This document shows positions 1 to 64,000 of a stretch of 64,000 nt of DNA, piece by piece. The stretch is from Escherichia coli (GTDB lineage Bacteria > Pseudomonadota > Gammaproteobacteria > Enterobacterales > Enterobacteriaceae). The notes under the pieces are model-generated. The model was not told the origin of the DNA and did no database searches. It saw only the letters and a list, made by a program, of their open reading frames with translations. Numbering within the stretch: position 1 is the first letter of the stretch; each line of letters opens with the position of its first letter. The position numbers and the translations under genes were made by a program. The DNA lies in NCBI RefSeq assembly GCF_024700885.2, contig NZ_CP117016.1; one strand, written 5' to 3'.

Positions 1-433
1 GGTGTGACTTTTTTGGTGGGATACGTCGTATGCGCAGGTGCGCAATTGTAATAAAACTTCGCCGGAGTAGCGGTATCAATACTGGCAAAGACAACTTCTT
101 TTGCGCCTTTACCAACATACAGGGCTTCGCGGTGACCGATTTCATAGCATTGACCATCGACGGTAATCGTACCGGCACCGCCAATATTGATAACACCTAA
201 CTCGCGACGTTCCAGGAAATAGCTTACGCCGAGTTGTTTACCAACTTCCCCGCCAACGGAAACCGTTTTAGTTACCGGCATAATGCCGCCAACAATAATA
301 CGGTCAATGTGGCTGTAAACCATGGTGTACTCATCGGCGACAAATACCTTTTCAACCAAAAATTCATTGCGCAGCCCCTGGGTATCCAGCGTTTTTGCAT
401 GCGCACTGTGGATGCTCTGTCTTACGTCCACAT
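1..433 (-). CDS. kduI: 5-dehydro-4-deoxy-D-glucuronate isomerase, N-terminal portion (gene continues past the left edge)
   Basis: Reverse-strand translation from GTG at 433-431 reads [24 protein letters not shown]...; GGAGG Shine-Dalgarno 6 nt upstream; ORF-track 234..446(+) is its antisense shadow. Confidence 0.8.
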
Positions 434-473
434 CAACCTCCGATAATCAGTGAAGCGTGAAAATAGAAAACGA

Positions 474-493
474 TAGTGAAACGCTGTTTCGTT
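474..493. promoter_or_regulatory. KdgR-like operator, near-palindrome GTGAAACGCTGTTTCG, upstream of kduI
   Basis: Inverted half-sites TGAAAC / GTTTC seen in sequence; resemblance to the KdgR operator is from memory. Confidence 0.35.
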
Positions 494-540
494 TTCTCTA
501 TAAGGGGATGATATGCCCACGGGATAGGGTTTTCAATTAA

Positions 541-561
541 AAATAAAACAACGTTTCATTT
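541..561. promoter_or_regulatory. KdgR-like operator AAATAAAACAACGTTTCATTT upstream of kduI
   Basis: Near-palindrome AAATRAAAC..GTTTCATTT seen in sequence, about 110 bp upstream of the kduI start. Confidence 0.4.
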
Positions 562-717
562 TTAAGTTAAGGACTGAAAAAAGTGCAGTGTCGATCACGA
601 ATATGTCATGAGAATGGAAAAATCAGGGAGCCCTGAAAATGTATGTCGACTCGCCAGCCACCATTATTCAACAGATTAATGACGGCTGATATTTATCGGT
701 AAGGAGGAAATGCAGAG

Positions 718-1902
718 CTATTCGTCACGTTCAATGGTCAATGCCACGCCCTGGCCCCCGCCGATACAAAGCGTAGCCAGTCCTTTGCGGGCATTACGTT
801 TCACCATTTCATGAACCAGAGAAACGAGGATTCGGCAACCGGAAGCGCCTATTGGATGACCGAGTGCGATCGCGCCACCATTGACATTGACCCGACGCTC
901 ATCCCATTCAAGCATCTTGCCAACCGAAAGCGCCTGTGCAGCAAACGCTTCATTAGCCTCGATAAGATCGACATCAGCCAACTGCCAGCCAACACGCTCC
1001 AGGCAACGGCGGGTCGCATACACCGGCGCAATTCCCATCAATGCCGGATCTACACCAACGCTGGCAAATGCGCGGATGCGGGCCAGCACGGGTAAATTCA
1101 ACGCTCGTGCTTTGGCTTCGCTCATCATCATTACTGCAGCTGCGCCATCGTTTATGGATGATGCATTACCCGCTGTCACAGAGCCGAGACTATCAAATGA
1201 AGGATTTAAACGGGCTAAGCCTTCTGTACTGGCGTCAGTGCGTGGCTGTTCATCGGTATCTACAACCAACGTCTGACCGTTACTTTGGGTCATTACCGGG
1301 ACGATCTCATCTTTAAATCGTCCGGCGTCAATCGCCGCTCGCGCTTTTTGTTGCGAGCTAAGTGCGTAAGCATCCTGCAACTGACGGCTGATGCCATATT
1401 CGCGAGCCAGATTTTCGGCGGTGACACCAATATGATAATCATTGAAGGCATCCCACAACCCATCGTGCACAAGACTATCAACCAACTGGCTATTGCCAAG
1501 CTGTGCACCAGTGCGGCTATCAGTCAGAACATGTGGTGCGCGGCTCATGTTTTCCTGGCCACCGGCGATGACAATATCAGCCTCGCCACACTGTATCGCC
1601 TGAGTAGCCAGATGCAGTGCTTTAAGCCCGGAACCGCAAACGTCATTAATAGTGATTGCAGAAACGCTGTTAGGAAGACCACCTTTAATAGCCGATTGCC
1701 TTGCCGGATTCTGCCCTGCCCCTGCAGTCAACACCTGACCAAGAATCACTTCATCCACCGCATATGCAGGAACACCGGTACGTTCTATTAACGCTTTCAC
1801 GACCAGGCTGCCAAGTTCCACGGCGGAATGACCCGCTAACGCACCACGAAAGCAGCCGATAGGTGTCCGTAACGCCCCGACAATCACAACGTCTTTCATC
1901 AC
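718..1902 (-). CDS. yqeF: acetyl-CoA acetyltransferase (thiolase)
   Basis: 394-aa ORF with thiolase signatures (VCGSGL active-site Cys region, C-terminal CIGGGQG); the second Met at 1899 may be the true start. Confidence 0.9.
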   Translation of the reverse strand: MMKDVVIVGALRTPIGCFRGALAGHSAVELGSLVVKALIERTGVPAYAVDEVILGQVLTAGAGQNPARQSAIKGGLPNSVSAITINDVCGSGLKALHLATQAIQCGEADIVIAGGQENMSRAPHVLTDSRTGAQLGNSQLVDSLVHDGLWDAFNDYHIGVTAENLAREYGISRQLQDAYALSSQQKARAAIDAGRFKDEIVPVMTQSNGQTLVVDTDEQPRTDASTEGLARLNPSFDSLGSVTAGNASSINDGAAAVMMMSEAKARALNLPVLARIRAFASVGVDPALMGIAPVYATRRCLERVGWQLADVDLIEANEAFAAQALSVGKMLEWDERRVNVNGGAIALGHPIGASGCRILVSLVHEMVKRNARKGLATLCIGGGQGVALTIERDE

Positions 1903-2153
1903 AACCTCGCACCAATTAACAGTGCAATAGTAAATGATTGTTAATAACAGTTATCTTAATTGTTTAAAAAAAGTGATTTTTATCACAAAGGAAATACGCC
2001 TGACCAGCGGTCAGAGACATAACTGGCACGTAAGGTTTGCAACCACTAACCCACCAATAGAGAGGTAGAAAGGGCGTTAATCTCCCATACTTAACCTGGT
2101 TTATGGTAAATTGCCCTCCATTTTGTTTAATTTGTAGATGATACGTTCAGATA

Positions 2154-3383
2154 ATGTCTAATATTTGGTCAAAAGAAGAAACTCTGTGGAGTTTCGCGCT
2201 CTACGGCACAGCCGTTGGTGCAGGCACGCTCTTCCTTCCTATTCAGTTAGGTTCGGCAGGGGCTGTGGTCCTGTTTATTACTGCTCTGGTCGCCTGGCCT
2301 TTAACATATTGGCCACATAAAGCCTTATGCCAGTTCATCCTCTCATCAAAAACATCAGCAGGTGAAGGGATAACGGGCGCGGTAACACACTACTATGGCA
2401 AGAAGATTGGTAATCTGATTACCACGCTGTACTTCATCGCCTTTTTTGTCGTCGTGTTGATATATGCCGTGGCAATTACCAACTCACTTACGGAACAGCT
2501 GGCAAAGCATATGGTTATTGATCTTCGCATCCGTATGTTGGTGAGTCTGGGTGTTGTATTAATCCTGAATCTCATTTTTCTAATGGGACGCCATGCCACT
2601 ATTCGGGTAATGGGATTTTTGGTATTCCCATTGATTGCCTATTTCTTATTTCTTTCTATTTACCTGGTCGGTAGTTGGCAACCTGATCTATTAACTACCC
2701 AGGTAGAGTTCAATCAGAATACCCTTCACCAGATATGGATATCGATTCCCGTGATGGTTTTCGCCTTTAGCCATACGCCCATTATTTCTACGTTTGCCAT
2801 AGACAGACGTGAAAAATATGGCGAACATGCTATGGATAAATGCAAAAAAATTATGAAAGTCGCTTATCTCATCATCTGCATAAGTGTACTGTTCTTTGTC
2901 TTTAGCTGCCTGCTTTCTATTCCACCTTCGTATATTGAAGCGGCTAAAGAAGAAGGGGTTACCATTTTATCGGCGCTTTCTATGCTGCCGAACGCCCCAG
3001 CATGGTTGTCAATTTCCGGGATTATTGTCGCAGTCGTTGCGATGTCGAAATCATTCCTGGGTACGTACTTTGGCGTTATTGAAGGTGCCACGGAGGTCGT
3101 CAAAACAACACTGCAGCAGGTTGGTGTAAAGAAAAGTCGTGCATTTAACCGCGCACTATCAATTATGTTGGTATCGCTGATTACCTTCATTGTTTGTTGC
3201 ATTAACCCGAACGCGATATCGATGATTTACGCGATCAGCGGCCCGCTCATTGCCATGATACTTTTCATCATGCCTACGCTGTCAACATATCTCATCCCGG
3301 CGCTTAAACCCTGGCGTTCCATCGGAAATCTGATTACGCTGATCGTGGGTGTCCTGTGCGTATCGGTAATGTTCTTTAGCTAA
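2154..3383 (+). CDS. yqeG: multi-pass membrane transporter (amino-acid permease-like)
   Basis: 409-aa highly hydrophobic ORF with many predicted transmembrane segments; position after yqeF matches K-12 order. Confidence 0.85.
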   Translation: MSNIWSKEETLWSFALYGTAVGAGTLFLPIQLGSAGAVVLFITALVAWPLTYWPHKALCQFILSSKTSAGEGITGAVTHYYGKKIGNLITTLYFIAFFVVVLIYAVAITNSLTEQLAKHMVIDLRIRMLVSLGVVLILNLIFLMGRHATIRVMGFLVFPLIAYFLFLSIYLVGSWQPDLLTTQVEFNQNTLHQIWISIPVMVFAFSHTPIISTFAIDRREKYGEHAMDKCKKIMKVAYLIICISVLFFVFSCLLSIPPSYIEAAKEEGVTILSALSMLPNAPAWLSISGIIVAVVAMSKSFLGTYFGVIEGATEVVKTTLQQVGVKKSRAFNRALSIMLVSLITFIVCCINPNAISMIYAISGPLIAMILFIMPTLSTYLIPALKPWRSIGNLITLIVGVLCVSVMFFS

Positions 3384-3393
3384 TATCCATTGT

Positions 3394-3436
3394 GAATGGT
3401 TCAAAATTGCTACAATTTTGAACCATTCCAGTTTTC
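3394..3436 (+). terminator. rho-independent terminator after yqeG
   Basis: Perfect 16-bp inverted repeat GAATGGTTCAAAATTG / CAATTTTGAACCATTC with a 3-nt loop, followed by a T-rich tract. Confidence 0.6.
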
Positions 3437-3842
3437 ATAATGTTCATTTGTTATAATTCCGCTCTATCACTTCTCTCGTCATATCCTAGTATTATCAGTT
3501 AGTTAAACACACAAAGAGATCTGAACATCTTAAATAAGACTATTTAAGATGCATAACTTAGATTCGCAAGATATCTTCTGGTCATTCAAAAACAATTTGC
3601 GATATAGATATTCTCATACCATGAGATAGTTATCTGAACCACCATCAACCAGGTAAGATTAAATCAGTGAAACATAATCATATTTAATAACGAGAAATGC
3701 ATTTTTAAATGCTTTACTCAGAATTATAGCAAATACAGATTAATCGCAATTTTTCCCAGCAAAATTACAAAATCATGGTGTATTGACATCATCAATAACC
3801 AATGAAATTATGCAATTATATACGGATAGGGAGGTTCTTAAC

Positions 3843-4475
3843 ATGGGGCTTTGTAGTCGTTATAAAAGTCTTACATGCAATAGTTGCTCAATGCATTGCC
3901 AAATAATGCCAGAAGAGTCACCGCGTTTGCAGTATTGCGCAAACTCGTGTTTTTGTATGTGGCCCGAAGAAAGTTCATATTTTAATCGTGGTGTGGTGGA
4001 AGGTATCTTAACAAAAAACCACAATGCGAGATTAAGCGGATATATTTTTGTCGATTTTTCAGTAAGTTTTTTACGTCTATTCCTTGAAAAAGACTGGATT
4101 GACTATCTTGCAAGTACTGACATGGGGATTGTTTTAGTCAGCGACCGAAATATGCAATCGTTAGCTAACTACTGGCGAAAACACAACTCTGCAATATCTG
4201 CTGTCATATATAATGATGATGGTCTTGATGTTGCCAATGAAAAGATCAGACAACTATTTATTGGTCGTTATTTATCATTTACCAGAGGGAACACATTAAC
4301 TCAGATGGAATTCACCATAATGGGATATATGGTTTCTGGTTATAATCCATATCAGATTGCTGAAGTTCTGGATATGGATATCCGTAGCATCTACGCGTAC
4401 AAGCAACGAATCGAAAAGAGAATGGGTGGTAAAATAAACGAGTTATTTATTCGTTCACATTCGGTCCAACATTGA
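3843..4475 (+). CDS. yqeH: LuxR-family transcriptional regulator (ETT2-island remnant)
   Basis: ORF-track ORF 3783..4475 begins at TTG; the ATG at 3843 (MGLCSRYKSL...) gives 210 aa; C-terminal helix-turn-helix region of LuxR/GerE type (NTLTQMEFTIMGYMVSGYNPYQIAEVLDMDIRSIYAYKQRIEKRM); AT-rich codon usage. Confidence 0.8.
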   Translation: MGLCSRYKSLTCNSCSMHCQIMPEESPRLQYCANSCFCMWPEESSYFNRGVVEGILTKNHNARLSGYIFVDFSVSFLRLFLEKDWIDYLASTDMGIVLVSDRNMQSLANYWRKHNSAISAVIYNDDGLDVANEKIRQLFIGRYLSFTRGNTLTQMEFTIMGYMVSGYNPYQIAEVLDMDIRSIYAYKQRIEKRMGGKINELFIRSHSVQH

Positions 4476-4508
4476 TACTCAATAATCTGCCAGAATCATA
4501 CTCTGCTT

Positions 4509-4540
4509 ATACGGGCATCTATTGAAATGCCCGTATTTTA
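4509..4540 (+). terminator. rho-independent terminator after yqeH
   Basis: 10-bp perfect stem ATACGGGCAT / ATGCCCGTAT with an 8-nt loop, followed by TTTTAC. Confidence 0.6.
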
Positions 4541-4688
4541 CAAATAAGCAGTACCCCCAAGAGTAAACAACATGGTATTTAAAACCATCACACGAAAAAT
4601 TCAGAAGCATTACGAAATATGAATTTACAAACAGGTGATGCTGCCAACTTACTGATTTAGTGTATGATGGTGTTTTTGAGGTGCTCCA

Positions 4689-4964
4689 GTGGCTTCTGTT
4701 TCTATCAGCTGTCCCTCCTGTTCAGCTACTGACGGGGTGGTGCGTAACGGCAAAAGCACCGCCGGACATCAGCGCTATCTCTGCTCTCACTGCCGTAAAA
4801 CATGGCAACTGCAGTTCACTTACACCGCTTCTCAACCCGGTACGCACCAGAAAATCATTGATATGGCCATGAATGGCGTTGGATGCCGGGCAACTGCCCG
4901 CATTATGGGCGTTGGCCTCAACACGATTTTACGTCACTTAAAAAACTCAGGCCGCAGTCGGTAA
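4689..4964 (+). CDS. insA: IS1 InsA (transposition repressor)
   Basis: 91-aa [40 protein letters not shown]... recognised as IS1 InsA; GTG start. Confidence 0.95.
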
Positions 4965-5386
4965 CCTCGCGCATACAGCCGGGCAGTGACGTCATCGTCT
5001 GCGCGGAAATGGACGAACAGTGGGGCTATGTCGGGGCTAAATCGCGCCAGCGCTGGCTGTTTTACGCGTATGACAGTCTCCGGAAGACGGTTGTTGCGCA
5101 CGTATTCGGTGAACGCACTATGGCGACGCTGGGGCGTCTTATGAGCCTGCTGTCACCCTTTGACGTGGTGATATGGATGACGGATGGCTGGCCGCTGTAT
5201 GAATCCCGCCTGAAGGGAAAGCTGCACGTAATCAGCAAGCGATATACGCAGCGAATTGAGCGGCATAACCTGAATCTGAGGCAGCACCTGGCACGGCTGG
5301 GACGGAAGTCGCTGTCGTTCTCAAAATCGGTGGAGCTGCATGACAAAGTCATCGGGCATTATCTGAACATAAAACACTATCAATAA
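4883..5386 (+). CDS. insB: IS1 InsB frame; the transposase InsAB' is made by a -1 frameshift at the TTAAAAAACTC motif near 4936-4946
   Basis: 167-aa ORF matching InsB; A6C slippery motif present in the insA/insB overlap. Confidence 0.9.
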
Positions 5387-5638
5387 GTTGGAGTCATTAC
5401 CCAGTCTGTCGATGACATTACAATGCCAGGATGGGCTTTATCTTCACGTTGTGCTATCGCGGTGTGAGAGGTGCAACTGCCGCCAACGTTAGGTTATACT
5501 GTCATCTCACCGTGTAACTTAACGTGACAGTTACTAAGGGCGGATCACAATGGTAGAACTCCTAAGCAAATTAAATAGGTAACTGTTTAAGTTGCTGACA
5601 GAGAAGACTTTTTTGGTCTTCTCCACCTGGGGAGATTC

Positions 5639-5712
5639 TGGAGCGGGCGAAGGGAATCGAACCCTCGTATAGAGCTTGGGAAGCTCTCGTTCTACCATTG
5701 AACTACGCCCGC
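5639..5712 (-). tRNA. glyU: tRNA-Gly (anticodon CCC)
   Basis: Reverse complement reads GCGGGCGTAGTTCAATGGTAGAACGAGAGCTTCCCAAGCTCTATACGAGGGTTCGATTCCCTTCGCCCGCTCCA with encoded CCA. Confidence 0.95.
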
Positions 5713-5790
5713 TTCGAGATGCGTAAGGCATTATAAACCTTACGCTCTCCTTAGCAAGTGCCGCGCTGCTGACTGCTGATTAATTCGCCA

Positions 5791-6567
5791 TCAGCATTTT
5801 GGCTTGCTGCTCTGAGGCGGCAAGTAACGCAGCGGATCAATTGCCGTAGCACGGTAACGAATCTGGAAATGCAGGCGAACCGATGCCGCATCAGTGCTCC
5901 CCATAGTGGCGATTTTTTGCCCAGCCTTCACGCTTTGCCCATTATTTACCAGCATCGTGTCATTATGGGCGTAAGCCGTAATGTAATCTTCACTGTGTTT
6001 AATCATGATGAGATTACCGTAGCCACGCAGCTGGTTGCCCACATACACCACCTTTCCTGCACCCGCGGCGTAAATAGGTGTACCTCGTGGAGCTGAGATA
6101 TCAATCCCTTTATTGCCGCCATCAGCTGTCGAATACGGCATGATAACTTTCCCTGTCGTTGGCCATAACCAACAACGTTGCCCTACTGGCGGCCAGGAAG
6201 ATTTCGGTACTGCTGATGACGGTGTAACCGATGCGGTTTTGGTCGTTGATTTGGCGGTTGATTTACGTGTACTGCTACTTTTCGCCCCACCCAGTTTTAG
6301 TTTCTGACCAACTTCAATGGTGTAAGGGGGGGAAATGCCGTTCAGTCGCGCCAGCTCTTTTACGCTGGTTCCCGTGGTGCGCGAAATACGATATAGCGTA
6401 TCCCCCCGTTTCACGGTGTAAACGGAGCCGGAATACGTTCCTGTATCGGATGATTTGCTACCCGAGCAGCCCGCCAAAAGCAGTCCAACCGATAACAACA
6501 TCACGATACCCAGAGATTTTTTATTCAGGCGTCCCGCACTCAAAATCTTTCCTCGCTTAAAAAACAA
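5791..6567 (-). CDS. ygeR: LysM-domain / M23-family peptidase lipoprotein
   Basis: 258-aa ORF; lipobox LLLAGCSG; LysM motif (YTVKRGDTLYRISRTTGTSVKELARLNGI); M23 peptidase-like C-terminus. Confidence 0.85.
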   Translation of the reverse strand: MFFKRGKILSAGRLNKKSLGIVMLLSVGLLLAGCSGSKSSDTGTYSGSVYTVKRGDTLYRISRTTGTSVKELARLNGISPPYTIEVGQKLKLGGAKSSSTRKSTAKSTTKTASVTPSSAVPKSSWPPVGQRCWLWPTTGKVIMPYSTADGGNKGIDISAPRGTPIYAAGAGKVVYVGNQLRGYGNLIMIKHSEDYITAYAHNDTMLVNNGQSVKAGQKIATMGSTDAASVRLHFQIRYRATAIDPLRYLPPQSSKPKC

Positions 6568-6887
6568 GACGCCATATCATAGCAGCCAGCCTCTGGATAC
6601 CCAATCTCTTGCTTCTCGAAAAACGCGGTAATAGAGAAAGAGGTTAATTTCATTTGGCAAAGGGAAGTATCATCAGCAAAATATTCGCTGCAGAGGTATC
6701 GAATTTCCTGACTTTTTTACCCTATTTCCCATCCTGATGCGTAATAATCCTGATTTATCACATTGATTTTATCGCCACTCATATTGATACGTATCACTGC
6801 CCCTATTCAGAGTCCTGTTTCGTATCATATCTGTGTTTTTTTAACGTCATCACACTTCCTTCCTCCCCTAACGCTTATCGTCGTTTC

Positions 6888-6902
6888 TGGCGTAAATCTT
6901 GC
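6888..6902 (+). promoter_or_regulatory. candidate sigma54 (-24/-12) promoter for xdhA: TGGCGTAAATCTTGC
   Basis: GG and GC spaced as in the TGGCAC-N5-TTGC consensus; about 96 bp upstream of the xdhA start. Confidence 0.4.
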
Positions 6903-6997
6903 CTGCTTAGACTAAATCTTTGCCATAAGAACCAAATGTTCAAATCGAGGGGATTTCTATGGAAGCGCGGGAAGCAACCGCTACGGGTGAATCTTGC

Positions 6998-9256
6998 ATG
7001 CGCGTCGATGCCATTGCTAAGGTCACCGGGCGGGCACGATATACTGACGATTATGTTATGGCGGGCATGTGTTACGCGAAATATGTACGTAGCCCTATCG
7101 CACATGGTTATGCCGTAAGTATTAATGATGAACAAGCCAGAAGTTTACCAGGCGTACTGGCGATTTTTACCTGGGAAGATGTACCTGATATCCCATTCGC
7201 TACAGCTGGGCATGCCTGGACACTTGACGAAAACAAGCGCGATACCGCCGATCGCGCACTGCTAACTCGCCATGTTCGTCATCATGGTGACGCCGTTGCC
7301 ATCGTCGTGGCCCGTGATGAACTCACGGCAGAAAAAGCGGCGCAATTGGTCAGCATTGAGTGGCAAGAATTACCCGTTATCACCACGCCAGAAGCGGCGC
7401 TGGCAGATGACGCTGCACCAATCCATAACGGCGGCAATTTACTAAAACAAAGCTCGATGTCGACGGGTAATGTCCAACAAACAATCGATGCCGCCGATTA
7501 CCAGGTGCAGGGGCACTATCAGACGCCGGTCATTCAACATTGTCACATGGAAAGCGTGACATCGCTGGCATGGATGGAGGATGACTCGCGAATTACCATC
7601 GTTTCCAGCACCCAGATCCCGCACATTGTTCGCCGTGTGGTTGGTCAGGCGCTGAATATTCCCTGGTCATGCGTACGAGTCATCAAACCGTTTGTCGGTG
7701 GCGGTTTTGGTAATAAACAGGATGTACTGGAAGAGCCAATGGCGGCATTCCTGACCAGCAAGCTTGGCGGCATTCCGGTGAAAGTTTCCCTTAGCCGTGA
7801 AGAGTGTTTCCTCGCAACCCGTACCCGCCACGCTTTTACTATTGACGGGCAAATGGGCGTGAACCGCGACGGAACATTGAAAGGTTATAGTCTGGATGTT
7901 CTGTCTAACACCGGCGCTTATGCATCTCACGGGCACTCCATCGCTTCTGCAGGGGGGAATAAAGTCGCTTACCTTTATCCTCGTTGTGCCTACGCTTACA
8001 GTTCAAAGACCTGCTATACCAACCTCCCCTCGGCTGGTGCGATGCGTGGTTATGGCGCGCCACAAGTCGTATTTGCCGTTGAGTCTATGCTTGATGACGC
8101 CGCGACAGCGTTAGGTATTGATCCTGTTGAAATTCGTTTACGCAACGCCGCCCGCGAAGGAGATGCTAATCCGCTCACAGGCAAACGTATTTACAGCGCA
8201 GGGTTGCCGGAGTGTCTTGAAAAAGGCCGGAAAATCTTTGAATGGGAAAAACGCCGTGCAGAGTGCCAGAACCAGCAAGGCAATTTACGCCGCGGCGTTG
8301 GCGTCGCCTGTTTTAGCTACACCTCTAACACCTGGCCTGTCGGCGTAGAAATTGCTGGCGCGCGCCTGTTGATGAATCAGGATGGAACCATCAACGTACA
8401 GAGTGGTGCCACGGAAATCGGCCAGGGTGCCGACACCGTGTTCTCGCAAATGGTGGCAGAAACCGTGGGGGTTCCGGTCAGCGACATTCGCGTTATTTCA
8501 ACACAAGATACCGACGTTACGCCGTTCGATCCCGGCGCATTTGCCTCACGCCAGAGCTATGTTGCCGCGCCCGCGCTACGCAGTGCGGCACTGTTATTAA
8601 AGGAGAAAATCATCGCTCACGCCGCTGTCATGCTACATCAGTCAGCGATGAATCTTACCTTGATAAAAGGCCATATCGTGCTGGTTGAACGACCGGAAGA
8701 GCCGTTAATGTCGTTAAAAGATTTGGCGATGGATGCCTTCTACCACCCTGAACGCGGCGGGCAGCTCTCTGCCGAAAGCTCCATCAAAACCACCACTAAC
8801 CCACCAGCGTTTGGCTGTACCTTTGTTGATCTGACGATCGATATTGCGCTGTGCAAAGTCACCATCAACCGCATCCTTAACGTTCATGATTCGGGCCATA
8901 TTCTTAATCCGTTGCTGGCAGAAGGTCAGGTACACGGCGGAATGGGAATGGGCATTGGCTGGGCGCTATTTGAAGAGATGATCATCGATGCGAAAAGCGG
9001 CGTGGTCCGTAACCCCAATCTGCTGGATTACAAAATGCCCACCATGCCGGATCTGCCACAACTGGAAAGCGCGTTCGTCGAAATCAATGAGCCGCAATCC
9101 GCATACGGACATAAGTCACTGGGTGAGCCACCAATAATTCCTGTTGCCGCTGCTATTCGTAACGCGGTGAAGATGGCTACCGGTGTTGCAATCAATACAC
9201 TGCCGCTGACGCCAAAACGGTTATATGAAGAGTTCCATCTGGCAGGATTGATTTGA
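6998..9256 (+). CDS. xdhA: xanthine dehydrogenase, molybdopterin-binding subunit
   Basis: 752 aa from the Met at 6998 (MRVDAIAKVTGRARYTDDY...); GGGFGNK molybdopterin-hydroxylase motif; ORF-track N-terminal extension from 6959 rejected. Confidence 0.9.
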   Translation: MRVDAIAKVTGRARYTDDYVMAGMCYAKYVRSPIAHGYAVSINDEQARSLPGVLAIFTWEDVPDIPFATAGHAWTLDENKRDTADRALLTRHVRHHGDAVAIVVARDELTAEKAAQLVSIEWQELPVITTPEAALADDAAPIHNGGNLLKQSSMSTGNVQQTIDAADYQVQGHYQTPVIQHCHMESVTSLAWMEDDSRITIVSSTQIPHIVRRVVGQALNIPWSCVRVIKPFVGGGFGNKQDVLEEPMAAFLTSKLGGIPVKVSLSREECFLATRTRHAFTIDGQMGVNRDGTLKGYSLDVLSNTGAYASHGHSIASAGGNKVAYLYPRCAYAYSSKTCYTNLPSAGAMRGYGAPQVVFAVESMLDDAATALGIDPVEIRLRNAAREGDANPLTGKRIYSAGLPECLEKGRKIFEWEKRRAECQNQQGNLRRGVGVACFSYTSNTWPVGVEIAGARLLMNQDGTINVQSGATEIGQGADTVFSQMVAETVGVPVSDIRVISTQDTDVTPFDPGAFASRQSYVAAPALRSAALLLKEKIIAHAAVMLHQSAMNLTLIKGHIVLVERPEEPLMSLKDLAMDAFYHPERGGQLSAESSIKTTTNPPAFGCTFVDLTIDIALCKVTINRILNVHDSGHILNPLLAEGQVHGGMGMGIGWALFEEMIIDAKSGVVRNPNLLDYKMPTMPDLPQLESAFVEINEPQSAYGHKSLGEPPIIPVAAAIRNAVKMATGVAINTLPLTPKRLYEEFHLAGLI

Positions 9257-9266
9257 GGATAACATC

Positions 9267-10145
9267 ATGTTTGATTTTGCTTCTTACCATCGCGCAGCAA
9301 CCCTTGCCGATGCCATCAACCTGCTGGCTGACAACCCACAGGCCAAACTGCTCGCCGGTGGCACTGACGTACTGATTCAGCTCCACCATCACAATGACCG
9401 TTATCGCCATATTGTTGATATTCATAATCTGGCGGAGCTGCGGGGAATTACGCTAGCGGAAGATGGCTCACTACGTATCGGCTCTGCAACGACATTTACC
9501 CAGCTCATTGAAGATCCTGTAACTCAACGTCATCTCCCAGCGTTATGTGCTGCGGCCTCGTCCATTGCCGGACCGCAGATCCGTAACGTCGCTACCTACG
9601 GTGGAAATATTTGCAACGGTGCTACCAGTGCAGATTCTGCCACGCCAACGCTAATTTATGACGCGAAACTGGAGATTCACTCCCCGCGCGGTGTTCGTTT
9701 CGTCCCGATTAATGGCTTTCACACTGGGCCGGGCAAAGTGTCTCTTGAGCATGACGAAATCCTTGTCGCCTTTCATTTTCCGCCCCAGCCGAAAGAACAC
9801 GCGGGCAGCGCGCATTTTAAATATGCCATGCGCGACGCAATGGATATTTCAACGATTGGCTGCGCCGCACATTGCCGACTGGATAACGGCAATTTCAGCG
9901 AATTACGCCTGGCATTTGGTGTTGCCGCGCCAACGCCAATTCGCTGCCAACATGCCGAACAGACTGCACAAAATGCGCCATTAAACCTGCAAACACTGGA
10001 AGCCATCAGCGAATCAGTCCTGCAAGATGTCGCCCCGCGTTCTTCATGGCGGGCCAGTAAAGAGTTTCGTCTGCATCTCATCCAGACGATGACCAAAAAA
10101 GTGATTAGCGAAGCCGTCGCCGCGGCGGGGGGAAAATTGCAATGA
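9267..10145 (+). CDS. xdhB: xanthine dehydrogenase, FAD-binding subunit
   Basis: 292-aa ORF of the CO-dehydrogenase flavoprotein family; immediately downstream of xdhA. Confidence 0.9.
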
Positions 10146-10621
10146 ATCACAGCGAAACAATCACCATCGAATGCACCATTAACGGGATGCCTTTTCAGCT
10201 TCACGCCGCACCAGGCACGCCGCTCTCGGAATTACTCCGCGAACAAGGACTGCTAAGTGTCAAACAAGGGTGCTGCGTGGGTGAATGTGGTGCCTGTACG
10301 GTGCTGGTCGACGGCACAGCAATAGACAGTTGCTTATACCTTGCCGCCTGGGCTGAAGGAAAAGAGATCCGCACGCTGGAAGGTGAAGCGAAAGGCGGAA
10401 AACTTTCTCATGTACAGCAGGCTTATGCTAAATCCGGCGCAGTGCAGTGCGGGTTTTGTACGCCTGGCCTGATTATGGCTACCACAGCAATGCTGGCGAA
10501 ACCACGCGAGAAGCCATTAACCATTACGGAAATTCGTCGCGGACTGGCGGGAAATCTTTGTCGCTGCACGGGGTATCAGATGATTGTAAATACAGTTCTG
10601 GATTGCGAGAAAACGAAGTAA
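10142..10621 (+). CDS. xdhC: xanthine dehydrogenase, 2Fe-2S subunit
   Basis: 159-aa ORF with Cys clusters [11 protein letters not shown] and CGFCTPG; ATGA overlap with the xdhB stop. Confidence 0.9.
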
Positions 10622-10626
10622 AAGGA

Positions 10627-10650
10627 TATCCGGCCTGAATTCAGGCCGGA
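10627..10650. terminator. bidirectional terminator-like perfect palindrome between convergent xdhC and ygeV
   Basis: ATCCGGCCTGAATTCAGGCCGGAT is a perfect 24-bp palindrome. Confidence 0.5.
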
Positions 10651-10660
10651 TTCACTGAGG

Positions 10661-12439
10661 TTATGTGTTTAACAACTCATATTTCTTAATCTTGCGATAG
10701 AGCGTAGCAATGCCGATGCCCAGTTCATCAGCAACTTGCTTCTTGCTGTTATGACGTGAAAGCGCCTCGCGGATCATTTGCTTTTCCATCTCCTCCAGCG
10801 CCGTGCCGCCCGCATCATCGAGTGCCAGGTGCGCCTCGTTGACCTCTGTTACATCACTTTGCTCCGTTGTGCCATTATTCAGCAGATTTGGCGGCAATAG
10901 CGTGCTGTCGATAACTTCACCTGAAGGAACCACGTTAACCAGATATTCCATCAAATTGCTTAACTCGCGCAGGTTTCCGGGCCAACGATGCTTACGCAAT
11001 ATTTCGACGACATCGGGAGCAATGCCCGGATAAACCGATCCCAGACGACGGGTATGCAGATGTAAAAAGTAATGCACCAGTAGTTCAATATCTTCCTGAC
11101 GTTCACGCAGCGGTGGCAGAGTTATCGGGATAACATTAAGTCGGTAGAAGAGATCTTCGCGGAATTTACCTTCGGCAATGAACTGGGCCAAATTCTGGTT
11201 AGTTGCAGAAATGATGCGAATGTCGACTTGTATTGGGCTACTGGCACCAATCGGCAGAATTTCACGCGCCTCAATAGCGCGCAGTAATTTAGCCTGCAAC
11301 ATTAATGGCATATCACCTATTTCATCGAGAAACAGCGTGCCCGTATTCGCCGCCTGAATCAACCCTGTTTTACCGTTGGCAGAAGCGCCAGTAAATGCGC
11401 CTTTAACATAACCGAACAGTTCGCTCTCCAGAAGCTGCTCCGGAATCGCGGCACAGTTGATAGCAATAAAGGGTTTATTCCGTCTTCCGCTCAACTTATG
11501 GATTGCACGGGCGACAACTTCTTTACCCGTGCCGCTTTCACCAACCACCATAACGCTGGATGGGCTGGGTGCAATACGGCTAATGAGTCGTTTTAATTGC
11601 CGCATAACACGGCACTCGCCAACCAATTGTTCAATATGCGGTTCATCAGGTGCATTTGCTACAGAAAAACTGGTATGCGATTGGTGAAACGCCATTAAAA
11701 ATAATTGTCGGCCCTGAATGTTATGCAATTGACCAATGATTAATTCACTTTTATCGTCCCACGAAACAATATGCTGCATATGTCCATGGGTAAAATTACT
11801 CTCAAATGTTAATGGTCTGAAACGGATAGGTTTCCCAATAATATTATTTTGTACAACACCAAGTGTTTTTAAGGCAGTCTGATTAACAAACTGAATCCGA
11901 TTATCGTCATCAACAACTAATACACCCTGATCCATATTATCGATCATGGTCGCGAATATTTTACTGATGTTATCTCCTGGTCCCTGATCCTCCAGAAGTT
12001 TCGAAACAAAAATGGTGGATATATGGCGAACGTAATCAGAAAATTCGCGTAAATTATCACTAATATGCTCTTGTTGCTCGTGGGTAACGGCAATCAAACT
12101 TATCACCCCAACACAACGATCCTGTAAAATGACAGGCGTACCCAGAAATGCTTTTTCGCGGCAATTTTCTTTACTATCGCAACCTTCGCAAAGGGGATCG
12201 AAGCGAGACTGTGTCACAACTTTTTCAGTTTTCGTTTCCAGGACGTGGCGGAGCAGGCGTGAGTTGCCGCTCAACTGGCGACCAAGAAACTTCCCATACG
12301 CGCCCGTTCCGGCGACGCGACACAAGTTTTCATCAACGATCTCAACCTCAAGCTGCAAAACGCTGGCAAGCATTCTGGCAAAACGCTGAATTGTCGGTTG
12401 AATTTGCATCAATACTGACTGCGTAGTAGCAAGCTCCAT
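10661..12439 (-). CDS. ygeV: sigma54-dependent transcriptional activator (bacterial enhancer-binding protein)
   Basis: 592-aa ORF with AAA+ Walker A GESGTGKE, the sigma54-contact motif GAFTGA, and a C-terminal helix-turn-helix. Confidence 0.9.
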   Translation of the reverse strand: MELATTQSVLMQIQPTIQRFARMLASVLQLEVEIVDENLCRVAGTGAYGKFLGRQLSGNSRLLRHVLETKTEKVVTQSRFDPLCEGCDSKENCREKAFLGTPVILQDRCVGVISLIAVTHEQQEHISDNLREFSDYVRHISTIFVSKLLEDQGPGDNISKIFATMIDNMDQGVLVVDDDNRIQFVNQTALKTLGVVQNNIIGKPIRFRPLTFESNFTHGHMQHIVSWDDKSELIIGQLHNIQGRQLFLMAFHQSHTSFSVANAPDEPHIEQLVGECRVMRQLKRLISRIAPSPSSVMVVGESGTGKEVVARAIHKLSGRRNKPFIAINCAAIPEQLLESELFGYVKGAFTGASANGKTGLIQAANTGTLFLDEIGDMPLMLQAKLLRAIEAREILPIGASSPIQVDIRIISATNQNLAQFIAEGKFREDLFYRLNVIPITLPPLRERQEDIELLVHYFLHLHTRRLGSVYPGIAPDVVEILRKHRWPGNLRELSNLMEYLVNVVPSGEVIDSTLLPPNLLNNGTTEQSDVTEVNEAHLALDDAGGTALEEMEKQMIREALSRHNSKKQVADELGIGIATLYRKIKKYELLNT

Positions 12440-12749
12440 AGCTTTACCTTCCAGACTTACTTAAAAGTCGATCATTGAAGACGTTGATGGTTCACAGATC
12501 ATGATGATATTAACTCAGGCGAAATTGGCTTTGATAAAAACATAAGATTTTTATCACTTTCTAATGAAATTATGGAAGAGATATCACATTTCTATATCAA
12601 TATGAGAATTACGGCGGTGAGTTTATCAAACTGAAGAGAGAGCGCCTGTTCCTTTATCTTATTTCTGATACTTAGCAGCAAATAAATAACGCGATAAAAA
12701 AAGCCAAACGTTTTCGTATTTTACAAACAACCAGAAGCTGGCATCAATT

Positions 12750-12765
12750 TGTGATCAACCCCACA
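12750..12765. promoter_or_regulatory. CRP-like site TGTGATCAACCCCACA upstream of ygeW
   Basis: TGTGA-N6-CCACA, 9 of 10 matches to the CRP half-sites TGTGA-N6-TCACA. Confidence 0.35.
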
Positions 12766-12808
12766 CATTACCCGTCAAATTAGTCTTTTGCAGCCGCTTG
12801 GATAATTC

Positions 12809-12823
12809 TGGCATAGTTATTGT
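12809..12823 (+). promoter_or_regulatory. candidate sigma54 -24/-12 element TGGCATAGTTATTGT upstream of ygeW
   Basis: GG at -24 spacing and TTGT in place of TTGC; about 90 bp upstream of the ygeW start. Confidence 0.3.
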
Positions 12824-12915
12824 TAGTCCCAGGTATAGCTGTGAAAAGACCAATCACTTTTGGCAAGTCACAGTGAAATAAACCTCTTTGCCTGTCATTC
12901 CACTACCGGGACTTT

Positions 12916-14106
12916 ATGATGAAAACTGTTAATGAGCTGATTAAGGATATCAATTCGCTGACCTCTCACCTTCACGAGAAAGATTTTTTGTTAACGTGGG
13001 AACAGACGCCAGATGAACTGAAACAAGTACTGGACGTTGCCGCAGCATTAAAAGCACTGCGTGCTGAAAACATCTCAACCAAAGTCTTTAATAGTGGATT
13101 AGGTATTTCCGTATTCCGCGACAACTCCACCCGTACCCGTTTCTCTTATGCTTCCGCGCTTAACCTGCTCGGCCTTGCACAGCAAGATCTCGACGAAGGC
13201 AAATCACAAATCGCTCACGGCGAAACCGTGCGTGAAACCGCCAATATGATCTCCTTCTGCGCCGATGCCATCGGTATTCGTGACGATATGTATCTGGGCG
13301 CAGGCAACGCCTATATGCGTGAAGTTGGCGCTGCACTTGATGACGGTTACAAGCAGGGTGTGCTGCCGCAACGTCCGGCTTTAGTGAACCTGCAATGCGA
13401 TATTGACCACCCGACTCAGTCAATGGCTGACCTGGCATGGTTACGTGAACACTTTGGTTCACTGGAAAACCTGAAAGGTAAAAAAATCGCCATGACCTGG
13501 GCCTACTCCCCAAGCTATGGCAAACCGCTCTCTGTACCACAAGGCATCATCGGTCTGATGACTCGCTTCGGTATGGATGTCACCCTGGCCCATCCGGAAG
13601 GCTACGACCTGATCCCGGATGTCGTTGAAGTCGCTAAAAACAATGCTAAAGCCTCCGGCGGTAGCTTCCGTCAGGTCACCAGCATGGAAGAAGCCTTCAA
13701 AGACGCAGACATCGTTTATCCGAAGTCATGGGCACCTTACAAAGTGATGGAAGAGCGTACTGAATTGCTGCGTGCGAACGATCACGAAGGCTTAAAAGCA
13801 CTGGAAAAACAGTGTCTGGCACAGAACGCGCAACACAAAGACTGGCATTGTACTGAAGAGATGATGGAACTGACCCGTGATGGCGAAGCCCTGTACATGC
13901 ACTGCCTGCCAGCTGATATCAGCGGCGTATCCTGCAAAGAAGGTGAAGTGACTGAAGGCGTATTCGAAAAATACCGTATCGCGACCTACAAAGAAGCCAG
14001 CTGGAAGCCTTATATCATCGCCGCGATGATCCTGTCCCGCAAATACGCCAAACCAGGTGCACTGCTCGAGCAACTGCTGAAAGAAGCGCAAGAACGCGTG
14101 AAATAA
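12916..14106 (+). CDS. ygeW: carbamoyltransferase (ornithine/aspartate transcarbamylase superfamily)
   Basis: 396-aa ORF with the carbamoyl-phosphate-binding STRTR motif and HCLP motif. Confidence 0.85.
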   Translation: MMKTVNELIKDINSLTSHLHEKDFLLTWEQTPDELKQVLDVAAALKALRAENISTKVFNSGLGISVFRDNSTRTRFSYASALNLLGLAQQDLDEGKSQIAHGETVRETANMISFCADAIGIRDDMYLGAGNAYMREVGAALDDGYKQGVLPQRPALVNLQCDIDHPTQSMADLAWLREHFGSLENLKGKKIAMTWAYSPSYGKPLSVPQGIIGLMTRFGMDVTLAHPEGYDLIPDVVEVAKNNAKASGGSFRQVTSMEEAFKDADIVYPKSWAPYKVMEERTELLRANDHEGLKALEKQCLAQNAQHKDWHCTEEMMELTRDGEALYMHCLPADISGVSCKEGEVTEGVFEKYRIATYKEASWKPYIIAAMILSRKYAKPGALLEQLLKEAQERVK

Positions 14107-14163
14107 CCCCTCGGGCCGATCAGCTGGTCGGCCCTCTATTTCCAGAGGCCAAAAGGATAGGAT

Positions 14164-15360
14164 ATGTCCGTTTTCTCATTGAAGATTGATATCGCCGATA
14201 ACAAATTTTTCAACGGCGAAACATCACCGCTCTTTTCGCAAAGCCAGGCCAAACTGGCGCGCCAGTTCCACCAGAAAATTGCTGGTTATCGCCCAACACC
14301 GCTTTGTGCGCTGGACGATCTCGCAAACCTTTTTGGTGTGAAGAAAATTCTCGTCAAAGACGAATCAAAACGATTCGGTCTGAACGCCTTCAAAATGCTC
14401 GGCGGTGCGTACGCCATCGCTCAATTATTGTGTGAAAAATATCATCTTGATATCGAAACGCTGTCATTTGAGCATCTGAAAAATGCCATCGGCGAAAAAA
14501 TGACCTTCGCGACCACCACCGACGGCAACCACGGGCGCGGTGTGGCATGGGCAGCACAGCAACTCGGACAGAATGCGGTGATTTACATGCCGAAAGGTTC
14601 TGCTCAGGAACGCGTTGACGCCATTCTGAACCTCGGTGCCGAGTGCATCGTCACGGATATGAACTATGACGATACCGTTCGCCTGACCATGCAACACGCG
14701 CAGCAGCACGGCTGGGAAGTGGTGCAAGATACCGCCTGGGAAGGTTACACCAAAATCCCAACCTGGATCATGCAGGGCTATGCAACACTGGCAGATGAAG
14801 CCGTCGAGCAAATGCGTGAAATGGGCGTAACCCCGACGCACGTTCTGCTGCAAGCTGGTGTCGGTGCAATGGCCGGTGGTGTGCTGGGTTATCTGGTCGA
14901 CGTCTATAGCCCGCAAAATCTGCACAGCATTATTGTTGAACCTGACAAAGCTGACTGTATTTATCGCTCCGGCGTCAAAGGCGACATCGTCAACGTTGGC
15001 GGTGATATGGCCACCATCATGGCGGGCCTGGCCTGCGGCGAACCTAACCCGCTGGGCTGGGAAATCCTACGTAACTGCGCCACCCAATTCATCTCCTGCC
15101 AGGACAGTGTTGCCGCATTAGGTATGCGTGTGCTGGGTAATCCGTACGGCAATGACCCGCGCATCATCTCCGGTGAATCCGGCGCTGTCGGTTTGGGCGT
15201 TCTCGCAGCGGTTCATTATCACCCGCAACGTCAAAGCCTGATGGAAAAACTGGCGCTGAACAAAGATGCCGTAGTGCTGGTTATCAGCACTGAAGGCGAC
15301 ACAGACGTGAAGCACTACCGCGAAGTTGTCTGGGAAGGCAAACACGCTGTAGCACCTTAA
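14164..15360 (+). CDS. ygeX: PLP-dependent diaminopropionate ammonia-lyase
   Basis: 398-aa ORF; position after ygeW matches K-12 order; family assignment (Trp-synthase beta / serine dehydratase fold) is from memory of this gene, no specific motif checked. Confidence 0.85.
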   Translation: MSVFSLKIDIADNKFFNGETSPLFSQSQAKLARQFHQKIAGYRPTPLCALDDLANLFGVKKILVKDESKRFGLNAFKMLGGAYAIAQLLCEKYHLDIETLSFEHLKNAIGEKMTFATTTDGNHGRGVAWAAQQLGQNAVIYMPKGSAQERVDAILNLGAECIVTDMNYDDTVRLTMQHAQQHGWEVVQDTAWEGYTKIPTWIMQGYATLADEAVEQMREMGVTPTHVLLQAGVGAMAGGVLGYLVDVYSPQNLHSIIVEPDKADCIYRSGVKGDIVNVGGDMATIMAGLACGEPNPLGWEILRNCATQFISCQDSVAALGMRVLGNPYGNDPRIISGESGAVGLGVLAAVHYHPQRQSLMEKLALNKDAVVLVISTEGDTDVKHYREVVWEGKHAVAP

Positions 15361-15417
15361 TCACCCTATTGGAACTGCTCCCTGCAAAACGGGGAGTAAA
15401 AAATCTGGAGAAAAATA

Positions 15418-16629
15418 ATGGCTAAGAATATTCCATTCAAACTGATTCTTGAAAAAGCAAAAGATTACCAGGCGGACATGACTCGCTTCCTGCGCGACAT
15501 GGTTGCTATTCCCAGTGAAAGCTGCGACGAAAAACGCGTAGTACATCGTATTAAAGAAGAGATGGAAAAAGTCGGCTTCGATAAAGTTGAAATCGACCCG
15601 ATGGGCAACGTTCTCGGTTATATCGGCCACGGCCCGCGTCTGGTGGCAATGGACGCTCATATTGATACCGTCGGCATTGGCAACATCAAAAACTGGGACT
15701 TCGATCCGTACGAAGGCATGGAAACTGATGAGCTGATCGGTGGTCGCGGTACTTCCGACCAGGAAGGCGGCATGGCATCTATGGTTTATGCCGGTAAAAT
15801 CATTAAAGACCTCGGTCTGGAAGATGAATATACCCTGCTGGTTACCGGTACTGTGCAGGAAGAAGACTGCGACGGTCTGTGCTGGCAGTACATTATTGAA
15901 CAATCCGGCATTCGCCCGGAATTTGTGGTCAGTACCGAACCAACCGACTGCCAGGTATACCGTGGTCAGCGCGGTCGTATGGAAATTCGTATTGATGTTC
16001 AGGGTGTTAGCTGCCACGGTTCTGCGCCAGAACGCGGTGACAACGCCATTTTCAAAATGGGTCCGATTCTTGGCGAATTACAAGAACTCTCCCAACGTCT
16101 GGGTTATGACGAATTCCTCGGCAAAGGCACCCTCACCGTTTCTGAAATCTTCTTCACATCCCCAAGCCGTTGCGCTGTAGCAGATAGCTGCGCCGTCTCT
16201 ATTGACCGCCGTCTGACCTGGGGCGAAACCTGGGAAGGCGCGCTGGACGAAATCCGCGCCCTGCCTGCAGTACAGAAAGCTAACGCGGTTGTTTCTATGT
16301 ACAACTACGACCGTCCGTCCTGGACTGGCCTGGTTTACCCAACCGAATGCTACTTCCCGACCTGGAAAGTGGAAGAAGATCACTTCACCGTTAAAGCACT
16401 GGTGAATGCCTACGAAGGTCTGTTTGGCAAAGCGCCGGTTGTTGATAAGTGGACCTTCTCAACTAACGGCGTATCTATCATGGGCCGTCACGGCATTCCG
16501 GTGATCGGCTTTGGCCCAGGTAAAGAACCTGAAGCGCATGCACCTAACGAAAAAACCTGGAAATCTCACCTGGTGACCTGTGCCGCGATGTACGCGGCAA
16601 TCCCGTTAAGCTGGCTGGCAACCGAATAA
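15418..16629 (+). CDS. ygeY: M20-family metallopeptidase / amidohydrolase
   Basis: 403-aa ORF; position between ygeX and hyuA matches K-12 order; M20 (ArgE/DapE) family assignment is from memory, no specific motif checked. Confidence 0.85.
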
Positions 16630-16646
16630 TTACTCTTCACTTATTC

Positions 16647-16671
16647 CCCTCCGGTTCGCCGGAGGGTTTTT
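16647..16671 (+). terminator. intrinsic terminator-like hairpin between ygeY and hyuA
   Basis: CCCTCCGG-TTCG-CCGGAGGG stem-loop followed by TTTTT, ending 11 nt before the hyuA start. Confidence 0.5.
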
Positions 16672-16681
16672 GGAGTTTGCT

Positions 16682-18067
16682 ATGCGCGTATTGATCAAAA
16701 ACGGCACTGTCGTTAACGCAGATGGACAAGCCAAACAGGATTTGCTGATTGAAAGCGGGATTGTTCGCCAGTTGGGCAACAATATTTCGCCACAGCTCCC
16801 GTATGAAGAAATTGATGCCACTGGCTGTTACGTTTTCCCTGGCGGCGTGGATGTCCATACGCATTTCAATATTGATGTCGGCATCGCGCGCAGTTGTGAT
16901 GATTTTTTTACCGGTACCCGCGCAGCTGCGTGTGGCGGTACAACAACCATTATTGACCATATGGGATTTGGCCCGAATGGCTGCCGGTTACGCCATCAAC
17001 TGGAGGTTTATCGTGGTTATGCCGCCCATAAGGCGGTCATCGACTACAGCTTTCACGGTGTGATCCAGCACATTAATCACGCCATCCTCGACGAAATTCC
17101 GATGATGGTCGAAGAAGGACTGAGCAGTTTTAAACTCTATTTAACCTATCAATACAAACTCAACGATGACGAAGTTTTGCAGGCGTTACGCCGCTTGCAT
17201 GAGTCCGGCGCGCTGACCACCGTGCACCCGGAAAATGATGCAGCTATCGCCAGCAAGCGGGCGGAGTTTATTGCCGCAGGGTTAACCGCGCCGCGCTATC
17301 ACGCCTTGAGTCGCCCTCTGGAATGCGAAGCGGAAGCCATCGCCCGCATGATTAACCTGGCACAAATTGCCGGTAACGCCCCGCTCTATATCGTGCACCT
17401 GTCTAACGGCTTAGGTCTGGATTATCTGCGTCTTGCCCGTGCGAATCACCAGCCAGTCTGGGTTGAAACCTGCCCACAATATCTCCTGTTGGACGAACGC
17501 AGTTACGATACAGAAGATGGCATGAAGTTCATTCTTAGCCCACCGCTGCGTAACGTACGCGAGCAGGACAAACTGTGGTGTGGCATCAGCGATGGTGCGA
17601 TTGACGTGGTAGCGACCGATCACTGCACATTCTCGATGGCTCAACGCCTGCAAATTTCTAAAGGCGATTTCAGTCGCTGCCCAAATGGCTTACCCGGTGT
17701 GGAAAACCGCATGCAGTTACTGTTTTCCAGTGGCGTTATGACGGGACGTATAACACCGGAACGTTTTGTTGAATTAACCAGCGCGATGCCCGCCAGGCTG
17801 TTTGGCCTGTGGCCGCAAAAAGGATTATTAGCGCCCGGTTCCGATGGCGACGTGGTGATTATCGACCCACGTCAGAGTCAACAAATTCAGCATCGCCATC
17901 TCCACGACAACGCCGACTACTCGCCATGGGAGGGTTTTACCTGTCAGGGCGCGATTGTCAGAACTTTATCCCGTGGTGAAACGATTTTCTGTGACGGCAC
18001 TTTTACAGGCAAAGCCGGGCGAGGTCGTTTCCTGCGACGCAAACCGTTTGTCCCTCCCGTGCTCTAA
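16682..18067 (+). CDS. hyuA: D-phenylhydantoinase (cyclic amidohydrolase)
   Basis: 461 aa from the ATG at 16682 (MRVLIKNGTVV...); metal-binding HTHF motif; ORF-track start at 16670 is TTG. Confidence 0.85.
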   Translation: MRVLIKNGTVVNADGQAKQDLLIESGIVRQLGNNISPQLPYEEIDATGCYVFPGGVDVHTHFNIDVGIARSCDDFFTGTRAAACGGTTTIIDHMGFGPNGCRLRHQLEVYRGYAAHKAVIDYSFHGVIQHINHAILDEIPMMVEEGLSSFKLYLTYQYKLNDDEVLQALRRLHESGALTTVHPENDAAIASKRAEFIAAGLTAPRYHALSRPLECEAEAIARMINLAQIAGNAPLYIVHLSNGLGLDYLRLARANHQPVWVETCPQYLLLDERSYDTEDGMKFILSPPLRNVREQDKLWCGISDGAIDVVATDHCTFSMAQRLQISKGDFSRCPNGLPGVENRMQLLFSSGVMTGRITPERFVELTSAMPARLFGLWPQKGLLAPGSDGDVVIIDPRQSQQIQHRHLHDNADYSPWEGFTCQGAIVRTLSRGETIFCDGTFTGKAGRGRFLRRKPFVPPVL

Positions 18068-18114
18068 CCACTGCCAAGGATCTATACACAATCAAGAATG
18101 ATGAGTGAGGAAAA

Positions 18115-19047
18115 ATGAGTAAGAAAATTGTTCTCGCCCTGGGCGGGAATGCGCTGGGCGACGATCTGGCCGGGCAAATGAAAGCGGTAAAAATTACTTC
18201 TCAGGCAATTGTTGATTTAATTGCCCAGGGACATGAGGTCATCGTCACTCACGGTAACGGGCCACAGGTGGGCATGATTAACCAGGCCTTTGAAGCTGCC
18301 GCAAAAACTGAAGCGCACTCGCCAATGCTGCCGATGTCTGTCTGTGTTGCCTTAAGCCAGGGTTATATTGGTTACGATCTACAAAACGCATTAAGAGAAG
18401 AACTGCTTTCTCGTGGCATTAATAAACCTGTAGCAACGCTGGTTACCCAGGTCGAAGTCGATGCTAACGACCCGGCATTCCTCAACCCGACCAAACCGAT
18501 CGGTTCGTTCTTTACCGAGCAAGAAGCAGAGCAACTGACAAAACAGGGTTACACTCTGAAAGAAGATGCTGGTCGCGGCTATCGCCGTGTTGTTGCCTCG
18601 CCAAAACCGGTTGATATCATTGAAAAAGAAACGGTTAAAGCGTTGGTAGATGCAGGCCAGGTGGTGATCACCGTTGGCGGTGGTGGTATCCCTGTTATTC
18701 GTGAAGGTAACCACCTGCGTGGTGCCAGTGCGGTTATCGATAAAGACTGGGCCAGCGCCCGTTTAGCAGAAATGATTGATGCCGATATGCTGATCATTCT
18801 GACTGCGGTAGAAAAAGTGGCCATTAACTTCGGTAAAGAGAATGAACAGTGGCTCGATCGCCTGTCATTAAGTGATGCTGAACGCTTTATCGAAGAAGGT
18901 CATTTTGCGAAAGGTTCTATGCTGCCTAAAGTGGAAGCTGCCGCCTCGTTTGCTCGCTCTCGCGCAGGTCGTGAAGCACTGATTACCGTATTGAGCAAAG
19001 CGAAAGAAGGGATTGAAGGCAAAACCGGAACGGTGATTTGTCAGTAA
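18115..19047 (+). CDS. yqeA: carbamate kinase-like protein
   Basis: 310-aa ORF of the amino-acid kinase family (N-terminal LGGNAL, GGGIP motif). Confidence 0.85.
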   Translation: MSKKIVLALGGNALGDDLAGQMKAVKITSQAIVDLIAQGHEVIVTHGNGPQVGMINQAFEAAAKTEAHSPMLPMSVCVALSQGYIGYDLQNALREELLSRGINKPVATLVTQVEVDANDPAFLNPTKPIGSFFTEQEAEQLTKQGYTLKEDAGRGYRRVVASPKPVDIIEKETVKALVDAGQVVITVGGGGIPVIREGNHLRGASAVIDKDWASARLAEMIDADMLIILTAVEKVAINFGKENEQWLDRLSLSDAERFIEEGHFAKGSMLPKVEAAASFARSRAGREALITVLSKAKEGIEGKTGTVICQ

Positions 19048-19050
19048 TTA

Positions 19051-19084
19051 AAAGGCCGGGTGGGTAATACCATCCGGCCATTTT
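19051..19084. terminator. bidirectional terminator between convergent yqeA and yqeB
   Basis: GGCCGG...CCGGCC stem flanked by A-run and T-run. Confidence 0.5.
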
Positions 19085-19087
19085 CAT

Positions 19088-20713
19088 TTAAGCCACTTCC
19101 AGCACTTCTTTTGTCGCTTTCACGCCCTGATGCATCAACATCATTAACGCCTCAAGTACGCCGCCGCCAATTGCCCGGGCTTTATCAGAAACGCTGGTGA
19201 AATCAGCCGTTTCACCACGAGGATCGATATCACCAATTTTAAAACCACCGACCACTGCTAGTCCGTCGTTCAACAAGCCACGCACCATCCCCGTCAACGG
19301 TGCTTTAATTTCATGCTCACCAATCCAGGCAATCACATCGCCCTCTTTCACCAGATCGCCTAATTTCACGTTGGATCGCATAATGCCTGCAGCAGGAGCA
19401 CGGATCACCCGTCGGGTGGTATGCCCCATAATATTGCTAGGAACACCGGTATTCTCCTGCGCACAACCAGAGTAAATCACCTGACCGAGCCAGTGCCCGC
19501 GATTTGTTTCAATTACCGCATGACAATCCTTCCCTGCAATAAAGCCCGGCCCAAGCGCGATTGTTACTGGTGCCATATCTGCCCGCGTCCCCAAATTCTG
19601 TTTCGCCAGAATAGCGTCCACCACGCAAAGCGGTTTCAGTTCATCAAGCAATGAACAGGCGGGATCTACCATCACAGGGATGAATCCGCGTTCGGTAAGT
19701 TTCATCGCTTCCGCAGAGCTGGTTGCCAGGCGGGCAGTGACGCCTTCGACCGTCATTTCGCCATCGAACACGGCCTGGGCAAACGCCACGGTACAACGAA
19801 TCACTGTCGGTTTTTCCACTTCCAGCATGATCACTTTAAAACCCGCATGATACAGACGTAGCGCCACACCACTGGCGATATCCCCCGCACCGCGAATCAC
19901 CACCAGCTGGTGTCCGGAAGGATGAGAAGGTTTCATCATCAGCCCACCCGGCGCGTTATTTTTCACCTGTAATATTTCTGCCAGCACGCTGATGGCGATC
20001 TCCTGCGGCGTTTCCGCACCTATGTTGTAACCAACGGGCGCATGTAAACGGGCAATATGTTCTTCAGCCACGCCTTTCTCACGCAATTGACGCAGGAAAA
20101 GCTGAACCTTGCGGCGACTTGCCAGCAACCCCAGCCATGCAATGGGCTGTTCAATGAGTTTGTCGAGGGCTTCACGATCCTGATTATTCGTGGCAATCAG
20201 GACAAAATTATCAGGGCGAATATCCAGTGCTTCCACTGCCGCACCAAACGACTCAGCATGGAGAAGCGTGGTTGATGGTGGGAATAATTCAGGATTGAGG
20301 CTTTCGCGATAAATATCGGCAACGGCAATATCAAATCCTAATAGCGCCGCACTCTGGGCTATCGCCCGGTTGACATGCCCCGCGCCAATCAACACCAGAC
20401 GTGGACGCATACCATGGACGCTGATAAATACGGACATTGCACCTCCACAATCTGACCCGACAGCATCCGCACCGTTACGAGCCATACGTCCATGGAATAA
20501 TCGCGGCTTACGTTCCTGCAATGCCTGAAGCGACTCTTCAATCACCTTCCGCTCAACCATTCCGCCACCAATTGTACCGACGATAGAGCCATCGGCGCGC
20601 ACTAACATTTGTGCAGAATGGCGGGGAGTCGAGCCTCGGCTATCAACAATTTGCGCCATCGCAAACGGACAATTTTGCTCTTCGAGTTTTGCAGCCTCTG
20701 TGAAAATATTCAT
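19088..20713 (-). CDS. yqeB: XdhC/CoxI-family accessory protein (marker of selenium-dependent molybdenum hydroxylase loci)
   Basis: 541-aa ORF; synteny with yqeC and mocA. Confidence 0.8.
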   Translation of the reverse strand: MNIFTEAAKLEEQNCPFAMAQIVDSRGSTPRHSAQMLVRADGSIVGTIGGGMVERKVIEESLQALQERKPRLFHGRMARNGADAVGSDCGGAMSVFISVHGMRPRLVLIGAGHVNRAIAQSAALLGFDIAVADIYRESLNPELFPPSTTLLHAESFGAAVEALDIRPDNFVLIATNNQDREALDKLIEQPIAWLGLLASRRKVQLFLRQLREKGVAEEHIARLHAPVGYNIGAETPQEIAISVLAEILQVKNNAPGGLMMKPSHPSGHQLVVIRGAGDIASGVALRLYHAGFKVIMLEVEKPTVIRCTVAFAQAVFDGEMTVEGVTARLATSSAEAMKLTERGFIPVMVDPACSLLDELKPLCVVDAILAKQNLGTRADMAPVTIALGPGFIAGKDCHAVIETNRGHWLGQVIYSGCAQENTGVPSNIMGHTTRRVIRAPAAGIMRSNVKLGDLVKEGDVIAWIGEHEIKAPLTGMVRGLLNDGLAVVGGFKIGDIDPRGETADFTSVSDKARAIGGGVLEALMMLMHQGVKATKEVLEVA

Positions 20714-20760
20714 ACCAACCTCAATGGATATCCTTTCAGTAACCCGGAATACCCGGGCCG

Positions 20761-21531
20761 CTAATTCACAAATCTGCGCGCGATTGCAGGATGTTCTTGT
20801 ATATCGCCCAGCCAGATTGCCTCTACGTCGTGTTGTTGCAGCGGTTGAAGGAGCTCGCTTTGTGCAATCGCATTCTCACATTGAGAAAAACGGTTAATGA
20901 ACCAGACTCGCCGACAACCTTGCGGTACGTTTTTAAATGCGCCCTGAGGGTGGCGAACCAGCGCAACGAGATCGCTCAGTTGCAAGGTTGCATCAGGTGT
21001 TAACCCGGTAATATCAGCAAACTGCGACCAGCGATGGACATTTTCTGTGCTCACTTTCGCGCCCAAAATATGTCCTCCCATCACAGCAATCACGCAGCAA
21101 CTGCTTTTGGGTATGCAAGGTTCGTGCTCATCAGGCGCTTTTAACGTCATTCCACGCGAGCCATCTGCCTCAATGAGAATTACGTCACACTCTGGTCGTT
21201 GCACCAGTGCATCAATCGCTTCTGGCGTAAATCCCTGCACTTTTCCCTGGTTCGCTTTCCAGCTGTGAAAACAAAATGAAATGGGGGATGTAAGAGACGC
21301 ATGAGGAAGCATGGCGGGATCACGACAGAAAACCACGGGCCAGTGAGACGTTGGCATAAACATATGTGTCGTCGTAGTGATTAACACACGCCTGCCGCTA
21401 GCCTGGAGCAGTTCTGCCAGCCAAAAAAGCAAGCTGGTTTTCCCCCCAGCCCCAACAACAGAAATCACAGTGGGACGTTTCTGCGCGCCTAAATCAATGA
21501 ATAATGCCGATGGGTCAACTATACTTTTCAC
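20761..21531 (-). CDS. yqeC: selenium-dependent molybdenum hydroxylase system protein (YqeC family)
   Basis: 256-aa ORF with P-loop-like VVGAGGKTS; synteny. Confidence 0.75.
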   Translation of the reverse strand: MKSIVDPSALFIDLGAQKRPTVISVVGAGGKTSLLFWLAELLQASGRRVLITTTTHMFMPTSHWPVVFCRDPAMLPHASLTSPISFCFHSWKANQGKVQGFTPEAIDALVQRPECDVILIEADGSRGMTLKAPDEHEPCIPKSSCCVIAVMGGHILGAKVSTENVHRWSQFADITGLTPDATLQLSDLVALVRHPQGAFKNVPQGCRRVWFINRFSQCENAIAQSELLQPLQQHDVEAIWLGDIQEHPAIARRFVN

Positions 21532-21633
21532 GAGTCTTTATGACCTCTCTGGGATAAATTATCCCCAACTTAATCCATCAGGAAGTAACGCAATTATCAG
21601 GCGTTATTAGCCCCTATAAATAATGGAACCACT

Positions 21634-22212
21634 ATGTCAGCCATCGACTGTATAATTACCGCTGCCGGATTATCATCAAGAATGGGGCAATGGAAAATGA
21701 TGTTACCCTGGCAACAGGGAACAATTCTTGATACAAGTATCAAAAATGCGTTGCAGTTTTGTAGCCGAATTATTTTAGTCACCGGCTATCGTGGTAATGA
21801 ACTGCACGAGCGTTATGCGAACCAGAGCAATATCACTATTATCCACAACCCAGATTATGCGCAGGGTTTACTAACATCAGTAAAGGCCGCAGTACCCGCG
21901 GTAAAAACAGAATATTGTTTTCTCACCCACGGTGACATGCCTACCCTCACCATCGATATTTTTAGAAAAATCTGGTCGTTACGAAATGATGGCGCAATAC
22001 TGCCACTCCATAATGGCATTCCCGGCCATCCGATTTTAGTGTCAAAGCCATGCCTGATGCAGGCAATCCAGCGTCCCAATATCACCAATATGCGTCAGGC
22101 ACTCCTTATGGGAGATCATTATTCCGTCGAAATAGAAAATGCAGAAATAATTTTAGATATTGATACTCCGGACGACTTTATTACAGCGCAAAAAAGGTAT
22201 ACTAAAATTTAG
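21634..22212 (+). CDS. mocA: molybdenum cofactor cytidylyltransferase (MobA-like)
   Basis: 192-aa ORF with MobA-like nucleotidyltransferase N-terminus (AAGLSSRMG). Confidence 0.8.
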   Translation: MSAIDCIITAAGLSSRMGQWKMMLPWQQGTILDTSIKNALQFCSRIILVTGYRGNELHERYANQSNITIIHNPDYAQGLLTSVKAAVPAVKTEYCFLTHGDMPTLTIDIFRKIWSLRNDGAILPLHNGIPGHPILVSKPCLMQAIQRPNITNMRQALLMGDHYSVEIENAEIILDIDTPDDFITAQKRYTKI

Positions 22213-22366
22213 AAAATGTAGTTAAACGATTGCGTTCAAATATTTAATCCCTCCAGCACTCTTTATCATAATGATAAGGAATCACTGATTTTGAGAAAAG
22301 AGAAAAAGTGATAAATGGGCTGGCAATAATAATTTTCAGGAGTGATTTTAATTCTCATTTGGCACC

Positions 22367-22382
22367 TGTGAGTTCATTCACA
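22367..22382. promoter_or_regulatory. CRP binding site TGTGAGTTCATTCACA upstream of ygfK
   Basis: Perfect match to both CRP consensus half-sites TGTGA-N6-TCACA. Confidence 0.55.
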
Positions 22383-22436
22383 AAAAGCTCCTAAGTTTCG
22401 AGCCGCCTCACATTTTTTTATATTTCCCGCCAAACC

Positions 22437-22452
22437 TGGCAAGAGTGGTGCG
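22437..22452 (+). promoter_or_regulatory. candidate sigma54 -24/-12 element TGGCAAGAGTGGTGCG upstream of ygfK
   Basis: GG-N10-GC spacing correct; about 80 bp upstream of the ygfK start. Confidence 0.3.
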
Positions 22453-22533
22453 ATTGTTGCTCTATCCCCCTAAACCACCGGATTTCTCAACACCGGTCAC
22501 TCAATGATATCTGTATAAGCTAAGGAGAGGGTT

Positions 22534-25500
22534 ATGGGGGATATTATGCGTCCCATTCCGTTTGAGGAACTTTTGACGCGCATATTTGATGAATACCAAC
22601 AACAACGCTCAATCTTTGGTATTCCCGAGCAACAGTTTTACTCACCCGTAAAAGGTAAAACTGTTAGCGTCTTCGGTGAAACCTGTGCCACTCCCGTCGG
22701 CCCTGCCGCTGGCCCGCACACGCAGCTCGCGCAAAATATTGTCACTTCCTGGCTGACTGGCGGGCGCTTCATCGAACTAAAAACCGTCCAAATTCTTGAC
22801 CGTCTGGAGCTGGAAAAGCCCTGTATCGATGCCGAAGACGAGTGCTTTAACACCGAATGGTCTACCGAATTTACCCTGCTTAAAGCCTGGGATGAATACC
22901 TCAAAGCCTGGTTTGCCCTGCACCTTCTCGAAGCGATGTTCCAGCCTTCTGATTCCGGTAAATCGTTCATCTTTAATATGAGCGTCGGTTATAACCTCGA
23001 AGGTATTAAGCAACCGCCGATGCAACAGTTCATCGACAATATGATGGATGCATCTGACCATCCGAAATTCGCTCAATATCGCGATACGCTGAATAAATTA
23101 CTCCAGGATGACGCATTTTTAGCCCGCCACGGATTGCAGGAAAAACGCGAATGCCTGCAGGCCTTACCGGCACGCATCCCCACCAGCATGGTAGAAGGCG
23201 TTACCCTCTCCACCATGCACGGCTGTCCTCCGCATGAAATCGAAGCCATTTGCCGCTACATGCTGGAAGAAAAAGGGCTCAATACCTTTGTGAAACTCAA
23301 CCCGACCTTACTGGGGTACGCGCGTGTTCGTGAGATCCTCGATGTCTGCGGTTTCGGTTACATAGGCTTAAAAGAAGAGTCATTTGATCACGACCTCAAG
23401 CTGACGCAAGCGCTGGAAATGCTGGAACGCCTGATGGTACTGGCAAAAGAAAAATCACTCGGCTTTGGCGTAAAACTGACTAACACTCTCGGCACCATCA
23501 ACAATAAAGGCGCACTGCCTGGTGAAGAGATGTATATGTCAGGCCGTGCGCTGTTCCCGCTCTCCATCAATGTTGCAGCAGTTCTCTCTCGCGCCTTTGA
23601 CGGCAAACTGCCCATTTCTTATTCCGGTGGTGCCAGTCAGCTGACTATCCGCGATATTTTTGATACTGGTATTCGCCCTATTACTATGGCAACCGACCTG
23701 CTGAAACCTGGCGGCTATCTGCGCTTAAGTGCCTGCATGCGCGAGCTGGAAGGCTCCGACGCCTGGGGGCTTGACCATGTTGACGTCGAACGCCTGAACA
23801 AACTGGCAGCAGACGCGTTAACCATGGAATACACTCAGAAACACTGGAAGCCAGAAGAGCGTATTGAAGTGGCAGAAGACCTGCCGCTGACCGACTGCTA
23901 CGTTGCACCGTGCGTTACTGCTTGCGCCATTAAACAGGATATTCCGGAATACATCCGTCTGCTTGGCGAACACCGCTATGCCGACGCACTGGAACTCATC
24001 TACCAACGCAACGCCCTGCCCGCCATTACCGGTCATATTTGCGATCACCAGTGCCAATACAACTGTACCCGCCTGGATTACGACAGTGCGCTGAATATCC
24101 GCGAACTGAAAAAAGTCGCGCTGGAAAAAGGTTGGGATGAATATAAGCAACGCTGGCACAAACCAGCCGGTTCTGGTTCACGCCATCCGGTTGCCGTGAT
24201 TGGTGCAGGTCCGGCGGGTCTGGCAGCAGGTTACTTCCTTGCCAGAGCGGGCCATCCGGTTACGCTGTTTGAACGCGAAGCCAATGCGGGCGGCGTGGTG
24301 AAAAATATCATTCCTCAGTTCCGTATTCCTGCAGAGTTAATTCAGCACGATATCGATTTTGTTGCCGCTCACGGCGTGAAATTTGAGTATGGCTGCTCAC
24401 CCGATTTGACCGTTGAACAGTTAAAAAATCAGGGCTTCCACTATGTTCTGATTGCCACCGGCACTGATAAAAATAGCGGTGTGAAACTGGCGGGCGACAA
24501 CCAAAATGTCTGGAAATCACTCCCCTTCCTGCGTGAATACAACAAGGGCACAGCGCTCAAGCTGGGCAAACATGTGGTCGTTGTCGGGGCGGGTAACACG
24601 GCAATGGACTGCGCTCGTGCGGCGTTACGCGTTCCAGGCGTAGAAAAAGCAACGGTCGTTTACCGTCGTTCACTGCAAGAGATGCCAGCATGGCGCGAAG
24701 AGTATGAAGAAGCGTTGCACGACGGTGTGGAGTTCCGTTTCCTGAATAATCCGGAACGTTTCGATGCTGATGGCACCTTAACCTTGCGCGTTATGTCGCT
24801 TGGCGAACCTGATGAGAAAGGTCGTCGCCGTCCGGTTGAAACCAACGAAACAGTAACACTGCATGTAGACAGCCTGATCACCGCCATTGGTGAACAGCAG
24901 GATACTGAAGCCCTGAATGCGATGGGCGTGCCGCTGGACAAAAACGGCTGGCCAGACGTCGACCATAATGGCGAAACTCGTCTGACTGACGTCTTTATGA
25001 TCGGCGACGTACAGCGCGGACCATCCTCCATTGTCGCTGCTGTCGGAACCGCGCGTCGGGCGACCGATGCCATCCTTAGTCGGGAAAACATCCGTTCCCA
25101 CCAGAACGATAAATACTGGAACAACGTCAATCCGGCGGAAATCTATCAACGCAAAGGCGATATCTCTATCACCCTGGTGGATAGCGACGATCGTGACGCG
25201 TTTGTCGCCCAGGAAGCCGCACGCTGCCTTGAATGTAACTACGTTTGCAGCAAGTGTGTGGATGTCTGCCCGAACCGCGCCAACGTATCCATTGCGGTCC
25301 CTGGCTTCCAGATCCGTTTCCAGACGCTGCACCTCGACGCTTACTGTAACGAATGCGGCAACTGCGCTCAGTTCTGCCCGTGGAACGGTAAACCGTACAA
25401 AGACAAAATCACCGTCTTCAGCCTGTCGCAAGACTTTGATAACAGCAGCAACCCTGGCTTCCTTGTGGAAGATTGCCGGGTACGAGTACGTCTGAATAAC

Positions 25501-25632
25501 CAAAGCTGGGTGTTAAACATCGACAGCGAAGGTCAGTTCAACAACGAACCACCGGAGCTGAACGATATGTGCCGCATTATTAGCCATGTCCACCAGCATC
25601 ATCATTATCTGCTGGGCCGCGTGGAGGTGTAA
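22534..25632 (+). CDS. ygfK: large Fe-S / FAD-NAD(P) oxidoreductase (glutamate-synthase-beta-like domain), putative selenate reductase subunit
   Basis: 1032-aa ORF; Rossmann motif [21 protein letters not shown]; Cys clusters; AAGGAG Shine-Dalgarno. Confidence 0.85.
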   Translation: MGDIMRPIPFEELLTRIFDEYQQQRSIFGIPEQQFYSPVKGKTVSVFGETCATPVGPAAGPHTQLAQNIVTSWLTGGRFIELKTVQILDRLELEKPCIDAEDECFNTEWSTEFTLLKAWDEYLKAWFALHLLEAMFQPSDSGKSFIFNMSVGYNLEGIKQPPMQQFIDNMMDASDHPKFAQYRDTLNKLLQDDAFLARHGLQEKRECLQALPARIPTSMVEGVTLSTMHGCPPHEIEAICRYMLEEKGLNTFVKLNPTLLGYARVREILDVCGFGYIGLKEESFDHDLKLTQALEMLERLMVLAKEKSLGFGVKLTNTLGTINNKGALPGEEMYMSGRALFPLSINVAAVLSRAFDGKLPISYSGGASQLTIRDIFDTGIRPITMATDLLKPGGYLRLSACMRELEGSDAWGLDHVDVERLNKLAADALTMEYTQKHWKPEERIEVAEDLPLTDCYVAPCVTACAIKQDIPEYIRLLGEHRYADALELIYQRNALPAITGHICDHQCQYNCTRLDYDSALNIRELKKVALEKGWDEYKQRWHKPAGSGSRHPVAVIGAGPAGLAAGYFLARAGHPVTLFEREANAGGVVKNIIPQFRIPAELIQHDIDFVAAHGVKFEYGCSPDLTVEQLKNQGFHYVLIATGTDKNSGVKLAGDNQNVWKSLPFLREYNKGTALKLGKHVVVVGAGNTAMDCARAALRVPGVEKATVVYRRSLQEMPAWREEYEEALHDGVEFRFLNNPERFDADGTLTLRVMSLGEPDEKGRRRPVETNETVTLHVDSLITAIGEQQDTEALNAMGVPLDKNGWPDVDHNGETRLTDVFMIGDVQRGPSSIVAAVGTARRATDAILSRENIRSHQNDKYWNNVNPAEIYQRKGDISITLVDSDDRDAFVAQEAARCLECNYVCSKCVDVCPNRANVSIAVPGFQIRFQTLHLDAYCNECGNCAQFCPWNGKPYKDKITVFSLSQDFDNSSNPGFLVEDCRVRVRLNNQSWVLNIDSEGQFNNEPPELNDMCRIISHVHQHHHYLLGRVEV

Positions 25633-25634
25633 TC

Positions 25635-26963
25635 ATGTTGATTCTGAAGAATGTCACCGCAGTGCAGTTACACCCGGCGAAAGTGCAGGAAGGCGTTGAT
25701 ATCGCCATCGAAAATGATGTGATTGTCGCTATCGGCGATGCCCTGACGCAACGCTACCCCGATGCCAGCTACAAAGAGATGCATGGTCGGATTGTGATGC
25801 CAGGAATTGTCTGCTCGCACAACCATTTTTACTCGGGGCTGTCCCGCGGAATTATGGCAAACATCGCCCCCTGCCCGGATTTCATCTCAACGCTGAAAAA
25901 TCTCTGGTGGCGACTCGATCGCACCCTTGATGAAGAGTCGCTCTATTACAGCGGACTGATTTGTTCCCTGGAAGCGATTAAGGGCGGATGTACATCGGTT
26001 ATCGATCACCATGCCTCTCCGGCGTATATCGACGGGTCGCTCTCCACATTGCGCAACGCATTTTTAAAAGTTGGCCTGCGCGCGATGACCTGTTTTGAAA
26101 CTACTGACCGTAACAACGGTATCAAAGAGTTGCAGGAAGGTGTAGAAGAAAACATCCGCTTCGCCCGTCAGATTGATGAGGCGAAGAAAGCAGCAACCGA
26201 ACCGTATCTGGTGGAAGCACATATCGGCGCTCACGCGCCGTTTACCGTGCCGGATGCCGGTCTGGAGATGCTGCGTGAAGCCGTGAAAGCCACAGGTCGT
26301 GGTTTGCACATTCACGCTGCGGAAGACCTTTATGACGTTTCCTACAGTCACCACTGGTACGGCAAAGACCTGCTGGCACGACTGGCGCAATTCGATCTCA
26401 TCGACAGCAAAACGCTGGTCGCTCATGGGCTGTACTTGTCGAAAGATGACATCGCCCTACTCAATCAGCGCGATGCGTTCCTAGTGCATAACGCCCGTTC
26501 AAACATGAACAACCATGTCGGCTACAACCATCACCTTAGCGACATCCGCAATCTGGCGTTGGGAACTGACGGCATTGGTTCGGACATGTTTGAAGAGATG
26601 AAATTTGCCTTCTTTAAACATCGCGATGCGGGTGGTCCGCTGTGGCCTGACAGTTTTGCCAAAGCACTGGCTAACGGCAACGAACTGATGAGCCGCAACT
26701 TTGGCGCGAAATTTGGCCTTCTGGAAGCCGGTTACAAAGCCGATTTAACCATTTGCGATTACAACTCGCCGACACCGCTGCTGGCAGACAATATCGCCGG
26801 GCATATCGCTTTCGGTATGGGCTCAGGCAGCGTTCATAGCGTGATGGTCAATGGCGTGATGGTCTATGAAGACCGTCAGTTTAACTTCGATTGCGATTCC
26901 ATTTATGCGCAAGCCAGAAAAGCCGCTGCCAGTATGTGGCGTCGGATGGATGCGCTGGCATAA
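25635..26963 (+). CDS. ssnA: amidohydrolase-family protein (chlorohydrolase / aminohydrolase)
   Basis: 442-aa ORF with HxH metal-binding motif (SHNHF); directly follows ygfK. Confidence 0.85.
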   Translation: MLILKNVTAVQLHPAKVQEGVDIAIENDVIVAIGDALTQRYPDASYKEMHGRIVMPGIVCSHNHFYSGLSRGIMANIAPCPDFISTLKNLWWRLDRTLDEESLYYSGLICSLEAIKGGCTSVIDHHASPAYIDGSLSTLRNAFLKVGLRAMTCFETTDRNNGIKELQEGVEENIRFARQIDEAKKAATEPYLVEAHIGAHAPFTVPDAGLEMLREAVKATGRGLHIHAAEDLYDVSYSHHWYGKDLLARLAQFDLIDSKTLVAHGLYLSKDDIALLNQRDAFLVHNARSNMNNHVGYNHHLSDIRNLALGTDGIGSDMFEEMKFAFFKHRDAGGPLWPDSFAKALANGNELMSRNFGAKFGLLEAGYKADLTICDYNSPTPLLADNIAGHIAFGMGSGSVHSVMVNGVMVYEDRQFNFDCDSIYAQARKAAASMWRRMDALA

Positions 26964-27013
26964 ATGACAAATACCCTCTTCCCGTAGGGAAGAGGGTTAA
27001 ATAAGGAAAGAAG

Positions 27014-27793
27014 ATGATTGAACAATTTTTCAGGCCCGACTCTGTCGAACAGGCGCTGGAACTGAAGCGCCGCTACAAGGATGAAGCCGTCTGGTTCGCC
27101 GGGGGCAGCAAACTCAACGCTACACCAACCCGTACCGATAAAAAGATTGCCATTTCCTTACAGGATCTGGAACTGGACTGGGTTGACTGGGATAACGGTG
27201 CACTGCGGATTGGCGCAATGTCTCGCTTGCAGCCACTGCGTGATGCGCGATTTATTCCTGCAGCACTGCGTGAAGCCCTCGGCTTTGTCTACTCTCGCCA
27301 TGTTCGTAATCAGTCGACCATTGGTGGTGAAATCGCCGCCCGGCAGGAAGAGTCTGTGCTGCTTCCCGTCCTGCTGGCACTGGATGCTGAACTGGTTTTT
27401 GGCAATGGCGAAACACTGTCAATCGAAGAGTACCTGGCCTGCCCATGCGATCGCCTGCTAACCGAAATTATCATTAAAGATCCGTATCGCACCTGTGCGA
27501 CCCGCAAAATTAGCCGTTCTCAGGCAGGTTTAACCGTCGTGACGGCAGCCGTTGCAATGACAGACCACGACGGTATGCGAATTGCGCTGGATGGCGTCGC
27601 CAGTAAAGCCCTGCGTCTGCACGATGTTGAAAAACAAAATCTGGAAGGCAATGCACTTGAACAGGCTGTCGCCAACGCCATTTTCCCGCAGGAAGATTTG
27701 CGGGGCAGCGTGGCCTATAAACGCTATATCACGGGAGTTCTGGTAGCCGACCTTTATGCCGACTGCCAACAGGCTGGGGAGGAAGCCGTATGA
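27014..27793 (+). CDS. ygfM: FAD-binding molybdopterin-dehydrogenase subunit-like protein
   Basis: 259-aa ORF; ATGA overlap with xdhD. Confidence 0.8.
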   Translation: MIEQFFRPDSVEQALELKRRYKDEAVWFAGGSKLNATPTRTDKKIAISLQDLELDWVDWDNGALRIGAMSRLQPLRDARFIPAALREALGFVYSRHVRNQSTIGGEIAARQEESVLLPVLLALDAELVFGNGETLSIEEYLACPCDRLLTEIIIKDPYRTCATRKISRSQAGLTVVTAAVAMTDHDGMRIALDGVASKALRLHDVEKQNLEGNALEQAVANAIFPQEDLRGSVAYKRYITGVLVADLYADCQQAGEEAV

Positions 27794-30660
27794 TCATCCA
27801 CTTTACTTTAAATGGCGCGCCTCAGGAGCTAACCGTTAATCCAGGCGAAAACGTGCAAAAGCTGTTGTTTAACATGGGAATGCACTCTGTACGCAACAGC
27901 GATGATGGATTCGGGTTTGCCGGTTCTGACGCAATTATCTGTAACGGTAATATCGTTAACGCGTCCTTGCTTATCGCCGCACAGTTAGAGAAGGCAGATA
28001 TTCGTACCGCAGAGTCTCTGGGCAAATGGAACGAGTTAAGTCTGGTTCAACAGGCAATGGTTGATGTTGGCGTGGTGCAGTCTGGTTATAACGATCCAGC
28101 TGCGGCTCTGATTATCACCGATCTTCTCGATCGCATTGCCACACCGACCCGCGAAGAGATCGACGACGCGCTTTCTGGTTTGTTCAGCCGCGATGCAGGC
28201 TGGCAACAATACTATCAGGTCATTGAACTGGCGGTTGCACGTAAAAATAATCCGCAGGCCACCATTGATATCGCTCCAACTTTCCGCGATGACCTTGAAG
28301 TCATTGGTAAGCATTATCCTAAAACTGATGCCGCGAAAATGGTGCAGGCGAAACCCTGCTATGTTGAAGACCGCGTAACGGCTGACGCCTGCGTCATTAA
28401 AATGTTACGTAGCCCACACGCTCACGCACTGATTACTCATCTGGATATCAGCAAAGCTGAAGCCTTACCGGGCGTTGTTCACGTTATTACTCACCTGAAT
28501 TGCCCGGATATCTACTATACCCCGGGCGGTCAGAGCGCACCGGAACCGTCACCGCTTGACCGCCGTATGTTCGGCAAGAAAATGCGTCACGTCGGCGATC
28601 GCGTTGCTGCGGTCGTCGCTGAAAGTGAAGAAATTGCGCTCGAAGCACTGAAGCTCATCGACGTTGAATATGAAGTGCTTAAACCTGTAATGTCGATCGA
28701 CGAAGCAATGGCGGAAGATGCGCCTGTCGTGCACGATGAACCGGTGGTGTATGTTGCTGGTGCGCCAGATACTCTGGAAGACGATAACAGCCATGCAGCC
28801 CAGCGCGGCGAACATATGATCATCAACTTCCCGATCGGTTCTCGCCCCCGTAAAAATATCGCCGCCAGTATTCATGGTCATATTGGCGATATGGACAAAG
28901 GCTTTGCCGATGCCGATGTGATCATTGAGCGAACCTATAACTCAACGCAGGCACAGCAGTGCCCGACTGAAACACATATCTGCTTTACCCGTATGGACGG
29001 CGATCGTCTGGTGATCCACGCCTCCACCCAGGTACCATGGCACTTACGCCGCCAGGTCGCGCGCCTCGTGGGCATGAAACAGCATAAAGTTCATGTCATT
29101 AAAGAGCGAGTTGGCGGCGGTTTTGGTTCCAAACAAGACATCCTGCTGGAAGAAGTGTGCGCCTGGGCAACCTGCGTGACCGGACGTCCGGTACTGTTCC
29201 GCTACACCCGTGAAGAAGAGTTTATTGCTAACACCTCTCGCCACGTCGCGAAAGTCACCGTCAAACTGGGCGCGAAAAAAGATGGTCGCCTGACGGCAGT
29301 GAAGATGGATTTCCGCGCCAACACGGGCCCTTACGGCAACCACTCACTCACCGTACCGTGTAACGGACCGGCGCTGTCGCTGCCGTTATATCCGTGTGAT
29401 AACGTCGATTTCCAGGTCACCACCTACTACAGCAACATTTGCCCAAATGGTGCTTATCAGGGTTATGGCGCGCCGAAAGGTAACTTCGCTATCACCATGG
29501 CATTAGCGGAACTGGCTGAACAGTTACAGATCGACCAGCTGGAAATTATCGAACGTAACCGTGTACACGAAGGGCAAGAGCTGAAAATTCTCGGTGCAAT
29601 CGGTGAAGGTAAAGCGCCGACCTCCGTTCCTTCCGCCGCCAGCTGCGCACTGGAAGAGATCCTGCGTCAGGGTCGCGAGATGATCCACTGGTCGTCACCG
29701 AAACCGCAAAATGGTGACTGGCACATCGGTCGCGGCGTCGCCATTATCATGCAGAAATCGGGTATCCCAGATATCGATCAGGCTAACTGCATGATCAAAC
29801 TGGAATCGGACGGCACCTTTATCGTTCATTCTGGCGGTGCGGATATTGGTACTGGTTTGGATACTGTGGTGACGAAACTGGCAGCAGAAGTGCTGCACTG
29901 CCCACCGCAGGACGTGCATGTTATCTCCGGTGATACCGATCATGCGTTGTTTGATAAAGGCGCATATGCCTCGTCCGGTACTTGCTTCTCGGGTAACGCG
30001 GCGCGTTTGGCAGCAGAAAATCTGCGGGAGAAAATTCTGTTCCACGGTGCACAAATGTTGGGTGAGCCAGTGGCAGATGTCCAACTAGCAACGCCGGGCG
30101 TCGTGCGCGGCAAGAAAGGCGAAGTTAGTTTCGGGGATATTGCCCATAAAGGCGAAACCGGCACCGGCTTTGGTTCACTGGTGGGAACTGGCAGTTATAT
30201 CACGCCTGATTTCGCCTTCCCGTATGGCGCAAACTTCGCTGAAGTTGCCGTCAACGCGCGTACGGGTGAAATCCGCCTGGATAAATTCTACGCCTTGCTG
30301 GACTGCGGTACACCGGTCAACCCGGAATTAGCATTGGGACAAATCTACGGTGCTACCCTGCGAGCTATCGGCCACAGTATGAGCGAAGAGATCATTTATG
30401 ACGCCGAAGGTCACCCGTTAACGCGTGATTTACGCAGTTACGGTGCACCGAAAATTGGTGACATTCCGCGTGATTTCCGCGCAGTGCTGGTGCCGAGCGA
30501 CGATAAAGTCGGCCCGTTCGGGGCGAAATCGATCTCGGAAATCGGTGTAAATGGCGCAGCTCCGGCGATTGCTACCGCAATTCACGATGCCTGCGGCATC
30601 TGGTTACGCGAATGGCATTTCACACCGGAGAAAATACTCACCGCGCTGGAAAAAATATAA
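27790..30660 (+). CDS. xdhD: fused molybdopterin-binding / Fe-S hydroxylase (xanthine dehydrogenase family)
   Basis: 956-aa ORF with GGGFGSKQD molybdopterin motif. Confidence 0.85.
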   Translation: MIIHFTLNGAPQELTVNPGENVQKLLFNMGMHSVRNSDDGFGFAGSDAIICNGNIVNASLLIAAQLEKADIRTAESLGKWNELSLVQQAMVDVGVVQSGYNDPAAALIITDLLDRIATPTREEIDDALSGLFSRDAGWQQYYQVIELAVARKNNPQATIDIAPTFRDDLEVIGKHYPKTDAAKMVQAKPCYVEDRVTADACVIKMLRSPHAHALITHLDISKAEALPGVVHVITHLNCPDIYYTPGGQSAPEPSPLDRRMFGKKMRHVGDRVAAVVAESEEIALEALKLIDVEYEVLKPVMSIDEAMAEDAPVVHDEPVVYVAGAPDTLEDDNSHAAQRGEHMIINFPIGSRPRKNIAASIHGHIGDMDKGFADADVIIERTYNSTQAQQCPTETHICFTRMDGDRLVIHASTQVPWHLRRQVARLVGMKQHKVHVIKERVGGGFGSKQDILLEEVCAWATCVTGRPVLFRYTREEEFIANTSRHVAKVTVKLGAKKDGRLTAVKMDFRANTGPYGNHSLTVPCNGPALSLPLYPCDNVDFQVTTYYSNICPNGAYQGYGAPKGNFAITMALAELAEQLQIDQLEIIERNRVHEGQELKILGAIGEGKAPTSVPSAASCALEEILRQGREMIHWSSPKPQNGDWHIGRGVAIIMQKSGIPDIDQANCMIKLESDGTFIVHSGGADIGTGLDTVVTKLAAEVLHCPPQDVHVISGDTDHALFDKGAYASSGTCFSGNAARLAAENLREKILFHGAQMLGEPVADVQLATPGVVRGKKGEVSFGDIAHKGETGTGFGSLVGTGSYITPDFAFPYGANFAEVAVNARTGEIRLDKFYALLDCGTPVNPELALGQIYGATLRAIGHSMSEEIIYDAEGHPLTRDLRSYGAPKIGDIPRDFRAVLVPSDDKVGPFGAKSISEIGVNGAAPAIATAIHDACGIWLREWHFTPEKILTALEKI

Positions 30661-30669
30661 GTAATAAAT

Positions 30670-30698
30670 GGCCGCTTCGGCGGCCTGTTTCTCTGTTT
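30670..30698 (+). terminator. rho-independent terminator after xdhD
   Basis: GGCCGC-TTCG-GCGGCC hairpin followed by TGTTTCTCTGTTT. Confidence 0.6.
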
Positions 30699-30824
30699 GA
30701 ACGACGACCAAATAGTGACTGCGAAAATGAGATAAGCCGTTCTCAAGGCGTCCTGCGCCCCAAATTCGTGGGAATTTATTTTACTGATTCAGATGATCAA
30801 ATTTACTTTAAAAGGAGTGAAGGG

Positions 30825-32225
30825 ATGTCTGATATAAACCATGCAGGTTCTGACCTTATATTTGAACTGGAGGATCGCCCTCCCTTTCATCAGGCTCTCG
30901 TTGGTGCCATTACCCATCTGTTGGCAATTTTCGTTCCGATGGTAACCCCCGCGTTAATCGTGGGTGCGGCCTTACAGCTTTCCGCTGAAACAACTGCCTA
31001 TCTTGTTTCAATGGCGATGATCGCCTCTGGTATTGGTACCTGGTTACAAGTAAACCGCTATGGCATCGTCGGTTCTGGCCTACTCTCAATTCAGTCAGTC
31101 AATTTTTCATTTGTTACGGTCATGATTGCGCTGGGCAGCAGCATGAAAAGCGACGGTTTTCACGAAGAGTTAATCATGTCGTCGCTCCTCGGCGTCTCCT
31201 TCGTTGGCGCATTTCTGGTTGTCGGCTCTTCTTTTATCCTGCCCTATTTACGTCGGGTTATTACGCCTACCGTCAGCGGCATTGTGGTGCTGATGATCGG
31301 CTTAAGCCTGATTAAAGTCGGCATTATCGATTTTGGTGGAGGATTTGCAGCCAAAAGCAGCGGTACATTCGGCAATTACGAACATCTCGGCGTTGGTTTA
31401 TTGGTTTTGATTGTGGTGATCGGCTTTAACTGCTGTCGCAGTCCGTTGCTACGCATGGGAGGGATCGCCATTGGGCTATGTGTCGGCTATATCGCATCGT
31501 TATGCCTGGGCATGGTGGATTTCAGCAGTATGCGCAATTTGCCGTTAATCACCATCCCACATCCGTTCAAATACGGCTTTAGTTTTAGCTTCCATCAGTT
31601 CCTGGTGGTTGGCACGATTTATCTGCTTAGCGTGCTGGAAGCTGTCGGCGATATCACCGCCACGGCAATGGTTTCCCGCCGCCCCATTCAGGGGGAAGAG
31701 TATCAGTCCCGACTGAAAGGCGGCGTGCTGGCAGACGGTCTGGTTTCTGTTATCGCCTCCGCTGTCGGATCATTACCCTTAACCACGTTTGCGCAAAATA
31801 ATGGGGTTATTCAGATGACTGGCGTCGCTTCACGTTATGTCGGGCGAACCATCGCGGTAATGCTGGTTATCCTCGGCTTATTTCCGATGATTGGCGGCTT
31901 CTTCACGACCATTCCCTCGGCAGTTCTGGGAGGCGCAATGACGTTGATGTTTTCCATGATTGCCATCGCAGGGATTCGCATCATCATCACCAACGGTTTA
32001 AAGCGCCGAGAAACACTTATTGTCGCCACTTCTTTAGGTTTAGGGCTTGGCGTCTCCTACGATCCCGAAATTTTTAAAATATTGCCAGCCTCTATTTATG
32101 TACTAGTTGAAAACCCTATTTGTGCTGGCGGGTTAACTGCGATTTTATTAAATATTATCCTCCCTGGTGGCTACCGACAGGAAAACGTTCTGCCTGGTAT
32201 TACCTCAGCGGAAGAGATGGATTAA
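30825..32225 (+). CDS. xanQ: xanthine permease (NCS2/NAT family)
   Basis: 466 aa from the ATG at 30825 (MSDINHAGSDL...) with AAGGAG upstream; ORF-track extension from 30612 rejected. Confidence 0.85.
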   Translation: MSDINHAGSDLIFELEDRPPFHQALVGAITHLLAIFVPMVTPALIVGAALQLSAETTAYLVSMAMIASGIGTWLQVNRYGIVGSGLLSIQSVNFSFVTVMIALGSSMKSDGFHEELIMSSLLGVSFVGAFLVVGSSFILPYLRRVITPTVSGIVVLMIGLSLIKVGIIDFGGGFAAKSSGTFGNYEHLGVGLLVLIVVIGFNCCRSPLLRMGGIAIGLCVGYIASLCLGMVDFSSMRNLPLITIPHPFKYGFSFSFHQFLVVGTIYLLSVLEAVGDITATAMVSRRPIQGEEYQSRLKGGVLADGLVSVIASAVGSLPLTTFAQNNGVIQMTGVASRYVGRTIAVMLVILGLFPMIGGFFTTIPSAVLGGAMTLMFSMIAIAGIRIIITNGLKRRETLIVATSLGLGLGVSYDPEIFKILPASIYVLVENPICAGGLTAILLNIILPGGYRQENVLPGITSAEEMD

Positions 32226-32239
32226 CAGTAAAGGAGTCA

Positions 32240-33559
32240 ATGATGTCAGGAGAACACACGTTAAAAGCGGTACGAGGCAGTTTTATTGATGTCACCCGTA
32301 CAGTCGATAACCCAGAGGAGATTGCCTCTGCGCTGCGGTTTATTGAGGATGGTTTATTACTCATTAAACAGGGAAAAGTGGAATGGTTTGGCGAATGGGA
32401 AGACGGAAAGCATCAAATTCCTGACACTATTCGCGTGCGCGACTATCGCGGCAAACTGATAGTACCGGGCTTTGTCGATACACATATCCATTATCCGCAA
32501 AGTGAAATGGTGGGGGCCTATGGTGAACAATTGCTGGAGTGGTTGAATAAACACACCTTCCCTACTGAACGTCGTTATGAGGATTTAGAGTACGCCCGCG
32601 AAATGTCGGCGTTCTTCATCAAGCAGCTTTTACGTAACGGAACCACCACGGCTCTGGTGTTTGGCACTGTTCATCCGCAATCCGTTGATGCGCTGTTTGA
32701 AGCCGCCAGCCATATCAATATGCGTATGATTGCCGGTAAGGTGATGATGGACCGCAACGCACCGGATTATCTGCTCGACACTGCCGAAAGCAGCTATCAC
32801 CAAAGCAAAGAGCTGATCGAACGCTGGCACAAAAATGGTCGTCTGTTGTATGCGATTACGCCACGCTTCGCCCCTACCTCATCTCCTGAACAGATGGCGA
32901 TGGCGAAACGCCTGAAAGAAGAATATCCGGATACGTGGGTACATACCCATCTCTGTGAAAACAAAGATGAAATTGCCTGGGTGAAAGAACTTTATCCTGA
33001 CCATGATGGCTATCTGGATGTTTACCATCAGTACGGCCTGACCGGTAAAAACTGTGTCTTTGCTCACTGCGTCCATCTCGAAGAAAAAGAGTGGGATCGT
33101 CTCAGCGAAACCAAATCCAGCATTGCTTTCTGTCCGACCTCCAACCTTTACCTCGGCAGCGGCTTATTCAACTTGAAAAAAGCATGGCAGAAGAAAGTTA
33201 AAGTGGGCATGGGAACGGATATCGGTGCCGGAACAACTTTCAACATGCTGCAAACGCTGAACGAAGCCTACAAAGTATTGCAATTACAAGGCTATCGCCT
33301 CTCGGCATATGAAGCGTTTTACCTGGCCACGCTCGGCGGAGCGAAATCTCTGGGCCTTGACGATTTAATTGGCAACTTTTTACCTGGCAAAGAGGCTGAT
33401 TTCGTGGTGATGGAACCCACCGCCACTCCGCTACAGCAGCTGCGCTATGACAACTCTGTTTCTTTAGTCGACAAATTGTTCGTGATGATGACGTTGGGCG
33501 ATGACCGTTCGATCTACCGCACCTACGTTGATGGTCGTCTGGTGTACGAACGCAACTAA
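32240..33559 (+). CDS. guaD: guanine deaminase
   Basis: 439 aa from the ATG at 32240 (MMSGEHTLKAV...); amidohydrolase HIHYPQ motif; AAGGAG Shine-Dalgarno. Confidence 0.85.
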   Translation: MMSGEHTLKAVRGSFIDVTRTVDNPEEIASALRFIEDGLLLIKQGKVEWFGEWEDGKHQIPDTIRVRDYRGKLIVPGFVDTHIHYPQSEMVGAYGEQLLEWLNKHTFPTERRYEDLEYAREMSAFFIKQLLRNGTTTALVFGTVHPQSVDALFEAASHINMRMIAGKVMMDRNAPDYLLDTAESSYHQSKELIERWHKNGRLLYAITPRFAPTSSPEQMAMAKRLKEEYPDTWVHTHLCENKDEIAWVKELYPDHDGYLDVYHQYGLTGKNCVFAHCVHLEEKEWDRLSETKSSIAFCPTSNLYLGSGLFNLKKAWQKKVKVGMGTDIGAGTTFNMLQTLNEAYKVLQLQGYRLSAYEAFYLATLGGAKSLGLDDLIGNFLPGKEADFVVMEPTATPLQQLRYDNSVSLVDKLFVMMTLGDDRSIYRTYVDGRLVYERN

Positions 33560-33594
33560 TAATAAAACTTTAACATCCTCGTGAGGACATCATT

Positions 33595-34962
33595 ATGTCT
33601 GGAGACATCCTACAAACACCGGACGCACCAAAGCCACAGGGCGCGCTGGATAATTATTTTAAAATTACCGCTCGTGGCAGTACCGTTCGTCAGGAAGTAC
33701 TGGCTGGCTTAACGACCTTTCTGGCCATGGTTTATTCCGTTATCGTCGTTCCGGGAATGCTGGGCAAAGCAGGTTTTCCTCCCGCAGCTGTGTTTGTTGC
33801 CACCTGTCTGGTCGCGGGCTTCGGCTCGTTGCTGATGGGATTATGGGCCAATTTGCCAATGGCGATTGGTTGCGCGATTTCCCTGACGGCGTTTACCGCA
33901 TTCAGTCTGGTACTCGGGCAACAAATTAGCGTTCCTGTCGCACTGGGCGCGGTCTTTCTGATGGGAGTCATCTTCACCGCCATTTCCGTAACCGGTGTGC
34001 GTACCTGGATCTTACGTAATTTACCGATGGGGATCGCTCACGGTACAGGTATCGGTATCGGGCTGTTTCTGCTGCTGATTGCTGCTAACGGTGTGGGAAT
34101 GGTTATCAAAAACCCGATTGAAGGCTTGCCAGTGGCGCTCGGTGCGTTTACCTCCTTCCCGGTGATGATGAGCTTACTAGGGCTGGCGGTCATCTTCGGT
34201 CTGGAGAAGTGTCGCGTACCCGGCGGGATCTTGTTGGTGATTATTGCAATTTCGATCATCGGCTTAATCTTTGACCCAGCGGTGAAGTACCACGGTCTGG
34301 TGGCGATGCCAAGCCTGACTGGCGAAGATGGTAAGTCTCTGATTTTCAGCCTCGATATTATGGGCGCACTCCAGCCAACTGTACTTCCGAGTGTACTGGC
34401 ATTGGTGATGACCGCAGTGTTCGACGCCACTGGCACCATCCGTGCCGTCGCCGGTCAGGCGAATTTGTTGGATAAAGACAACCAGATCATCAACGGCGGC
34501 AAAGCCCTGACCAGTGACTCAGTAAGTTCAATATTCTCCGGCCTGGTGGGCGCAGCGCCCGCAGCGGTTTATATCGAATCAGCGGCAGGAACCGCCGCCG
34601 GGGGTAAAACAGGGTTAACCGCAACCGTAGTGGGGGCGTTATTCCTGCTGATTCTGTTCTTATCACCGCTGTCATTTTTGATCCCTGGTTACGCCACTGC
34701 ACCCGCTCTGATGTACGTAGGTTTGCTGATGTTAAGTAACGTCTCGAAGCTGGATTTCAATGATTTTATTGACGCTATGGCTGGCCTGGTGTGTGCCGTG
34801 TTCATCGTTCTGACTTGTAATATCGTTACCGGTATTATGCTGGGCTTTGTGACACTGGTCGTAGGCCGCGTCTTTGCACGCGAATGGCAAAAGCTGAATA
34901 TTGGTACGGTGATCATTACTGCCGCACTGGTCGCATTTTACGCGGGTGGTTGGGCAATCTAA
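33595..34962 (+). CDS. ghxQ: guanine/hypoxanthine permease (NCS2 family)
   Basis: 455-aa hydrophobic ORF. Confidence 0.85.
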
Positions 34963-34965
34963 TAG

Positions 34966-34997
34966 ATTCTCCGCGCCTTTCAGCGCGGAGATTTCTT
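34966..34997 (+). terminator. terminator after ghxQ
   Basis: TCTCCGCGC-CTTTCA-GCGCGGAGA hairpin followed by TTTCTTTC. Confidence 0.55.
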
Positions 34998-35489
34998 TCA
35001 CAGAGGATTCTCACCGCTGGCAACAATACGCTGCTGGCGGACTCGCCTGAGTTCTCTTTCAGTAAGCAACTGCAGCGCCTGTGTTGGGCAAGATTCAACG
35101 CAGGCTGGCCCCTCTTCCCGCTGTTCACAGAGATCGCATTTCACGATTTGTTGCCGGGTATCCCCCGGCAACGACTGAATGGTGATCATTCCAAACGGGC
35201 ACGCACTGACGCAACTCTGACAGCCAATACAACGGGCAGAATTGGTCTGCACCACCTGCTCGCCCATCGTCAGCGCCCCCACGGGGCAAGCGCCAACACA
35301 AGGGGCGTTTTCACACTGATGGCACATCACCGGCGCACTGATGCTGTCCAGTCGCTGTACCTTCAGCCGGGGTAAAAAGACATCGGCATTCAACTCCTGT
35401 TCTGAAGGGTGAGCGACCACACAGGCTACTTCACAAGTACGGCAGCCAATACAGTCAGCCGGATTAACGATAATTAACGATTTCATCAC
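34998..35489 (-). CDS. ygfS: 4Fe-4S ferredoxin-type protein
   Basis: 163-aa ORF with several CxxCxxCxxxCP motifs. Confidence 0.85.
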
Positions 35490-37405
35490 GATGCCTTCGT
35501 ATCAAACAGAGTTAACATATCGCGCGCCGCCTGCCTTCCTGCGGCCATTGCAGTGACAACCAGATCCGCGCCATGAACTGCATCACCACCAGCAAAGACT
35601 TTTTTCAGATGCGTCTGGGTAGGTAAATACCCGACGTCACCGGTTTGAATCAGGCCCCATTTATCGAGTTTAATTCCGCTGCCCTGCAACCACGGCATGG
35701 CATGCGCCTGGAAACCAAAGGCCATAATGAGAACATCGGCGGGCAATTCAAACTCTGAACCCGCTACCGGACGAGGACGACGGCGACCATCCGGCCCCGG
35801 CTCCCCCATGGCGGTACGAATCAGGCCCACTGCAGTTAAACGCCCATCTTCGTCACAAGCGATATATTGCGGCTGAACATTGAACTGAAACTCGACACCT
35901 TCCTCGCGCGCATTGACCACCTCTTTGCGCGAGCCCGGCATACTGACTTCATCACGACGATACGCGCAGGTCACGCTGGCGGCATTGAGGCGGATGGAGG
36001 TCCGCAAACAATCCATGGTCGTATCGCCACCGCCCAATACCACGACTCGCTTACCTTCCACATCCGTCAGCGGATACTCTTCAGACTCCGGCAACCCCAT
36101 GAGCTGGCGGGTATGGGCAGTCAGGAACGGTAGAGCCTGAATGACACCGGGCGCATCTTCATGCGGCAGATCTGCTCGCATCATCCCGTAAGTCCCCACG
36201 CCGATGAAAACTGCATCATATTCAGAAGTTAAATCGCTAAAGGTAATATCGCGGCCAATTTCACAGTTAAGATGAAAGTCGATTCCCATTGCGGTGAATA
36301 TCTCTCGCCGCTGGCTTAATACCGTTTTATCGAGTTTGAAAGGAGGTATGCCAAAAGTCAGCATACCGCCAATTTCTGGATGGCGATCAAAGACATCAAC
36401 CTGAACTCCTGCGCGCGCCAGAATATCAGCACACCCTAACCCTGCAGGCCCTGCGCCAATCACCGCCACTTTTTCGATACGGGGAACAACTTTGCTGACA
36501 TCGGGACGCCAGCCCATCGCCAGCGCGGTATCGGTGATGTAGCGTTCCAGATTCCCGATAGAGACTGCGCCAGAGTGATCTTTCAAAGTACATGCGCCTT
36601 CACAAAGACGGTCCTGTGGACATACCCTGCCGCAGATTTCTGGTAAGGAACTGGTCTGGTGGCAAAGTTCTGCCGCTTCAATAATCTTTCCTTCCTGCAC
36701 CAGACGGATGTAATCCGGAATAGCGTTATGCAGCGGGCAATGCCAGTTGCAGTTAGCTTTTTCGGCGCAATAAACACAGCGGTCACTCTCATAAGTCGCT
36801 TGTTGTGGATCCAGCCCGTAATAGATTTCGCCAAAGTGGGTTTTCCGTTCACTCGCTGAAATGTTATCTGCGCCTTTACGCGAGTTAACGGGGAGCAACG
36901 CTGCACTGCGAGATGGCTGAGCGTCTGATGACGCTTTTCCTGCTGCCGTTTTGCGCTGGCGGGCCACCTTTATCTGCTGCAACCCTTTATCGTCCATCAG
37001 CCGTAACGCCTGTGTTGGGCAGACTTCAATACAGGCTTGCGTGCCGGAACTGCGCTGGTTACAAAGGTCGCATTTCTGCGCAATCGTATCGACCATCTCA
37101 ACGACGCCAAAGGAGCAAGCGATTGCGCATCTTTTACAACCAATACATTTTTGCTCGTCCAGTTGTACGCTATCGGGCTGGAAAGTCAGAGCATTAACCG
37201 GACAAGCCGTAACGCAAGGGGCATTGTTGCAGTGATGGCAGGCCACCGGATTCGCAGCCTGGCCTTTCCCTACAACGTGGATACGCGGTCGAAAGTCACT
37301 GTGACTCAGCGGCCAGTTTTCTTGATTATGTGCCATCGCACAGGCAATTTCACAAGCATGACAGCCTATACATTCCGCAGCTTCAGCAGCGATAAACTTA
37401 TTCAT
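35486..37405 (-). CDS. ygfT: Fe-S / FAD-NAD(P) oxidoreductase (glutamate-synthase-beta-like)
   Basis: 639 aa from MNKFIAAE...; ferredoxin Cys motifs plus [21 protein letters not shown]; alternative start at 37420. Confidence 0.85.
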
Positions 37406-37756
37406 TTGCATCCCTTTCATTTAATGAGTTATGTCTTCTCAAATTTCGCGATGCAATAAATGGGCATATATTAGGTAGCATGGCCGATTTAATTATAATT
37501 TTGCGACTGAGTTCAAATTATTGCCCCTCAATCTGTGCCGCTTTCATTATTTCAACATTGCCGACCAAAAGAGATCTAACCAGATAAAAACGATTAAATA
37601 CGAGAGTGCGACATGCCAGAATGATTAATGAAATATCAATATGAGAAAATTACAGATAATTCCATTGTCAGGTTCTCTTCTCATTTTCGTGGTTTAACCA
37701 CGATTATGTGATTGCCTCCGCAATTCCTGTCTCTAACTCCCCTTCCTCGCAAAAAC

Positions 37757-37771
37757 TGGCACTCCACGAGC
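37757..37771 (+). promoter_or_regulatory. candidate sigma54 -24/-12 element TGGCACTCCACGAGC upstream of uacT
   Basis: Perfect TGGCAC at -24 and GC at the -12 position; about 70 bp upstream of the uacT start. Confidence 0.35.
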
Positions 37772-37840
37772 ATGTGTTTAGACAGTTTCATTAACGTAAA
37801 CGGTTGCTTTTTACTCTGGCGAGCGAAAGGAGAAACACTG

Positions 37841-39289
37841 ATGAGCGCCATAGATTCCCAACTTCCCTCATCTTCAGGGCAAGATCGCCCAACTGATGAG
37901 GTTGACCGCATATTATCACCAGGAAAGCTGATCATACTCGGTCTGCAACACGTCCTTGTCATGTACGCAGGTGCAGTCGCTGTTCCTCTTATGATTGGTG
38001 ACCGACTGGGCCTCTCAAAAGAAGCTATTGCGATGCTCATTAGCTCGGATCTCTTTTGCTGCGGGATCGTCACATTATTGCAATGTATCGGTATCGGCCG
38101 CTTTATGGGGATCCGCCTGCCGGTGATTATGTCGGTGACCTTCGCCGCTGTAACACCAATGATAGCCATTGGGATGAACCCGGATATCGGCCTGCTGGGG
38201 ATATTCGGTGCCACTATCGCCGCGGGTTTTATCACCACATTATTAGCGCCACTTATCGGTCGCTTGATGCCTTTATTCCCGCCACTGGTTACCGGTGTGG
38301 TTATTACTTCTATCGGACTTAGCATCATTCAGGTGGGTATTGACTGGGCCGCAGGAGGTAAAGGGAATCCGCAATATGGTAATCCCGTTTATTTAGGTAT
38401 CTCCTTTGCCGTCTTAATTTTTATCTTGCTCATTACTCGCTATGCGAAAGGATTTATGTCCAACGTCGCCGTATTACTGGGGATTGTATTTGGCTTTTTA
38501 CTTTCGTGGATGATGAATGAAGTCAATTTATCCGGGCTACATGATGCTTCATGGTTTGCGATTGTCACGCCGATGTCATTTGGTATGCCGATTTTCGATC
38601 CCGTTTCCATTCTGACCATGACTGCCGTGTTAATCATCGTGTTTATCGAGTCGATGGGGATGTTCCTGGCACTGGGTGAAATAGTCGGTCGTAAACTCTC
38701 TTCACACGATATTATTCGCGGGCTGCGTGTCGATGGCGTAGGGACAATGATAGGCGGAACGTTTAACAGCTTCCCCCACACGTCATTTTCACAAAACGTT
38801 GGCCTGGTTAGCGTGACGCGCGTTCATAGCCGCTGGGTGTGTATTTCTTCGGGAATTATATTAATCCTGTTTGGCATGGTGCCAAAAATGGCGGTGCTGG
38901 TCGCCTCCATTCCGCAATTTGTGCTGGGCGGTGCTGGGCTGGTGATGTTCGGCATGGTACTGGCGACAGGAATTCGAATTCTGTCGCGCTGTAACTACAC
39001 CACCAACCGTTACAACCTCTATATTGTGGCGATCAGTCTCGGCGTTGGCATGACTCCGACGCTCTCTCACGATTTCTTTTCTAAGTTACCGGCCGTACTG
39101 CAACCGTTGCTGCATAGCGGCATTATGCTCGCAACCCTTAGCGCCGTTGTGCTGAACGTCTTCTTTAATGGCTATCAGCATCATGCTGATCTGGTGAAGG
39201 AATCCGTCTCTGATAAAGATTTAAAAGTCAGGACAGTACGTATGTGGCTTCTGATGCGCAAGCTGAAGAAAAATGAGCATGGAGAATAA
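37841..39289 (+). CDS. uacT: uric acid permease (NCS2/NAT family)
   Basis: 482 aa from the ATG at 37841 (MSAIDSQLPSS...) with AAAGGAG upstream; ORF-track extension from 37712 rejected. Confidence 0.85.
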   Translation: MSAIDSQLPSSSGQDRPTDEVDRILSPGKLIILGLQHVLVMYAGAVAVPLMIGDRLGLSKEAIAMLISSDLFCCGIVTLLQCIGIGRFMGIRLPVIMSVTFAAVTPMIAIGMNPDIGLLGIFGATIAAGFITTLLAPLIGRLMPLFPPLVTGVVITSIGLSIIQVGIDWAAGGKGNPQYGNPVYLGISFAVLIFILLITRYAKGFMSNVAVLLGIVFGFLLSWMMNEVNLSGLHDASWFAIVTPMSFGMPIFDPVSILTMTAVLIIVFIESMGMFLALGEIVGRKLSSHDIIRGLRVDGVGTMIGGTFNSFPHTSFSQNVGLVSVTRVHSRWVCISSGIILILFGMVPKMAVLVASIPQFVLGGAGLVMFGMVLATGIRILSRCNYTTNRYNLYIVAISLGVGMTPTLSHDFFSKLPAVLQPLLHSGIMLATLSAVVLNVFFNGYQHHADLVKESVSDKDLKVRTVRMWLLMRKLKKNEHGE

Positions 39290-39290
39290 T

Positions 39291-39416
39291 ATGAATCTTT
39301 TAATGCGCGCTATATTCAGTCTGTTGTTGCTTTTTACTCTCTCTATTCCTGTCATTTCTGACTGTGTTGCAATGGCCATTGAAAGTCGCTTCAAATATAT
39401 GATGCTGCTTTTTTAA
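39291..39416 (+). CDS. yqfG: small hydrophobic protein, 41 aa (MNLLMRAIFSLLLLFTLSIPVISDCVAMAIESRFKYMMLLF)
   Basis: Not in the ORF track (<60 aa); GGAG about 6 nt upstream; K-12 has a small gene yqfG near idi (from memory). Confidence 0.45.
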   Translation: MNLLMRAIFSLLLLFTLSIPVISDCVAMAIESRFKYMMLLF

Positions 39417-39538
39417 ATGGTTTTTACCTGTCGACATCCGCTCAAAACGGGCGGTTGTCGATAAACGCTCACTTGGTTAATCATTTCACTCTTCAATTAT
39501 CTATAATGATGAGTGATTAGAATTACATGTGAGAAATT

Positions 39539-40087
39539 ATGCAAACGGAACACGTCATTTTATTGAATGCACAGGGAGTTCCCACGGGTACGCTGGAAAA
39601 GTATGCCGCACACACGGCAGACACTCTCTTACATCTCGCGTTCTCCAGTTGGCTGTTTAATGCCAAAGGGCAATTATTAGTTACCCGCCGCGCACTGAGC
39701 AAAAAAGCATGGCCTGGCGTGTGGACTAACTCGGTTTGTGGGCACCCACAACTGGGAGAAAGCAACGAAGACGCAGTGATCCGCCGTTGCCGTTATGAGC
39801 TTGGCGTGGAAATTACGCCTCCTGAATCTATCTATCCTGACTTTCGCTACCGCGCCACCGATCCGAATGGCATTGTGGAAAATGAAGTGTGTCCGGTATT
39901 TGCCGCACGCACGACCAGTGCGTTACAGATCAATGATGATGAAGTGATGGATTATCAATGGTGTGATTTAGCAGATGTATTACACGGTATTGATGCCACA
40001 CCGTGGGCGTTCAGTCCGTGGATGGTGATGCAGGCAGCCAATAGTGAAGCAAGAAAATTGTTGTCTGCTTTCGCGCAGCACAATTAA
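39539..40087 (+). CDS. idi: isopentenyl-diphosphate delta-isomerase
   Basis: 182-aa ORF of the Nudix-fold IPP isomerase type. Confidence 0.9.
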
Positions 40088-40110
40088 AAAACCCCGACAT
40101 TTGCCGGGGT
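40086..40110 (-). terminator. rho-independent terminator of the prfB-lysS operon
   Basis: On the minus strand, ACCCCGGCAAATGTCGGGGT hairpin followed by TTTTTT. Confidence 0.65.
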
Positions 40111-40129
40111 TGTGAGCATAACGTAATGC

Positions 40130-41647
40130 TTATTTCACCGGACGCATCGCCGGGAACAGAATAACGTCGCGGATGGTATGGCTGTTGGTGAACAGCATTA
40201 CCATACGGTCGATACCAATTCCCAGACCTGCTGTCGGCGGTAAGCCATGTTCCAGTGCGGTGACATAATCTTCGTCGTAGAACATCGCTTCGTCGTCGCC
40301 TGCGTCTTTCGCGGCAACCTGATCCAGGAAGCGCTGCGCCTGATCTTCCGCGTCATTCAGCTCGCTAAAGCCGTTACCGATTTCACGACCACCAATGAAG
40401 AACTCAAAGCGGTCTGTGATTTCCGGGTTAACGTCGTTACGACGCGCCAGCGGAGAAACTTCTGCCGGATATTCAGTAATGAAGGTCGGCTGAATCAGAT
40501 GTGCTTCTGCCACTTCTTCGAAGATCTCGGTAACGATACGGCCCAGACCCCAGCTCTTCTCAACGTGGATACCGATAGATTCAGCAATCGCTTTCGCAGA
40601 GTCGAAGTTGTCCAGATCTGCCATGTCGGTTTCCGGGCGATATTTCTTGATCGCTTCACGCATGGTCAGTTTTTCGAACGGTTTACCGAAGTCCAGCGTC
40701 ACGTCGCCGTAGGTCACTTCCGTCTTACCGAGAATATCCTGTGCCAGAGTACGGAACAGCGATTCGGTCAGCTCGATCAGATCTTTGTAATCCGCGTAAG
40801 CCATATAGAGTTCCATCATGGTGAACTCTGGGTTATGACGTACGGAGATACCTTCGTTACGGAAGTTACGGTTGATTTCGAATACACGCTCGAAGCCACC
40901 GACCACCAGACGCTTGAGGTACAGTTCCGGCGCGATACGCAGGTACATGTCGAGATCCAGCGCATTATGGTGGGTGATAAACGGACGCGCAGCGGCACCG
41001 CCTGGGATCACCTGCATCATCGGCGTTTCAACTTCCATAAAGCCGCGGTTCACCATGAACTGGCGAATACCAGAGAGGATCTGCGAGCGCACTTTAAAAG
41101 TGTTGCGGGATTCATCGTTAGAGATGAGATCCAAATAACGCTGACGATAGCGCGCTTCCTGATCCTGCAAGCCGTGGAATTTGTCCGGCAGCGGACGCAG
41201 TGCTTTGGTCAGCAGACGCAGCTCGGTGCAGTGGATAGACAGTTCGCCAGTTTTGGTTTTGAACAGTTTACCTTTCGCGCCGAGGATGTCGCCGAGGTCC
41301 CATTTTTTGAACTGCTCGTTGTAAATGCCTTCCGGCAGATCGTCACGGGCAACGTACAGCTGAATGCGGCCCCCCACGTCCTGCAGGGTAACGAAAGACG
41401 CTTTACCCATAATACGACGGGTCATCATGCGGCCAGCAACGGCAACTTCGATGTTCAGCGCTTCCAGTTCTTCGTTCTCTTTACCGTCGAATTCTGCGTG
41501 CAATTGGTCAGAGGTATGATCGCGACGGAAATCGTTCGGGAAGGCAATCCCCTGCTCGCGCAGGTTCGCCAGCTTCTCACGACGCGTTTTCAGTTCATTG
41601 TTAAGATCGACTACCGCGTCAGCGCCCTGTGCGTGTTGTTCAGACAT
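40130..41647 (-). CDS. lysS: lysine--tRNA ligase (constitutive)
   Basis: 505-aa class II aminoacyl-tRNA synthetase; immediately downstream of prfB. Confidence 0.95.
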
Positions 41648-41656
41648 GTTGGTTCC

Positions 41657-42755
41657 TCATAACCCTGCTTTCAAACTTGCTTCGATAAATTGATCCAGGC
41701 TGCCGTCCAGCACGGCCTGCGTGTTGCGGGTTTCTACCCCGGTACGCAGATCTTTAATGCGGGAGTCATCAAGGACATAAGAACGAATCTGGCTGCCCCA
41801 GCCGATATCAGATTTATTATCTTCCATCGCCTGTTTCTCGGCATTTTTCTTCTGCATCTCCAGTTCATAAAGCTTCGCTTTCATCTGCTTCATGGCCTGG
41901 TCTTTGTTCTTGTGCTGGGAACGGTCGTTCTGGCACTGGGTCACGATCCCGGTCGGGATGTGGGTAATACGCACCGCAGATTCGGTACGGTTAACGTGCT
42001 GACCGCCCGCGCCGGACGCGCGATAAACGTCGATGCGCAGATCCGCCGGGTTGATTTCGATATCAATATCGTCATCAACTTCCGGGTAAACAAACGCGGA
42101 GCTGAACGACGTGTGGCGACGACCGCCGGAGTCAAACGGGCTCTTACGCACCAGGCGGTGAACGCCAGTTTCTGTACGCAGCCAGCCGTAAGCGTAATCG
42201 CCGGAGATTTTGATCGTCACGGATTTAATACCCGCCACTTCACCTTCCGACTCTTCGATGATTTCAGTTTTGAAACCACGCGATTCTGCCCAGCGCAGAT
42301 ACATACGCTCAAGCATGCTCGCCCAGTCCTGTGCTTCCGTACCACCAGACCCCGCCTGAATATCGAGGTAGCAGTCGGCGCTGTCATATTCGCCAGAGAA
42401 CATACGGCGGAACTCAAGCTGCGCCAGTTTTTCTTCCAGAGCGTCGAGTTCAGCAACGGCTTCGTTAAAGGTTTCTTCGTCGTCAGCTTCTACAGCCAGT
42501 TCCAGCAGACCAGAAACATCTTCCAGCCCCTGTTTCATTTGGTCAAGGGTGTCGACAACGGCTTCGAGGGAGGAACGCTCTTTACCCAGCGCCTGTGCGC
42601 GTTCGGGTTCGTTCCAGACATCCGGCTGTTCCAGCTCGGCGTTTACTTCTTCCAGACGCTCTTTCTTGGCGTCATAGTCAAAGATACCCCCTAAGAACGT
42701 CGGAGCGTTCCGTGAGGTCCTGAATGCGATTATTTACCGGATTAATTTCAAACAT
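41657..42755 (-). CDS. prfB: peptide chain release factor 2, requiring a programmed +1 ribosomal frameshift
   Basis: N-terminal [12 protein letters not shown]... starts at 42755; frameshift site CTT TGA C at 42677-42683 (minus strand) preceded by the internal Shine-Dalgarno AGGGGG; downstream frame is the 41657..42538 ORF. Confidence 0.95.
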
Positions 42756-42845
42756 GGTCTGATTTCTTTTCTTGAGCTAGTCAAAATGCGGTGATAAGAG
42801 CGGGATTGTACCCAATCCACGCTCTTTTTTATAGAGAAGATGACG

Positions 42846-44579
42846 CTAAATTGGCCAGATATTGTCGATGATAATTTGCAGGCTGCGATTGCCGCGAAAC
42901 TCGTTGATATCAAGCTTATAAGCCAGTTGCACTTCGCGCACGCCGTTATCCGGCCAAAGGGCGGTATCAACGTTAAAGGCAATGCCGTCCAGCAGCGGGC
43001 CGCCGCCGACCGGTTCAACCATGACCTTCAAATGGCGTTCGCCTACCAGTCGTTGTTGCAGAAGGCGGAAATGACCGTCAAACAGCGGCTCCGGGAACAT
43101 CTGCCCCCACGGGCCAGCATCGCGCAGCAGCTGCGCTACTTCCATGGTCATTTCGGCCGGGCTTAACGGGCCGTCTGACACCACTTCGCCTTGCAATAGT
43201 GAAGGATCCAGCCACTCAGTAACCAGTTCGCCAAACCGTTGTTGAAAGAGTTCGAATTTATCCTCTTCCAGCGACAAACCAGCCGCCATCGCATGACCGC
43301 CAAACTTGAGCATCATGCCAGGGTAGAGCATGTCTAACCGCTCCAGCGCATCACGCATATGCAGCCCCTGAATGGAGCGACCGGAACCTTTCAGCGTACC
43401 ATCACCTGCTGGCGCAAAGGCGATAACCGGACGATGAAAACGCTCTTTGATGCGCGAAGCCAGAATGCCGACCACGCCCTGATGCCATTCGGGGTGATAC
43501 ATTGCCAGCCCACCGGGTAGCGTGTCGCGGCTGCGCTCCAGTTTCTCGCACAGGGTCAGGGCTTCAATCTGCATTCCCTGTTCGATCTCTTTTCGCGTCT
43601 GGTTTAGCGCATCGAGTTCATTTGCCAGCACGCGCGCTTCGCCGATGTTGTCGCACAGCAACAGCGCCACACCAACGGACATATCATCCAGTCGCCCGGC
43701 GGCATTGAGACGCGGCCCCAGCGCAAAACCTAAATCGCTGGCGGCGAGTTTTTGCGCATCGCGATTGGCCACTTCCAGCAGCGCTTTAATCCCCGGACGG
43801 CACTTCCCGGCGCGGATGCGGCTCATCCCCTGCCAGGTCAGAATACGGTTATTAGCGTCCAGCGGCACCACGTCTGCCACTGTCCCCAACGCCACCAGAT
43901 CCAGCAGTTCTGCCAGATTAGGAATTGCGATGCCGCGCTCATCAAACCAGCCCTGATCGCGCAAAAAGGTGCGCAGAGCCAGCATCAGATAAAACGCCAC
44001 ACCCACGCCTGCCAGTGATTTCGACGGGAAATTACAGTCGCGCAAGTTAGGGTTAATGATCGCTTCCGCTGCGGGTAATGTGTCGCCCGGCAAATGGTGA
44101 TCGGTAACAATAACCGGAATGCCCAACGAACGAGCGTGTTCAACCCCCGCATGGGAGGAAATACCGTTATCCACCGTGACAATTAACTGCGCGCCACGGG
44201 CATGGGCCTGATCGACTACTTCCGGGCTTAAGCCGTAACCGTCTTCGAAACGGTTTGGTACCAGGTAGTCGATATTGCTGCAACCAAGCGAGCGCATCGC
44301 CAGCACGCTTAGAGCCGTGCTGGTCGCGCCGTCGGCGTCGAAATCACCGACCACAATAATCCGCGTTCCTTCGCGAAAAGCGTTGTAAAGGATCTCAACG
44401 GCCTTTTCGACGCCGCTCAGTTGCTGCCAGGGCAGCATACCTTTAACACTGCGTTCCAGTTCATGCGCACTGCGTACTCCCCGGCTGGCGTATAAACGGC
44501 GCAGCAAGGGAGGCAATTCCGCGGGCAAGTCTGCCGTTTCATCGACTTCACGGCGACGAAGTTGTATCTGTTGTTTCAC
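42846..44579 (-). CDS. recJ: single-stranded-DNA-specific 5'-3' exonuclease
   Basis: 577-aa ORF with DHH motif (VTDHH). Confidence 0.95.
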   Translation of the reverse strand: MKQQIQLRRREVDETADLPAELPPLLRRLYASRGVRSAHELERSVKGMLPWQQLSGVEKAVEILYNAFREGTRIIVVGDFDADGATSTALSVLAMRSLGCSNIDYLVPNRFEDGYGLSPEVVDQAHARGAQLIVTVDNGISSHAGVEHARSLGIPVIVTDHHLPGDTLPAAEAIINPNLRDCNFPSKSLAGVGVAFYLMLALRTFLRDQGWFDERGIAIPNLAELLDLVALGTVADVVPLDANNRILTWQGMSRIRAGKCRPGIKALLEVANRDAQKLAASDLGFALGPRLNAAGRLDDMSVGVALLLCDNIGEARVLANELDALNQTRKEIEQGMQIEALTLCEKLERSRDTLPGGLAMYHPEWHQGVVGILASRIKERFHRPVIAFAPAGDGTLKGSGRSIQGLHMRDALERLDMLYPGMMLKFGGHAMAAGLSLEEDKFELFQQRFGELVTEWLDPSLLQGEVVSDGPLSPAEMTMEVAQLLRDAGPWGQMFPEPLFDGHFRLLQQRLVGERHLKVMVEPVGGGPLLDGIAFNVDTALWPDNGVREVQLAYKLDINEFRGNRSLQIIIDNIWPI

Positions 44580-44584
44580 GCGAA

Positions 44585-45295
44585 TTATTTACCGCTGGTC
44601 ATTTTTTGGTGTTCGTCGAGGAATTCTTTCATGTCTTTCGGCGGCTGGTAACCCGGAACAAGTGTGCCATTGCTCAGCACAACTGCTGGAGTACCGCTAA
44701 CGCCAAGCTGGACGCCAAGTGCGTAATGGTCGGCAATATCCACGTCGCAGCTGGCTGGTGCGACGCTTTTACCTGCCATCACATCATCAAACGCTTTGTT
44801 TTTATCTTTCGCACACCAGATAGCTTTCATTTCTTTCTCTGCATCGCTATCCAGCCCCTGGCGCGGGAAAGCAAGATAACGCACGGTGATCCCCAGCGCG
44901 TTATAGTCTGCCATTTGCTCATGCAGTTTGTGGCAGTAACCACAGGTAATATCAGTAAACACGGTGATGACGTGTTTTTCCTGCGGCGCTTTATAAACGA
45001 TCATCTCTTTTTCAAGCGCATTCAACTGCTTTAACAGCATCTTATTGGTGACATTGACCGGAGCCGTGCCACTAACGTCATACATTGGCCCCTGAATGAT
45101 ATGTTTACCATCATCGGTGATGTACAACACACCGCTGTTAGTCAGAACTGTCTTCATGCCAGCTACGGGCGCGGGCTGAATATCGCTGCTTTTGATGCCC
45201 ATTTTGGCTAACGTTTGTTGAATTGCCGCGTCATCAGCCTGAGCAAAGCCTGAAAACGCCGCCAACAAAGTAAACAACATAAAACCTTTCTTCAT
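44585..45295 (-). CDS. dsbC: periplasmic disulfide bond isomerase
   Basis: 236-aa ORF with signal peptide and CGYC active site. Confidence 0.95.
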   Translation of the reverse strand: MKKGFMLFTLLAAFSGFAQADDAAIQQTLAKMGIKSSDIQPAPVAGMKTVLTNSGVLYITDDGKHIIQGPMYDVSGTAPVNVTNKMLLKQLNALEKEMIVYKAPQEKHVITVFTDITCGYCHKLHEQMADYNALGITVRYLAFPRQGLDSDAEKEMKAIWCAKDKNKAFDDVMAGKSVAPASCDVDIADHYALGVQLGVSGTPAVVLSNGTLVPGYQPPKDMKEFLDEHQKMTSGK

Positions 45296-45319
45296 AAATC
45301 TTCCCGTTCTTTTCAGACA

Positions 45320-46216
45320 TCACGCCCGCGGGTGATGCTGTTGATGAAGTTGCCGCAGACGCTCGGTAGCGACATGCGTATAAATTTGCGTGGTGGAGAG
45401 ATCGCTGTGGCCCAGTAGCATCTGCACCACGCGTAAATCCGCACCATGATTTAATAAGTGAGTGGCAAAAGCGTGACGCAACACATGCGGTGACAGCTTT
45501 TCGCTGTCGATACCCGCCAGCACGGCATAATGTTTAATGCGGTGCCAGAAGGTCTGTCGCGTCATCTGCTGCGCACGCTGGCTGGGAAACAACACGTCAA
45601 TTGACACACCATTCAGCAGCCACGGACGCCCATGTTCCAGATAGGTTTCCAGCCAGTAAACCGCCTCTTCACCTAACGGCACCAGGCGCTCTTTGTTGCC
45701 TTTACCAATGACCCGCACTACGCCCTGACGCAGGCTGATATCACTCATTGTCAGCCCGACCAGTTCAGAGACACGCAGTCCGGTAGCATACAACACTTCA
45801 AGCATGGCTTTATCGCGTAGCTCCAGTGGCTGATCAATTAATGGTGCCTGCAATAAACGTTCGACCTGCGCTTCGCTTAAATCTTTTGGCAAACGCTGGG
45901 GCAATTTCGGTGAAGCGAGATGCGCACTGGGATCGTCTTCACGAAACTTTTCGCGATAAAGATACTGGAACAATCGGCGCACTGCACTCAGCAAACGCGC
46001 TGAGCTGGTGGCTTTATACCCGCCCTCCAGCCTTTCTGCCAGTAATGCCTGCAAATCGTCACTTTGCGCCGTCGCCAGCGTCAACCCGCGGTGATGCAAC
46101 CACTCCACCATCATTGACAGATCGCGACGGTATGCGTTCAACGTATTTTCAGCCAGATTTTTTTCCAGCCACAGAGCATCAAGAAACTGCTCGATGCGTG
46201 CCAGATCCTGTTTCAC
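45320..46216 (-). CDS. xerD: site-specific tyrosine recombinase
   Basis: 298-aa ORF with tyrosine-recombinase R..HxxR..Y residues. Confidence 0.95.
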   Translation of the reverse strand: MKQDLARIEQFLDALWLEKNLAENTLNAYRRDLSMMVEWLHHRGLTLATAQSDDLQALLAERLEGGYKATSSARLLSAVRRLFQYLYREKFREDDPSAHLASPKLPQRLPKDLSEAQVERLLQAPLIDQPLELRDKAMLEVLYATGLRVSELVGLTMSDISLRQGVVRVIGKGNKERLVPLGEEAVYWLETYLEHGRPWLLNGVSIDVLFPSQRAQQMTRQTFWHRIKHYAVLAGIDSEKLSPHVLRHAFATHLLNHGADLRVVQMLLGHSDLSTTQIYTHVATERLRQLHQQHHPRA

Positions 46217-46327
46217 TTGCGCCCCTTATGGTCACTCATTTGATCCATTATGCCTTATTGTGCCGTGACTAAAGCGATTCTGATACACTAGCCGCAAAAG
46301 CCACAGCAGAATCGAGAAGCTTACGTT

Positions 46328-46849
46328 ATGAATATGGGTCTTTTTTACGGTTCCAGCACCTGTTACACCGAAATGGCGGCAGAAAAAATCCGCGATATTA
46401 TCGGCCCAGAACTGGTGACCTTACATAACCTCAAGGACGACTCCCCGAAATTAATGGAGCAGTACGATGTGCTCATTCTGGGTATCCCGACCTGGGATTT
46501 TGGTGAAATCCAGGAAGACTGGGAAGCCGTCTGGGATCAGCTCGACGACCTGAACCTCGAAGGTAAAATTGTTGCGCTGTATGGGCTTGGCGATCAACTG
46601 GGATACGGCGAGTGGTTCCTCGATGCGCTCGGTATGCTGCATGACAAGCTCTCGACCAAAGGCGTGAAGTTCGTCGGCTACTGGCCAACGGAAGGATATG
46701 AGTTTACCAGCCCGAAACCGGTGATTGCTGACGGGCAACTGTTCGTGGGTCTGGCGCTGGACGAAACTAACCAATATGACCTTAGCGACGAGCGTATTCA
46801 GAACTGGTGCGAGCAAATCCTCAACGAAATGGCAGAGCATTACGCCTGA
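46328..46849 (+). CDS. fldB: flavodoxin 2
   Basis: 173-aa long-chain flavodoxin. Confidence 0.9.
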
Positions 46850-46888
46850 TGTCACTGACGGCTTAGCGCATATGCTTTGCCGTCATCT

Positions 46889-47555
<667 letters not shown>

Positions 47556-47785
47556 TCACGAAAGTCCAGTACCCCGCTATTGTAACGTGTTTTTCGACTT
47601 CTTTTGCGGGAATATCAGTAAACACAATCGCGATCGCGAAATTAATTCACAACAATTCAAGGGCTTCATTTTTTTGGAAGTCGCCTCGCAGAAGGCACAG
47701 ATCGCGTAGTGAAAGCACTTGCATTGCCTCATAGCTCTTTTACCATTAGTCATTAATACGCCGTTAAGCAACTCAGGACTCTATT

Positions 47786-48766
47786 ATGGCTTTTACACCT
47801 TTTCCTCCCCGTCAGCCTACGGCTTCTGCCCGTTTGCCACTGACGCTGATGACGCTTGATGACTGGGCGCTTGCCACCATTACTGGCGCGGACAGCGAAA
47901 AATATATGCAGGGTCAAGTGACAGCAGATGTCAGCCAGATGACAGAAGATCAGCACCTGCTCGCCGCCCATTGCGACGCCAAAGGCAAAATGTGGAGCAA
48001 CTTACGTCTGTTCCGCGACGGCGATGGCTTTGCATGGATTGAACGGCGCAGCGTGCGTGAACCGCAGCTGACTGAACTGAAAAAATATGCGGTGTTCTCT
48101 AAAGTGACAATCGCGCCAGACGACGAGCGTGTGCTGCTTGGTGTTGCCGGTTTTCAGGCGCGCGCCGCGCTGGCAAATCTCTTTAGTGAACTGCCTTCGA
48201 AAGAAAAACAGGTAGTTAAAGAAGGCGCGACCACTTTGCTATGGTTTGAACACCCGGCAGAACGTTTCCTGATCGTAACCGATGAAGCCACTGCCAATAT
48301 GCTGACCGATAAACTGCGCGGTGAAGCGGAACTGAACAATAGCCAACAGTGGCTGGCATTAAACATTGAAGCGGGTTTCCCGGTGATTGATGCCGCCAAC
48401 AGCGGGCAGTTTATCCCACAGGCGACCAACCTCCAGGCGCTGGGCGGCATTAGCTTTAAAAAAGGCTGCTATACCGGACAAGAGATGGTGGCGCGAGCTA
48501 AATTCCGTGGTGCCAACAAACGCGCGCTCTGGTTGCTGACAGGTAGTGCCAGCCGACTGCCGGAAGCTGGTGAAGACTTAGAGCTGAAAATGGGCGAGAA
48601 CTGGCGTCGTACCGGTACGGTGCTGGCTGCGGTCAAACTGGAAGATGGTCAGGTCGTGGTACAGGTCGTCATGAATAACGATATGGAACCGGACAGCATC
48701 TTCCGCGTGCGTGACGATGCGAATACATTGCGTATCGAGCCGCTGCCGTATTCGCTCGAAGAGTAA
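47786..48766 (+). CDS. ygfZ: tRNA-modifying protein YgfZ (folate-binding)
   Basis: 326-aa ORF with C-terminal KGCYTGQE motif. Confidence 0.9.
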
Positions 48767-48774
48767 ATCTCTGT

Positions 48775-48805
48775 GTCGCATCAGGCATTTATCGCCTGAT
48801 GCGAC
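48775..48805. repeat. REP (repetitive extragenic palindrome) element
   Basis: GTCGCATCAGGCATTTATCGCCTGATGCGAC palindrome between convergent ygfZ and yqfA. Confidence 0.7.
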
Positions 48806-48842
48806 GCGGGTGTGTCTTTTCAGGCCTACAAAGGCACACCCA

Positions 48843-49505
<663 letters not shown>

Positions 49506-49665
49506 TTACTCCGGAGAAACGTACACGCACATGTATACCTCTCCAGCGTAACTGAGAATAGTTCCAGTGAACACCTGTTAGCTAAAATAAATTCTGATTT
49601 GGGACTAATCTCCTAAAAATCATGAAATTAAATGCAAAATTTCAACTAACAGGCGTGAGTTCAAT

Positions 49666-49977
49666 TTAAAGGCATTTAAATTCAATCACATAAAACTGTA
49701 TCTGGCCGGGATAGATGTCGGCAATGACCTTTTTCAGTTCTGGCAGGGTCATATTCTCCTGCCCTGCATGTTTTTCCGTCAGCGTATCCAGCGTTACGGT
49801 TGAGGTTGCAGTGACTTCAATCGTGCAAAAATAACCGTCATCTTCAAAACGTCCGACACGAAGCACATCACCCGTTTTGAAGTGCGATTCAGACTCGTCG
49901 CGGATGGTGATGGTTTTACGCCCAGCCAGAATGTCATCCTGGAAACGTTGAAAAAAAGTGATGTCGTTTGGCTGCAT
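49666..49977 (-). CDS. yqfB: ASCH-domain protein
   Basis: 103-aa ORF. Confidence 0.8.
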
Positions 49978-49994
49978 GGTACTATTTCCTGTAA

Positions 49995-51455
<1,461 letters not shown>

Positions 51456-51466
51456 TTACCCGATGT

Positions 51467-51491
51467 GCCTGATGCGCCCCGCTCATCAGGC
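51467..51491. repeat. REP-like imperfect palindrome
   Basis: GCCTGATGCGCCCCGCTCATCAGGC. Confidence 0.5.
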
Positions 51492-51574
51492 CTGGCGCTC
51501 CTGTCATATATTGAACTCCAGGAGTTTATATTTACGCTTCATCCGACACACAAAGCGCACTTTATTAACAAGCT

Positions 51575-51597
51575 AAAAAGGCGCCGAAGCGCCTTTA
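51575..51597 (-). terminator. rho-independent terminator of gcvTHP
   Basis: On the minus strand, AAAGGCGCTTCGGCGCCTTTTT. Confidence 0.7.
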
Positions 51598-51618
51598 GAA
51601 GATAGTCGAATCAGTGAA

Positions 51619-54492
51619 TTACTGGTATTCGCTAATCGGTACGCAGGAGCAGAACAGGTTACGGTCGCCGTAAACATCATCCAGACGTTTCACTGTCGGC
51701 CAGTATTTGTCTGCCACGCCTGCCGGGAATACCGCAACTTCACGGCTGTACGGATGCGCCCACTCGGCGACCAGTTCGCTCTGAATGTGCGGCGCGTTCA
51801 CCAGCGGGTTATCTTCCAGCGGCCAGACACCGGCTTTCACCTGGTCAATTTCTGCGCGGATAGCCAGCATCGCGTCGATAAAGCGATCCAGTTCCACTTT
51901 GCTTTCGGATTCGGTCGGTTCAACCATCAGCGTACCCGCCACCGGGAATGACATGGTCGGCGCGTGGAAACCGTAGTCGATCAGACGCTTGGCAATATCC
52001 AGTTCGCTGATGCCGGTTTCTTCTTTCAGCGGACGAATATCAAGAATACATTCGTGCGCCACGCGACCGTCGCGACCGGTATACAGCACCGGGAAAGCAT
52101 CCTGCAGGCGGCTGGCAATATAGTTGGCGTTAAGAATTGCCACCTGGCTTGCTTTTTTCAGCCCTTCTGCGCCCATCATGCGGATGTACATCCAGCTGAT
52201 TGGCAGGATAGAGGCACTACCGAACGGTGCCGCAGAAACCGCGCCCTGACGGGTTAACATGCCTTCGATTTGCACCACGCTATGACCCGGTACAAACGGT
52301 GCCAAATGCGCTTTCACACCGATCGGTCCCATACCTGGGCCGCCGCCACCGTGCGGAATGCAGAAGGTTTTATGCAGGTTGAGATGCGAAACGTCCGCGC
52401 CAATAAAGCCCGGTGAGGTAATGCCAACCTGGGCGTTCATGTTCGCGCCATCAAGGTAAACCTGACCGCCGAACTGATGCACGACTTCACACACTTCACG
52501 GATCGTTTCTTCGTACACGCCGTGGGTGGAAGGATAAGTCACCATGATGCAGGAGAGATTATCGCCCGCCTGTTCCGCTTTCGCGCGCAGGTCAGTCAGA
52601 TCGATGTTGCCATTTTTATCACATGCCACAACCACCACCTGCATTCCTGCCATATGTGCAGAAGCAGGGTTAGTTCCGTGCGCAGAAGCCGGGATCAGGC
52701 AGATATCGCGATGCCCCTCGTTGCGGCTTTCATGATAATGACGAATCGCCAGCAGGCCCGCGTATTCGCCCTGTGCGCCAGAGTTCGGCTGCATACAAAC
52801 GGCGTCGTAACCAGTCAGTTTCACCAGCCAATCAGCCAGCTGCGCAATCATCTGCTGATAACCTTCTGCCTGTTCCGGCGGGCAGAACGGGTGCAGTTCG
52901 GCAAATTCCGGCCAGGTGATGGGGATCATCTCGGCGGCGGCGTTCAGTTTCATGGTGCAGGAACCCAGCGGGATCATCGCCTGATTCAGCGCCAGATCTT
53001 TACGCTCCAGCGAGTGCATATAGCGCATCATTTCGGTTTCGCTGTGGTAGCGATTAAACACCGGATGGGTGAGGATTTCGTCGTCGCGCAGCATCGCAGG
53101 CTGGATAGAGCGGCTGTCGTGAGCCACGTCTTTGTCCAGCGTGTCGATGTCCAGGCCGTGGTTATCCCCCAGCAGTACGCTGAAAAGCTGCATCACGTTT
53201 TCGCGCGTGGTGGTTTCATCAAGGGTGATCCCAACCGCGTTCAGGATATCGCTACGCAGGTTGATTTCAGCCGCTTCGGCACGCGCCAGTACGCCCGCCT
53301 TGTCGGCCACTTCCACACACAGAGTGTCGAAATAGTGCGCATGGCGCAGCTTCAGACCTTTTTGTTGCAGGCCTGCCGCCAGGATATCGGTCAGACGGTG
53401 AATGCGGTTAGCGATACGTTTCAGGCCAACCGGGCCGTGATAAACGGCATACAGGCTGGCGATGTTTGCCAGCAGCACCTGGGAAGTACAAATGTTGGAG
53501 TTCGCTTTCTCACGACGAATATGTTGCTCGCGAGTCTGCATCGCCATGCGCAGAGCGGTGTTGCCAGCTGCATCTTTCGATACACCGATAATACGGCCCG
53601 GCATTGAGCGTTTGTATTCGTCTTTCGCCGCAAAGAATGCCGCGTGTGGGCCACCGTAACCCATCGGTACGCCAAAGCGTTGCGCCGAACCAAAAACAAT
53701 ATCCGCGCCCTGTTTACCCGGCGCAGTTAACAGCACCAGCGCCATAATATCGGCGGCGACACTGACCACAATTTTGCGTGATTTCAGTTCGCTAATAAGC
53801 GCGGTGTAGTCGTGAATTTCACCAGTAGTGCCGACCTGCTGTAACAGCACGCCGAAGACGTCCTGGTGGTCGAGCACTTTTTGCGCATCATCGACAATCA
53901 CTTCAAAACCAAAGGTTTCAGCACGAGTACGGACCACATCCAGCGTTTGCGGATGCACATCGGAAGCCACGAAGAAGCGGTTGGCATTTTTCAGTTTGCT
54001 GACGCGTTTCGCCATCGCCATTGCTTCGGCGGCAGCGGTGGCTTCGTCAAGAAGAGAAGCCGATGCCATATCCAGACCGGTCAAATCCAGCGTTACCTGC
54101 TGGAAGTTGAGCAGTGCTTCAAGGCGGCCCTGGGAGACTTCAGGTTGATACGGAGTATACGCGGTATACCAGCCCGGATTTTCCAGCATGTTACGCAGAA
54201 TAACCGGCGGTAGCTGCACGGCGGTGTAACCCATGCCGATGTAAGACGTGAAGCGTTTATTGCGACTGGCAATAGCCTTGAGTTCCGCCAGCGCGGCGTA
54301 TTCGGTCGCCGGTGCGCCAACCTGCGGCGGGGTCGCAAGCTGAATATCTTTCGGCACAATCTGGCCGGTCAGCGCGTTTAACGATTGTGCGCCAACGGCA
54401 TTCAGCATTTCTTGCTGTTGCGCGGCGTCCGGTCCGATATGGCGTTCAATAAAAGCGCCGCTGTTTTCAAGCTGGCTTAACGTCTGTGTCAT
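51619..54492 (-). CDS. gcvP: glycine dehydrogenase (decarboxylating), glycine cleavage P protein
   Basis: 957 aa from [22 protein letters not shown]...; ORF-track extension to 54576 rejected. Confidence 0.95.
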
Positions 54493-54610
54493 GAGCGATG
54501 GTTCCTGAAACGTGCAGTGAATTGTGAACCTCTCTCCTTGCGAAGAGAGTGAGGGTGAGGCGTAAAAGTTCCTCACCCTGATCCTCTCCCGCAGAAGAGG
54601 AATAAAGCCG

Positions 54611-55000
54611 TTACTCGTCTTCTAACAATGCTTCGTATGCGGTCGCATCCAGCAGTGATTCCAGTTCGCTTTCATCGCTGGCTTTGATTTTAAAGATCCA
54701 GCCGCCTGCATACGGTTCGCTGTTCACCAGTTCCGGGGAATCGCTCAGTGCGTCGTTTACCGCCACGATTTCACCGCTTACTGGCGCATAAATGTCTGAC
54801 GCCGCTTTTACCGATTCGGCAACCGCGCAGTCATCGCCCGCGCTAACCGTCGCGCCCACTTCCGGCAGGTCAACAAACACCATATCGCCTAACAGCTCCT
54901 GGGCATGTTCGGTGATACCAACGGTGTAAGTGCCGTCGGCTTCTTTACGCAGCCATTCGTGTTCTTTGCTGTATTTCAGTTCTGCTGGTACGTTGCTCAT
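54611..55000 (-). CDS. gcvH: glycine cleavage system H protein (lipoyl carrier)
   Basis: 129 aa from [16 protein letters not shown]... Confidence 0.95.
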
Positions 55001-55023
55001 CAATCAATCTCCAAAAAAGTAAA

Positions 55024-56118
55024 TCACGCGACGGCTTTACCGTTACGCACAAAAACAGGTTTCGTCACTTTAACCGGCATTTCACGGTTGCGAATTTGCA
55101 CAATCGCTGTTTCACCAATACCTTCCGGCACGCGCGCCAGCGCAATGCTGTAACCCAGCGTCGGGGAGAAAGTCCCGCTGGTGATAATGCCTTCATGCTG
55201 GTTGCCCTGCGCATCGGTAAAACGTACCGGCAGTTCATTACGCAGCACGCCTTTTTCGGTCATCACCAGACCAACCAGTTTTTCTGTGCCATGCTCACGC
55301 TGCACTTCCAGGGCTTCACGACCGATGAAGTCACGATCTGCCGGTTCCCAGGCGATAGTCCAGCCCATATTGGCGGCTAAAGGAGAGATGGTTTCGTCCA
55401 TCTCCTGACTATAAAGATTCATACCCGCTTCCAGACGCAGCGTGTCACGCGCGCCCAGGCCGCATGGCTTAACGCCCGCTTCCACCAGCGCACGCCAGAA
55501 ATCGGCCGCTTTTTCATTGGGCAGCGCAATTTCGTAGCCCGCTTCACCGGTGTAACCGGTGGTGGCAATAAACAGATCGCCCGCCTGCACGCCAAAGAAC
55601 GGTTTCATCCCTTCCACCGCCTGACGCTGGGTGTCATTAAACAGTGTGGCAGCTTTTGCCTGCGCATTCGGCCCTTGTACGGCGATCATGGAAAGGTCAT
55701 CACGAACGGTAATTTCGATGCCGAAAGGTTCAGCGTGTTGGGTAATCCAGGAGAGGTCTTTTTCGCGGGTGGCGGAGTTAACAACGAGGCGGAAGAAATC
55801 TTCAGTAAAGTAGTAGACGATGAGGTCATCTATCACACCGCCAGAGGCATTCAACATCCCCGAGTAAAGGGCTTTGCCGCTTTTGGTGAGTTTCGCCACA
55901 TCGTTCGCCAGCAGATAACGCAAAAACTCCCGGGTGCGGCTGCCGCGAAGATCGACGATGGTCATATGTGACACATCAAACATTCCGGCATCGGTACGTA
56001 CCGCATGATGTTCGTCGATTTGCGAACCGTAATGCAGCGGCATCATCCAGCCGTGGAAATCCACCATGCGAGCGCCGCAAAGCGTGTGTTGTTCGTATAA
56101 AGGAGTCTGTTGTGCCAT
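55024..56118 (-). CDS. gcvT: aminomethyltransferase, glycine cleavage T protein
   Basis: 364 aa from [11 protein letters not shown]... with AGGAG Shine-Dalgarno; ORF-track extension to 56241 rejected. Confidence 0.95.
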
Positions 56119-56565
56119 CTTGTCCTCATTGAATAAGCGGGGCTGACAACTTTTCCATGGCGAAATTATCACCACGAAACCCAGCATCGGAGCCACTCCC
56201 GGTCCCCAACGCAATCGTTCTCTTTTGCCTGAACTTACCACCGAAACAGACTGTTAACCATAAGGTAAAATTGATCATCACATTAGCTTATGGTTAAAAA
56301 ACGCCAAAATCGCAACAGAATAAAAAACCAAAAAATGAACAAATCTCTATATAAAGATAAACAAATGAGAAACTTAATTTGAATAAAGCAATATTAAGAA
56401 CTGAAAAAATGTCAAAAAACACTAAATCAAAAATTCGTGACATTAGAAAATATAATGCGAAAACGGAGGTGAAATTAGTTTATTTCAAATGAGGAAAATC
56501 TCCCGGCGAAAAAACCGGGAGATGAAAGTGTGATGGGTATCAAATAAACAACAGAGGAGAAATTT
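56119..56565 (-). promoter_or_regulatory. gcvTHP promoter / upstream regulatory region (AT-rich)
   Basis: 447-bp intergenic region upstream of gcvT; known from the literature to carry GcvA, Lrp, PurR and CRP sites, which were not mapped individually here. Confidence 0.5.
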
Positions 56566-57768
56566 TTAACGCAGCCATTCAGGCAAATCGTTTAATCCCA
56601 TTGCCTGGCGGATAAGTTGTGGTTTAACGCCAGGAAGCGTGTCGGCCAGTTTCAGACCAATATCACGCAGCAGTTTTTTCGCCGGATTAGCCCCGGAAAA
56701 CAGATCGCGGAATCCCTGCATACCAGCCAGCATCAGCGCCGCACTGTGCTTACGGCTACGCTCATAGCGACGCAGGTAAATGTACTGCCCGATGTCTTTA
56801 CCCTGACGATGCAACCGTTTCAGTTCGGCAATCAGCTCTGCGGCATCCATAAAGCCGAGATTAACGCCCTGCCCCGCGAGCGGGTGAATAGTATGCGCGG
56901 CGTCGCCCACCAACGCCAGACGGTGTGCGGCAAACTGGCGGGCATAACGCCCCGTCAGCGGGAACACCTGACGCTCGCTCTCAACCTTGCATAAGCCCAG
57001 GCGATTATCAAAAGCGATATTTAACGCGCGATTAAATTCGTCTTCACTTGCCTGCTGCATCCGCTGCGCTTCCTCTGGCGACAGTGACCAGACAATCGAG
57101 CAAAGATGCGGATCGCTAAGCGGTAAAAAGGCCAGAATGCCTTCGCCATGGAAAACCTGCCGCGCCACCGCATCATGCGGTTCTTCCGTGCGAATGGTCG
57201 CTACCAGCGCGTGATGCTGATAATCCCAGAAAGTCAGCGGAATATCGGCTTTGTTGCGCAACCAGGAATTAGCGCCGTCCGCGCCAATCACCAGACGCGC
57301 CGTTAACATGCTGCCATCTTTCAGCGTCAGGAAGGTTTCATTTTCTCCCCAGGCGACCTGCTGTAATTCTGCGGGGGCTAACAGAGTGATATCTGACGAC
57401 TGATGTGCTTTGTTCCACAGCGCGTAGTGAATCACTGAATTTTCAACGATATGCCCAAGATGGCTATAGCCCATGCTTTGATCGTCAAACGAAATGTGAC
57501 CAAAACTGTCTTTGTCCCACACTTCCATACCGTGATAACAACTGGCCCTACGAGAGAGAATGTCCTGCCAGACGCCAAGACGGGTGAGTAATTTTTCGCT
57601 GGCGGCATTGATAGCCGAAACGCGCAGTTGTGGTGGTGCATCCGCCGCCAGAGGTTCCGGTACGCGCTGCTCCAGTACGGCAACGCGTAAGCCGCTCCCC
57701 TGTAAGCCGCAGGCAACCGCCAGCCCCACCATGCCGCCGCCAACAATGGCTACATCAACACTTTGCAT
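56566..57768 (-). CDS. ubiI: FAD-dependent 2-octaprenylphenol hydroxylase
   Basis: 400-aa ORF with N-terminal GGGMVG dinucleotide-binding motif. Confidence 0.9.
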   Translation of the reverse strand: MQSVDVAIVGGGMVGLAVACGLQGSGLRVAVLEQRVPEPLAADAPPQLRVSAINAASEKLLTRLGVWQDILSRRASCYHGMEVWDKDSFGHISFDDQSMGYSHLGHIVENSVIHYALWNKAHQSSDITLLAPAELQQVAWGENETFLTLKDGSMLTARLVIGADGANSWLRNKADIPLTFWDYQHHALVATIRTEEPHDAVARQVFHGEGILAFLPLSDPHLCSIVWSLSPEEAQRMQQASEDEFNRALNIAFDNRLGLCKVESERQVFPLTGRYARQFAAHRLALVGDAAHTIHPLAGQGVNLGFMDAAELIAELKRLHRQGKDIGQYIYLRRYERSRKHSAALMLAGMQGFRDLFSGANPAKKLLRDIGLKLADTLPGVKPQLIRQAMGLNDLPEWLR

Positions 57769-57790
57769 TGTTTATTCCTTAAAACCGCCT

Positions 57791-58969
57791 TCAACGCGCC
57801 ACCCAACCGAGGGTGCGCTGCGCCAGCACATCGCGTGCCGGGGTAAATAATTCCATCGTCATCAGCCCGATGTTGCGCCCGACAACCAGCGGGGTCCAAC
57901 GGTTGGCAAAAAGATGTACAAGGCTGTCCGTGACGCCGATGGTTGCTTCGCGATCGCTCTGTCGACGCTGCTGATAACGGCACAATACGCCGTAATCACC
58001 CATGTCTTCTCCGCGCTCCTGCGCCTGAGTCAGAGTTTCTGCAAGGCTCATCACATCACGCATACCGAGGTTGAACCCTTGCCCGGCGATGGGGTGCAGA
58101 GTTTGCGCCGCATTGCCCACCAGCACAGTGCGATGGGTAATCGGTCTGGCGGCGCGGGTTAATGCCAGCGGATAAGCACTGCGTTTACCAGCGTGGGTAA
58201 TTTTCCCAAGTCGCCAGCCAAAGGCCGACTGGAGTTCACGGCAAAACTTCTCGTCGCTCCACGACAGCACCTCTTCGCGCCGTTCCAGTGGATGACACCA
58301 GACCAGCGAACAGCGTCCGTCAGACATCGGCAACATCGCCAGCGGGCCATGTTGCGTAAAGCGTTCAAAAGCGCGCCCTTCATGCGCAACGGAAGTCGCA
58401 ACGTTGGCAATCACAGCCAGTTGTTCGTAAGGCTCCTGCTGCCAGTCAACGCCGCACACAGTGGCTAACGCTGAATGGGTGCCATCAGCGGCTACCAGCA
58501 CGCGGCCCGTCAGCGTTTCGCCACACTCCAGCGTCACTTCAACATGACTCTGAGTACGGGCAACGTTAGCCACGCGATCCGGGCAATGCAGCGTTACGCC
58601 AGGTGCTTTGCGCAGCAATGCAAACAGCCGTTGCCCGACATTGTGCAATTCGACAACCTGTCCCAGCGCCGCCAGTTGGTAATCTTCTGCGGCGAGGGTG
58701 ACGAATCCGGCATGACCACGATCGCTGACATGCACGGTAGTGATGGCGGTTGCGCAATCAGCCAGAGATTGCCAGACGCCGATGCGCGCCAGTTGCTGAC
58801 AGGTACCCGCCGCCAGCGCTATCGCTCGTCCATCAAAGCCCGGATGAGCATGTGACTCTGGCGCAGTCGCTTCAATCAAATGTACCGGCAGCGCCCCGTG
58901 ACTTAACCGGGAAATAGCCAGCGCCAGCGTCGCGCCCGCCATGCCGCCACCGACGATGATTACGCTCAT
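57791..58969 (-). CDS. ubiH: FAD-dependent 2-octaprenyl-6-methoxyphenol hydroxylase
   Basis: 392-aa ORF with GGGMAG motif. Confidence 0.9.
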   Translation of the reverse strand: MSVIIVGGGMAGATLALAISRLSHGALPVHLIEATAPESHAHPGFDGRAIALAAGTCQQLARIGVWQSLADCATAITTVHVSDRGHAGFVTLAAEDYQLAALGQVVELHNVGQRLFALLRKAPGVTLHCPDRVANVARTQSHVEVTLECGETLTGRVLVAADGTHSALATVCGVDWQQEPYEQLAVIANVATSVAHEGRAFERFTQHGPLAMLPMSDGRCSLVWCHPLERREEVLSWSDEKFCRELQSAFGWRLGKITHAGKRSAYPLALTRAARPITHRTVLVGNAAQTLHPIAGQGFNLGMRDVMSLAETLTQAQERGEDMGDYGVLCRYQQRRQSDREATIGVTDSLVHLFANRWTPLVVGRNIGLMTMELFTPARDVLAQRTLGWVAR

Positions 58970-60291
58970 TGCTTTCTCGCAGCAGCCATCAACGCTTCGA
59001 TTTCTTCCGGCTTTTTCACCACGCTGGCGGTGAGGTTTTCGTTGCCGGTTTCGGTAATCACAATGTCGTCTTCAATACGAATGCCGATACCGCGATATTG
59101 TTCTGGCACATCCGCATCCGGCGCGATATACAGACCAGGCTCTACGGTCAGTACCATCCCCGGTTCCAGAATGCGCGAGCGATCCTGGCCATAAACGCCA
59201 ACGTCATGGACATCCAGTCCTAACCAGTGGCTAAGGCCATGCATAAAGAAAGGACGATGGGCGTTCTGAGCGATCAGTTCATCAACATCACCTTTCAGGA
59301 TGCCGAGTTTTACCAGGCCGCTAACCATGATACGCACCACTTCACCAGTGACTTCCTGCATGGAAGTTCCCGGACGATACAGGCGCAGGCTGGTTTCGAG
59401 AGACTCCAGCACAATGTCGTAGATTTCACGCTGGGCCTGGGTGAATTTGCCGTTGACCGGGAAGGTGCGGGTAATATCGCCCGCGTAACCTTTGTATTCA
59501 CAACCCGCGTCAATCAACACCAGGTCACCGTCGCGCAGTTCACTCTCGTTTTCGGTGTAGTGCAGAATGCAGCCGTTTTCACCGCTGCCGACAATGGTGT
59601 TATAGGACGGATAGCGCGCACCGTGGCGGTTAAATTCGTGGTGAATTTCGCCTTCCAGATGGTACTCGAACATTCCCGGACGGCATTTTTCCATCGCCCG
59701 GGTATGCGCCAGGGCGGTGATTTCTCCCGCGCGGCGAAGTACGGCAATCTCTTCCGGCGATTTGAACAGGCGCATTTCATGAACAATGGGACGCCAGTCG
59801 ATCATCGTTGCTGGCGCGGTGAGATTTTGTCGCGAGCCTTTACGCAGCTTTTCCAGCGCGCTGTTCACGATTTCATCAGCATATGCATATTCGCCCTGGG
59901 CGTGGTAAACCACATCCAGACCATTAAGTAGTTGATAAAGTTGCTGATTAATTTCGCTGAATGCCAGTGCGCGGTGAACGCCCAGTTTCTCTGGCGCGGC
60001 ATCCTGACCTAAACGACGGCCAAACCAGATCTCCGCCGTCAGGTCGCGAACGCGGTTAAACAGAACGCTGTGGTTATGAGTGTCATCGCTTTTAATCAGC
60101 ACCAGCACCGCTTCCGGTTCGTTAAAGCCGGTGAAGTACCAGAAGTCACTGTTCTGACGATAGGGGTATTCGCTGTCGGCGCTACGTGTTACTTCTGGTG
60201 CAGCAAAAATCAGCGCGGCGCTGCCGGGTTGCATTTGCTCCACCAGGGCCTGACGGCGACGCTGAAACTCTTGCCGGGATATCTCACTCAT
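58966..60291 (-). CDS. pepP: Xaa-Pro aminopeptidase
   Basis: 441 aa from MSEISRQEFQRRRQAL...; ORF-track extension to 60504 rejected. Confidence 0.9.
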   Translation of the reverse strand: MSEISRQEFQRRRQALVEQMQPGSAALIFAAPEVTRSADSEYPYRQNSDFWYFTGFNEPEAVLVLIKSDDTHNHSVLFNRVRDLTAEIWFGRRLGQDAAPEKLGVHRALAFSEINQQLYQLLNGLDVVYHAQGEYAYADEIVNSALEKLRKGSRQNLTAPATMIDWRPIVHEMRLFKSPEEIAVLRRAGEITALAHTRAMEKCRPGMFEYHLEGEIHHEFNRHGARYPSYNTIVGSGENGCILHYTENESELRDGDLVLIDAGCEYKGYAGDITRTFPVNGKFTQAQREIYDIVLESLETSLRLYRPGTSMQEVTGEVVRIMVSGLVKLGILKGDVDELIAQNAHRPFFMHGLSHWLGLDVHDVGVYGQDRSRILEPGMVLTVEPGLYIAPDADVPEQYRGIGIRIEDDIVITETGNENLTASVVKKPEEIEALMAAARKQ

Positions 60292-60316
60292 AACACTCTC
60301 CTTACGTTTTTTGTTT

Positions 60317-60895
60317 TTAGTGTAGAGTCGGTTTTTGTACTTCTGGCGCGGTCGGTTGCGGATGAGTAAAGGTGTCGTGGCATAACAGCGCGGCAACACG
60401 AACGTATTCGATGATCTCTTCAAGCGACATTTCAAGCTCTTCCTGATCTTCGTCTTCGTCGTAGCCCAGCTGCGCGATGTTACGCAGATCGTCGATGGCT
60501 TCACCGGTTTCGCCGGTCACTTTGTCCAGCTTCGGTTGCGTAACGCCAAGACCAAGCAGGAAGTGATTGACCCAACCTGCCAGCGCATCAGCCCGATCGA
60601 AAACGCTGACATCATCGCCATCAGGCAGATAAAGTTGAAAAAGGAAGCCGTCATCCTGCAGGGCATCGCTGGTGGCAGAGTGCATTTTACGCAGTGCCTG
60701 TGCCAGCTCATGACCGAAAGCCATGCCTTCGTTCGTCAGGTCGTGAAGTAGCGGCAGCCATGAGCTGTCATCGTTACCGCCACATATCATCCCACTGATT
60801 AAACCATGCATCTCAGCAGGGGTCAGACCCGTCCCTTGTTGGTTCAGATACTGGTTCATTTCGTTGTAACCAGGCATTTCGTTCTGTATAGACAT
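60317..60895 (-). CDS. ygfB: UPF0149-family protein
   Basis: 192 aa from [10 protein letters not shown]... Confidence 0.85.
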
Positions 60896-60996
60896 AAGCA
60901 TTCGTCGTCAAAGGGAGGAATATTCATGATATGCTACCACTTTGGGCCCTGGTGGACCAGAAAAGGGCTTGTCTCTTCTCATCAGGGTAGCTATAG

Positions 60997-61392
<396 letters not shown>

Positions 61393-61433
61393 CACTTTTC
61401 GGTTTACTGTGGTAGAGTAACCGTGAAGACAAA

Positions 61434-61617
61434 ATTTCTCTGAGATGTTCGCAAGCGGGCCAGTCCCCTGAGCCGATATTTCATACCACAAGAATGTGGC
61501 GCTCCGCGGTTGGTGAGCATGCTCGGTCCGTCCGAGAAGCCTTAAAACTGCGACGACACATTCACCTTGAACCAAGGGTTCAAGGGTTACAGCCTGCGGC
61601 GGCATCTCGGAGATTCC
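61434..61617 (+). ncRNA. ssrS: 6S RNA (RNA polymerase sigma70-holoenzyme regulator)
   Basis: Matches the remembered 6S sequence ATTTCTCTGAGATGTTCGCAAGCGGGCCAGTCCCCTGAGCC...GGCATCTCGGAGATTCCCT. Confidence 0.9.
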
Positions 61618-61691
61618 CTTCTTATCTGGCACCAGCCATGACGCAACTACCAGAACTCCCACTGACATTATCCCGACAAGAAATCCGCAAA

Positions 61692-62240
61692 ATGATTCGG
61701 CAACGTCGTCGTGCGTTAACGCCGGAACAACAGCAGGAAATGGGTCAACAAGCTGCTACCCGGATGATGACTTATCCCCCAGTGGTGATGGCGCATACGG
61801 TCGCTGTATTCCTCTCTTTTGATGGCGAACTCGACACCCAGCCACTCATAGAACAACTCTGGCGCGCCGGTAAGCGCGTATATCTTCCAGTTTTGCATCC
61901 CTTTAGTGCCGGTAATTTGCTGTTCCTGAATTACCATCCGCAAAGCGAACTGGTGATGAACAGGTTGAAGATCCATGAGCCAAAACTGGATGTGCGTGAC
62001 GTGCTACCCCTTTCCCGATTAGACGTGTTGATCACACCGCTGGTCGCCTTTGATGAGTACGGTCAGCGCCTGGGAATGGGCGGTGGTTTTTATGATCGAA
62101 CCTTACAAAACTGGCAGCACTATAAAATGCAACCGGTGGGTTATGCGCATGATTGTCAGTTGGTGGAAAAACTCCCCGTTGAAGAGTGGGATATCCCACT
62201 TCCTGCGGTGGTTACACCGTCGAAAGTCTGGGAGTGGTGA
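61692..62240 (+). CDS. fau: 5-formyltetrahydrofolate cyclo-ligase
   Basis: 182 aa from MIRQRRRALTPEQQQEMGQQAA...; lies just downstream of 6S RNA; ORF-track extension from 61494 would run through ssrS and is rejected. Confidence 0.85.
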   Translation: MIRQRRRALTPEQQQEMGQQAATRMMTYPPVVMAHTVAVFLSFDGELDTQPLIEQLWRAGKRVYLPVLHPFSAGNLLFLNYHPQSELVMNRLKIHEPKLDVRDVLPLSRLDVLITPLVAFDEYGQRLGMGGGFYDRTLQNWQHYKMQPVGYAHDCQLVEKLPVEEWDIPLPAVVTPSKVWEW

Positions 62241-62301
62241 GGGCGACACACCTGCATCGCCCTGATTGACATCGTTGATTCTTTAACCTAATTTAGTGAG
62301 T

Positions 62302-62445
62302 AAGGGTAAGGGAGGATGACTCCTCCCCTGAGACTGACTGTTAATAAGCTGGGAAACTTATGAGTAACAGTACAATCAGTATGATGACAAGTCGCATCAT
62401 AACCCTTCTCCTTCAAGCCCTCGCTTCGGTGAGGGCTTTACCGTT
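62302..62445 (+). ncRNA. sibC: SibC-like antisense sRNA (type I antitoxin), ends approximate
   Basis: Putative promoter TTGACA (62266-62271), 17-bp spacer, TAATTT (62289-62294); fully antisense to ibsC; 3' hairpin AGCCCTCGCTTCGGTGAGGGCT. Confidence 0.5.
62341..62400 (-). CDS. ibsC: IbsC-family 19-aa hydrophobic toxin (type I toxin-antitoxin)
   Basis: Reverse strand encodes ATG ATG CGA CTT GTC ATC ATA CTG ATT GTA CTG TTA CTC ATA AGT TTC CCA GCT TAT TAA = MMRLVIILIVLLLISFPAY; AAGGAG Shine-Dalgarno upstream. Confidence 0.75.
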   Translation of the reverse strand: MMRLVIILIVLLLISFPAY

Positions 62446-62588
62446 ACAGCCCCATGCTGCCCTGCCATCGTAAATCCCCATTAAATAAACACAACGCATT
62501 GATCTGACTTTGATTTATTTCTTCGAGCAGACTCGCAAAGGCAATTGCAGCGCACTACAAATGGCAGCGACATGCGCGGGAGAAGCGA

Positions 62589-62618
62589 TAAAAAAACGGG
62601 CAAGTCAGTGACCTGCCC
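62589..62618 (-). terminator. rho-independent terminator of serA
   Basis: On the minus strand, CGGGCAGGTCACTGACTTGCCCG followed by TTTTTTT. Confidence 0.7.
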
Positions 62619-62640
62619 GTTGATTTTCAGAGAAGGGGAA

Positions 62641-63873
62641 TTAGTACAGCAGGCGGGCGCGAATGGTACCCGGAATAGCTTTCATTGCCTGCAGCGCTTT
62701 TTCGGCAACGTCTTCGTCGGCTTCAATATCAATAACCACATAACCCATCTGGGCGGAAGTTTGCAGATATTGCGCGGCGATGTTGACGCCCTGCTCGGCG
62801 AAGATTTTGTTCAGCGCAGTTAGCACGCCCGGACGGTTTTCGTGGATGTGCATCAGACGACGCCCACCGTGCAGTGGCAGCGAGACTTCCGGGAAGTTCA
62901 CCGCAGAGAGCGTTGAGCCATTGTCAGAATACTTGATCAATTTACCCGCAACTTCCAGGCCGATATTCTCCTGCGCTTCCTGAGTCGAACCGCCAATGTG
63001 TGGCGTCAGAAGGACGTTGTCGAATTCACACAGCGGAGAGGTAAATGGATCGCTATTGGTTGCCGGTTCCGTCGGGAATACGTCGATTGCCGCCCCCGCC
63101 AGATGTTTGCTCGCCAGCGCGTCACACAGCGCCGGAATATCCACCACAGTACCGCGCGAAGCATTAATCAGCAGCGAGCCGGGCTTCATTAGTGAAATCT
63201 CTTTCGCACCCATCATATTTTTGGTGGACGGATTCTCTGGTACATGCAGACTCACCACATCGCTCATATTCAGCAGGTCAGAAAGATGCTGTACCTGAGT
63301 GGCGTTGCCCAGCGGCAGTTTGTTTTCAATATCATAAAAGTAAACATACATTCCCAGCGATTCAGCCAGAATGCCCAATTGCGTACCAATATGACCGTAG
63401 CCGATGATACCCAGCTTTTTGCCGCGCGCTTCAAAAGAACCCGCCGCCAGTTTGTTCCACACGCCACGGTGCGCTTTAGCATTGGCTTCCGGCACGCCGC
63501 GCAATAGCAGCAGCAGTTCGCCAATCACCAGCTCCGCAACAGAGCGCGTATTTGAGAACGGTGCGTTAAATACCGGGATCCCGCGTTTTGCCGCCGCATC
63601 CAGATCAACCTGGTTTGTTCCGATACAGAAACAGCCAATAGCGACCAGTTTTTCTGCGGCGTTGATCACGTCTTCAGTCAGATGGGTACGGGATCGCAGG
63701 CCGATGAAGTGGGCATCGCGGATGGATTCTTTTAATTGTTCATCATCCAGCGCGCCTTTGTGAAATTCGATGTTGGTGTAACCCGCTGCACGAAGGCTTT
63801 CAAGCGCCTTTTGGTGCACGCCTTCTACCAGCAGAAACTTAATCTTGTCTTTCTCCAGCGATACCTTTGCCAT
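62641..63873 (-). CDS. serA: D-3-phosphoglycerate dehydrogenase
   Basis: 410-aa ORF MAKVSLEKDKIKFLLVEGVHQ... with NAD-binding GxGxxG (GIIGYGHIG). Confidence 0.95.
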   Translation of the reverse strand: MAKVSLEKDKIKFLLVEGVHQKALESLRAAGYTNIEFHKGALDDEQLKESIRDAHFIGLRSRTHLTEDVINAAEKLVAIGCFCIGTNQVDLDAAAKRGIPVFNAPFSNTRSVAELVIGELLLLLRGVPEANAKAHRGVWNKLAAGSFEARGKKLGIIGYGHIGTQLGILAESLGMYVYFYDIENKLPLGNATQVQHLSDLLNMSDVVSLHVPENPSTKNMMGAKEISLMKPGSLLINASRGTVVDIPALCDALASKHLAGAAIDVFPTEPATNSDPFTSPLCEFDNVLLTPHIGGSTQEAQENIGLEVAGKLIKYSDNGSTLSAVNFPEVSLPLHGGRRLMHIHENRPGVLTALNKIFAEQGVNIAAQYLQTSAQMGYVVIDIEADEDVAEKALQAMKAIPGTIRARLLY

Positions 63874-64000
63874 TTACCCAATCCTGTCTTTTGAAATGTT
63901 GTGTGCGGATTTGCATCCGCCTTTCAACATATCAAAAAATAATATTGCGGCAATATGAACGTTTGCGTCGCAATGTTGAGGAAATATCACGCAAAGGTAT

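Follow-up and report, generated by a model that had tools for sequence, protein, structure and literature searches.

The short bglA–gcvP spacer of Escherichia coli as a probable remnant of a deleted outer-membrane protein cassette

Related systems and the layout of the interval

The comparison of E. coli K-12 with O157:H7 made by Perna et al. in 2001 reportedly described "K-islands" and "O-islands", segments that are swapped at the same position of the backbone. The interval between bglA and gcvP resembles this arrangement: K-12 carries about 1.02 kb there (ygfF and its spacers), O157:H7 and the window (the whole stretch of E. coli DNA analysed here, 64,000 nucleotides) carry an unrelated 119–121 bp, and the backbone is collinear on both sides. 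It differs from the islands in that the segment is very small, is free of mobile-element genes, and occurs in at least four states across genera rather than in two. A second relative is the bglA-"transporter" (PF13557)-gcvP locus of Salmonella enterica, in which the distal upstream end of the cassette aligns to a presumed relic in the window; however, the window is without the gene itself, and the relic is only ~75% identical. Within the interval, a palindrome recalls the REP/BIME elements of E. coli, for which the REP consensus is ~35–40 nt long with a flanking GTAG/CTAC tetranucleotide. The palindrome has the outer stem GCCTGATG...CATCAGGC and is extragenic, lying just past a stop codon between convergent genes and adjoining a rearrangement junction, but it measures 25 nt, lacks the CTAC/GTAG flank, stands alone and not in a BIME cluster, and is not picked up as a repeat by blastn. 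The Rho-independent terminator of gcvTHP is also recognisable in the window by a GC-rich stem, a UUCG loop, and a U5 run, 22 nt past the gcvP stop codon; there is nothing unusual about it, and it merely forms the fixed right-hand edge of the variable cassette.

In the window, bglA (plus strand) ends with a TAA at 51453–51455 and gcvP (minus strand) with a TAA at 51619–51621 (TTA on the plus strand). The coordinates confirm a gap of only 163 bp (51456–51618), as given in the original prediction, and a REP-like palindrome (51467–51491) and a gcvP terminator hairpin (51577–51596) were both located in the gap where that prediction had placed them. The two genes are annotated after the 100%-identical strain WP4-S18-ESBL-07, and both were confirmed by tblastn. 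The features of the site are listed below, where "OMP" is the name used here for the PF13557 outer-membrane "transporter" gene.

50022–51455, plus strand: bglA (6-phospho-beta-glucosidase A), left anchor of the variable site; tblastn with K-12 BglA, 99.6% identity
51456–51465, no strand: putative left remnant, the first 10 nt past the bglA stop (TTACCCGATG), common to OMP-type alleles
51466–51572, no strand: putative relic of the distal upstream (non-coding) end of the OMP (PF13557) cassette, from alignment to the ~135 nt that precede the gcvP terminator in OMP alleles
51467–51491, no strand: REP-like palindrome GCCTGATGCGCCCCGCTCATCAGGC, short and degenerate, right-hand edge of the proposed deletion junction
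51498–51526, no strand: variant-specific hairpin CTCCTG...CAGGAG predicted by folding, including the palindrome AACTCCAGGAGTT (51514–51526), then TTTATATTT
51574–51598, minus strand: predicted gcvTHP intrinsic terminator (stem AAAGGCGC/GCGCCTTT, UUCG loop, U5 tract); fold of −13.8 kcal/mol for the 62-nt context
51619–54492, minus strand: gcvP (glycine decarboxylase P protein); tblastn against K-12 GcvP, 99.8% identity

The C-terminus of BglA in the window reads ...EKL*, as it does in K-12 and in the OMP alleles, and ...ENL* in the O157-type short alleles. The absence of ygfF from the window also held, as tblastn of YgfF against the whole 64 kb found no YgfF-like coding sequence. The E. coli OMP protein, searched by tblastn against the same 64 kb, gave no match, and the OMP cassette is recognisable there by its non-coding ends only.

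The premise of the original prediction, that K-12 has ygfF between bglA and gcvP, proved accurate: in MG1655, bglA (3043662–3045101) and gcvP (3046168–3049041) are separated by 1066 bp rather than 163 bp, and this gap holds ygfF (b2902, minus strand, 3045158–3045901), whose product matches the NCBIfam model NF007273 (SDR oxidoreductase) with 531.6 bits. The window and K-12 cease to be homologous immediately after the bglA stop codon (51455/51456) and match again from 51573, with the A-run and hairpin of the gcvP terminator. Between these breakpoints the window has 117 bp (51456–51572; the query used in the searches for this segment was 51456–51574, 119 bp), versus 1,018–1,020 bp in K-12, where the segment comprises a 56-bp spacer with an ordinary hairpin, ygfF, and a 266-bp spacer with GC-rich repeats. 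The difference between the window and K-12 is a replacement, not a clean indel. At the left edge of ygfF, K-12 has the ordinary hairpin (ACCGGATGCAA...TTGCATCCGGT) and not the REP-like element of the window, and a REP is found at neither ygfF boundary. The edges of ygfF are instead the bglA stop codon and the gcvP terminator, so the K-12 alignment gave no coincidence of the ygfF boundaries with the REP-like element, at which the original prediction had suspected a gene loss or gain.

In strain E28, ygfF is also present, followed by a ygfF–gcvP spacer of 59 bp, and the spacing is similar in other genera. The K-12 spacer (L001:5903–6168) is ~207 bp longer than that of E28 (266 vs. 59 bp); the additional stretch is made up of GC-rich inverted repeats with ~7 occurrences per genome, which have been catalogued as G-quadruplex/hairpin elements (PMC5100583). 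The ygfF genes of K-12 and E28 differ at 9.3% of nucleotides, whereas their flanks differ at 2–4%, indicating that the ygfF alleles are old or of mixed origin.

Allele classes in E. coli and in other genera

The population scan covered 5,426 complete E. coli genomes, in 5,425 of which the flanks are present, and its counts mirror database sampling rather than natural frequencies. The ygfF cassette was found in 3,053 genomes (~56%), the short form (the 119-bp segment) in 2,372 (~43%; 2,349 at ≥80% coverage), and an OMP cassette at the same site in 17 genomes plus one artefact. The three classes are essentially exclusive and sum to the total, with ~6 odd genomes, one of them an assembly gap. E. 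coli WB61 (L086:3660–3680), with two annotated pseudogenes, was considered as a deletion reaching from OMP into gcvP and rejected as an assembly artefact, because the junction contains Ns and the apparent OMP/gcvP deletion is therefore an assembly gap. Among labelled examples, K-12 and O111:H8 carry ygfF, and O157:H7 carries the short form. The short form itself exists as two sequence variants, which are ~85% identical to each other and share the same junction: the variant of the window is present in 423 genomes at ≥95% identity, and the O157:H7-type variant in 1,949 genomes at 80–90% identity. Strain 755 is a recombinant between the two.

With ~2,349 of the 5,426 genomes carrying it, O157:H7 included, the short form is not strain-specific, contrary to the suggestion of the original prediction. 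These frequencies mean that ygfF is not a core gene of E. coli and that K-12 is not the reference state for ~43% of the sequenced strains; absence relative to K-12 should not be taken as a recent strain-specific deletion, and an empty spacer may bear the scar of a gene other than the one that the reference genome suggests. Strains like that of the window are without the PF13557 outer-membrane protein and without the YgfF enzyme, whose sole tested activity is that of a glucose 1-dehydrogenase in vitro (PMC10645960). A literature search on ygfF and phylogroup found no report of a bglA–gcvP polymorphism.

Four states of the site were found when the comparison was extended to other genera, in an outgroup sample that was made up of species representatives and was without E. 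fergusonii, S. bongori, and most of the cryptic Escherichia clades.

ygfF only (among the matches listed): Citrobacter werkmanii, Citrobacter sp. FP75, Pseudocitrobacter, Phytobacter, an Enterobacter MAG, Kluyvera, Pseudescherichia, "Escherichia sp." ESNIH1, Pluralibacter, Superficieibacter
OMP only: Salmonella enterica, E. albertii, L004 (another Escherichia lineage), 17 E. coli genomes
ygfF and OMP in tandem (gcvP-ygfF-OMP-bglA): Citrobacter freundii
Neither (short form): the window and ~43% of complete E. coli genomes

The order bglA> <ygfF <gcvP is found in at least 11 loci from ~9 other genera, and K-12 therefore did not gain ygfF de novo. In the genera with ygfF only, YgfF is 77–85% identical to that of K-12 (among the matches listed); its presence at the same site at this level of identity indicates that ygfF is old at this position in the family. 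The YgfF homologues fall into two groups, one from E. coli, Shigella, and unclassified Escherichia with ≥94% identity and one from the other genera with ≤85%, a gap that fits vertical descent inside Escherichia rather than a recent import. Several loci in other genera carry inserts or a damaged ygfF (L011, L013, L016, L017, L018, and L021): inserts of 3.6–4.1 kb lie between bglA and ygfF in an Enterobacter cloacae strain, Cedecea neteri, and Enterobacter sp. Ag1, a 3.2-kb insert lies between ygfF and gcvP in Enterobacter sp. BIGb0383, Enterobacter sp. Bisph1 has an internal-deletion relic of ygfF, and a soil MAG has a truncated ygfF.

The OMP gene is a minus-strand ORF of 297–298 aa that matches Pfam PF13557 (Phenol_MetA_deg) and is labelled "transporter" in RefSeq. 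One of its carriers, L004, is ~94–95% identical to E. coli in bglA and gcvP. Within E. coli, the MS1718-type OMP alleles (L084:3551–4444; MS1718 and ~10 similar genomes) have a stop at codon 45, and the gene is probably a pseudogene in these strains. This stop suggests that loss of the OMP gene is continuing in E. coli. RefSeq gives a shorter CDS of 249 aa from an internal start for the MS1718-type gene. Two other differences lie near the site: in C. freundii (L092–L095, 4850–8396), bglA and yqfB are separated by an additional gene of the RpiR type (HTH_6/SIS), and E. coli Z0117EC0005 (L085:1–860) has two hypothetical-protein genes directly upstream of trhA, where other strains have ygfZ, which may represent another insertion nearby.

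Origin of the short segment

The 119-bp segment is no more similar to the ygfF cassette of K-12 than expected by chance (local alignment score 19; shuffle mean 19.2), and a search for ygfF remnants in it against the K-12, E28, Citrobacter, and Kluyvera cassettes gave scores at the level of the shuffles in every case. Against the ends of the OMP cassette, in contrast, its local alignment score is 53, compared with 19.9 ± 2.0 for shuffles. The segment aligns to two stretches of the OMP cassette: ~10 nt directly following the bglA stop codon and ~105 nt directly preceding the gcvP terminator. At the left end, TAATTACCCGATG pairs with TAACTACTGCATG of the E. coli OMP alleles (9/13 matches); in an alternative register, TTACCCG pairs with the left arm of the terminator hairpin of the OMP alleles, so the left breakpoint is placed to within ~10 nt (~51456–51466). 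On the right, the block from 51466 through the conserved terminator is 73–77% identical to the OMP alleles, with the best match in ...CATCCG..ACACAAAGCGCACTTTATTAACAAGC; every extant OMP allele falls within this range, Salmonella at ~75%. The GC content of 51500–51574 is 38.7%, versus 51–56% in the flanking genes. Missing between the aligned ends is ~1.23 kb, which in the OMP alleles contains the bglA/OMP terminator hairpin, the OMP gene (44% GC), and most of the OMP upstream region (30% GC).

On the strength of these alignments, we consider it likely that the spacer is what was left of a deleted OMP-type allele, at an old multi-state site between the bglA stop codon and the gcvTHP terminator. 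The ancestor would have been an OMP-only allele, in which a deletion of ~1.23 kb gave rise to the empty form. This deletion would have taken the bglA/OMP terminator hairpin, the OMP gene, and ~300 bp of the AT-rich OMP upstream region, and would have spared ~10 nt next to bglA and ~105 nt towards gcvP, with the short REP-like palindrome at the junction. ygfF would already have been missing from the parental OMP-type allele and so would not have been lost in the same deletion. Since the relic is only 73–77% identical to the present OMP alleles, the deletion appears to be old and the exact parental allele to be absent from the sample; an identity of 73–77% is about the divergence expected of vertically inherited non-coding DNA between these genera. 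The direction of change, OMP loss versus OMP insertion, is suggested by parsimony, because the empty site is seen only in E. coli among the matches listed. A search for ygfF remnants in the upstream region of the OMP-only alleles found nothing significant. This region likewise has no significant homology to the ygfF–OMP spacer of C. freundii, in which only the first ~200 bp beside the OMP start align loosely, and the non-coding DNA is thus too diverged for the OMP-only layout to be linked to the tandem layout.

The REP-like palindrome at the proposed junction consists of the arms GCCTGATGCGC and GCTCATCAGGC (51467–77 and 51481–91), which are 91% complementary; the left-arm sequence TGCCTGATGCG can still be recognised in the L004 OMP allele. 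One copy of the pattern GCCTGATGCG-N-CATCAGGC is present in the window, versus 0.00 expected in shuffles. The palindrome has the outer stem of a REP, GCC(G/T)GATG ... CATC(A/C)GGC, but neither its full length of ~35–40 nt nor the GTAG/CTAC flank, as it ends after 25 nt and is followed by CTGG. A canonical REP at 48794–48830 (~36 nt, ending ...CAGGCCTAC) shares its outer stem and head, and the 10-nt head motif of REPs occurs four times in the window against 0.56 expected. In blastn, the median genome has a single place that matches the 119-bp segment, a figure in which relatives of the palindrome are not counted, as it is too short for BLAST.

We compared the cassette of E. coli Z0117 (L085:3504–4899) with that of Salmonella (L091) at the nucleotide level, with the following identities.

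OMP gene: 96.1%
455-bp OMP upstream region: 91.2%
bglA–OMP spacer: 91.5%
Flanking trhA, yqfB, bglA, and gcvP: 80.6–87.6%
Neighbouring spacers: 24–73%

Because the cassette is more alike than its flanks, it appears to have been exchanged between the two genera after their split, and the locus would show how flanking homology lets a small cassette pass between Salmonella and Escherichia. The amino-acid identity of OMP is only 93%, indicating that the nucleotide changes, few as they are, are often non-synonymous. This ratio of change (7% of amino acids versus 4% of nucleotides, in a gene of 96% nucleotide identity between core genes of 81–88%) could be a sign of selection acting on a surface protein, such as a receptor for phages or colicins. 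A broader reading of the exchange is that the site is a long-lived trans-species polymorphism, whose cassettes (ygfF, OMP, both, or neither) persisted or passed repeatedly among Escherichia, Salmonella, and Citrobacter by homologous recombination, a post-speciation transfer of OMP between Salmonella and Escherichia among them. We hold this reading only tentatively and think it rather doubtful. Variation between bglA and gcvP is ordinary accessory-gene turnover at a conserved site.

The deletion could also be read in reverse. The short allele would then be the original vacant site, OMP would have arrived as a cassette of terminator hairpin, gene, and ~300 bp of upstream DNA, inserted between 51465 and 51466 beside the REP-like element, and the 105 nt would be flanking DNA and not a relic. 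REP elements are recognised targets of insertion, and the palindrome is intact in the short form only; moreover, the cassette looks foreign in composition (44% and 30% GC) and has moved between genera. However, the empty state is confined to E. coli among the matches listed, with OMP in Salmonella, E. albertii, and L004 and with ygfF or both genes in other genera, and neither a target-site duplication nor a mobile-element end is visible at the junctions. A vacant site would itself need an origin and yet bears no trace of ygfF, and the nonsense codon in the MS1718-type OMP gene points to ongoing loss. Insertion into an ancestrally empty site is thus, in our judgement, unlikely.

The original prediction had instead proposed a direct event of loss or gain affecting ygfF, that is, a recent deletion from a K-12-like layout at a REP site, or a gain of ygfF by K-12. 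ygfF is indeed present in K-12 and not in the window, a REP-like palindrome does lie within the spacer, and the true internal-deletion relic in Enterobacter sp. Bisph1 indicates that direct loss of ygfF happens at this site. Yet the 119 bp are unlike any part of the ygfF cassettes of K-12 or E28 and match the OMP cassette instead, the short form is spread over ~2,349 genomes in two diverged variants, and neither ygfF boundary in K-12 has a REP, which makes a simple loss or gain of ygfF very improbable. What stands of the proposal is the position, since the palindrome adjoins an indel junction; the junction, however, would record the loss of a different gene, OMP, and not of ygfF.

Hairpins and the present role of the spacer

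The terminator hairpin that bounds the putative OMP relic on the right, AAAGGCGC-CGAA-GCGCCTTT, has arms at 51577–84 and 51589–96 that are 100% complementary. On the gcvP strand, it folds into a stem with a UUCG loop, followed by UUUUUAGCUU; written as the minus strand, it reads AAAGGCGC-UUCG-GCGCCUUU and then UUAGCUU, with 5 consecutive U when the U's of the stem are counted, and the stem ends 22 nt past the gcvP stop codon. It thus has the GC-rich stem-loop and the U-run just past a stop codon that define an intrinsic terminator, and it is expected to end the gcvTHP transcripts. The hairpin is kept in K-12, E28, the OMP alleles, and Salmonella, and Enterobacter sp. Bisph1 has GGGCGCCGAAGCGCCC. 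A consensus scan for promoters and terminators called neither of the two hairpins and no promoter-like site; the gcvP terminator was missed because A-U pairs were counted as stem.

The second hairpin (51498–51526), which is followed by the run UUUAUAUUU, belongs to the window variant, as the short allele of the O157/B2 type shows clustered substitutions at this site and is without the palindrome. It is a possible weak terminator of bglA in the window variant only. The REP-like hairpin and this second hairpin with its U-rich run probably serve to terminate or stabilise the bglA transcript, to judge from their predicted folds, and the 163-bp spacer would now be merely the spacer of two convergent genes. 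That it is kept for a small RNA, a small protein, or a regulatory site of bglA or gcvP is highly improbable: its plus strand (51456–51600) does fold better than shuffles (z = −4.06), ORFs of 46–53 codons overlap it, and the short and OMP alleles agree well over ~40 nt beside the terminator, but the fold signal is accounted for by the REP-like and terminator hairpins, an Rfam scan of 51300–51750 found no family even at E ≤ 1, the consensus scan gave no promoter-like site, the short variants are 15% divergent, a 2-nt indel between them interrupts the 46-codon ORF, and the segment is wholly missing from the 56% of genomes with ygfF.

The perfect 13-nt palindrome AACTCCAGGAGTT (51514–51526) within the second hairpin arises from a tight cluster of differences relative to the O157-type AGCTCGCAATATT, and it looks like the product of a single multi-base event, for example template switching, rather than of independent substitutions. 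Elsewhere in the window, a canonical REP pair lies downstream of ygfZ (48777–48830), and the ygfZ–trhA spacer, which is 76 bp long in the strain identical to the window and 195 bp long in K-12, is a further case of minor length variation at a REP site.

Follow-up and report, generated by a model that had tools for sequence, protein, structure and literature searches.

A longer Fau protein is favoured at the known ssrS-fau (ygfA) operon of Escherichia coli

The fau (ygfA) gene that follows the 6S RNA gene in Escherichia coli very probably starts at the ATG at position 61638 of the DNA analysed here, 54 nt (18 codons) upstream of the start used in the K-12 reference. This start is preferred because the PGAP annotation, the coverage of protein family profiles, solved structures and conservation across 109 species all point there. 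The disagreement between the K-12 reference and PGAP, in which the comparative data favour the longer protein, is the sole non-trivial output of the analysis, and it is an annotation point, not a new system. The K-12 reference model (182 aa) probably lacks 18 N-terminal residues, two invariant arginines among them; expression clones made from that model would be affected by the missing residues, and the change of start also alters how the Rho-dependent attenuator between 6S and fau is read. The locus itself is a textbook one that the first-pass annotation had recognised correctly, and the value of the present work lies in annotation hygiene.

The window, which is the whole stretch of 64,000 nt that was analysed, holds in its last 5 kb the E. 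coli pepP-ygfB / zapA-ssrS-fau / sibC-ibsC / serA region. When a 1.5-kb query around the locus was used, the segment was found in 5425 of 5426 complete E. coli genomes, and it is 100% identical to several chromosomes. A search with the Rfam covariance model RF00013 gives a match at 61434-61617 on the plus strand (139.8 bits, the gathering score being 46.4; E = 2e-29) that covers model positions 1-187 of 187 and is thus full length. The first-pass annotation had placed 6S RNA at exactly these coordinates, a placement borne out by this match, by identity to the K-12 ssrS sequence at 184 of 184 nt, and by the ssrS ncRNA feature that PGAP annotates at the same coordinates in the 100%-identical genome NZ_CP018957. 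Just two non-canonical pairs occur over all helices when the sequence is aligned to the RF00013 consensus structure. The characteristic architecture of a long closing stem, a central bubble and a terminal stem is present in the covariance alignment, and the sequence is that of the experimentally studied K-12 RNA. The feature corresponds to the mature 6S RNA of 184 nt. 6S RNA is a small RNA that regulates RNA polymerase; the identical K-12 molecule binds the sigma-70 RNA polymerase holoenzyme and templates pRNA synthesis (literature including PMC3299989).

The gene upstream of ssrS in the conserved zapA-ssrS-fau array is zapA (61063-61392, plus strand; PF05164, E = 9e-21, and PGAP). Transcription of ssrS has been described from a proximal sigma-70 promoter and a distal sigma-70/sigma-S promoter (PMC10406553). 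The proximal promoter, P1, is matched by the promoter scan at 61389-61418 on the plus strand, as ATGACA and TAGAGT separated by 18 nt, with an extended -10 TG. Maciag et al. (PMC3141248) describe a CG at -3/-2 of this promoter, and because that dinucleotide falls on 61422-61423, the P1 +1 is assigned to 61425, 9 nt before the mature 6S 5' end. A candidate for the distal promoter, P2 (61174-61202, plus strand; TTGCAA and TAGAGT separated by 17 nt), was read from the sequence, located by script, and lies inside the zapA coding sequence. Its -10 hexamer is identical to that of P1; it scores 8/12, which is under the scan threshold, and so it goes unreported by the consensus scan. Candidate P2 is predicted to start transcription near 61210, some 224 nt ahead of mature 6S. 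Work by Kim and Lee in 2004 is said to have put the start of the distal ssrS promoter at -224. From these two starts, precursors running to the 6S 3' end are predicted to measure 193 nt (P1) and 408 nt (candidate P2), close to the 194 nt and 404 nt quoted for 6S precursors in PMC10406553.

Downstream of 6S and on the same strand lies the folate-salvage gene fau, as the first-pass annotation had said, with its end at 62240. Matches to PF01812 (163.0 bits against a cut-off of 27, E = 1e-47), TIGR02727 (179.7 bits against 84.9) and the enterobacterial equivalog NF007661 (447.7 bits against 343) identify the product as a 5-formyltetrahydrofolate cyclo-ligase. By homology and from the ygfA literature (PMC7641849), Fau would be expected to convert 5-formyl-THF to 5,10-methenyl-THF in an ATP-dependent reaction. 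Several other elements are found beyond the gene. The SibC antitoxin sRNA (62266-62416, plus strand; RF00113, 136.5 bits, full length) begins 25 nt after the fau stop codon, and the ibsC type I toxin open reading frame lies antisense to it at about 62341-62400 on the minus strand. E. albertii (L008) and Citrobacter werkmanii (L004) have the same SIB element after fau. A strong minus-strand hairpin of terminator type at 62595-62621 (a 12-bp stem with seven GC pairs, followed by a T-run), about 20 nt past the serA stop, is presumably the serA terminator.

Two ATG codons have been used as the start of fau. The one at 61638, which PGAP uses in the identical genome (WP_001298273.1), gives a protein of 200 aa (61638-62240, plus strand) and begins 21 nt after the 6S end, leaving a gap of 20 nt. 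The one at 61692-61694, which the K-12 reference uses (NC_000913.3; b2912 / NP_417387.3), gives a protein of 182 aa and begins 75 nt after the 6S end, leaving a gap of 74 nt; it encodes Met19 of the longer form and is probably an internal methionine. The distance of 75 nt between 6S and fau given in the first-pass annotation matches the b2912 start and holds to that extent, but as a statement about the gene it probably needs correction to 61638 in view of the profiles, structures, conservation and PGAP.

The profiles favour the longer form in both score and coverage. Depending on the profile (PF01812, TIGR02727 or NF007661), the long form scores 8 to 21 bits higher than the short one, with NF007661 rising from 426.7 to 447.7 bits. 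The short form enters NF007661 at position 17 of 198 and each of PF01812 and TIGR02727 at position 8, whereas coverage by the long form begins at position 1-2 of the profiles, and at position 1 in PF01812 and TIGR02727. Profile position 1 is reached at residue 13 of long Fau, and the N-terminal R/K-x-x-(I/L)-R motif is complete with the 61638 start only, not with 61692. The structures of MTHFS tell the same way: with all four of those compared (2jcb, 1ydm, 1sou and the human 3hxt), the alignment starts at long-form residue 12-14, upstream of Met19.

For the cross-species comparison, loci were gathered by a plain-DNA scan of one genome per species with a conserved 6S 3'-arm pattern, which gave 120 loci from Enterobacterales, Vibrionaceae, Orbaceae, Halomonadaceae, Marinobacter, Pseudomonas and others. 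Full-length 6S was confirmed by Rfam in 20 of the 20 loci checked, with the 6S 3' end 30-34 nt past the pattern. For 112 loci, 600 nt or more of downstream sequence is available, and in 109 of these fau lies directly after 6S on the same strand. The other three (L039, L097 and L117) have the 6S 3'-arm pattern without a fau homologue downstream; L117 has an unrelated open frame of 335 residues, not trimmed to a start codon, where fau would be expected.

The 109 fau N-termini were anchored on the R-x-x-(I/L)-R motif. The column of E. coli Arg13 is arginine in 108 of 109 species and that of Arg17 in all 109, and both residues lie upstream of the K-12 start at Met19. The Met19 column itself is start-capable in just five of the 109 species (Escherichia and a few close relatives) and is elsewhere occupied by His, Gln, Leu, Lys, Glu and others. 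Upstream of Arg13, 104 species have an in-frame ATG, and GTG or TTG takes its place in the remaining five. The 29 relatives at 74% identity or more all have a start of the form ATG-ACN, 17-61 nt past 6S; the gap from 6S to fau, 20 nt in E. coli with the 61638 start, has a median of 34 nt across species. Arg13 and Arg17 presumably have a functional role in Fau; what was computed here is their conservation. A literature search on a catalytic role for the N-terminal Lys/Arg of MTHFS returned no relevant result.

It may be asked whether the reference annotation could nevertheless be right, with fau starting at ATG 61692 and 61618-61691 serving as an untranslated spacer. The curated K-12 reference retains this ATG (b2912 / NP_417387.3), and the short form is still above the Pfam and NCBIfam cut-offs. 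Such a protein would, however, lack both Arg13 and Arg17, would enter PF01812 and NF007661 only at positions 8 and 17, and would begin at a codon that is not start-capable in 104 of the 109 species and that PGAP passes over for 61638; all four full-length PDB homologues align upstream of it. A start at 61692 is accordingly improbable. A second arrangement, in which both ATGs are used in Escherichia to give the 200-aa enzyme along with a 182-aa N-terminally truncated proteoform, would fit the observations that the two codons are in frame, that neither has a Shine-Dalgarno sequence, and that Met19 is kept in E. coli, E. albertii and three other close relatives. That same restriction to five of 109 species would make any short form lineage-specific, and a product without the two invariant arginines would be unlikely to be an active cyclo-ligase, so that dual initiation is also judged unlikely. 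The single start at 61638 remains the preferred reading.

Signals near the start codons do not help to choose between them. No Shine-Dalgarno sequence was found before ATG 61638 or before ATG 61692, and across species a Shine-Dalgarno-like 4-mer precedes fau in only 16 of 104. No experimental start-site evidence for fau was found, and the TRAINSPOTTER N-terminomics supplements hold no entry for ygfA, fau or b2912.

The frame of fau is also open further upstream, and the list of open reading frames accordingly includes one at 61494-62240 on the plus strand that reads through 6S. The first-pass annotation had dismissed this frame as an artefact. For 61494-61637 the dismissal stands: this stretch overlaps the 6S gene, its 48 residues have no family match in Pfam, and in many other species the frame is shut by in-frame stops between 6S and fau. 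The dismissal goes too far by 54 nt, those between 61638 and the K-12 start. The notion that 61494-62240 is a real protein with its N-terminus encoded in the 6S gene has in its favour the open frame that E. coli shows from 61494 onwards. Beyond the absent family match and the stops in other species, however, the region is a highly structured and abundant RNA, and the 6S covariance model accounts for the conservation of its sequence. Coding through 6S was rejected, and the long frame as a protein is effectively refuted. Another upstream-extension artefact of the same listing is seen at pepP (58966-60504, minus strand), for which the mechanical open reading frame gives 512 aa from a GTG and PGAP gives 441 aa.

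The junction between 6S and fau (61618-61710, plus strand) has no terminator hairpin and is C-rich, G-poor and rut-like. The first-pass annotation had named a strong intrinsic terminator between ssrS and fau as the finding that would refute it. None exists: the consensus scan shows no terminator-like site in 61617-61700, and the fold of the 121-nt junction is no stronger than that of shuffled sequences (z = -1.17). Across species, a weak hairpin with a T-tract follows 6S in only 10 of 104, under loose criteria. One terminator-like site was picked up inside fau, at 62067-62082 on the plus strand (a 6-bp stem with a poor T-tract and the tail GTGGTTTTTA), and was set aside as chance-level, since 2 sites were found against 1.7 expected.

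In base composition the junction stands out. Between 61618 and 61695 there are 26 C against 11 G, which reaches the 98.5th percentile when C-minus-G is taken over the whole window. Rho loading sites are by general acceptance marked by RNA that is C-rich, G-poor and weakly structured, as a correlate only. In the abstract of a 2011 paper by Chae, Rho termination sites reportedly lie some 90 nt beyond the 6S 3' end; in the present coordinates we take this to be near 61707. A passage by Cavanagh et al. (2012; PMC3299989), which cites Chae et al., locates Rho-dependent termination within the 5' portion of ygfA. The composition of the junction is consistent with such termination in the fau 5' region, the termination itself being that described in this passage. 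Over the first 95 nt past 6S, the mean (C-G)/length is +0.138 and the value is positive in 99% of 104 gammaproteobacterial species; over the fau body the mean is +0.015 and the value is positive in 55%. The excess of C over G follows 6S in nearly every species and is absent from the fau body, which suggests wide conservation of the Rho-dependent attenuator described in E. coli.

The lack of a hairpin terminator does not amount to free read-through, and it is an inadequate test of co-transcription in E. coli. From the site of Rho-dependent termination given in the same passage of PMC3299989, near the beginning of ygfA, it follows that the majority of 6S precursors fall short of a full dicistronic RNA and that fau expression relies on read-through. 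An independent promoter for fau would be one route to expression if Rho stops most ssrS transcripts within the first part of fau, as that passage has it, and the adjacency of the two genes would then be a matter of synteny only, without functional co-transcription. Against this, the promoter scan found no promoter-like site within or after 6S, the intergenic gaps are as short as described above, the linkage holds in 109 of 112 loci, and a dicistronic ssrS-ygfA transcript has been described (PMC7641849). A promoter of its own is thus highly improbable for fau, and expression by read-through from ssrS is the reading followed below.

Taken together, a joint account of the locus, with ssrS transcribed from two promoters, Rho attenuation after 6S, and a read-through fau mRNA translated from 61638, is considered probable. 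On this account ssrS would be transcribed from P1, starting at 61425, and from the distal P2, starting near 61210 inside zapA, as the literature and the sequence both support. RNase E/G would then cut off the 5' leader, as described in the literature, to leave the mature 6S 5' end at 61434. With no hairpin terminator after 6S, the polymerase would enter the C-rich, G-poor and weakly structured stretch from 61618 to about 61710, the putative Rho loading site. Rho would end most transcripts in the fau 5' region, the termination being that of the published passage and the distance from 6S, about 90 nt, being the reported one. The 3' exonucleases known from the literature would trim these transcripts as far as 61617, where the 6S closing stem has its base. 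Transcripts that escape Rho would serve as the fau mRNA. From these, the ATG at 61638, preceded by a pyrimidine-rich leader of 20 nt and no Shine-Dalgarno sequence, would be translated to give the 200-aa 5-formyltetrahydrofolate cyclo-ligase.

Because the putative Rho loading region falls inside the translated 5' end of fau when the 61638 start is used, we infer that weak translation of fau might leave this region exposed, which would couple fau translation to read-through. The fuller proposal, that the K-12 start is wrong by 18 codons and that initiation without a Shine-Dalgarno sequence sets the frequency of Rho termination, and hence both 6S 3'-end formation and Fau expression, is a tentative one and on balance doubtful. 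If the coupling were true, the C-rich junction conserved across Gammaproteobacteria would be its signature, and the expression of Fau, which has been linked to persisters, would be set by inefficient initiation at fau.

Compared with known systems, the locus holds few differences. Relative to ssrS of E. coli K-12 (b2911, RF00013), it has the same sequence and the same zapA-ssrS-fau-sibC/ibsC-serA context; there is no sequence difference, only one of stated length, 183 nt in the K-12 annotation and 184 nt in PGAP/Rfam and Brownlee. The fau gene has the same PF01812, TIGR02727 and NF007661 matches as K-12 fau/ygfA (b2912), from which it differs at nine nucleotides and at one residue (Thr to Met at long-form residue 164). 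The reference protein begins at Met19 (182 aa), whereas PGAP and the evidence given here favour the 200-aa form.

The ssrS-ygfA operon with Rho-dependent attenuation reportedly goes back to work by Hsu in 1985, Kim and Lee in 2004 and Chae in 2011. The zapA-ssrS-fau array, the dicistronic ssrS-ygfA transcript and the conservation of the ssrS-ygfA operon across Proteobacteria have been described (PMC7641849). The first-pass annotation's reference to a known dicistronic operon is likewise documented in the literature (PMC3299989, PMC7641849), and the same-strand adjacency is observed here. The whole locus is this operon and is already known: the locus is the same, P1 fits the published CG at -3/-2, and the C-rich junction has no intrinsic terminator. 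The one departure from the published operon concerns the position of the attenuator. Were 61638 the start of fau, translated sequence would contain both the published termination zone and the Rho loading region, and the two would not straddle an untranslated spacer. Moving the termination zone into translated fau in this way is a reinterpretation of a known operon, not a new system.

What the first reader, a model, noticed from the sequence alone, without database searches (positions are those of the whole stretch)
62266..62445. ibsC/sibC type I toxin-antitoxin locus with Pro at toxin residue 17
The minus strand encodes the 19-aa hydrophobic peptide MMRLVIILIVLLLISFPAY. The plus strand has a near-consensus promoter (TTGACA-17-TAATTT) that would drive a fully antisense RNA of about 140 nt ending in a hairpin. 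My memory of K-12 IbsC has Ser at position 17, so this may be a strain variant.
Basis: partly seen in the sequence, partly recalled or inferred. Interest (0 to 1): 0.5.

Follow-up and report, generated by a model that had tools for sequence, protein, structure and literature searches.

The report
Ordinary E. coli ibsC/sibC toxin-antitoxin locus
This is the well-known E. coli ibsC/sibC toxin-antitoxin pair in its usual place between fau and serA, and the proline at toxin residue 17 is the commoner and probably ancestral form, with K-12's serine the derived one.

Summary
The minus strand at 62341-62400 encodes MMRLVIILIVLLLISFPAY. The plus strand matches the Rfam Sib RNA model (RF00113) at 136.5 bits against a threshold of 56, E 5e-28. 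The locus lies in the K-12 position: ssrS, fau, sibC/ibsC, serA. DNA identical over 400 bases is annotated ibsC in RefSeq (WP_071525914.1).

K-12 IbsC does have Ser17 (AGC), and here the codon is CCA, so all three bases differ. This is not a rare strain variant. An exact 31-mer carrying CCA occurs in 2789 of 5426 complete E. coli genomes, and the K-12 31-mer in 2165. The orthologous fau-serA modules of E. albertii, Escherichia sp. E1V33 and two of three Pseudocitrobacter genomes also carry Pro. So do 42 of 70 intact Ibs modules from species-representative genomes, against 2 with Ser.

One point is worth adding. The triplet is SibC nucleotides 49-51, in the P5 loop of target-recognition domain 1. 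Han et al. 2010 swapped this same triplet to retarget SibC to ibsD. Because the two genes are antisense, toxin and antitoxin change together. Both alleles give the same predicted fold.

Verdict: already known, low interest.

The parts
62266..62271 (+). sibC promoter -35 hexamer TTGACA
   Evidence: Read directly. TTGAC is invariant in all five K-12 sib paralogs.
62289..62294 (+). sibC promoter -10 hexamer TAATTT (3 of 6 to TATAAT), preceded by C at -13
   Evidence: Read directly. It lies 17 nt after the -35 hexamer, with 7 nt between it and the K-12-mapped 5' end. The consensus scan did not call it. A sigma-S RNA polymerase ChIP peak at K-12 sibC is reported in PMC4447067.
62302..62442 (+). SibC antitoxin RNA, 141 nt; ends carried over from the K-12 annotation
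   Evidence: K-12 b4446 coordinates mapped through a gap-free alignment. Rfam RF00113 scores 136.5 bits over 62266-62416. MFE is -55.3 kcal/mol, z -4.9.
62347..62369 (+). TRD1 (SibC nt 46-68, P5 stem-loop), which pairs inside the ibsC ORF
   Evidence: Defined in K-12 by Han et al. 2010, PMC2943612, and mapped by coordinates. The predicted P5 loop is nt 48-55.
62350..62352 (.). Polymorphic triplet: TGG on the plus strand (SibC U49-G50-G51), CCA on the minus strand (ibsC codon 17, Pro). K-12 has GCT/AGC (Ser).
   Evidence: Han et al. changed this same triplet, G49CU51 to UGC, to retarget SibC to ibsD.
62318..62319 (+). Second difference from K-12 within the RNA: GA against TG in the P2 hairpin loop (SibC nt 17-18; ibsC 3' UTR)
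   Evidence: Alignment and folds.
62400..62416 (+). TRD2 (SibC nt 99-115, J1/7), which pairs with the ibsC translation-initiation region; identical to K-12
   Evidence: PMC2943612 and sequence comparison.
62415..62438 (+). SibC terminator hairpin: 10-bp stem, UUCG loop, short U tail
   Evidence: Fold. Conserved in all five K-12 paralogs.
62341..62400 (-). ibsC CDS: 19 codons plus TAA, encoding MMRLVIILIVLLLISFPAY
   Evidence: The identical DNA in PCN033 is annotated ibsC, WP_071525914.1.
62408..62413 (-). ibsC Shine-Dalgarno AAGGAG, 7 nt upstream of the ATG; lies under TRD2
   Evidence: Read directly. Han et al. place the TRD2 target in the translation-initiation region.
62302..62460 (-). ibsC mRNA, 159 nt: 5' end at 62460, with an 18-nt 5' overhang beyond the SibC 3' end
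   Evidence: Han et al. mapped the 5' end by primer extension and used a 159-nt transcript. The pairings they report (ibsC G50/G51/G53 with SibC C110/C109/C107) fit this mapping. The sequence is identical to K-12 from 62354 to 62520.
62467..62494 (-). Inferred ibsC promoter: TTGTGT (62494-62489), 16-nt spacer, TACGAT (62472-62467)
   Evidence: Inferred from position relative to the mapped 5' end. It scores 8 of 12 to consensus and was not called by the scan. The figure in Han et al. that marks the elements could not be seen.

Best explanation
This is the chromosomal type I toxin-antitoxin module ibsC/sibC of E. coli. The minus strand makes a roughly 159-nt mRNA for a 19-residue hydrophobic membrane peptide, IbsC. 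In K-12, overproducing IbsC depolarises the inner membrane and stops growth. The plus strand makes the 141-nt SibC RNA from a TTGACA-17-TAATTT promoter. SibC is fully complementary to the ibsC mRNA apart from that mRNA's first 18 nt. Contact starts at either of two independent sites. TRD1 is the P5 loop, which pairs inside the ORF around codons 11 to 18. TRD2 is the single-stranded J1/7 region, which pairs over the Shine-Dalgarno sequence and start codon. Pairing then spreads, translation is blocked and the mRNA is degraded. The window carries the Pro17 allele. Its codon (CCA) is also SibC nt 49-51 (UGG) in the TRD1 loop, so toxin and antitoxin changed together and remain matched. Shown here: sequence identity, family membership, synteny, allele frequencies, outgroup states and identical predicted folds. 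Inferred from K-12 experiments: transcript ends, toxicity and the repression mechanism.
For: Rfam RF00113 matches full length at 136.5 bits, E 5.4e-28, and is the only family found locally even at E up to 1. Synteny matches K-12. The module differs from K-12 at only 6 positions between 62266 and 62500. Over the 180-nt module, 5424 of 5426 complete E. coli genomes match at 95% identity or more. Identical DNA is annotated 'type I toxin-antitoxin system toxin IbsC'. Both alleles give the same MFE structure at -55.3 kcal/mol, with both polymorphic patches in hairpin loops. The mRNA folds are also alike. The mechanism, TRD coordinates and ibsC 5' end come from PMC2943612. Toxicity and membrane depolarisation come from the review PMC8309996. 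In the census, the Pro17 31-mer is in 2789 genomes and the Ser17 31-mer in 2165. Pro is present at the orthologous locus in E. albertii, Escherichia sp. E1V33 and two of three Pseudocitrobacter genomes.
Against: Nothing found argues against the identification. There are three caveats. No expression data exist for this strain. The -10 hexamers of both promoters are weak, and the generic scan called neither promoter nor the SibC terminator. The toxicity of the Pro17 peptide itself was not found in any paper I could read, because Mok et al. 2010 is not held.
Confidence: 0.95

Rival explanations
1. The Pro17/UGG allele differs in function from the K-12 allele. It might change which ibs paralogs SibC can cross-repress, because the TRD1 discriminator is altered. 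It might also change toxin potency, because a proline sits three residues from the C-terminus. On this reading the Pro/Ser dimorphism is maintained by selection rather than being neutral.
For: The triplet is the one Han et al. swapped to retarget SibC to ibsD. All three bases differ and both alleles are common, 51% and 40%. Residue 17 is the second most variable position of the peptide family, and the triplet is more variable than the rest of TRD1. Tandem modules in O157:H7 differ at exactly codons 16-17. Residues 6-19, including the C-terminal ones, are reported as needed for IbsC toxicity.
Against: Han et al. found either TRD sufficient for repression, and TRD2 is identical to K-12 here, so cognate repression should be unaffected. 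Pro is the usual residue at this position in the family (42 of 70 modules), including K-12 IbsB and IbsE. A proline there is therefore compatible with a normal Ibs peptide. In PCN033, which is identical to the window over the 400-nt query, the one other module I examined still differs from this TRD1 at 4 of 23 positions.
Confidence: 0.2
2. The module is a silent or decaying relic in this strain, not expressed or not toxic.
For: The -10 hexamers are weak and the consensus scan called no promoter. Four modules in other genera have ibs ORFs that run past the usual stop, so decay does occur in the family.
Against: The ORF is intact. Both promoter regions, the Shine-Dalgarno sequence, TRD2 and the terminator are identical to K-12, where both RNAs are detected. 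The module is kept at 95% identity or more in 5424 of 5426 genomes.
Confidence: 0.03
3. The Pro17 codon is a sequencing or assembly error in the window.
For: None beyond the oddity of three adjacent base differences.
Against: The exact 31-mer occurs once each in 2789 independent complete genomes. The whole 400-nt region is 100% identical in at least the 30 genomes listed.
Confidence: 0

Closest known systems
E. coli K-12 sibC (b4446) / ibsC (b4665)
   Same: It occupies the same chromosomal position between fau and serA. The RNA is the same length with the same predicted structure. Both promoters, the Shine-Dalgarno sequence, TRD2 and the terminator are identical, and 18 of 19 toxin residues match.
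   Different: There are six base differences in the module. One is in the sibC promoter spacer (62285). Two are in the P2 loop (62318-62319). Three form the triplet at 62350-62352, which gives Pro17 for Ser17 and UGG for GCU in the TRD1 loop.
K-12 IbsB and IbsE (paralogous Ibs toxins)
   Same: Both have Pro at the antepenultimate position...SFPAY and ...SFPTY. They share the same module architecture.
   Different: They sit at other loci (yegL-mdtA and yqiK-hldE). They use different Pro codons (CCC, CCG) and differ at many other positions, so the window allele is not a simple copy of either.
Tandem ibs/sib modules in the fau-serA spacer of O157:H7 and many other E. coli
   Same: They occupy the same spacer and are nearly identical in sequence. 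The fau-proximal copy encodes ...SLPAY or ...SFPAY.
   Different: Those genomes carry a second module, ...SFGAY, about 393 nt away. The window has a single module.
Other chromosomal type I toxin-antitoxin pairs with small membrane toxins (tisB/istR-1, shoB/ohsC, ldr/rdl, hok/sok, H. pylori aapA1/isoA1)
   Same: Each pairs a small hydrophobic membrane-depolarising peptide with an antisense RNA that represses it (review PMC8309996).
   Different: There is no sequence relationship. Sib is fully cis-antisense across the whole ORF and uses two independent recognition domains.

Membership tests
Sib RNA (Rfam RF00113, SIB_RNA) | Covariance-model score at or above the curated gathering score | tested here: met
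   136.5 bits against 56, model positions 1-147 of 147, E 5.4e-28.
Sib RNA (Rfam RF00113, SIB_RNA) | Transcribed antisense to, and covering, an ibs ORF | tested here: met
   The ibsC ORF at 62341-62400 (minus) lies inside SibC at 62302-62442 (plus). The overlap is shown by sequence; transcription itself was not tested.
Sib RNA (Rfam RF00113, SIB_RNA) | For sibC specifically: location between fau (ygfA) and serA, downstream of ssrS | tested here: met
   6S RNA is at 61434-61617, the fau ORF ends at 62240, and serA is at 62641-63873 on the minus strand. The order is the same as in K-12 and PCN033.
Sib RNA (Rfam RF00113, SIB_RNA) | Abundant RNA of about 140 nt that represses its cognate ibs mRNA | not testable with these tools
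   Known for K-12 from PMC2943612. No expression data are available for this allele.
Ibs toxin family (type I toxin IbsC) | Hydrophobic peptide of 18-19 residues with the family pattern: MM at the start, an I/L/V-rich core, S at position 15, and A/T then Y/F at the C-terminus | tested here: met
   MMRLVIILIVLLLISFPAY fits every invariant column of 63 family members: M1, M2, I6, L8, L12, S15.
Ibs toxin family (type I toxin IbsC) | Identity to a protein already curated as IbsC | tested here: met
   The identical DNA in PCN033 is annotated ibsC, WP_071525914.1, 'type I toxin-antitoxin system toxin IbsC'. Pfam and NCBIfam scans could not be run because the peptide is shorter than the tools' minimum length.
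Ibs toxin family (type I toxin IbsC) | Growth arrest and membrane depolarisation on overexpression | not testable with these tools
   Shown for K-12 IbsC with Ser17 (review PMC8309996). I found no report for the Pro17 peptide.

The most novel reading that the evidence does not exclude
The Pro17/UGG versus Ser17/GCU dimorphism could be a selected switch at the TRD1 discriminator. Its effect would be to reset which Sib RNAs can cross-repress which ibs mRNAs as module copy number changes between strains: one or two modules at fau-serA, and one or two at yqiK-hldE. If so, peptide residue 17 varies mainly because of constraints on the antisense RNA and not because of toxin function.
Probability: 0.15. 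Interest if true: 0.35.

Novelty: already known. Interest (0 to 1): 0.1.

Why it matters
It matters little for discovery. The locus, both genes, the mechanism and this exact peptide are already curated. Two corrections are useful for annotation. First, K-12's Ser17 should not be treated as the reference state of IbsC, because Pro17 is commoner and probably ancestral. Second, the variable codon doubles as the specificity triplet of the antitoxin's TRD1 loop. Natural ibs alleles therefore form a ready-made series for testing how cis-antisense paralogs avoid cross-talk.

Tried and rejected
1. The generic promoter and terminator scan found neither the sibC or ibsC promoters nor the SibC terminator. 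It found only the serA terminator at 62595-62621 (minus). I rejected this as evidence against the promoters because the K-12 transcript ends map correctly to the hexamers.

2. Three papers could not be read: Mok et al. 2010 (IbsC mutagenesis) and Fozo et al. 2008. Direct data on substitutions at residue 17 are therefore missing.

3. Gene conversion from a K-12-type paralog as the source of CCA was not supported. IbsB, IbsE and IbsD use CCC, CCG and GCA and have different flanks.

4. A permissive Rfam search of 62150-62700 found no other RNA family.

5. The 37-codon plus-strand ORF inside SibC (62360-62473) was set aside as a mechanical ORF. It has no visible ribosome-binding site and no annotation in any record examined.

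6. Pfam, NCBIfam and PADLOC scans were not run because the 19-residue peptide is below the tools' length limits.

7. The first attempt to find PCN033's yqiK-hldE modules used the wrong coordinates. The second attempt succeeded.

Full report
**Observation**

The minus strand at 62341-62400 translates to MMRLVIILIVLLLISFPAY followed by TAA. On the plus strand, TTGACA lies at 62266-62271, a 17-nt spacer follows, and TAATTT lies at 62289-62294. The -35 hexamer is perfect. The -10 hexamer matches TATAAT at only 3 of 6, so 'near-consensus' is generous. The consensus scan called no promoter-like site in 62150-62700 and only the serA terminator at 62595-62621.

The whole-window Rfam search found three RNAs above gathering score. 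They are 6S RNA at 61434-61617, a tRNA at 5642-5712, and SIB_RNA (RF00113) at 62266-62416 on the plus strand. The SIB_RNA hit scores 136.5 bits against a threshold of 56, E 5.4e-28, and is full length. A permissive local search found nothing else. The feature is real and far beyond chance.

**Identity**

The surrounding genes are 6S RNA (ssrS), the fau (ygfA) ORF ending at 62240, and serA at 62641-63873 on the minus strand. This is the order annotated in K-12 MG1655 and in E. coli PCN033: zapA, ssrS, fau, sibC/ibsC, serA. A 400-nt query across the spacer is 100% identical in PCN033 and at least 29 other complete genomes. There the ORF is annotated 'type I toxin-antitoxin system toxin IbsC', WP_071525914.1. 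Over the 180-nt module, 5424 of 5426 complete E. coli genomes match at 95% identity or more.

**Anatomy**

The alignment to K-12 has no gaps through the module, so I carried over the K-12 sibC annotation.

- SibC is 62302-62442, 141 nt. Its 5' end lies 7 nt past the end of the -10 hexamer.
- Han et al. 2010 (PMC2943612) mapped the ibsC 5' end and describe an 18-nt 5' overhang of the mRNA beyond SibC. That places the ibsC mRNA at 62460 down to 62302, 159 nt.
- The pairings they report (ibsC G50/G51/G53 with SibC C110/C109/C107) fit this mapping.
- Upstream on the minus strand, TTGTGT-16-TACGAT (62494-62467) is the likely ibsC promoter. This is my inference.
- The Shine-Dalgarno sequence AAGGAG lies at 62413-62408.
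- SibC folds to -55.3 kcal/mol, z -4.9. The fold has a closing P1 stem, three internal hairpins, and a 10-bp UUCG-loop terminator at 62415-62438.

**Differences from K-12**

Between 62266 and 62500 the two sequences differ at six positions:

- 62285, in the sibC promoter spacer.
- 62318-62319, in the P2 hairpin loop.
- 62350-62352, which is TGG here and GCT in K-12. On the minus strand this is codon 17, CCA against AGC, so all three bases differ.

Both alleles give the same predicted SibC structure and energy, and both variable patches fall in hairpin loops. The ibsC mRNA folds are also alike.

**What the triplet is**

The triplet 62350-62352 is SibC nt 49-51. Han et al. define TRD1 as nt 46-68 (the P5 loop) and TRD2 as nt 99-115. 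Either domain alone is sufficient for repression. To retarget SibC to ibsD through TRD1 they changed exactly 'G49CU51 to UGC'. The natural allele here is U49-G50-G51.

The 'Pro17 variant' is therefore also a change in the antitoxin's specificity loop. Because the genes are antisense, both partners change together. TRD2 is identical to K-12. In PCN033, which is identical to the window over the 400-nt query, the single module between yqiK and hldE encodes ...SFQAY. It differs from this TRD1 at 4 of 23 positions, so discrimination between the two modules looks preserved. I did not examine PCN033's yegL-mdtA (sibA/sibB) region.

**How common the allele is**

A 31-mer centred on the triplet needs an exact 28-mer to be found.

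- The window version occurs once each in 2789 of 5426 genomes.
- The K-12 version occurs in 2165 genomes.
- The remaining roughly 470 genomes carry other alleles. One example is O157:H7, with ...SLPAY and ...SFGAY in two tandem modules.

One scan of species-representative genomes with a conserved Sib pattern returned 68 loci holding 73 modules, 74 with the window's. Those flanked by fau and/or serA are the orthologs. Their states at residue 17 are:

- E. albertii: Pro (CCG).
- Escherichia sp. E1V33: Pro (CCA).
- Two of three Pseudocitrobacter genomes: Pro. The third has Thr.
- One Citrobacter: Ala.

Among 70 intact modules the antepenultimate residue is P 42, A 10, Q 7, H 6, S 2, and T, G and N once each. 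Pro is therefore the common and probably ancestral state, and K-12's AGC is derived.

Position 17 is the second most variable residue in the family, after position 4. The triplet is more variable (1.09 bits) than TRD1 as a whole (0.63 bits). One caveat applies to these figures. The search pattern fixed the P6 stem, the start codon and the Shine-Dalgarno complement, so conservation there is by construction.

**Mechanism**

The mechanism is inferred from K-12 experiments and was not tested here.

- IbsC is a membrane peptide that depolarises cells when overproduced (PMC8309996).
- SibC binds the ibsC mRNA through TRD1 or TRD2.
- Pairing then spreads, translation initiation is blocked and the mRNA is degraded.
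- Sigma-S RNA polymerase binds at K-12 sibC, with temperature-dependent effects of an rpoS mutation (PMC4447067). The C immediately upstream of TAATTT is consistent with a sigma-S-type -10, which is general knowledge.

**Verdict**

The locus is already known and this exact allele is already annotated. The useful additions are that Pro17 is the majority and ancestral allele, and that the codon coincides with the TRD1 specificity triplet. Interest is low.

Noticed in passing
L073 1176-1960 (E. coli O157:H7 F1273); L024 1-700 (E. coli SCPM-O-B-8794): The 180-nt sibC query gives two places in about 1871 of 5424 complete E. coli genomes. In the two genomes I examined, the second place is a tandem second ibs/sib module in the same fau-serA spacer, about 393 nt away. 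The toxins are ...SLPAY or ...SFPAY plus ...SFGAY and differ at codons 16-17. The window has one module.
   Followed up: partly
window 62520-62585: This stretch lies between the inferred ibsC promoter and the serA terminator. It is the reason 5324 E. coli genomes are only 90-95% identical over the 400-nt spacer. K-12 has clustered substitutions plus 7-nt and 5-nt deletions there. From about 62544 onward (the part where K-12 has the two deletions) the window version is identical to that of Escherichia sp. E1V33 and so looks ancestral. No RNA family matched.
   Followed up: partly
L075 14354-14771 (E. coli PCN033, yqiK-hldE spacer): PCN033, which is identical to the window over the 400-nt query, has a single ibs/sib module (MMKLVIILVVLLLVSFQAY) where K-12 has two, ibsD and ibsE. 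Module copy number therefore varies at this locus as well.
   Followed up: partly
L025, L032, L036, L058 (Citrobacter sedlakii, Citrobacter sp. MGH106 and two unnamed Enterobacteriaceae MAGs): Four Sib-pattern modules have ibs ORFs that run past the usual stop or diverge after residue 8-13. They may be decayed or extended toxins.
   Followed up: no
window 62350-62352 against L002 1400-1402: The change from TTC-CCA-GCT to TTC-AGC-GCT can be written as three adjacent substitutions. It can also be written as a 2-nt deletion (CC) plus a 2-nt GC duplication. No intermediate allele was looked for.
   Followed up: no
window 61434-61617 (+) and 5642-5712 (-): 6S RNA (ssrS, 139.8 bits) and a tRNA with anticodon CCC, so tRNA-Gly (71.6 bits). 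I read the anticodon from the alignment. From memory, its spacing from ssrS matches K-12 glyU.
   Followed up: no
window 61494-62240 (+): The mechanical fau ORF starts at an ATG at 61494, inside the 6S RNA gene. RefSeq annotates fau as 603 nt in PCN033 and 549 nt in K-12, so the start-codon choice differs between annotations.
   Followed up: no
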